DNA of 64,000 bases from assembly GCA_964016885.1 (NCBI GenBank), contig OZ024758.1, positions 17,794,001 through 17,858,000 of the forward strand. Direction: 5' to 3'. This document shows, in pieces, positions 1 to 64,000 of the stretch; position 1 is the stretch's first letter, and every line of letters starts with the position of its first letter. The notes beneath the pieces are model-generated. The model was not told where the DNA came from, ran no database searches, and was given only the letters and a program-made list of their open reading frames with translations. A program made the translations under genes and the position numbers. The DNA comes from Eledone cirrhosa. Its lineage: Eukaryota.

Positions 1-54
1 CAAGTATTGAGTACTCTGGTGAGTAATGGTCTGATTTTTACCACTTCCATTCTG

Positions 55-92
<38 letters not shown>

Positions 93-105
93 TACATATA
101 CATAT

Positions 106-310
106 ATCAAGTTTAATATAGAAAGGGCTTCTACAGGACTTGAACTGTTTCACTGAAAAGATATCATCAGCTTTCCTGATGATTTCTTTTGAATGAAACA
201 GTTCAAGTCTTATAGATGCCTTTTCTATATTAAATTTGATGTTTACACTCTACTAATATATTGAGTACTTCACTAACTATGGTTGCTCCCGGCTGAACCC
301 AGGACCCACC
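106..310 (+). mobile_element. Fold-back hammerhead element, family A (decayed), between (TA)n tracts
   Basis: Imperfect inverted arms 106-170 and 176-240. The + strand reads CTGATGA(176)-tttc tttt gaat-GAAA-cag ttcaagtc; the inverted arm keeps ctgTA-gaagccc. The tail ACTCtactaatatattGAGT...ggttgctcccggctgaaccc resembles the copies at 12048 and 44501. Confidence 0.75.
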
Positions 311-359
311 CACACATATATATATATGTATATATAGATAAGTATGTATGTGTGCAGAA

Positions 360-535
360 TGCTGGGATAAATCAGTAGAGGACCCCAGTTAAAAAAAGGT
401 ACTCACTTCCTTAATAGAATATAGGCATATTCATTTTATTATAAACATGACTTCTACAGGATTAGACCTGTTTAATTCATAAGATATCTCCAGGAAATTC
501 CTCATGCTCTTCTACGAATGAAACTGTTCATTGAT
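360..535 (-). mobile_element. Family A hammerhead element, heavily decayed
   Basis: Minus strand cctggagatatcttatgaattaaacaggtctaatcctgtagaagtc aligns to the family A core and is followed by a gagtacc...actggggt tail. Confidence 0.5.
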
Positions 536-1074
536 AAACTCTTCTAACTTGAAAGTGTAAAGTAACATGTATGTATAGTCTTTAAGTTAAAGCTAAATTC
601 TACCAAATTCTCAGTATCTCTATGGATGTCAGGCAAGAGTCATAAACCATTTCTTGCAAATATTACCTGTAGAAAAATCCATTTAATGTAAGACACTTCT
701 GTAAAGGGAAAAAACAATATTTCATGTAAAACCTGATACTTCTTTCCTTTAAAATTACCTTCCTACCTTCCTACCTCTATCACAAAATAGACAAAAATAG
801 ATAAATATATAAGAGTAAAACCCCTAAAGATATAAAGAATGCTAACTGCACAAAACCTCATGGTATTACTATTTTCTACATGGAAATATAACAAAATAAT
901 CAAGCAATTGATATTCTGTGTATCATGAGTGCTATTATCCTTCCAAGCATCAAACAGGAGAGTATTGAGATCAATAAAAATGTCAATTGAATTGAAGAAT
1001 TGACTGTAATTTGGTTTAGTCTTTTGCAAATGTAAGACATAATTTCTGAACATCATCCCAAAGAGCTTGTACAC

Positions 1075-1700
1075 GTTACACACTCACACTATATAGATAC
1101 ATACGCAAACACACACACACTACACACACAACCACATGTTACACTCACACACAACCACATGTTACACTCACACACTATATAGACACACACACACAACCAA
1201 ATGTTACATACATACACTATATAAACACACACACACACACACACACACAACTACATGTTACATACACACACTATATAAACACACACACAACCACATGTTA
1301 CACACACACTATATAGACACATACACACAACACAACACACATTACATACACACACTATATAGACACACACACCCACACAACCACACATTACATGCACACA
1401 CTATATAGACAAACACACACACAACACACACACAACACACACACAACACACACGTTACATACAGACACTATATAGACAAACACACACACACAACACACAC
1501 ATTACTTACACACACTATATAGACAAACACACACACACACTACTCACACTACACACACATGTACACACACTCATACACTCACATTACACATTACACACTT
1601 ACTCACACTACACACACGTACACACACATATATTACACACACACTCACACACACATTACATACACACACATTACACATATACACAGTACACCTACAGTAA
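1075..1700. repeat. Degenerate (CA)n-derived compound repeat
   Basis: Recurrent acactatatagacacac and accacatgttac units within CA runs. Confidence 0.85.
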
Positions 1701-2099
1701 ATATGCATGTGAGTATTAGCTGGAAGATTTTGTTAAAAGGGTGATATTTAGTTTAGTAACTTCTTACATTATGTTATACAACAATTCAACCAAAAGTATG
1801 GAAGCAACACCAACACAAAAACCACTTTCAGTATCTCTAATCTAATTTTCCATTTTCTATGAATACCAATGAGATTTAGGATAGTATTTAACTTTTTCCT
1901 CTCAGAGCTGTTTCCCTTCTTAAACGCTGTTACAATAAGCAGTATGTGGCCTCTTATTGTAACTAATTTACTAAGATTGAATCCCTGTTGTTGCTAATGA
2001 GAATATATTCACGTATGTATTAAGCACGGTATTTGTCAGAATCCCTGTACTTGCTAACGAAAATATATTCACATATGTATTAGACACACTATTTGTCAG

Positions 2100-2392
2100 A
2101 AAGGTTGAGAGTTCAATTCTCAGACAGGGTGATGTGTTGTTTCCTTGAGCAAGACACTTTATTTCACATTGCTCCAGTTTACTCAGCTGTAGAAATGAGA
2201 TGATAGGGACTGGGGTCCATATCATTCCACTGCAAAGTGGTTGTGGAAGTGCCACAGCAAAAAAAGCACCCAGCACTCACTGTAAATGAGGTTGGTGTTA
2301 GGAAGGGCATCCAGCTGTAGAAATCAAGCCAGAATCAGTTCCTGTCCCACCCTTGCAAGCAGGGAAAAGCGGATGTAAAATGATGATGATGA
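2100..2392 (+). mobile_element. tRNA-CORE SINE (family B), 5' truncated
   Basis: B box gagttcaattc; CORE-like ccttgagcaagacact...cagtttactcagctgtagaaatg; tail ggaagggcatccagctgtag...(tga)n. Confidence 0.85.
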
Positions 2393-2416
2393 TATATATA
2401 TATATATATACACACT

Positions 2417-2675
2417 CAGCTCCGATACTATAGACATGTGGTTAGAATGCCTCAGGAAAGAAGCGCTGGACAAATTTTATGGGCAAAACCAACTGGAAAG
2501 AGACCCAGGGGTAGACCCTGAGCAAGATGGTTGGATAACATCAATGAGCTTAGCTGGTCACACTTGGGGATGCAGCGGTATTAGTTGGAGTCAGTTGCTT
2601 CTGACAGGACCCACTGGAAGGAGTGTTTAAGGTCTTTTCCCCCCCACAACCCTATAAGGAATAAATAGAAGAAGA
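2417..2675 (+). pseudogene. RTE-clade LINE 3' end (RT ORF C-terminus, stop codons)
   Basis: Translates as QLRYYRHVVRMPQERSAGQILWAKPTGKRPRGRP*ARWLDNI...ASDRTHWK, matching the RTE C-terminal GHVxRM...G.RP.GRP..RW.D...DR..W pattern; short (gaa)n tail. Confidence 0.85.
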
Positions 2676-3119
2676 ATATTATGTGTACTATACAAATGAA
2701 TATTTTCCTAGTTATTAGTATATCATCAATCTCATTGGTCTCTAAATCATGTGAAAGAGCAAGATGTTATTTCAGAATGTCAAAAATGCAAATTTCAATT
2801 CATAATAAATTTTGTGCATAGCTTTCAAAGCAAGAAACACCTAAACTATGAATGTAAACATTGCCAACATTTCTGAGGCACCTGTTTCTCATTGATAACC
2901 TTGCTTATTTTATTCATTAAGAAATGAAGTAAAAATGTATTTTTTTAATTTTTAATAATCTACTTTATAATATGTATTATAATATGTATATATAACTAAT
3001 TGGAATACATTTTTGAATTTAGGTACAAAGTGCGCCAAAATATTTATACTTATTCTAAAGCACACTAGTGAGTTAAAAGAGTCAAAACAAACTGTTGTAA
3101 AATACATAGCTGTTTATTT

Positions 3120-3372
3120 ATACCGACCAGTCTGTTGAGCACCAATTGGCGCCGCTGGTCACAGCACGTCGTGCTGGTTTAGCCATAAGATAACGCCATC
3201 CCACTGGCTGGGCGGGCAGGCTGGTACTCATTTCTACAGCTGAGTATATATAAACTGGAGCAACGTGAAATAAAGTGTCTTGCTCAAGGAAACAACACAT
3301 CACCCGGTCCGAGAATTGAACTCACAACCTTTCGATTGCAAGCCCAATGCTCTAACCACTAAGCCATGCACC
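3120..3372 (-). mobile_element. tRNA-CORE SINE with alternative tail
   Basis: Same head and CORE as family B, then gagtaccagcctgcccgcccagccagtggg...gactggtcggtat. Confidence 0.8.
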
Positions 3373-3499
3373 TTCACACATGCACACACACACACATATA
3401 TATATATATAGATATATATATATATATTTATATATATATATATATAAAATCTCTGAAAAATATAATACATAAAAGATATATTGATGATGATGATGATGA

Positions 3500-3660
3500 T
3501 GGTGGTGAGGATGACTTGATCGTTATGGTGGTGGTGAGGATGACTTGATCGTTATGGTGGTGGTGAGGATGACTTGATCATGATGGAGGTGGTGAGCATG
3601 AGTTGATCAGGATGGTAATGGTGAGGATGACTCGATCATCATGAGGATGAGATGATGGTG
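3500..3660. repeat. 27-bp minisatellite (ggtggtgaggatgacttgatcgttatg-like)
   Basis: About 5 decaying direct copies. Confidence 0.8.
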
Positions 3661-3724
3661 GTGATGATGCAATGGTTATGATGGTAGTTTTGGAAATATT
3701 TTACAAAAATGATACCACATCTTT

Positions 3725-3805
3725 TAAAACAACATATATCTAATTTAACATAAAAACAACATATATCTAATTTAACATAAAAACAACATATATCTAATTT
3801 AACAT
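3725..3805. repeat. 27-bp tandem repeat x3
   Basis: aaaacaacatatatctaatttaacata repeated three times. Confidence 0.9.
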
Positions 3806-4067
3806 ATGTTTATACCATTATTTTATTATTTCATTGCAAAATGTTTATATCATTATTCAAGTAATATGATAACATATATCATAATCTCTACAACTGTGAA
3901 ACAGAGCAAGAAAAAATGAGGTTAGATGATTAAATAAATAATGATGTTTATAGGGCAAACAATGCTTCCCTGCTTTCTTACCATTACACTCCACACTTTC
4001 CCCCACACAACCACACAAACACACATCGACACACACACATATATCGACACACACATATTGACACAAA

Positions 4068-4455
4068 CACATGGCTTAGTGGTTAGAGCATTGGCCTTGC
4101 AATTGAAAGGTTGTGAGTTCAATTCTCAGACCTGGTGATGTGTTGTTTCCTTGAGCAAGACATTTTATTTCACATTGCTCCAGTTTACTCAGCTGTAGAA
4201 ATGAGATGATAGGGACTCGGGTCCCTATCATTCCATTGCAAAGTGGTCGTGGAGGTGTCACAGCAAAAAGCACCCAGCCCACACTGTAAAGTGGACGTGT
4301 AAGCGCCACGGGAAAAAAGCACCCAGCACTCACTGTAAATGAGGTTGGTGTTAGGAAGGGCATCCAGCTGTAGAAATCAAGCCAGAATCAGTCCCCGTCC
4401 CACCCTTGCAAGCAGGGAAAAACGGACGTAAAATGATGATGATGATGATGATGAT
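4068..4455 (+). mobile_element. tRNA-CORE SINE family B, near full length
   Basis: A box tggcttagtgg, B box gagttcaattc, CORE, internally duplicated tail module, (tga)n end. Confidence 0.9.
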
Positions 4456-4951
4456 GACATCCACACACACATTGACACAAACACACATCCACATACACAC
4501 ATCCATGCACATGCACACATACATATGTATAACACGGAAATAATTAACAAAAATGTTATCTGGGATTGATGCTTCTTTTTAGAAAATATTATTGAAATGT
4601 GTGATATACATGACAAGAATATTATAGGACATCTTGTAAAGATATTTCATTATCAAATCAAACAAAACAACAACAAAATTCAATAAAATTATAACAAGAA
4701 AATACAGATCAAAGCCAATTGCAAAACAAAAGACAAACAAAAACCAAAACACCAAAAATAAAACAAGCAGCAAAAGTGAGAATCTCACATGAATAACATC
4801 TACAAAATTCCATCTAAATTTCTACATCAATCTCTATGAAATAATTCATTTAGGGATTTCTTCTCCAAATCATCATATTTAGGTTATAAGTTCTATTAGA
4901 TGGACAGATTATAATATTCAACATAATGATATGAAGTGTAATCTAGGTTAA

Positions 4952-5171
4952 CCCTTTAGCATTCACATTATTCTATATATACTATTATATTTTTGTGCTA
5001 AAGGCTTTACCTCGCATAATTATCTCACATAATATCGAATCTATGAGATTTTGAAAGTATTTATTTTGAGAACAATATTTTAACATCAGTATGAGTGGCC
5101 AGTTACAGCCAGTTTCAACAGAAAGAGGTAGAGAATTCTGGCCAGTTTTGGCCGGTTTGAACATTAAAGTG
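4952..5171. mobile_element. piggyBac-type MITE with TTAA target-site duplication
   Basis: TTAA|ccctttagcattca...tgaacattaaagtg|TTAA. A second copy lies at 14249 and the empty paralogous site at ~5309. Confidence 0.8.
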
Positions 5172-5849
5172 TTAAGATAGAATGGGATATTAAAAACAAA
5201 ATGGCTGAAAACAAATGCTATAATGCTAATTAGTGATCACATTGTTATACGTTCTATTAGAGGGATAAATTATAATATTCAATATAATGATATGAAGTGT
5301 AATGTAGGTTAAGATATAATATGAAAAACAAAATGGATGCTATATCAGCAATGTGATGCAGATAAATTTCTTACAACTTACAAAGCACAGAATCCTGTGA
5401 CACCAAAGTCTATCTTTATTTACATCTTCTCTCCTCTTTCATTTTCTTTCGTAGGGTTATCCCACTTTTTTCCCCATGCTCTAGTTCTTCCTTTTCCCCT
5501 CCTTTACTCCGTTCTCTCCTAATTTCCTCTCATTTCCCTACTTTACTTTCGTAGGCTTTACACTTACATACCCTACTTTTTTCCCCATTCCCCAGTTCTT
5601 CCCTTTTCCCTCTTTACCCCGTTCTCTTCTGTTTCCTCTCATTTCCCCACTTGTCTTTTCCTTCCATCCACCTTTTATCCCATTTTCCCCTTCTTTGATC
5701 ACTTTCCCCATTGCCCCTTCGCTTCCTCCTCCTTTGCAATCTTTCTCCTTCTTTAACCTATTTATCCCTCTTTAGACCATTATCCACTTTTGTTCAATTG
5801 TTTCTAAAACAATTGACAACAGTAAAAAATAATCGTTTTGTTGTTGTTG

Positions 5850-5925
5850 TTCGCCTTCTTCTTCTTCTTCTTCTTTGCCTTCTTCTTTGCCTTCTTCTTC
5901 TTCTTCTTCTTCTTCTTCTTCTTCT

Positions 5926-5960
<35 letters not shown>

Positions 5961-6097
5961 TTTTTCTTTTTCTTTTTCTTCTTCTTCTTCTTCTTCTTCT
6001 TCTTCTCCTTTGCCTTCTTCTCCTCCTCCTCATCTTCCCACTCCTCCTTCTTCTTCTCCTTCTCCTTCTTGTTCTTGTTCTTGTTGTTCTTCTTCTT
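5850..6097. repeat. (CTT)n microsatellite
   Basis: Direct inspection. Confidence 0.95.
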
Positions 6098-6136
6098 GGG
6101 AGGGTGGTTGGCACAGAGTCCTCAAAACCTCCTGAC

Positions 6137-6240
6137 AGCGGGTTAACTTTGCCTTTCATCTTTACGGGATCGATAACATAAAGCACAATTAATGCACTGG
6201 GGTAATTGCTGGCCTTGTGCCCAATGTAGAAACAACTATT
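6137..6240 (+). mobile_element. SINE family A 3' fragment
   Basis: ggttaactttgcctttcatc...gctggccttgtgcc...gaaacaa. Confidence 0.8.
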
Positions 6241-7036
6241 AGTGGTAGTGTTTGTGGTGATAGGAATAGTAGTAGTACCATAGTAGTAGTAGTAATAGTA
6301 GTAGTTATTGTAAGAATAGTAGTGGTGGTGGTAGTAATAGTTGCTGTTGTTGTTCTAAATGTCAATGTAAATATGAGATTAGTTATAAAAGTAAGCAGTC
6401 TTATGTAATAAAGCACATTTCATTTATATAATGTCTTCAGCAAACTATTTGAAATAAATTCAACAACATTCTGTGAACATTGACTGTTTAATGAGACAAT
6501 TAAATTATCTTTTAACTCATAGGTATATTTTTACTTGCTAAAATTACTAGTTAAGAATATTTATAGTGTCATGTCTAAAACCAGGAATTAAAGCAAATAA
6601 ACTCACCTTCCCACAAAATAAAAAGTTAAACTGAAATAAAATGAAGCCATGGCTATAAGCAAATAGTTTCTCAATGTTATTAGATATAAAGTCATCATAA
6701 GAAAAAAAGTATTATTTTTTCGTTTATTATGGTATTGTTACTTGATGAATTTAATTGTATTCATTGAGGTCATATTCTAAATGAATTGTCCAGTTGTCTC
6801 CATGTTAAAACATTTGATTGATCACTGATTTGCCTACAGTGAAATGCTCATTGTTGCAAGCAATTGACTGGCATTCAGAAATAATTTACAGCTGCTAAGT
6901 ATGCAATTATTTAGGAACAGATTCGAGTTTCATCAATATATATAATTGATATGGTGTGTTGTGATGTTCGCATGGGCGAAACTCCATTCAGTACACTTTA
7001 ACCTGTGGTTAGCACCAATGTAAATAATTGGATATT

Positions 7037-7554
7037 GTGTGGCCTGGTGATAACGGTGTTGGACTTATGATCATAATGTTGTGGGTTCGATTCCTGGGCT
7101 GGGGTACATGATGCTTGTTGTGTTCTTGAGAAAAATATTTAATTTGACATTGGTGCAGTATACTCAGCTAAAAATCAGTACCAGCAATAGCTGGGAGTTT
7201 AACCCTGCGATGGACTGGTGACATGCCCAGGAAGGATTCTTGTACTCTGTCACTTTACGCCATGAAACCGGGATAAGCACTGGCCTAACGATCATAAGTC
7301 AAACACCATTACCACTAGGCCATGCACCTCCACATATAAACAGGAGATATCTTTACACTGTAAAGAGGTCATGTAAGCGACACAGCAAAAATAACCCAGC
7401 ACACACTGTAAATGTAGTTGGTGGTAGGAAGGGCATTCAGCTGTAGAAACCAAGCCAAAATCAGTTCTGTGTGAGTGAATCATGGTCCCCTTACCTGATC
7501 CCTCACAAAGCGACAGCCTGTCCTATCTATGCTAGCGTGGAAGATGAACATTAA

Positions 7555-7610
<56 letters not shown>
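7037..7610 (+). mobile_element. Composite tRNA-CORE SINE with extra central domain and family B-like tail
   Basis: ggttcgattcc B box, CORE, aaccctgcgatggactgg...gaaaccggg domain, then the ggaagggcattcagctgtagaaa tail and (atg)n. Confidence 0.75.
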
Positions 7611-7611
<1 letters not shown>

Positions 7612-8727
7612 ATGATGACTTCAATGATTAATTTGTCAACTAAAAACATTATTTTCATAGACTGCGTAAAAAAAAAAAAAAATCTCAACTGGTAAAAGCT
7701 AAGATCCTCTGGAAATATTGAATGCAAACTTGCAATTACTGTCAAAGAGAGATGAAATTGCTTATCAAGGAAGTAATGCTATATCAAGAAATCATTTTCC
7801 AACGAAGGAATCACCATTTTGTGGTACACGCACGTATATACATTGAAAAATACACGCACACATCTATATTTATAAAAATACACACACATGTATATATTAA
7901 GATATGCATGCACACACATATATACATTCAAAAATACACACACAGACACATATATACATTAAAAATACACACGCACACATATATAGATTAAAAAATACAC
8001 ACACATATACATTAAAAATACACACACACATATATACATTAAAACATACACACATACACATATATACACTAAAAAATACACAGACACATATATACATTAA
8101 AAATATTCACACAGATACATATATACATTAAAAATACACACAGAAACACACATATACATTAAAAATATACACACGCACACATATACATACATAAAAAATA
8201 CACACAGTCATATATACATTAAAGTACACATACAGACTCATATATACATTAAAAATACACACCCAGACATATATATATACATTAAAAACACACAGACATA
8301 CAAACATTAAAAATACCAACACGCACACATATATCCATTATAAATACACACGCACACATATACTTACTTCCATTATAAATACAACCATTATATTCTGGTG
8401 ACCCAGTCCACTAACATCTTTTCTCAATTTTATTTTCTTCTCTATAGCCAACATTTCCTACAACTTTATCACTATCCTATACCTAAAACCTACATCTCTG
8501 CTTAGCAATGCTTCAACTTTATACTCTTATTTAATGTTTCTAAGCTGTCTAGGCTTTTACTAATCTGAATTCTGTGAAAATGAAAACAATACACTAAGGA
8601 GTGGATCTTATATTTACAGCCAAATGGTGATAGCAACAGAAGAATTTCTATCTTGGTAGAACACCTTAACAAACGATATAGCAAATTAATTATACTTAAT
8701 CTTATATATATATATATATATATATAT

Positions 8728-8900
8728 GTAACGAAGGAGTTCTGGTAAGGAACCAGGTGGACCATAATGCACCAGAGTACTCGATACTTAGGGTAGTAGA
8801 GTGGGTAATAGGTAAATATTTACCAGGCTAAAGATTCTAATTTAGTCCAGAAATAGCCATCGAAACGGCTTGAGCTCTGCCGTTGGGGGGGGGGGGGGTC
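8728..8900. mobile_element. Family C hammerhead-remnant element in (TA)n
   Basis: Tail near-identical to 12786-12866 (minus strand). The inverted part carries cGAAAcggcttgagctctgccGTTgggg. Confidence 0.7.
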
Positions 8901-8909
8901 ATACATTTT

Positions 8910-8947
<38 letters not shown>

Positions 8948-8975
8948 TGGTTACACAACAGTTAGTTCACCATAC

Positions 8976-9013
8976 CGAGAACAATTGTTTCAATTTAGCG
9001 GATCCTCAGCTTG
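8976..9013 (-). ncRNA. Minimal type I hammerhead-like motif
   Basis: CAAG-CUGAGGA-uccgcuaaauu-GAAAC-AAUU-GUU-CUCG with a palindromic ACAAUUGU helix III. The inverted copy at 9020 has CGAG, which restores helix I. Helix II is poor. Confidence 0.55.
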
Positions 9014-9056
9014 TATTTACGAGCTGAGGAACCGCTAAGGTCTCGCCAGTGTTCAT

Positions 9057-9287
9057 TTAAATGAACACTGGCGAGACCTTCAAGATAGTAAAGAATCATC
9101 TGTACTCTACCAACATGCTAAAATAGAACATAGGGGTAAATAAGAGAACATAGAAATAAAAATAGAATCTACACACAGAAAAGACGCAATGTTTAGACAA
9201 ATCACAGAGGCAATAAACATAAACAAACTCCAACCAAAATTAAATAGAAAACATGAGTGGAACAGCAACATCACAACTTACAATTAA
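9057..9287 (+). pseudogene. Penelope-like retroelement GIY-YIG endonuclease C-terminal remnant
   Basis: LNEHWRDLQDSKESSVLYQHAKIEHRGK*ENIEIKIESTHRKDAMFRQITEAININKLQPKLNRKHEW... contains the EH, S.L..H....H, R.I.EA..I and P.LN motifs of PLE endonucleases; one internal stop at 9141. Confidence 0.75.
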
Positions 9288-9488
9288 GGACAAAATGAAA
9301 ACACACACGCACATAGAACAAACAACCAACTAGTAACATGTAAATAAACAAATAAATAAACGAATATAAACACACACAGACACCCGGATGTAACACATAC
9401 GCAAACTAAGCACACAACACACACACAAAAACAAGATGGTGTAGGACAGAACAAAGGAGAGGCTCAAAAACAAAGAAAAGAATTCCCA

Positions 9489-9531
9489 GTCACTGAAGAG
9501 GCCACATAATGTGTGACGAAAGAACTTTGAC
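9489..9531 (+). ncRNA. Degenerate hammerhead-like motif in the PLE 3' region
   Basis: GUCA-CUGAAGA-ggccacauaaugugugac-GAAA-gaac-UU-UGAC: helix I GUCA/UGAC pairs, helix II is imperfect. Confidence 0.5.
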
Positions 9532-9803
9532 AATATATAAACAATCATCTTGTTGTGGAACCAACCAACCAACCGGAAATTTATAAATTTATTATAATAA
9601 ATTGAAGTGAAAGCAACTGGTGCCTGTGTTTCTTATCGGCAACATGACCCTCCCAAAGTATAACAATATCGGTTTCAACACACGTTTTCAGATAAAGAAT
9701 CTTGCTAAACAAATTCAGAAACGATATATATATATATATATACAATATATATATATATATATATAGTATATCGTATATGTATGTATATATGTATATACGT
9801 ATA

Positions 9804-9834
<31 letters not shown>

Positions 9835-9876
9835 CTGATTGAATTATATATCTATATATAATTCAATCAGTCATCA

Positions 9877-10329
9877 TGGCAGGATCAGTAGAGAGTCGGA
9901 CGCCGTGCTTTCCAGTATAGTTACGTCCCTTTACAGTCTGAGTTCAAATCCCGTCGAGGTTAACTTTGCCTTTCATCCTTACGGGGTCGATAAAATAAAG
10001 TACCAGTAATGTACTGGGTAATTGCTGGCTTTGTGCCAAACGTAGAAACAATTATTATTTGGTGTAATCTATTTGTTTATTACATTATTTGTCTATGTTT
10101 ATTACATTATTTATCTTGTTTATTACATTATTTGTCTAGGGCGGTGGATTGGCAGTATCGGTAGAGGGTTGGGCGCCATGCTTTCCAGCATAGTTACGTC
10201 CCTTTACGATCTGAGTTCAAATCCTGCCGAGGTTGACTTTGCCTTTCATCCTTACGGGGTCAATAAAATAAAGTACCAGTAATGCACTGGTTAATTGCTG
10301 GCCTTGTGCCTAAAGTAGAAACAATTATT
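9877..10329 (+). mobile_element. Two tRNA-derived SINE family A copies (9877-10058, 10139-10329)
   Basis: A box tggcagtatcgg, B box gagttcaaatcc, central gcctttcatccttacggggtcgataaaataaagtaccag (recalled as Deu/Nin-domain-like), aatt(att)n tail. Confidence 0.9.
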
Positions 10330-10575
10330 TGTCTATGTATGTATATATTGTATATATATATATATAAATGAAAGGATTACAAAAAGAGAATATATACTGT
10401 TAGAACATGTTTATATAAACATGTTCTAACAGTATATATTCTCCTTTGTAATCCTTTCGTTTGTAACCGCTCTGCTTATTTTATCGTCCGCTAAATATTA
10501 ACGCTTCCAATATTTAACCCTGTAGGGACAAGTATTGACCACAAATACACAACCTTTTGGCAACTAACTTTAAAC

Positions 10576-10671
<96 letters not shown>

Positions 10672-10672
10672 G

Positions 10673-11035
10673 GAGGCACATGGCTTAGTGGTTAGAGCAT
10701 TGGCCTTGCAATCGAAAGGTTGTGAGTTCAATTCTCAAACTGGGTAATGTGTTGTTTCCTTGAGCAAGACACTTTATTTCACATTGCTCCAGTTTACTCA
10801 GCTGTAGAAATGAGATGATAGGGAGGGACCCCAGTGGAATGATAGGGACCCCAGTCCCTATCATTCCACTGCAAAGTGGTCGTGGAGGTGCCACGGCAAA
10901 AAAGCACCCAGCACTCACTGTAAATGAGGTTGGTGTTAGGAAGGGCATCCAGCTGTAGAAATCAAGCCAGCATCAGTTCCCGTCCCACCCTTGCAAGCAG
11001 GGAAAAAGCGGACGTAAAATGAAATGAAATGAATG
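10673..11035 (+). mobile_element. tRNA-CORE SINE family B, full length
   Basis: Same head, CORE and tail as the copy at 4068. Confidence 0.9.
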
Positions 11036-11072
<37 letters not shown>

Positions 11073-11454
11073 TCTGTGTCTATGTGGCTATGACTATATA
11101 TAGCAAATGTTTAAATTAACAATGTATGCTTCATCTACAAATGAACGAATAACAAAGAAATTATTTTCCATTGAATATCAAGTGTTTATGTCTAAATCCA
11201 TTTTGCTATAAATATGTATCATGATATAGTGAAACACAGTTTAGTAATTGAATGTAGCATTGTATACTTCATAGGTGTTTCATTAGTTTGCTGTGTTCAC
11301 ATTTTCTCATGAGAGATAAGTATTATCTGGAAGTGATTTCATTGCAGATGTTTCAGTTAGTTTGAAATATATAGATCTCTGTCTCCCTGTTTTTTGACTC
11401 TCTCCCTGTTTGTTTCTGTCTGTCTATCTCTGTGTCTTTATGTATATATCTCTC

Positions 11455-11530
<76 letters not shown>

Positions 11531-11872
11531 TATATTTACTGTATTCTGTCTTAAGATTTTGCCCTTTGTGTCAGTTGGTCATTTGTTTCCTTATCTCTCC
11601 TCTCTCTCTTATATATATATCCTTGCAAGCAGGGAAAAGCGGACGTAAAATGATGATAATGATGATGATGATGATGATATATATATATATATATTTACAA
11701 ACATACATATATGTATATATATATATATATATTTACAAACATACATATATGTATATATATATATATATATTTTTACAAACATACATATATATATTTAAAA
11801 ACATACATATATGTATATATATATATTTACAAATATACATATGTATATATGTATATATATATATATTTACAA

Positions 11873-11907
<35 letters not shown>

Positions 11908-12047
11908 CTTACAAACATATAGGGAGAGAAACATACAGGGAGAGAAAGACGATTATTAGGAAGAAATATATATATATATATTTACAAACATATATATATA
12001 TTTACAAACAAACATATATATATATTATATTTACAAACATACATATA

Positions 12048-12205
12048 GTTTTAATATAGAAGGTTTCATTTATGAGCTCCCTGATGATTTCTCACAAATG
12101 AAACCGTTTTAGTCCTGTAAAAGCTCTCCTATATTAAAACTTTTATACTCTGCTATGTATTGAGTACCCTACTTACTGTGGTTACCTCCGATTCAACCTG
12201 GAATA
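12048..12205 (+). mobile_element. Family A hammerhead element (decayed)
   Basis: gagctcc-CTGATGA(12081)-tttctcacaaat-GAAA-ccg ttttagtc ctg-TA-aaagctc; short inverted arm at 12048-12070; tail TACTCtgctatgtattGAGTA. Confidence 0.75.
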
Positions 12206-12231
12206 ATTTATATATATATATATATATATTT

Positions 12232-12489
12232 CATCATCATCATCATTTTACGTCCGCTTTTCCCTGCTTGCAAGGGTGGGACGGGAACTGATTCTGGCTT
12301 GATTTATACAGCTGGATGCCCTTCCTAACACCCCAGTCCCTATCATCTCATTTCTACAGCTGAATAAACTGGAGCAATGTGAAATAAAGTGTCTTGCTCA
12401 AGGAAACAACACATCACCCGGTCTGAGAATTGAACTCACAACCTTTCGATTGCAAGGCCAATACTCTAACCACTAAGACATGTGCCTCC
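12232..12489 (-). mobile_element. SINE family B with internal deletion
   Basis: Reverse complement of the head and CORE joined directly to the ggtgttaggaagggcatcc tail. Confidence 0.85.
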
Positions 12490-12508
12490 ACTATATATAT
12501 ATTTACAA

Positions 12509-12618
<110 letters not shown>

Positions 12619-12785
12619 TTATATATATATATATATATATTTACTAACATACATATTTATATTTATATATGTATATATATATATTTACTAACATACATAT
12701 GTATATATATATATTTACAAACATACATATGTATATATATATATTTACAAACATACATATGTATATATATATATATATATATATA

Positions 12786-12958
12786 GCGAGGTAAAGTGGT
12801 AAGGAACCAGGTGGACCATAACGCACCAAAGTACTCAATACTTAGGGTAGTAGAGTGGGTAATAGGAGTAAGTAAGACCCCGACGGCTGAGCTCAAGCCG
12901 TTTCGACAGAATTAGCCGTCAAAACGGCTTGAGCTCAGCTGTCGGGGTCTTACTGGTT

Positions 12959-40019: not shown

Positions 40020-41557
40020 TTAGATACATATACAGTACATATATATATATATACATATATATATATATGTATATATATATATATTTAGATACATATACAG
40101 TACATATATATATATACATATATATATATATATGTATCTATATCTATACATACATATATATACACATACATATATACATATATACATATACACACACACA
40201 CATATACACACACACATATATATATAAATAAATATCTCCCCCTCTCTTCCTCACACACTCAGACACACACTCAGACACACAAATACAATATATATAAGTA
40301 TATCCGTGGTTGTTTGTTATTGTATGTATGTATATCTATATATTACCAACAATGTATTGAAAGGAAATAAATGTTATTTCTAATAAAACACAATAATTGA
40401 TGTACTCATTCAGATCTTCCTGCATCAGTTGTTTGATCAGTGTATGTCTTTGTGATAGTTGTATGGTTGAATAAAGTGCCTTAAGCAGAATCTAAATTTT
40501 GTCATTCAAAATTATCTTATTCCCATTACCTCTGTGTTTTCTATTCGAGAATCAATTGGTTTTATAGACTTTATGGAACCTTCTGGTTGAAAGTTAACCT
40601 AATTATTGTCACATGAGATGTTTCGTGAGAAATGCTTAACCTTTTATTTGTATTCCAACATTAGATTTAAGAAAGTATTGATAGGAATCATATCAAAGAA
40701 ATTAAGTCTTTCAATTATAATTTGTTGAAATGTGTCCAATATCATGACCATTTCCTGTGACAAGCAATCGAGGAGAAAGTAGATACATTATATGAAAGAT
40801 AATTTCAGCAGAAAACAATAGACATACTTGAGCGTATAAAAGCAGCCGATCATAAAATCGGACCTACGAGAATAGGTTTTCATTGGCCTTTCTTTTGCTG
40901 ATAGAGTATGCTGTTCGCAACACCTGGTACAAGCGTCATCGCATTTCCGGTATCAGGACAAAGGATTTGAACTCAGTACATGTAGATACAGTACTGATCT
41001 CGTTTTTATTTCTCTCGTCCCTTAATTTCCGAGGGAATCATAGGGACGCCGTTGTGGCGTACGGCGTTTCTACGGTACTTTTTTAAAACCTGGTGGGGCC
41101 AATCTACTCTCCAGGCCTGAATATAATATGCTTTTTGACTATGTCAACACGTATTTATATGGGTTTGATTATTTATACATAGACATACTTGAAAGTATTT
41201 TAAAGCGTATCATACGCTGTATTATACCTTAATTTATATTCACCTAAAAACTCCATACAACACAACTCAACATTTAATTTTTACATTCCTTTTAAACTTC
41301 ACTATTCCAGATACATTCAACTATCAATTTGACAATCCCTTTCTTCCTAATAGATTTTTTATGGCAATTCTATTATTAACACCATTCAACCATTCCTTTC
41401 AAAGGATCATGACCTCAACTAAAGTGAATTATTTTTCATCTTAACATCATATGAATAAAAACAATCTGATTGGTTAGTTCTTCATCTACCTCCAAATAAA
41501 GTCATAGAACTAAACATAATACTAATTTACTACTAATTTTGAATAACATTATTATTT

Positions 41558-41740
41558 TGGCAGTATCGGTAGATGGTCGGACGCCATGCTTTGACGCATA
41601 GAGTTACGGCCCTTACCATTCTGAGTTCAAATCCCGCCGAGGTTATCTTTGCCTTTCATCCTTACGGGTCGATAAAATAAAGTACCAGTAATACACTGTG
41701 CAATTGCTGGCCTTGTGCCAAAAGCAGAAACAATTATTAT
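41558..41740 (+). mobile_element. SINE family A
   Basis: Consensus match. Confidence 0.9.
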
Positions 41741-42054
41741 TGCTTTTGACAACAGCTGATGATATGCATGTATGTAAATATTCTCCTTATCTGATAGTTT
41801 GTAACTAACCTTACATAGATCGATAACGAAGTATAGTTACGATGTATTATCATCACCTAGAAACGATCGTAAAGCAGTGAAGTATATCTCTAATGACTTG
41901 ATTTTTTATTTCATTGTTTTAACTTATATATATATGAGATAGATAGATAGATAGAGGAGAGACTCCAGTACTAGACGGATACTTTTTATCGACTGTGACT
42001 GGATGAAAGGTTGTTTACGTCCCAGTTTCTCTCATTTCATACTCATGACCCCTA

Positions 42055-42490
42055 ACACTACCACCACCACAACAACTATCACCAATAATGCTCCCACGAG
42101 CGCCATAAACACAAACACCAAAACCACCACCACCACCACCACCACCACCACCACTAAAATCATCACTACCACCGTCACTACTACCATCACGACTACTATC
42201 ACCGCCAAAACCACCAATACTACTACCACCAATACTACTACCACCAAAACTACCACCACCACCACCAAAACCACTACCACCACCACTACTACCAGCGTCA
42301 CTACCACCACCAGCACCACCACTACCACCACCACAACCGTCACCACTACCACCAAAACCACCGTCACTACCACCACCACCACCACCACCAGCCAAACCAC
42401 CGCCACCATTACTACCAATACTACTACTACTACCACCACCACCACCACCCAAACTACCACCACCACCACCACCACCGCCGCCGACACTAC
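42055..42490. repeat. (ACC/ACT)n compound microsatellite
   Basis: Direct inspection. Confidence 0.92.
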
Positions 42491-42774
42491 TTGGTGGATG
42501 TTTAATGTTATAGTGGGCTTCAAATTTTTTTCTTCACAATAGCAAAACAAAAATTATCAATAAAGTAATATTTATCTAATTGACTTTTCATCGAAATGAA
42601 TTTATGCTGAATAAACTTTTCATCGAAACACTTTTTTATAAAATACAACTTTTCATTGAAAAATTGTATTAAAATATTTTTTCTAAACACTTTAACTATA
42701 GAAACAATTTCAATATAAAATTAAAATTTTTTCATCCAAATATTTTATTTCAAAAGTAAGAGAAAGTTAAAAGA

Positions 42775-43070
42775 AAGAAAGAAGTCTGACAACTGACTTG
42801 ATAAATACCCACAAAATTATTAACCATCTTGCCGACAACAACCCTGAGCATCTTTTTGATTTCTATGTGTCTAACACACGTGGGTACGCCAACAAAGTCA
42901 GAAAACAGCACAGCTCCCATGACTTTCGGAAACATTTTTTCACGCTCAGAGTTGCTGAAGCATGGAACAAACTACCTGCATCAGTTGTTAGCTGTTGAGA
43001 CACTGCATCCTTTAAAACCTCCATGCTTCCTGAGATTCGCCAACGCTACACCTAATATTCCCCCTCCATA
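42775..43070 (+). pseudogene. CR1-group LINE 3' end (RT ORF C-terminus)
   Basis: DLINTHKII...NTRGYANKVRK...RKHFFTLRVAEAWNKLPASVVSC*DTASFK matches TRGH..K...R..FF..RV...WN.LP..VV....FK. Confidence 0.85.
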
Positions 43071-43179
43071 AACACACACGCACATGTATATCATGACTCA
43101 TACACTATTCACTTCCCTGACATTTGTAAATTATTCTATGTACTATACATGCACCTTTTTTCTCCTTCATTTTCTTTTT

Positions 43180-43575
43180 CTTCTTGAGAGGGCCTTGCGG
43201 GCTGTGACCTCAAACGCACCTTCTTGTGGGTCATGACAGAAGCAAACGTCTCGGACTGATCCGGCTGGATATCCAAGCGAGACCAGCCACGTTTATGGAT
43301 ATTATCCAACGATCTTGATTGGGGTTTACCCCTGAGAACCTAGTCCGTTGGTTTTGCCCGTAAAATCTGTCTAGCAAGCGATTTATTCCTGAGACATTCT
43401 AACCACACGCCGATAATATCGGAGTTGTGATATCTCAGATCGGATAAGTAGCGGCTCAACCTGGAGTGACTCGCTAATCACCGAGCTACGCACTCTATCG
43501 AGTAACATTACTACAAAATCACTTCAGAGGAACCACATTCTAACCACATGCCGATACTACCGGAGCCGTGACTTC
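43180..43575 (-). pseudogene. RTE-clade LINE 3' end
   Basis: Reverse complement is homologous to 2417-2660 (gtggttagaatg...attttacgggcaaaaccaac...ggataat). Confidence 0.8.
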
Positions 43576-43901
43576 TCAATTCTTATTTTCGCCTACATTT
43601 CCCCCGTCAACACAGCAAAAAACTCAATTTTAGTTAAAGAGAAAAAGTGATCGATATATAACAGACTGGACTGGAGAAGACCGGGGAATTTAATAGACGT
43701 CGAATAAGTGATGCTCATTAGAGATGGACTTAAAATTATATAATCAAATTGTATCCTACAGTGTTATTTTATTGCTAGTCTAAGATTAAGTTATGTATGT
43801 AGGCCGTCATTGAAACTATAATTCAATGACTAGTTGTTTCTGTTGATTGAACTCGGCCAGGAAGTGCACCCCCCCCCCCCCGAATATATATATATATATT
43901 C

Positions 43902-43938
<37 letters not shown>

Positions 43939-44197
43939 GTAGAATAATCGAGTATCGAAAAATCGGCGCACGAGTTCACGATAAACAAAATTCGAGATGA
44001 GCGGCAGAGGGCTCTATAATTCAAATAAATTAGAGCTATAACTATCGTTAAAATACCGTCACACGTAGAATATGTCTACAATCAACCAAATAACCGAAAA
44101 GTTCGATATGGAAATTATTTATCTACATACATATTATATATATTTATATATATATATATACATATATTTATATATATTTATATTATTTATCTACATA

Positions 44198-44228
<31 letters not shown>

Positions 44229-44391
44229 ATTCATTAAGGTTCTATAAATATATGTATGTATGGTGTATGTGTGTATATATATATGTGTGTGTATGTGTGA
44301 CCCCACTCTCAAGAGCGTGAAATTAATAAACATTTGTTTGTTCTGCCCCTCTGTTTTGTTCCCGTTCAATTTTTCCTTATATATGTGTATA

Positions 44392-44460
<69 letters not shown>

Positions 44461-44500
44461 ATGTATATGTATGTGTATATATATATATATTTATATATAC

Positions 44501-44690
44501 GTAGGTCCCGGGTTGAGTCGGGGATAACCACAGTAAGTAAGGTACTCAATACATGGCAGAGTAAAGTTTTTTTTATTTTATAGAAGGAGCTTCTACAGGA
44601 CTAGTACTGTTTCATTCAGATGAAATCTTCAGGAAGCTTTCATCTGAATGAAACAGTACTAGTCCTGTAGAAGCTCCTTCTATAAAATAT
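44501..44690 (-). mobile_element. Family A fold-back hammerhead element (young) in (TA)n
   Basis: Perfect ~50-bp inverted arms (44575-44625 and 44638-44688); tail TACTCtgccatgtattGAGTA...cccgggacctac; (TA)n flanks. Confidence 0.9.
44588..44638 (-). ncRNA. Type I hammerhead ribozyme, intact core
   Basis: AGCUUC-CUGAAGA-u-UUC-aucu-GAA-u-GAAA-CAG-uacuaguc-CUG-UA^GAAGCU. Helix I has 6 bp and helix III 4 bp, with palindromic ACUAGU in its loop and a GUA cleavage triplet. Confidence 0.85.
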
Positions 44691-44850
44691 ATTTATATAT
44701 ATATATATATATATACATATATATGTGTGTATGTATGTGTGTGTATGTATATGTATATATGTATATATATATATATATAAATATATTTATATGTGTGTGT
44801 GTGTGTATATGTGTGTATATGTGTATGTGTATGTGTGTTTATGGGTGCGC

Positions 44851-44912
<62 letters not shown>

Positions 44913-44961
44913 GCATACATATATTATATATCTACATACATACATACACATACACACACAC

Positions 44962-44993
<32 letters not shown>

Positions 44994-45119
44994 TAAATGC
45001 AACGTTTTTCGAAATATTTACTTTTGCGTTCACAGATTGATTATTTTAGTTTCAGAAGAACCCGTTAAGGGGAAAGCAGCGACTCTTTGCTTAAACTTTA
45101 ATCTGTTATTTTAATATAT

Positions 45120-45211
<92 letters not shown>

Positions 45212-45283
45212 ATATATACACACACACATTCATGCATACATATATGCATTGATATATATATATATATTTGCGTGTGTGTATGT

Positions 45284-45323
<40 letters not shown>

Positions 45324-45569
45324 CATACTTATTCTAATCGCCTTGAAGAAAAATAGGTCGAAAGTATTTGCTTAATTGTTAGAGAAGATTTAAATGATAA
45401 CTTGTATTAATAATTAATAATTCTCTTAATAACCTTCATGTCCTATGGCATTTGTTAACAATCTTTCATAAATTTCTATCTGAACTATTTGACTGACCTA
45501 TCAAAGTATTCACTTTGATGATGATGATGATGATGATGACGATGATGACGATGATGGTGATGATGATGA

Positions 45570-46015
45570 TCATCTTCTTCTTCTTCTTCTTCTTCTTCTT
45601 CTTCTTCTTCTTCTTCTTCTTCTTCTTTGCCTTCTTCTTTTTCTTTTTCTTCTTTGCCTGCTTCTTCTTCTTCTATTTCTTCTTCTACTTCTACTTCTTC
45701 TTGAGAAGTTCGTGATGGCAGAGTCAGTCCTCACATTCCTTCCAATGGGTCCTGTCAGAAGCAACCCTCTCCAACCGATCAGGCTGGATCCCCAAGCGAG
45801 AACAGCCAAGTTCATGGATGTTATCCAAGTCGTGAGGGGGCAGATATTCTCAAACACTCCTTCCTTCCAGCTGGTCCTGTCAGAAGCAACCATCTCCAAC
45901 TGATCCCAAAGCACGACCAGCTAAACTCATGGATATTATCCAACCATCCTGCTAAGGGTATACCTCTGGGGCCCCTTCCGGTTGGTTTTTGCCCGTAAAA
46001 TCTGTCCAGCGATTC
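45570..46015 (-). pseudogene. RTE-clade 3' end, tandemly duplicated, with (GAA)n tail
   Basis: Two partial copies of ...WLDNI.E..W.......VASDRT.W.. on the minus strand adjoining a (CTT)n tract. Confidence 0.8.
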
Positions 46016-46038
46016 TTTATATATATATATATATAGTA

Positions 46039-46211
46039 ATAATTGTTTCTACTATATTCACAAGGCCTGCAATTACCCAGTACATTACTGGTACTTTATT
46101 TTATCGACCCCGTAAGGATGAAAGGCAAAGTTAATCTCGGCGGGATTTGAACTCAGAATGGCAAGGGCCGTAACTCAAAGCATGGCGTCCGACCCTCTAC
46201 CGATACTGCCA
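46039..46211 (-). mobile_element. SINE family A
   Basis: Reverse-complement consensus match. Confidence 0.9.
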
Positions 46212-46227
46212 CTCCTAGTAATAATAA

Positions 46228-46439
46228 TATATTTGAAGACTAAAATCCAAAGGGGGCTCGATAAGGATAAATATATATGAGATATATAAGAACTGTAAAG
46301 CAAATATTTATTAAAATAACAGATTAAAGTTTAAGCAAATAATCGCTGCTTTCACCCTTAACGGGATCTTCTGAAGATCCCATTAAGGTTGAAACCAGCG
46401 ATTATTTGCTTAAACTATAATCTGTTATTTTAATAAATA
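46228..46439. mobile_element. Family E fold-back element with hammerhead-like core
   Basis: Hairpin 46305-46439 centred at 46372; CTGAAGA-tccc(g/a)ttaagg(g/t)t-GAAA. Related pieces are at 45052-45115 and 25470-25560. Confidence 0.7.
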
Positions 46440-46546
46440 AATATATATATATACATATATATACACATGCAATTTATTACATGTATACACACACAAACAC
46501 ACACACACATACATGTATATATATATATATATATAATCTCTACATG

Positions 46547-46599
<53 letters not shown>

Positions 46600-46626
46600 A
46601 TATATATATATATATATGTGTGTATC

Positions 46627-46665
<39 letters not shown>

Positions 46666-46670
46666 ATCTG

Positions 46671-46703
<33 letters not shown>

Positions 46704-46708
46704 ATCTG

Positions 46709-46743
<35 letters not shown>

Positions 46744-46744
46744 A

Positions 46745-46827
<83 letters not shown>

Positions 46828-47068
46828 CTGTATATATATATGTGTGTTCTGTATATATATGTGTGTGTGTGTATCTGTATATATATATGTGTGTTCTGTA
46901 TATATATGTGTGTGTGTGTGTGTGTGTATCTGTATATATATATGTGTGTATCTGTATATATATATGTGTGTGTGTGTGTATCTGTATATATATATATATG
47001 TGTGTGTGTGTATCTGTATATATATTTGTGTTTGTGTGTGTATCTGTATACATATATATATATAACAC

Positions 47069-47136
<68 letters not shown>

Positions 47137-48052
47137 CACACACATTATATATATATATAATGTGTGTGTGTGTGTTTTTCGAATTTTCTGTTCTGTGAAA
47201 TATTTTCAAGGAATGGTATCGTTAGAAGCATAGTTAACTAGATTCTCTATAAAAGAAATGAATAACAGAATCAGTACTATTAATGCATCAGCCGTAGAAT
47301 CGAAGAGAGGAAATACTCTGTCTGTGGGTGAGCGTTTGTAATTTGTTGCTGAGTGAATGTTTGGCAATCTGACAGAATCCCTGCTGGAATAAAATTTCCG
47401 ATCTTAGTGTATGTGTTGTCCGTGACATATTGTATATGTGAATATGTATCAACGTGACACAAATCGAAAATGCATTTTATCAAAACTAGAATATGTTGAA
47501 CTTGCATTCTTATCACGTGGACCTTTATCTGTTCACCTTACACTCATCATGTTCGCAGCATACATCAATAAAATCGCTGTGATATCCCCCACCCCTCTTC
47601 TCCCCAACATTTCAATTTTACTATGTAATATATAACCTGTCTCACTCTGGTCACTTGTGATCTATCTGTCATGGAGGTTGACACTTCACATAAAACGGAT
47701 TAAGTCTACTTTATTTCTCTTCATCTTTCACCGATCTACTATATTCAGAATCCATGTAACACTCTACCATAAAACAGTGCAGTTTTCAAGGCAATACACT
47801 TTATAAAATTTGTTTTTATACGGATAAACACATTCCTGAACGATGGAAATCTTCGCATGGTCACGTAACTTTGTCAAATTAACAACCATATATCCTTTAA
47901 ACCATACACTATCGTCGCAAATAGGAAGAACACATCGCTTAACGTAATGATGGATGCCCTCTATATCTACTAGGACGCCATATACATATCAATACACATG
48001 GCTGAGTAAGTTAAAAAATCATCGCTCACCTGATATCATGAAAGCATTTACT

Positions 48053-48253
48053 GAGACCTATCAACTCTCCCTGTCCGACAGGGAGATCTCCCACCCAATT
48101 TGGTGTGGGTGATGGGTGAGATATGTATATTTTGTGAAAATGGGTATAGCTTTCATTAAGTAAAATTTTCCTATTTTGCCTTATTTCTCCCCGTCCTGGG
48201 GCACTTTTTTTCATGGTACACCCCGTTTGGGTTTTTAGAGGTTGGCAGGTCTG
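48053..48253. mobile_element. MITE (second copy of the 30057 family)
   Basis: Collinear with 30057-30251 and ends gttggcaggtctg; its 3' end is duplicated at ~48470-48523. Confidence 0.7.
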
Positions 48254-49539
48254 TGGTAGGCAACAGTGTGTCTTCAGCAAGATATTGTGGAGCTCATTTT
48301 AATTTATGTGAATAAGGCGCCCATGCGAATCGTACATTTATCGAAGGCATTAGCAGATTAAATGAGAAATCAAACTATCATTATAACACGGGGTCGATAA
48401 AATAAAGTACCAGTAATACACTGGGTAAATTGCTGGCCTTGTGCCAAAAGTAGAAACAATTAATTACTTGGCACTTTCTTTCATGGTAATCCCTCTTTGG
48501 GGTTTTAAAGGTGGGCAGGTCTGATTTAGTGGAAAAAAACCTCTTCTCTAAATTCTTTAAAATACAGAAGCAGTGCGTAAGTGGGGAAACATCTATAATA
48601 AGATGAGTTAATGGAATCCTTTGAATAATTTAACCAAAGCAGGTTATGGTGCATATTTTCTTTGAAGTCAACAACTAAAACCGACATATTTCGTTCTATA
48701 TAAGATCTTATGGAATCACATTCGGCAAGGCCAACAAATAAATACTGGGTGTCCCAGAAAAATGTATACATTCCAATGACGAAAAGCAATTGGTAAAATG
48801 TGAACCTAGAACCAAGAACTTGTAGAAATAACGGAAAACAGTTTAATCGACATTCAAATGAAACTGCTAATTCACCATGTACAAACATAGACACACACAG
48901 ATACACACACATTCACATAGACAATGCACACTGAGGCATACACATACACACTCACACTCACATAGGCACACACAGACTCACAGAGGCATACACTCACGCT
49001 CTCACACAAGCAAACACACACACACAGACACACACACACAGACACACGCTCATACACACACTCACATTCACACGCATACATACGCACACAGGCACATAAA
49101 CGCACGCACACACACACACACCAAAAAACACACACACAACCCACATGCACACCACACACCAAATACACACACCACAAACACAAAGTTAAGCAAACGTAGC
49201 AGAGAAACGTGATGAATGCATTTCATGCCAAACTAAACATACTGTACATAATATAACATTACTAAAACCAACAATAAATATGTGAGTAATAATATCTATA
49301 ATAAGTACTAACTATGTCATCTTTGATAACACTATACCAATAAACAGTAGCTTCTATTGTTATTATTAGTCACTTGTTTATTCTTTAATTATTGGTTTAT
49401 TAGTATCGGAAACCTTCATCTCACACCTGTTATCTATTTGCTTATCTTTTACGTATTTTTATTGAATTATTTTGTATGTTTTTGTTTCTATTGTTATTTT
49501 ATTGATTTCTCTGTACATGCGCATGTATTGTATAACATT

Positions 49540-50012
49540 GGAGTATGTGTGTCTGTGTGTAGCTATGTTTGAGGTTGTGGAGTATGTGTCTGTGTTGATG
49601 TGTTTGTAGCTGTGTAGAATGGGGATGTGTTTGTAGGTGTGTAGTTTGTGTCTGTGTTGAAGTGTTTGTAGCTGTGTAGCTGTGTTTGTAGCTGTGTAGT
49701 ATGTGTTGAAGTGTTTTTAGCCGTGTAGAATGTGGATGGGTTTGTAGCTGTGTAGTTTGTGTCTGTGTTGAAGTGTTTGTAACTGTGTAGCTGTGTAGCA
49801 TGTGTTGAAGTGTTTGTAACTGTGTAGCTGTGTTTGTAGCTGTGTAGTATGTGTTGAAGTGTTTGTAACTGTGTAGCTGTGTTTGTAGCTGTGTAGTATG
49901 TGTAGCTGTGTAGCTGTGTAGTATGTGTCTGTGTTTGTACCTGTGTAGTATGTGTCTGTGTTTAAAGCTGTGTAGTACGTGTATGTGTTTGTAGCTGTGT
50001 AGTACGTGTATG
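49540..50012. repeat. Degenerate gtgtttgtagctgtgtag repeat
   Basis: Direct inspection. Confidence 0.85.
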
Positions 50013-50097
50013 TGATGATTATTATAGATAGATGCTCTTATTACTCCCCCCCCCTCCCCCCCCCCCCCTCCCCCTCCTCCCCTCCTCCTCCTTCTCA

Positions 50098-50165
<68 letters not shown>

Positions 50166-50196
50166 TCTATGTTAGTAGTAGTAGTAAGACCAGTTA

Positions 50197-50261
<65 letters not shown>

Positions 50262-50491
50262 GTAGTAGTAGTAGCAATAGTAGTAGTAGTAGCTGCAGCT
50301 GTAGTGGTATATGTAATGATTCTGGTGGTGGCGGTGGTAAGCAGGTCGTGCTGGGGGTTGATGAATATCTATGTTTTGCTTTGTTTTTTTCAACACAAAT
50401 GGTAGGTGTTTTTATGTAGTGTCAGATTCTGTGTAATGATTAAGACAGACAGCAGCTGAAACAGTCGTAGTAACAGTAGAAGTACTGGTAA

Positions 50492-50535
<44 letters not shown>

Positions 50536-50714
50536 ATGATGCCTATCACCGTGTATCCAGTGATATAGTGTTTACCACGTGTTTATATGAGGCCGGCGTG
50601 AAGAAGGTAACCGAGGTGTTAGTTTGGTTTATAGATAATACACACATATATAAACACCTCTCGGCTTGTCAGTAGTATCAGGGAAGGAAGAGTGAGAAAT
50701 GCGTATGATAACAA

Positions 50715-50932
50715 TATATCGTTAGTCGATCGACTCTCGTCAAATCTGACCGAGGAAATAATGTTTCCATTGGTCTTTCCAATTGCTAATATTATCTAGT
50801 AGTCGCAACTCCAGGTAGAAGGAGCAACGTAAAATAAAGCGTCTTGCTCAAGGACATAGCATATCGCCCGGTCTGGGTATCGAATGCACAACCTCACGAT
50901 TGCGAATCCAATCCTCTAACCATGCGCCTTCA
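50715..50932 (-). mobile_element. tRNA-CORE SINE (28077 type)
   Basis: Reverse-complement homologue of 28077-28295. Confidence 0.8.
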
Positions 50933-50941
50933 TTAATGTAT

Positions 50942-51590
50942 GGTGGATTGGCAGTATCGGTAGAGGGTCGGACGCCATGCTTTCCAGCATAGTTACGTCC
51001 CTTTACGATCTGAGTTCAAATCCCGCCGAGGTTGACTTTGCCTTTCATCCTTACGGGGTCGATAAAATAAAGTACCAGTAATGCACTGGGTAATTTCTGG
51101 CCTTGTGCCTAAAGTAGAAACAATTATTGTATTTAATTACAATAATAATTGTTTCTACGTTTGGCTAAAAGACAGCAATTTCAAGTGGAAGAGAAAGTTG
51201 ATTAAATCGACCCCAGTGCATTGCTATTACCTTATTTTATCGACCCCGTAAAGATGAAAGGCAAAGTTAACCTCGGCGAGATTTGAACTCAGAAAGTATA
51301 GCGACATAACTACATACCTCAAAGCATGTTGTACGACGCTCTACCAATTGTGCCAATCCACTTCCTTTTAACTACAATAATGGTTTCTGATTTCGACACA
51401 AGGCCAACAATTTTAAGGGGAGGGGAAAGTCGATTAAATTGAAACCAGTGTATTACTGTTACTTTATTTTATCGATCCCATAAGATTGAAAGACAAATTA
51501 ACCTCGGCGAGTATTGAACTCAGAACGTAAAGAGTCGTAACTACACGCCGTAAAGCATGTTGTCCGACGCTCTACTGATCTTGCCAATCT
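50942..51590. mobile_element. SINE family A cluster: one + copy (50942-51128) and two longer - variants
   Basis: The minus copies carry an extra gtcgatttaatc(g/a)acttt...aaatt segment. Confidence 0.85.
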
Positions 51591-52299
51591 ATTCATTTGA
51601 CTCCTTTCATCCTAGCACCCATATTATATATGACAACCCTTGTCCTTAAATAACTACAATGCACAGTTTCTTCCTGCCTAGAACTTCGGCCGTCCGGAAC
51701 TCCCTGCTTGCTCATGTCTTTCTGAATGGAATGGTGATTCTCAGGAATTGGTGAACACATACCAGCCTCACTCAGGAACCTCTCACAAACGCATCCCCCT
51801 TCCTCGTCACCACACACGACACTAAATAACTACTATGCGCTGTCATCACCGTCCCGAAAGTCGGAAATCTCGAGCTTCCTAGCTATGCCTTTCCCAACGA
51901 AGAGGATGTGCAAATACAGGAATGGCTTAGGAAGCTTCCTAGTAATGTCATTCCCAAGGAAGAGGATGTGCAAGTACATGAATGCCATCAATTTCTCAGG
52001 CTTAGGGAGGCCTGTGAATGCCATGGAGATTTCCCACCTTTTCCTAAACGCACCACGTAAAGAAAAATACGAACCACAATAATCTCTGAAATGTGTTTCA
52101 AATGTCAGAGAAAAAGATCTAGGTCAGTACAAAGCAGTTGGATGGTGACACCAATGGTGTTGTACAAGACCGTGATGATGATGGAAACTGAAAAATGATG
52201 ACTGTATGAATGATATTATAGATTTCGAGAAAAAAATCCCAAACCTTAAAAACACTAATTCTCTTGACAATAAATATAAGGATGGTGATGTGAAGATGG

Positions 52300-52448
52300 A
52301 TGATATAATGCTTTATGTGAACAGTAAACTGCATAAGTATGTAAACCGAAGGAAAGAAAAGAAAGAAGTACAATGGAATTTAGGTTTCTGCCACAACTGC
52401 TTCAAGAAGTATTTATAATTCCATGTACATGGAATATAAAGGATTAAA
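52300..52448 (+). mobile_element. Possible piggyBac 3' end remnant
   Basis: ORF ends [13 protein letters not shown] (like the C..CF..YH transposase C-terminus), followed by the palindrome ttccatgtacatggaa and aaaggaTTAA. Confidence 0.35.
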
Positions 52449-52509
52449 GGTGCTATGGTTGAATGAGGAAGTTCAAGTTTTCTGTTACGACATGTATAGC
52501 TGCGCAAAT

Positions 52510-52611
<102 letters not shown>

Positions 52612-52762
52612 GTGTATATATATATATATATATATGAGCACCTCCCTATCTCTCTCGATATATATATAAATATATCTATATATCTATATATATGTATATA
52701 TATATATGTGTGTGTGTGTGTTTGTGTATCTATCTATATATGTATGTATACCTATATGTATG

Positions 52763-52873
<111 letters not shown>

Positions 52874-53601
52874 TTGTGTATCTATCTATATAAAGAAACA
52901 TATCTATATATGTATGTATACCTATATGTATGTATATACATATATATATATATATAATAGAAAACGAAAAATCAGTGATGCATCTGAACTCAATTTATTG
53001 TGTGTTATAATTGTTTCGCCGGCGGGCAGCTCGAGACGCGATCATTGTGTGGATCTGTCTGTTTCTCGACCCGCAGGTTCAACGGACATGTCTAATGATT
53101 CCGAAATCATACAATCTTTAGCCATCATAACCTCATACAATCCTTAGCCATCATAAATAGATTTTTCTTGAAACTTCTAATCTCCGTTGTGTCTAACATC
53201 CCTCGTTCCCCGAGCGTTGCTAGTCTCTGAAGAACGACTTATATCCGATATGTCAAAGATCCCCCCTCTTTACTTCTTCCCAGACCAGTACCTTATAAGT
53301 CTTTGTGTTTTTGCATCTCTATGTTTCTCAAGGTTTTGCTTGAACTATACATACACAGACACATATATGTATGTTTTTATGTATACGTAAATATTATATA
53401 TGTATATATATGTTTGTATGCTTTTATATATATACATAAATATATATATCTATCACATATAATTAAAATCCTACATAATTCTAACATTCCCTTCGAAACT
53501 CAGGCATAGACAAAAAAATGTGTCAGTGGGTGGGTTCGTGTGTGTTTGCGCGCGTGCGCACACACACAAACAAACACTCACACATATATATTTCCTACAC
53601 T

Positions 53602-53679
<78 letters not shown>

Positions 53680-53727
53680 CACACACAAGTATGCTTATGT
53701 ATATATATATATATACACACAAATATG

Positions 53728-53773
<46 letters not shown>

Positions 53774-53776
53774 TAT

Positions 53777-53811
<35 letters not shown>

Positions 53812-54489
53812 CATATATGCATGCTAGCAGGATATAAGATGAGATTGCAAGCATTCGAAAAAAAAAAAACTAAAAAAAAAAAAACTAAAAAAAAAAAAAA
53901 CCCCAACAAAAACCCCGAAAACAAAAATAAACATACAAACAGATATACAAACAAACAAACAAACACAAAGACAACACAGGTAAGGACGACCTGAGTGTTA
54001 AGAGGAAGGATATTTGGAGGAATGACATGATTTTCAAGGAAGGAGTTAAGAATAATGATTACATATAATCTTGTTGAAGATAACTTGATAAAACATATGT
54101 TCTTTTTACACTATACTGCACTCTTGTACAAGATTATATTCTGAAAATCAGATTAAATGTTATCAGCGAAGTATAAGAAAGTGAAACAGTATAACGTACA
54201 TAAACGTATGGATAATGTGCTCAGGTGCATTGTTTATCAATGTGACGGTAATTATTGTTCTTTCTTCGTTGAGTTTCCTTCTCTTTCTTGTAGTTTGTAC
54301 CATTTATAAATCAATTTTTCAATTGTTTGACAATACTACTTCTGCCATTCTCCATGATGTATGTAATTTCAATTTTCAGAGAAGAAACTCTCTATCTCGC
54401 TATGTTTATATATATATATATGTACGCGTGTGTGTGTGTGTGTGTGTGTGCGTATTTGTGTGTTTGTGTGTGTGTGTGTATATATATAC

Positions 54490-54545
<56 letters not shown>

Positions 54546-54770
54546 ATATATTACATATATAATATAGTTGTATATATATGTACATATACATACATATATA
54601 TATAGAGAGTTATATATGTATATATATGTACATATACATATATATATAGAGAGTTATATATATATATATATTTCATATATATGTATATTATATATATATA
54701 ATATAGTTATATATATATGTACATATACATATATTTTTTTATTTATACATACACACATATATACATATTT

Positions 54771-54828
<58 letters not shown>

Positions 54829-55499
54829 CACACACACACATATATATTATTTATTTATTCATATTGCTTCTTTTAGTTGCCTTGTCCTACATATTACTAT
54901 CATTTACGTACGTACACACAGACCTATATATATATACACATACACAGAAATATTGATATACAATAAACATTTGCTTTAACATATATTTATAATGGCTTTT
55001 TAAACCTTTCATTATCATTCCTTTGGTGGCTTAACTGAGTAAATATGGATTTTTAGAGTTTTCTTAGACTGAATAGCAACACACACAGACACGTGTGTCG
55101 ACCCAGTATAAATGTAATCAAATAATTGAATACTTTATACAAAACAAAAATGGAATTCTGAACGAATATCCACAACAGCGTCGGGCAAGTATCCTTTGCA
55201 GCATAGAGTTTATGGCCCTTTACCATGTGATTTCAAATCCCAGCGAGGTTAACGAAGCCTTTCATACTTCCGAGGTTGATAAAATAAAGTACCAGTAATG
55301 CACTGGGGACGATTGCATCTATTATTTTCCCTCCCCAAAATTGTTGGCCTTGTGGCAATGGCGGAAATCAATATTAAATACACGACAGCTTGATAATTAG
55401 AATCGTCACCCGGATGTCAACAATGTCAATTACGAAGCAGAGGCCTTCATGCCCTTCGTCTCGGACGTGCGATCATTACTACACCAGGTACAACACTAG

Positions 55500-56140
55500 G
55501 CAATCTCTGAAGATGTCATTTTTCTCGGTTAACTGATCCTCATTCCTGACATTCGCTCTACACTCAGATCCAGGCTTCCCTAGCTAGAAACCCTGACAAG
55601 TGAACCGAACCTGAACCACACCCGTCCAAAACTCTTCCTGTTAAGGAACTGTTTCGCTATGCTGAAACATCTATAAACCTTCTGCAGTTCCCACAGCTAC
55701 AACCACGCATTTCTTCTTACTGACCTTGAACCCTGTATGTTACGAGCTGTTGAAGAGATATACAACGCCCGATTTAACGATACCAGATGGCAACAAACCA
55801 CCTTACACGTCAGAAACTAAGGCCCTGGTCGCCGCTCTCCAGTCTCACAGGCTTTGCTGGCATTTTTGTATCAAGGCTGGACCGAAGTGACGGTAAAAGG
55901 CCAAAGGGCATGACAATCTTCCTGTTACACGGTTGCAGGCCTCTTTTCTGATCCCTACTGCTACTCTATGTACAAATATGCCTACTCATTCCTCAGTTCC
56001 TTTCCGCCGGGGCTGTGAGGAGGCCAGCAAGTGATACCTCATTTGCTTGCCATACAGAGAGATGGGGAGGGCGACAGAGATGGAAGCGATGACAGTAAGA
56101 GTTCGGCTCTTCCACGTTCGGACCATATCCTTGTGGTTTG
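55500..56140 (+). pseudogene. CRE-like element: RT thumb remnant plus 3' UTR
   Basis: LFLLRNCFAMLKHL*TF...IYNARFNDTRWQQTTLHVRN*GPGRR resembles LLR.C...PKL.Y...W.QA.LP...GGLG.R; 55990-56140 matches the 3' end at 15150-15300. Confidence 0.7.
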
Positions 56141-56850
56141 TGTTCATTATCTATAGAGACCCTAACACTTGATACACTTAAAAGAGAGATACAGCTTCCC
56201 AGGTCCATGACTATAGACTTAGAGTGTAGAAATGCTTCGCCTTGACGAAATGGTTGAGTGCCAAGATTCCATTATATCCTCTCATTTAATTAAGACTTTG
56301 CCTATAGTTTTTTTAGACCAATTTGAAATTAATCAAGTATTTGAGAAGGATTTAGTAAACTAACTAAATTTATTGTCATTAAAATGATGTTTAGAGCATA
56401 TCATGGTTTGGTTTGAAAAGTGTTAAACTGAAATCTGAAGTAATATATCGCAGAATACCCAGCCGTTCCGCTTACTTAATATAATTCCAATACCATTTTT
56501 TGACAAATCTCTGAATACGTAAAATAATTTCTTTCTATACTGAGTTACATAAATCCCAATATATCCAGTAGCATGTACAAACACTCATATATACACATAT
56601 CCAAATAAAGAGAGATACACATTCATATTTACACACGCAGACACACAGTTCCAGAAACATTCTCATGTCACATATTCAAACAAATACGGACACATATATA
56701 TTTAACACAGATACACAAACATATTTAACTCAGATACACACACGTATTTACACAGAAACACAAACATATTTTCACGCACATACACACATATATGTGAATC
56801 TATATATGTGAATCTATATATGTGTAGATATATATATGTATTTATACATA

Positions 56851-56907
<57 letters not shown>

Positions 56908-57244
56908 TTATACATACATAATCATATAAATATATTCATATGTCCATATGTAGACTCATATATATATATATTTATATATACATACGTACTCATATATATA
57001 TATATGTGTATATATATATATATACAGACATACGTACACTCATATATATATATTTCTATATTTCTATATAGATTCATATATATATATATATACATATATA
57101 TATGTCTATATTTCTATATAGATTCATATATGTATATATATATATATATATACATATATATATTTCTATATTTCTATATAGATTCATATATATATATGAA
57201 TCTATATAAAAATATAGAAATATATATATATGAGTGTACGTATG

Positions 57245-57284
<40 letters not shown>

Positions 57285-57339
57285 TGTGTTCTGTTATTAA
57301 TTCTGGCAATATTACGCAAATATGACCCTCCCCAAGTAT

Positions 57340-57408
<69 letters not shown>

Positions 57409-57916
57409 TATATATATACATACATATATATATATGAATATAAACATTATATACATTCACATACAATGTCAGTCTGGTAAGACTGTTGGAATATTTCTTA
57501 AACTTATATTTGTCTATTTGTCTATTTGTCTATTCAATTTATCAACTTTATATGCTACTCCTCGACTTCAGCTTTGAATTATGTATATCTGCCAGACCGT
57601 TGATGCTTGTCTTATAATTTTCTTCTCTTATATATGTTTTCTTCTTCTGTCGTAACAGACTAGCTCTCTGTGTTGTTCTTCTTCATAATTCAATGATCTA
57701 TATAAGATCCATGACTGACAGTTTTAATTCTGGTCTCTTGTCGATCTGCCATTCAAATCATGCAAAACATTTTTTTAAAGACTAGTGACTTCTTATAAAT
57801 AATTTATATGGAAATTGTAGTCGTAAATGTCGTACATAAAGACACATATCTACACATACAAATCAATTCAAACATATTTATAGGCATATGTATATATTCA
57901 TATATATATATATATA

Positions 57917-57958
<42 letters not shown>

Positions 57959-57996
57959 CATACAAATATATCTCTTAAAAATTTTTCTCCCAATTG

Positions 57997-58049
<53 letters not shown>

Positions 58050-58170
58050 AATGTATGCATACATATATGTATGTGTGTGTATGTATATATATATTTATAT
58101 ATATATACATGCACACACATACATAAATAAATGCATACAAATATATCTTTTTCAATCTTTCGCCCAATTG

Positions 58171-58250
<80 letters not shown>

Positions 58251-58330
58251 CTAGCAATTGGGCGAAAGATTGAAAGAGATATATTTGTATGCATTCATGT
58301 ATGTGTGTATATATATATATATATACGTAC

Positions 58331-58365
<35 letters not shown>

Positions 58366-58404
58366 GTACATATTATATATATATATATATATATATATAC
58401 GTAC

Positions 58405-58468
<64 letters not shown>

Positions 58469-58472
58469 TATA

Positions 58473-58519
<47 letters not shown>

Positions 58520-59064
58520 TAAGAGACAGATAGCTAGATAGAGAGAAAGAGAGAGAGAGAGTCAGGGCCCCGGCGGCTGAGCTCTTGACGTTTCTACAGC
58601 TAGTTCCGAAATCTGTTGAAGTGGCCAGAGCTCAGCCCAGGGTCCCGTACTGTGGGAGGCCCCTCCAACGACGGCCGTAAGAATTTATTGGTGCCCTCAG
58701 CTGACCTTTTTAATTTTAGGATGGTTAGAATTTTTTAATTTAATACTTGTATGTATGACTTTTGAATTCCATTTACTTGTGCCAAGCTAATTTTGATATG
58801 TAAAATCGAGGTGGGGTGGGTGTGTGCTGTGTACTCTACATTTTTGGTGTATCAGCCCCCCCCCCCCTACCTGAAGTGTCCCGGGCCCCCAAGGTCTAAA
58901 TCTAACCCTGATCTCCCTTACACAAGCCACACATATAAGATATGTAACCGCACATGTCTGTATATGGAAGTTTCAATCAATTGCCAGTATATATGTATGT
59001 TATAAATTTTGTATCACCATACTTGTGTTTATATATAAGCATATGTATATGTTTAAAACATGTG

Positions 59065-59385
59065 TAGGCGTGTGACTATGTGGTTAGGGTATTTGGCCTA
59101 GAATCGTATGGTTGTTAGTTCGATTCCCTACGGCACGTTGTGCTCTTGAGCAAGACACATGATTTCACGTTTCTCCAGTCCACTCAGCTAGCAAATATTA
59201 GCTGTATCTGAAGTTTGAATGGCCAGCCTTGTCACATTCTGCGTCACGCTGAATCTCCCTGAGAACTACGTTAAAGGTATACGTGTCTGTGGAGTGCTCT
59301 GTCACTTGCAAGTTAATTTCACGAGCAGGCTGTTCCGTTGATCGGATCAACTGGAACACTCGTCGTCGTAACCGACGGAGTGCCT
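59065..59385 (+). mobile_element. tRNA-CORE SINE with fourth tail type (octopus OR-like by recollection)
   Basis: gttcgattcc, cttgagcaagacac CORE, tail gagaactacgttaa...gtcgtaaccgacggagtgcc; relics at ~17760-17900 and ~20800-20930. Confidence 0.75.
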
Positions 59386-59412
59386 GTGTTTTTTATGAAT
59401 TGTGTATCGCTG

Positions 59413-59448
<36 letters not shown>

Positions 59449-59510
59449 CGGCGATAAAATTTGTTTTACGAAGTTTTTGATATGAAATCGTGTGTCGAAA
59501 CAAATATTGT

Positions 59511-59885
59511 TATACTTGGGGAGGGTCATATTGTTGTAATAATATTGCCAGAATTAATAACAGAACACACTCAATATTTGGTTGGTTTTCGCTTCAGTAT
59601 CTTTTATATCAGTTAATTCATTCGGTCCTCAATGTTTATCATTGACTGACCAATGGTCAAACATACAAATATAATATAGATATAAACAAATATATATATA
59701 GTCTATATATATGTGTTTATATCTATATTATATTTGTATTTTTGACGTTGGTCAGTCAATGGTAAACATTGAGGACCGAATGAATTAACTGATATAAAAG
59801 ATACAGAAGCGAAAACCAACCAAGCAGTGAGTGTGTTCTGTTATTAATTCTGGCAATATTATTGCAACAATATGACCCTCCCCAA

Positions 59886-59890
<5 letters not shown>
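59511..59890. repeat. ~190-bp-arm inverted repeat centred on a short TA-rich tract
   Basis: tatacttggggagggtcata... versus ...tatgaccctccccaagtata; related pieces at 57281-57345 and 9640-9720. Confidence 0.9.
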
Positions 59891-59934
<44 letters not shown>

Positions 59935-59938
<4 letters not shown>

Positions 59939-60362
59939 TAATATATTAATAAATGGAAACTATATTTATAAAACCATAATTATTTTATTATTTTTATTTC
60001 AAGGGCAACCAAGGCAATTTTGGTGCGCTTTCATCAGATAAAATACAAATATGTTTTATAAATGTTGACATACCCGTATAAAAACAAACTTAACGGTTGA
60101 ATGTTCGCTGGATAGTCCTTCAACCGTCAAGGTTGTTTTTATACGGGTATGTCAACATTTATAAAACATATTTTGTATTTTATCTGATGAAAGCGCACCA
60201 AAATTGCCTTGGTTGCCCTTGAAATATATATAAAATAATTATGGTTTTATAAATATAGTTTCCATTTATTAATATATTGAATATTTACTCCAGTAATCCT
60301 TTGAGTGCTTTATAACAGTTATAAAACTTTTAAGCTTGTTGAAATCCAACAAATTAAATATA
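59935..60362. mobile_element. Family B'' fold-back hammerhead element next to (TA)n
   Basis: Arms ~59940-60103 and 60117-60279. Hammerhead at 59981-60045 (-) and 60176-60237 (+): UAUUUUAU-CUGAUGA-aagcgcaccaa aauugcc uugguugcccuu-GAAA-...UA^AUAAAAUA. Tail ACTCcagtaatcctttGAGT. Confidence 0.85.
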
Positions 60363-60549
60363 ACTTTTCCATATATACATATATAGATATAGATATATAG
60401 ATGTAGTTATATAGATTGATATAGATATAGATATATAGATATAGATATATAGATATAGATATATAGATTGATATAGATATCTATATCTATATATATGTAT
60501 ATATATATATATATATATCCATATATCTAACTGTGTTAGACGTATGTGT

Positions 60550-60624
<75 letters not shown>

Positions 60625-61142
60625 TGTTTACTCAGAAAATCCCGTGTTTTTCTTGCTTGTAGATTTTATGGTTACAGGTATTATTGGTGGAATATATTTT
60701 CCAATAACAAGAAACATGTCTGGAATTGCTCTCTGTGATGAATAAAATACAATATTAGTTTTATTTTATTTTTATATATCATATATAATCTTAAGAAATA
60801 TTTTTAATGTTTTAAATATTAAACAAAAGTTTGGGGAGATGATTTGAGCAAAGATTTATCTCATTAAGTAACAGAAGTCGTGTGAATTTGTAATCTAAGC
60901 ATATTTCATGTCATAAATATGTATGCAAAATGTGTGTATGTGAGTGTGTGTGTGCGTGTGTGTGTATGTGTGTGTGTGTGTGTGTGTGTGCATCTATGCA
61001 CGTGATTTAATATGGTTTTCTAGATTATCATGTCACTATCTTATTTTACAAAGAATATACTTGTGTATTTGTGGTATGTATGTATGTATGTATGTATGTA
61101 TGTATGTATGTATGTATGTATGTATGTATGTATGTATGTATG

Positions 61143-62310
61143 TCAGGTCACCAGTTGGTGCTACTGGTAAAATGTATCCCAGTACAACCTGTCTCATGGT
61201 CGGGTCGTTGGCGACTAAACTGGCAACCCCACCAAGGTTTCTTGGTGAGGAGGGTGACTTTGGACATCCTGCAGGACTAAAAACAAAACCTGTCAAAGGT
61301 CAAAGGATCTCTTAAGAGTCAATCCAAAATCACCGGGAGAGACGACCCCTTAGCCTTTGTCAAGCCAGAATTCTAGGAGAAGGAAAACTCTGATATAACA
61401 TGTGCAACCCTGATGGTATCCAATGATGTTGTCTTGTTCTTCTTTTTGGTAAATATCATCTTGGCAAGAGAGTGGGACTGGCTTTGTGCAGTGCCTTTGC
61501 TCACTATAAAAGCTTCACGGCACAGGAATTGCTTTGTATCTGGAGATCTCTCTGCACTTGTCGTCACATGGTACCATGGGCCCAGCACTATGTGTCAGTA
61601 ATTGTCACAAGTGTAGTGTTTGTACCAGAGTTTTCAAGTCACTGGCTGGACTAAAAAGTCACACTCGTTCAGCGCATCGGTAGGGGTTCTCCTACATGGA
61701 TATGAAGTAGTGGCCGTACTCGAAAACGAGTTGGCAGCCACCATGTATGTATGTATGTATGTATGTATGTATGTATGTATGTATGTATGTATGTATGTAT
61801 GTATGTATGAATGTATGTATGTATGTATGTATGTATCTTTGTACGAATCTATGTATGTGTATATATCTCTATATATATCTATATATATATATACATACAT
61901 GGTGGCTGCCAACTCGTTTTCGAGTACGGCCACTACTTTATATCCATGTAGGAGAACTCCTACCGATGCGCTGAACGAGTGTGACTTTTTAGTCCAGCCA
62001 GCGACTTGAAAACTCTGGTACAAACACTACACTTGTGACAATTATTGACACATAGTGCTGGGCCCTTGGTACCATGTGTCGACAAGTGCAGAGAGATCTC
62101 CAGATATAAAGCAATGCCTGTGTCGTGAAGCTTTTGAAGTGAGCAAAGGCACTGCACAAAGCCAGTCCCACTCTCTTAACCAAGATGATATTTACCAAAA
62201 AGAAGAACAAGTCAACATCATTGGATACCATCAGAGTTGTAGGTGTTATATCAGAGTTTTCCTTCTCCTAGAATTCTGCCTTGACAAAGGCTAAGGGATC
62301 ATCTCTCCCG
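61143..62310. mobile_element. Tail-to-tail pair of an RTE-related non-autonomous element in (TATG)n
   Basis: 61334-61750 is the diverged reverse complement of 61893-62310; contains ggagaaggaaaactctga (RTE 5' UTR-like by recollection); microsatellite flanks. Confidence 0.7.
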
Positions 62311-62349
62311 ACATACATACATACATACATACATACATACATACATACG

Positions 62350-62610
62350 TAACGTAAATAGATAAGCAAATGGCGCCATAAAAGGGAAATAACTCGTCTC
62401 TCATCTCTATTTATACATTTGAATTGAAAAATCATTACATTACAAATTCGATTTTTGTACTTAGCGTGGGTCGATTTGAAATTTCTTTTTACCGATGTCG
62501 CCGCCGCAATTTCTAGCAATTTCACCGAAATTTGAACGTACGGTTTAAGAGGAGATGTGCGCTGACCGTTTTAGTAGACAGACAGATGACCTCAGTTTTA
62601 TATATATAGA
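62350..62610 (-). mobile_element. Helitron-like 5' remnant
   Basis: Minus strand begins TCTATATATATAAAA...ctgtctgtc, typical of non-autonomous Helitron ends; no 3' CTAG end identified. Confidence 0.4.
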
Positions 62611-62656
62611 TATATATTTATATTTATATTCATATATATATATATATTTATAAATA

Positions 62657-62689
<33 letters not shown>

Positions 62690-63044
62690 ATATAAATAGA
62701 CATAGGTTAGGTATAATCTGTGTGACATAATGTATAAGGGACATCAAAGTTTAAAGAATACGCAAGAAGCAGCATACATATATACATACGTGTATACACT
62801 CGTGTATACACGCGTGTATACACACTAACAAGTTTCTCTGTCCATCTGGATGTGTGTAAGCATCCATGCGTAAAATAGTTACAACATATCCATGTCTAAA
62901 TGTATATATATATATATATAGAGGTAGATAGATGGATATATATGTGTGTGTGTATACGTATATATATATATATATGTGTGTGTATACGTATATATATATT
63001 TGTGTGTGTATATATATCTATATATACATATATATTTGTGTGTG

Positions 63045-63088
<44 letters not shown>

Positions 63089-63312
63089 GTGTGTATATAT
63101 CTATATACACATATATATTTGTGTGTGTATGTATATATATATATATATATATGTTGTGTGTGTATATATCTATATATACATATATATTTGTATGTGTATG
63201 TATATATATATATATATATATATACAGAGAGAGAGAGATACATGATTGTACATATACATATCAGATAATGTGCATGTTCCATGTTTTGGCGTGCTTCCGT
63301 GTTTGCTTCCTC

Positions 63313-63376
<64 letters not shown>

Positions 63377-63697
63377 TGTGTGTGAAAGAGGGAGAGAGAG
63401 TGTATGTTTACATATCAGATACAAATGCCTACGGATGCCCTCCCCAATGTCCACATATACACACACACACACGCAATACTTGGCCTCTCACATACGTCAT
63501 TTGAACAAATGCGCTTGTAGAAGTGCGTGCTTAGTAGCAAATGTTTGAAGTAAAGATTCCTGTTTGTTTCGACGGCTTTGATGTCTGAAGTTCGTTGAAA
63601 GCAATATAGCGAATGGCCGATATGGAGTCCAAAAGGAAATTGATGCTACTTCTCACGCTGTGATAATATCATATGTACATAAATTAAGCATATATAC

Positions 63698-63774
<77 letters not shown>

Positions 63775-63822
63775 CATACTTACAATATATATATATACAT
63801 ATGTATATATATATATATACTT

Positions 63823-63868
<46 letters not shown>

Positions 63869-63889
63869 CTTACAATATATATATATATA

Positions 63890-63960
63890 TGTGAACAAGT
63901 AGGACCCCGACGGCCGAGCTCAAGCCGTTTCGACGACTAATACTGGACTAATTCTGACTA
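63890..63960 (-). mobile_element. Family C hammerhead remnant in (TA)n
   Basis: Minus strand gtcGAAAcggcttgagctcggccGTCggggtcc. Confidence 0.7.
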
Positions 63961-64000
63961 TATATATATATATATATATTTAAGTATATATATATATATA

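What the first reader, a model, noticed from the sequence alone, without database searches (positions are those of the whole stretch)
44501..44690. Compact intact hammerhead with an atypical U·U pair at the base of helix II
Seen: the minus strand at 44588-44638 folds as a complete hammerhead (6-bp helix I, GUA site, ACUAGU palindrome in loop III). The base of helix II is U·U rather than the usual G-C. The same U...U flanks occur at 176-198, 12081-12103, 46371-46394 and 8976-9013. Inference: this is a conserved structural variant rather than decay.
Basis: partly seen in the sequence, partly recalled or inferred. Interest (0 to 1): 0.7.

Follow-up and report, generated by a model that had tools for sequence, protein, structure and literature searches.

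The report
U·U hammerhead of Hydra-clade Penelope element
This is the short end-piece of a common jumping gene whose self-cutting RNA motif carries a U·U mismatch shared by tens of thousands of copies and already listed for related elements; it likely weakens cutting, and the folded-back shape of such copies suggests they are likely built from two DNA copies of an uncut RNA.

Summary
The hammerhead sequence at 44588-44638 (-) is real, and U·U is the family state, not decay. Of 29,745 genomic matches, 28,657 (96.3%) have U·U and 1 has G-C. Four other helix II types in this genome also close with U·U.

It is not new. U·U is published and tested in axolotl HHR_Amex2, and a published table shows it in 14 of 25 Hydra-clade Penelope families.

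The motif is the terminal repeat of a Hydra-clade Penelope-like retroelement. The window copy is a 190-bp head-to-head insertion in (TA)n, whose 57-bp fold-back would block the ribozyme in read-through RNA.

A by-product is more interesting. Broken copies stop at the first base of helix I, 29-30 nt after a TATA box, and rarely at the cut site (at most 2 of 100). All 19 of 19 head-to-head pairs join one long and one short end. In 13 of 20 asymmetric junctions the 'copied' arm is the longer one. This points to two cDNAs made on uncut RNA and joined end to end (inferred). The scan noted the 'RNA starts there' idea before, for another family in this genome.

The parts
44588..44638 (-). Type I hammerhead ribozyme motif: helix I 6 bp, core, U·U + 3-bp helix II, 4-bp helix III with 8-nt loop, GUA site
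   Evidence: sequence
44614..44625 (-). Helix II: U10.1 (44625) opposite U11.1 (44614), then UUC/GAA and a 4-nt loop
44599..44606 (-). Loop III with ACUAGU palindrome; predicted dimer contact
   Evidence: self-duplex of the helix III strand -15.2 kcal/mol against -1.4 for the hairpin
44593..44594 (-). Predicted self-cleavage site, after GUA
   Evidence: sequence; hammerhead numbering from PMC4209133
44500..44587 (-). Rest of the pLTR including the one-sided tail; long end at +139, joined to (TA)n. In full elements it runs on into the RT-endonuclease ORF
44638..44689 (+). Inverted partial copy from +14 to about +65 (short end); lacks helix I 5' strand and the CUGAAGA core
   Evidence: I16; L218
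44626..44644 (.). Head-to-head junction; +1 (44638) is the shared 5' boundary of broken copies and the inferred transcription start
44408..44499 (.). (TA)n target tract, left side
44687..44993 (.). (TA)n target tract, right side
117..309 (.). Older, decayed head-to-head copy of the same family (cores at 148-170 minus and 176-198 plus)
12075..12201 (+). Decayed copy of a sister subfamily
46305..46439 (.). Fold-back of a second U·U family (CCC/GGG helix II), half hammerhead without the helix I 5' strand
8944..9015 (-). Decayed copy of a third U·U family (CC/GG helix II)

Best explanation
The motif is the type I hammerhead in the terminal repeat of a Hydra-clade Penelope-like retroelement, U·U is its normal family state, and it is likely a weak, dimer-dependent ribozyme that leaves most element RNA uncut; the window copy is a 190-bp head-to-head insertion in (TA)n, likely made from two cDNAs. 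Shown: the family link to an RT plus GIY-YIG ORF, the U·U consensus, the sharp 5' boundary of broken copies at helix I base 1, the TATA box 29-30 nt upstream, the rarity of copies starting at the cut, and the one-long-one-short rule. Inferred: (1) U at 10.1 removes the G10.1 N7 metal ligand and shortens helix II, so cutting is slow unless two motifs pair through loop III or protein helps. (2) Transcription starts at helix I base 1. (3) The endonuclease nicks both strands of (TA)n and each 3' end primes RT at one of two internal sites (about +60 to +75, and +139). (4) Both cDNAs run off the RNA 5' end and anneal through 1-6 nt of homology, giving the fold-back. The window copy has no TATA box of its own and would be masked by its hairpin in read-through RNA, so it is likely inert.
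For: PLE link: the tail runs into an ORF with YRDDG RT and C-terminal YIG endonuclease motifs; hammerheads on both sides of the ORF region, 3.1-5.2 kb apart, in 6 of 9 long loci. U·U; 14 of 25 Hydra families in PMC8557442 File S2 (hand count). Weak activity by precedent: axolotl U·U motif 22% cleaved in 1 h as monomer, much more as dimer (PMC7229834); G10.1 N7 binds the metal (PMC6961537). 5' boundary: of the first 100 of 1,920 matches, 51 keep the native upstream sequence, 1 is ambiguous, and 48 of 48 broken ones break at -1 or downstream (hand count); no boundary between -56 and -2 in 39 arms; sister subfamily without the AGCT palindrome: 34 of 35 broken among the first 100 of 3,215 (hand count). 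TATA box 35 or 36 nt before the core in 31 of 35 copies with a TATA hit. Cut site: 1, at most 2, of the first 100 of 1,761 matches begin there. Ends: 19 of 19 pairs long + short; 20 of 20 at the window's junction, with the +14 arm the long one in 13. In vitro precedent in a Poseidon element: both strands cut and extended, two internal RT starts, uncut RNA as template, protein-assisted hammerhead (PMC11167929).
Against: No cleavage assay and no RNA data. Within one family 96.3% is what recent common descent plus neutral decay would give, so selection rests on the across-family pattern only. The one tested U·U motif cut better as a monomer (22%) than its G-C sister (6%), though the two also differ in helix III, so U·U need not be a brake. 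The +1 A is also part of a CAG that looks like a 3' splice site, and in D. virilis the intron ends at helix I. No TATA box at the matching place in the four other families examined. The counts are arms, not loci; they come from the first 100 matches on one chromosome, and the patterns miss copies broken further in. 4 of the 20 junction loci carry an extra 8-nt duplication (10 of the 16 simple ones have the long +14 arm). Pfam gives only a sub-threshold GIY-YIG hit in one of two proteins and no RT hit; PDB gives nothing significant.
Confidence: 0.7

Rival explanations
1. The U·U motif is a fully active ribozyme with its own way of holding the metal (for example U·U stacking on the G·A pairs, or protein help); it cuts element RNA efficiently at a later stage, and only uncut RNA is copied.
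For: U·U persists across five helix II types here and in 14 of 25 Hydra families from three phyla, with the core and helix I and III pairing kept. The axolotl U·U motif cleaves. The anole PLE hammerhead cleaves once protein is added.
Against: Copies starting at the cut site are rare. The active fold is weak in the model. PLE hammerheads tested so far are slow.
Confidence: 0.2
2. The shared 5' boundary is a 3' splice site (CAG at -1 to +2) and not a transcription start; the fold-backs come from self-priming on an antisense transcript, as proposed for rotifer elements.
For: CAG with a pyrimidine-rich run upstream in the sister subfamily, and AG at the same place in the CCC/GGG family. The D. virilis intron ends at helix I. 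Self-priming on antisense RNA was proposed in PMC3846280.
Against: No common upstream exon is joined to broken copies. The TATA spacing fits a start at +1 in two subfamilies whose ORFs are 72% identical over the first 145 aa. The 'copied' arm is the longer one in 13 of 20 loci. Both outer ends lie at TA-matching sites, as target priming needs.
Confidence: 0.2
3. The unit is a non-LTR retrozyme: a short tandem repeat that makes circular RNA by self-cleavage.
For: Type I motif with palindromic loop III; one tandem with 174-bp spacing; retrozymes are reported to derive from PLE pLTRs.
Against: The 174-bp tandem has lost the CUGA part of the core. The other joins among the 17 matches differ from each other and are deletions into the ORF start. 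Copies are head-to-head pairs or ends of ORF-bearing elements.
Confidence: 0.05
4. U·U is decay of a dead ribozyme, amplified by chance in one lineage.
Against: Five unrelated helix II stems keep U·U; young copies at 98-100% identity and a sister subfamily with intact 758-codon frames carry it; so do other phyla.
Confidence: 0.05

Closest known systems
Hydra clade of C-terminal EN+ Penelope-like elements and their hammerheads (Craig et al. 2021, PMC8557442, section 11 and File S2)
   Same: RWx and DKT motifs, YRDDG, CxCx5C linker, CxxC and CxH in the endonuclease, (TA)n targets, hammerhead in the pLTR, U flanking helix II on both sides in 14 of 25 listed families, helix III ACAG/CUGU-A as in several listed families.
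   Different: Different hammerhead from Hydra-1_Obim; 8-nt loop III where listed ones have 1-3 nt; unit length 3.1-5.2 kb because of a microsatellite-rich 3' region, against 'generally <3 kb'; about 30,000 motif copies.
Axolotl HHR_Amex2 (Cervera and de la Pena 2020, PMC7229834, section 15)
   Same: Type I hammerhead with U·U at the base of helix II; high copy number (about 60,000).
   Different: HHR_Amex2 lies in 350-bp tandem retrozyme repeats that give circular RNA and was assayed; this one lies in a PLE pLTR, has a longer helix III and was not assayed.
Inverted 5'-truncated pLTR with one-sided tail in EN+ PLEs (PMC8557442 Fig. 2 legend; PMC3846280)
   Same: Head-to-head arrangement, palindrome at the junction, tail on one end only.
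   Different: Here the junction is fixed at the first bases of the hammerhead, the tail is about 65-75 nt, and arm lengths argue for two cDNAs, where PMC3846280 proposed self-priming on antisense RNA.
Poseidon element of Anolis in vitro (Frangieh et al. 2024, PMC11167929)
   Same: Two internal RT starts that define the tail, AT-rich targets, uncut RNA as template.
   Different: Different clade, minimal hammerhead overlapping the ORF start; in the parts read, head-to-head joins are not explained.
Minimal PLE hammerheads (Cervera and de la Pena 2014, PMC4209133)
   Same: In pLTRs, palindromic helix III region, low activity, predicted dimers.
   Different: Those keep G10.1-C11.1 with an extra base before it and a 7-8 bp helix II; this one has no extra base, U·U and 3 bp.
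LINE-1 twin priming (recalled, no call)
   Same: Two target-strand primers give an inversion.
   Different: In LINE-1 the two cDNAs copy different parts of one RNA; here both copy the same 5' segment.

Membership tests
Type I hammerhead ribozyme | Core CUGANGA and GAAA with U16.1-H17 site | tested here: met
Type I hammerhead ribozyme | Helices I, II, III can pair; helix I is the open end | tested here: met
   6, 3 and 4 bp, -6.7 kcal/mol when imposed, but not the favoured fold
Type I hammerhead ribozyme | Highly conserved (not invariant) G10.1-C11.1 pair | tested here: not met
   U·U in 28,657 and G-C in 1 of 29,745; an active natural exception is published
Type I hammerhead ribozyme | Match to an Rfam hammerhead model | tested here: not met
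   none at gathering score; the E-value mode was not run
Type I hammerhead ribozyme | Site-specific self-cleavage | not testable with these tools
   needs an assay
Hydra-clade PLE | Single ORF, RT followed by C-terminal GIY-YIG endonuclease | tested here: met
   YRDDG at 347, YIG at 602-603 in L100 and L098; Pfam GIY-YIG only sub-threshold, E 0.012, in one of two
Hydra-clade PLE | RWK-type and DKT motifs | tested here: met
   RWR at 38 (R for K), DKT at 116; blocks match the published alignment by eye
Hydra-clade PLE | CxCx5C linker; CxxC and CxH in the endonuclease | tested here: met
   566-575, 666-670, 694-697
Hydra-clade PLE | Absence of the CCHH motif | tested here: inconclusive
   judged by eye and by motif scan only; no alignment to CCHH-bearing clades was made
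Hydra-clade PLE | (TA)n insertion and hammerhead in the pLTR | tested here: met
Hydra-clade PLE | Length generally under 3 kb (typical, not strict) | tested here: not met
   3,068-5,236 bp between hammerheads in 6 loci; the ORF itself is about 2.1 kb
Hydra-clade PLE | Placement in the RT tree with reference Hydra elements | not tested
   reference sequences were seen only as text in a supplement
Non-LTR retrozyme | Tandem repeats with an intact hammerhead in every unit and no ORF | tested here: not met
   the one 174-bp tandem has a broken core; the unit continues into an ORF
Non-LTR retrozyme | Circular RNA monomers | not testable with these tools
   needs RNA

The most novel reading that the evidence does not exclude
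Hydra-clade PLE RNA begins at the first base of its hammerhead, and U·U is a selected brake that keeps the capped RNA intact for translation and copying. The head-to-head inverted pLTR seen across Penelope elements is made by two target-primed cDNAs, one from each internal start site, that run off the RNA 5' end and anneal to each other, not by self-priming.
Probability: 0.45. Interest if true: 0.6.

Novelty: new member of a known kind. Interest (0 to 1): 0.33.

Why it matters
The U·U pair alone adds little, since it is already published. It is still a useful natural test of how far a hammerhead can do without the G10.1 metal ligand, because five helix II types in one genome keep it. The stronger point is mechanistic. 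How PLEs make inverted ends and what their hammerheads do are open questions. Thousands of young 150-200 bp copies with a fixed junction and a strict long-plus-short rule give a direct prediction for an in vitro reaction and for 5'-end mapping.

Tried and rejected
Rfam at gathering score: no hammerhead family, only a weak tRNA-like hit. Retrozyme array: rejected. Snap-back of a single cDNA, my first reading: rejected because the arm that would be the copy is longer than its template in 13 of 20 loci. Junction explained only by the AGCT palindrome: rejected because the sister subfamily lacks it and has the same boundary, and non-palindromic joins start there too. 'Extra base plus G-C' reading of helix II: does not fit; with one U unpaired no stem forms. 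Pfam and PDB searches were uninformative. No ORF of the element in the window, and no plain host gene seen among its ORFs by eye. A structure scan of 314 kb not chosen by similarity gave only 18 motifs, too few for family frequencies. Lunse et al. 2017 on dimeric PLE hammerheads is not held and is only recalled. No large protein search, tree or structure prediction was run. The main text of PMC8557442 does not remark on U·U in the terms searched, and searches listed no paper devoted to U·U in PLE hammerheads; searches listed none stating the two-cDNA join or a start at helix I. Figures, paywalled papers and bioRxiv supplements were not seen and may hold either.

Full report
Observation. The minus strand at 44588-44638 holds every sequence part of a type I hammerhead: 6-bp helix I, CUGAAGA, GAAA, a 4-bp helix III with an 8-nt loop containing ACUAGU, and a GUA site. 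Helix II is U·U followed by three pairs and a 4-nt loop. The core with U flanks occurs 6 times in the window against 0.015 in shuffles. The folding model does not favour the active shape (probability 0.001), and Rfam gives no hammerhead match at gathering score. The four other cited places are damaged copies of three different families.

Is U·U conserved? Yes. With both positions free and the rest of this helix II fixed, the genome has 29,745 matches and the reversed control 0. 28,657 (96.3%) have U·U and 1 has G-C. That figure alone could be recent common descent. The better evidence is across families: an unrelated CCC/GGG stem has U·U in 74 of 83 matches (hand count; the pattern's last base restricts it to a subset), and AGCU/AGCU, UGC/GCA and CC/GG stems also close with U·U in the loci in hand. 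Other families in the same loci have a direct G-C or the extra base plus G-C. Hydra-like ORF pieces lie beside single copies of the CCC and UGC families and in a locus holding the CC family, a weak link.

What it belongs to. The 136-nt query has 254 candidates, of which 40 were scored; these are 98-100% identical and most carry an inverted partial copy. In longer copies the tail runs on into an ORF. One copy of this subfamily has an 823-codon open frame, and a sister subfamily (72% over the first 145 aa) has many 758-codon frames. The protein has RWR, DKT, YRDDG, a CxCx5C linker, YIG, CxxC and CxH, the features given for the Hydra clade (PMC8557442 section 11), and its blocks match the published alignment by eye. 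Pfam and PDB add nothing firm, and no tree was built. It is not a retrozyme array: the one 174-bp tandem has a broken core.

How the window copy was likely made. Among the first 100 of 1,920 matches of this subfamily, 51 keep the native upstream sequence, 1 is ambiguous and 48 are broken; all 48 break at -1 or downstream of the first base of helix I (hand count; arms, not loci). In 39 arms from 30 of those loci no boundary falls between -56 and -2 (5 arms were of other subfamilies). The sister subfamily, which lacks the AGCT palindrome, gives 34 of 35 (hand count of the first 100 of 3,215). A TATA box lies 29-30 nt before that base in both, so I infer that the RNA starts there. Only 1, at most 2, of the first 100 of 1,761 matches begin at the cut site, so the copied RNA was mostly uncut. 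All 19 head-to-head pairs found in 60 loci not chosen by similarity join one long and one short end. The window's own asymmetric junction occurs at 20 loci; all are long plus short, and in 13 the arm that a snap-back would have copied is the longer one (4 of the 20 have an extra 8-nt duplication). Two cDNAs, primed from the two strands of the nicked (TA)n at two internal sites and annealed at their 3' ends, explain this. The perfect palindromic join has 250 matches, about 125 loci. This fits the anole element in vitro (PMC11167929) and differs from self-priming on antisense RNA (PMC3846280). A 3' splice site at the same CAG remains a rival, and the other four families examined show no matching TATA box.

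What U·U likely does. G10.1 N7 binds the catalytic-site metal in crystal structures (PMC6961537), so U there is predicted to slow cutting. Loop III favours pairing of two motifs (-15.2 against -1.4 kcal/mol), and a full transcript would carry one motif at each end. A slow ribozyme suits an RNA that would lose its cap if cut at +45. This is inference: the one assayed U·U motif cut 22% in an hour as monomer, more than its G-C sister at 6%.

Comparison and verdict. U·U at the base of helix II is stated and assayed for axolotl HHR_Amex2 (PMC7229834), and U flanks helix II on both sides in 14 of 25 Hydra families in File S2 of PMC8557442 (hand count), without comment in the main-text terms searched. 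The finding is a new, very abundant member of a known kind. The scan had noted the start-site idea for another family in this genome; my note of it came before that look-up. Interest 0.33, carried mostly by the junction evidence.

Papers seen: PMC7229834 passages and section 15; PMC8557442 passages, section 11, supplement part 2 of 59 and search hits, no figures; PMC4209133 and PMC11167929 parts 1-2 of 4; PMC3846280 and PMC6961537 passages; bioRxiv 10.64898/2026.07.22.740005 parts 1-3 of 5, supplements not seen. Lunse 2017 and LINE-1 twin priming are recalled only.

Noticed in passing
window 23977-25466: About ten tandem units of 127-163 bp separated by (TA)n; each joins the reversed 3' half of one hammerhead family to tail sequence of the CCC/GGG family, a composite of two element ends amplified locally.
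   Followed up: partly
window 21380-21403 (+) and 28476-28500 (-): Hammerhead cores of the usual PLE type, with an extra base and a G-C pair at helix II, 78-79% identical to each other.
   Followed up: partly
window 45051-45141: Decayed copy of the CCC/GGG family with its native upstream sequence, ending in a pyrimidine run and AG just before the core, like a 3' splice site.
   Followed up: partly
window 10679-10742: Weak tRNA-like Rfam hit (29.9 bits) beside microsatellites, likely the head of a tRNA-derived SINE.
   Followed up: no
L048, L050, L051, L100, L103, L104: Units are 3.1-5.2 kb because of a long microsatellite-rich region between ORF end and the next hammerhead; the TATA box sits at its 3' end, so one unit would drive the next.
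   Followed up: partly
G000:C1:83679800-83691723: Twelve same-strand hammerhead copies of the sister subfamily about 1.03-1.11 kb apart: a tandem array that could supply dimer partners.
   Followed up: no
L103, L106, L062, L137, L180, L201: Several U·U families have U at position 17 (NUU site), usually a poor cleavage triplet (recalled); the published Hydra table shows the same in many rows.
   Followed up: no
window 44503-44520 (-) and L100: A small 4-bp hairpin just before the long end is predicted in both subfamilies and may mark the RT start; an earlier scan note raised a similar idea.
   Followed up: partly
L047, L002, L003: Extra G bases just before +1 or +2 in a few joins, possibly copied from the RNA cap; only one case is unambiguous.
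   Followed up: no
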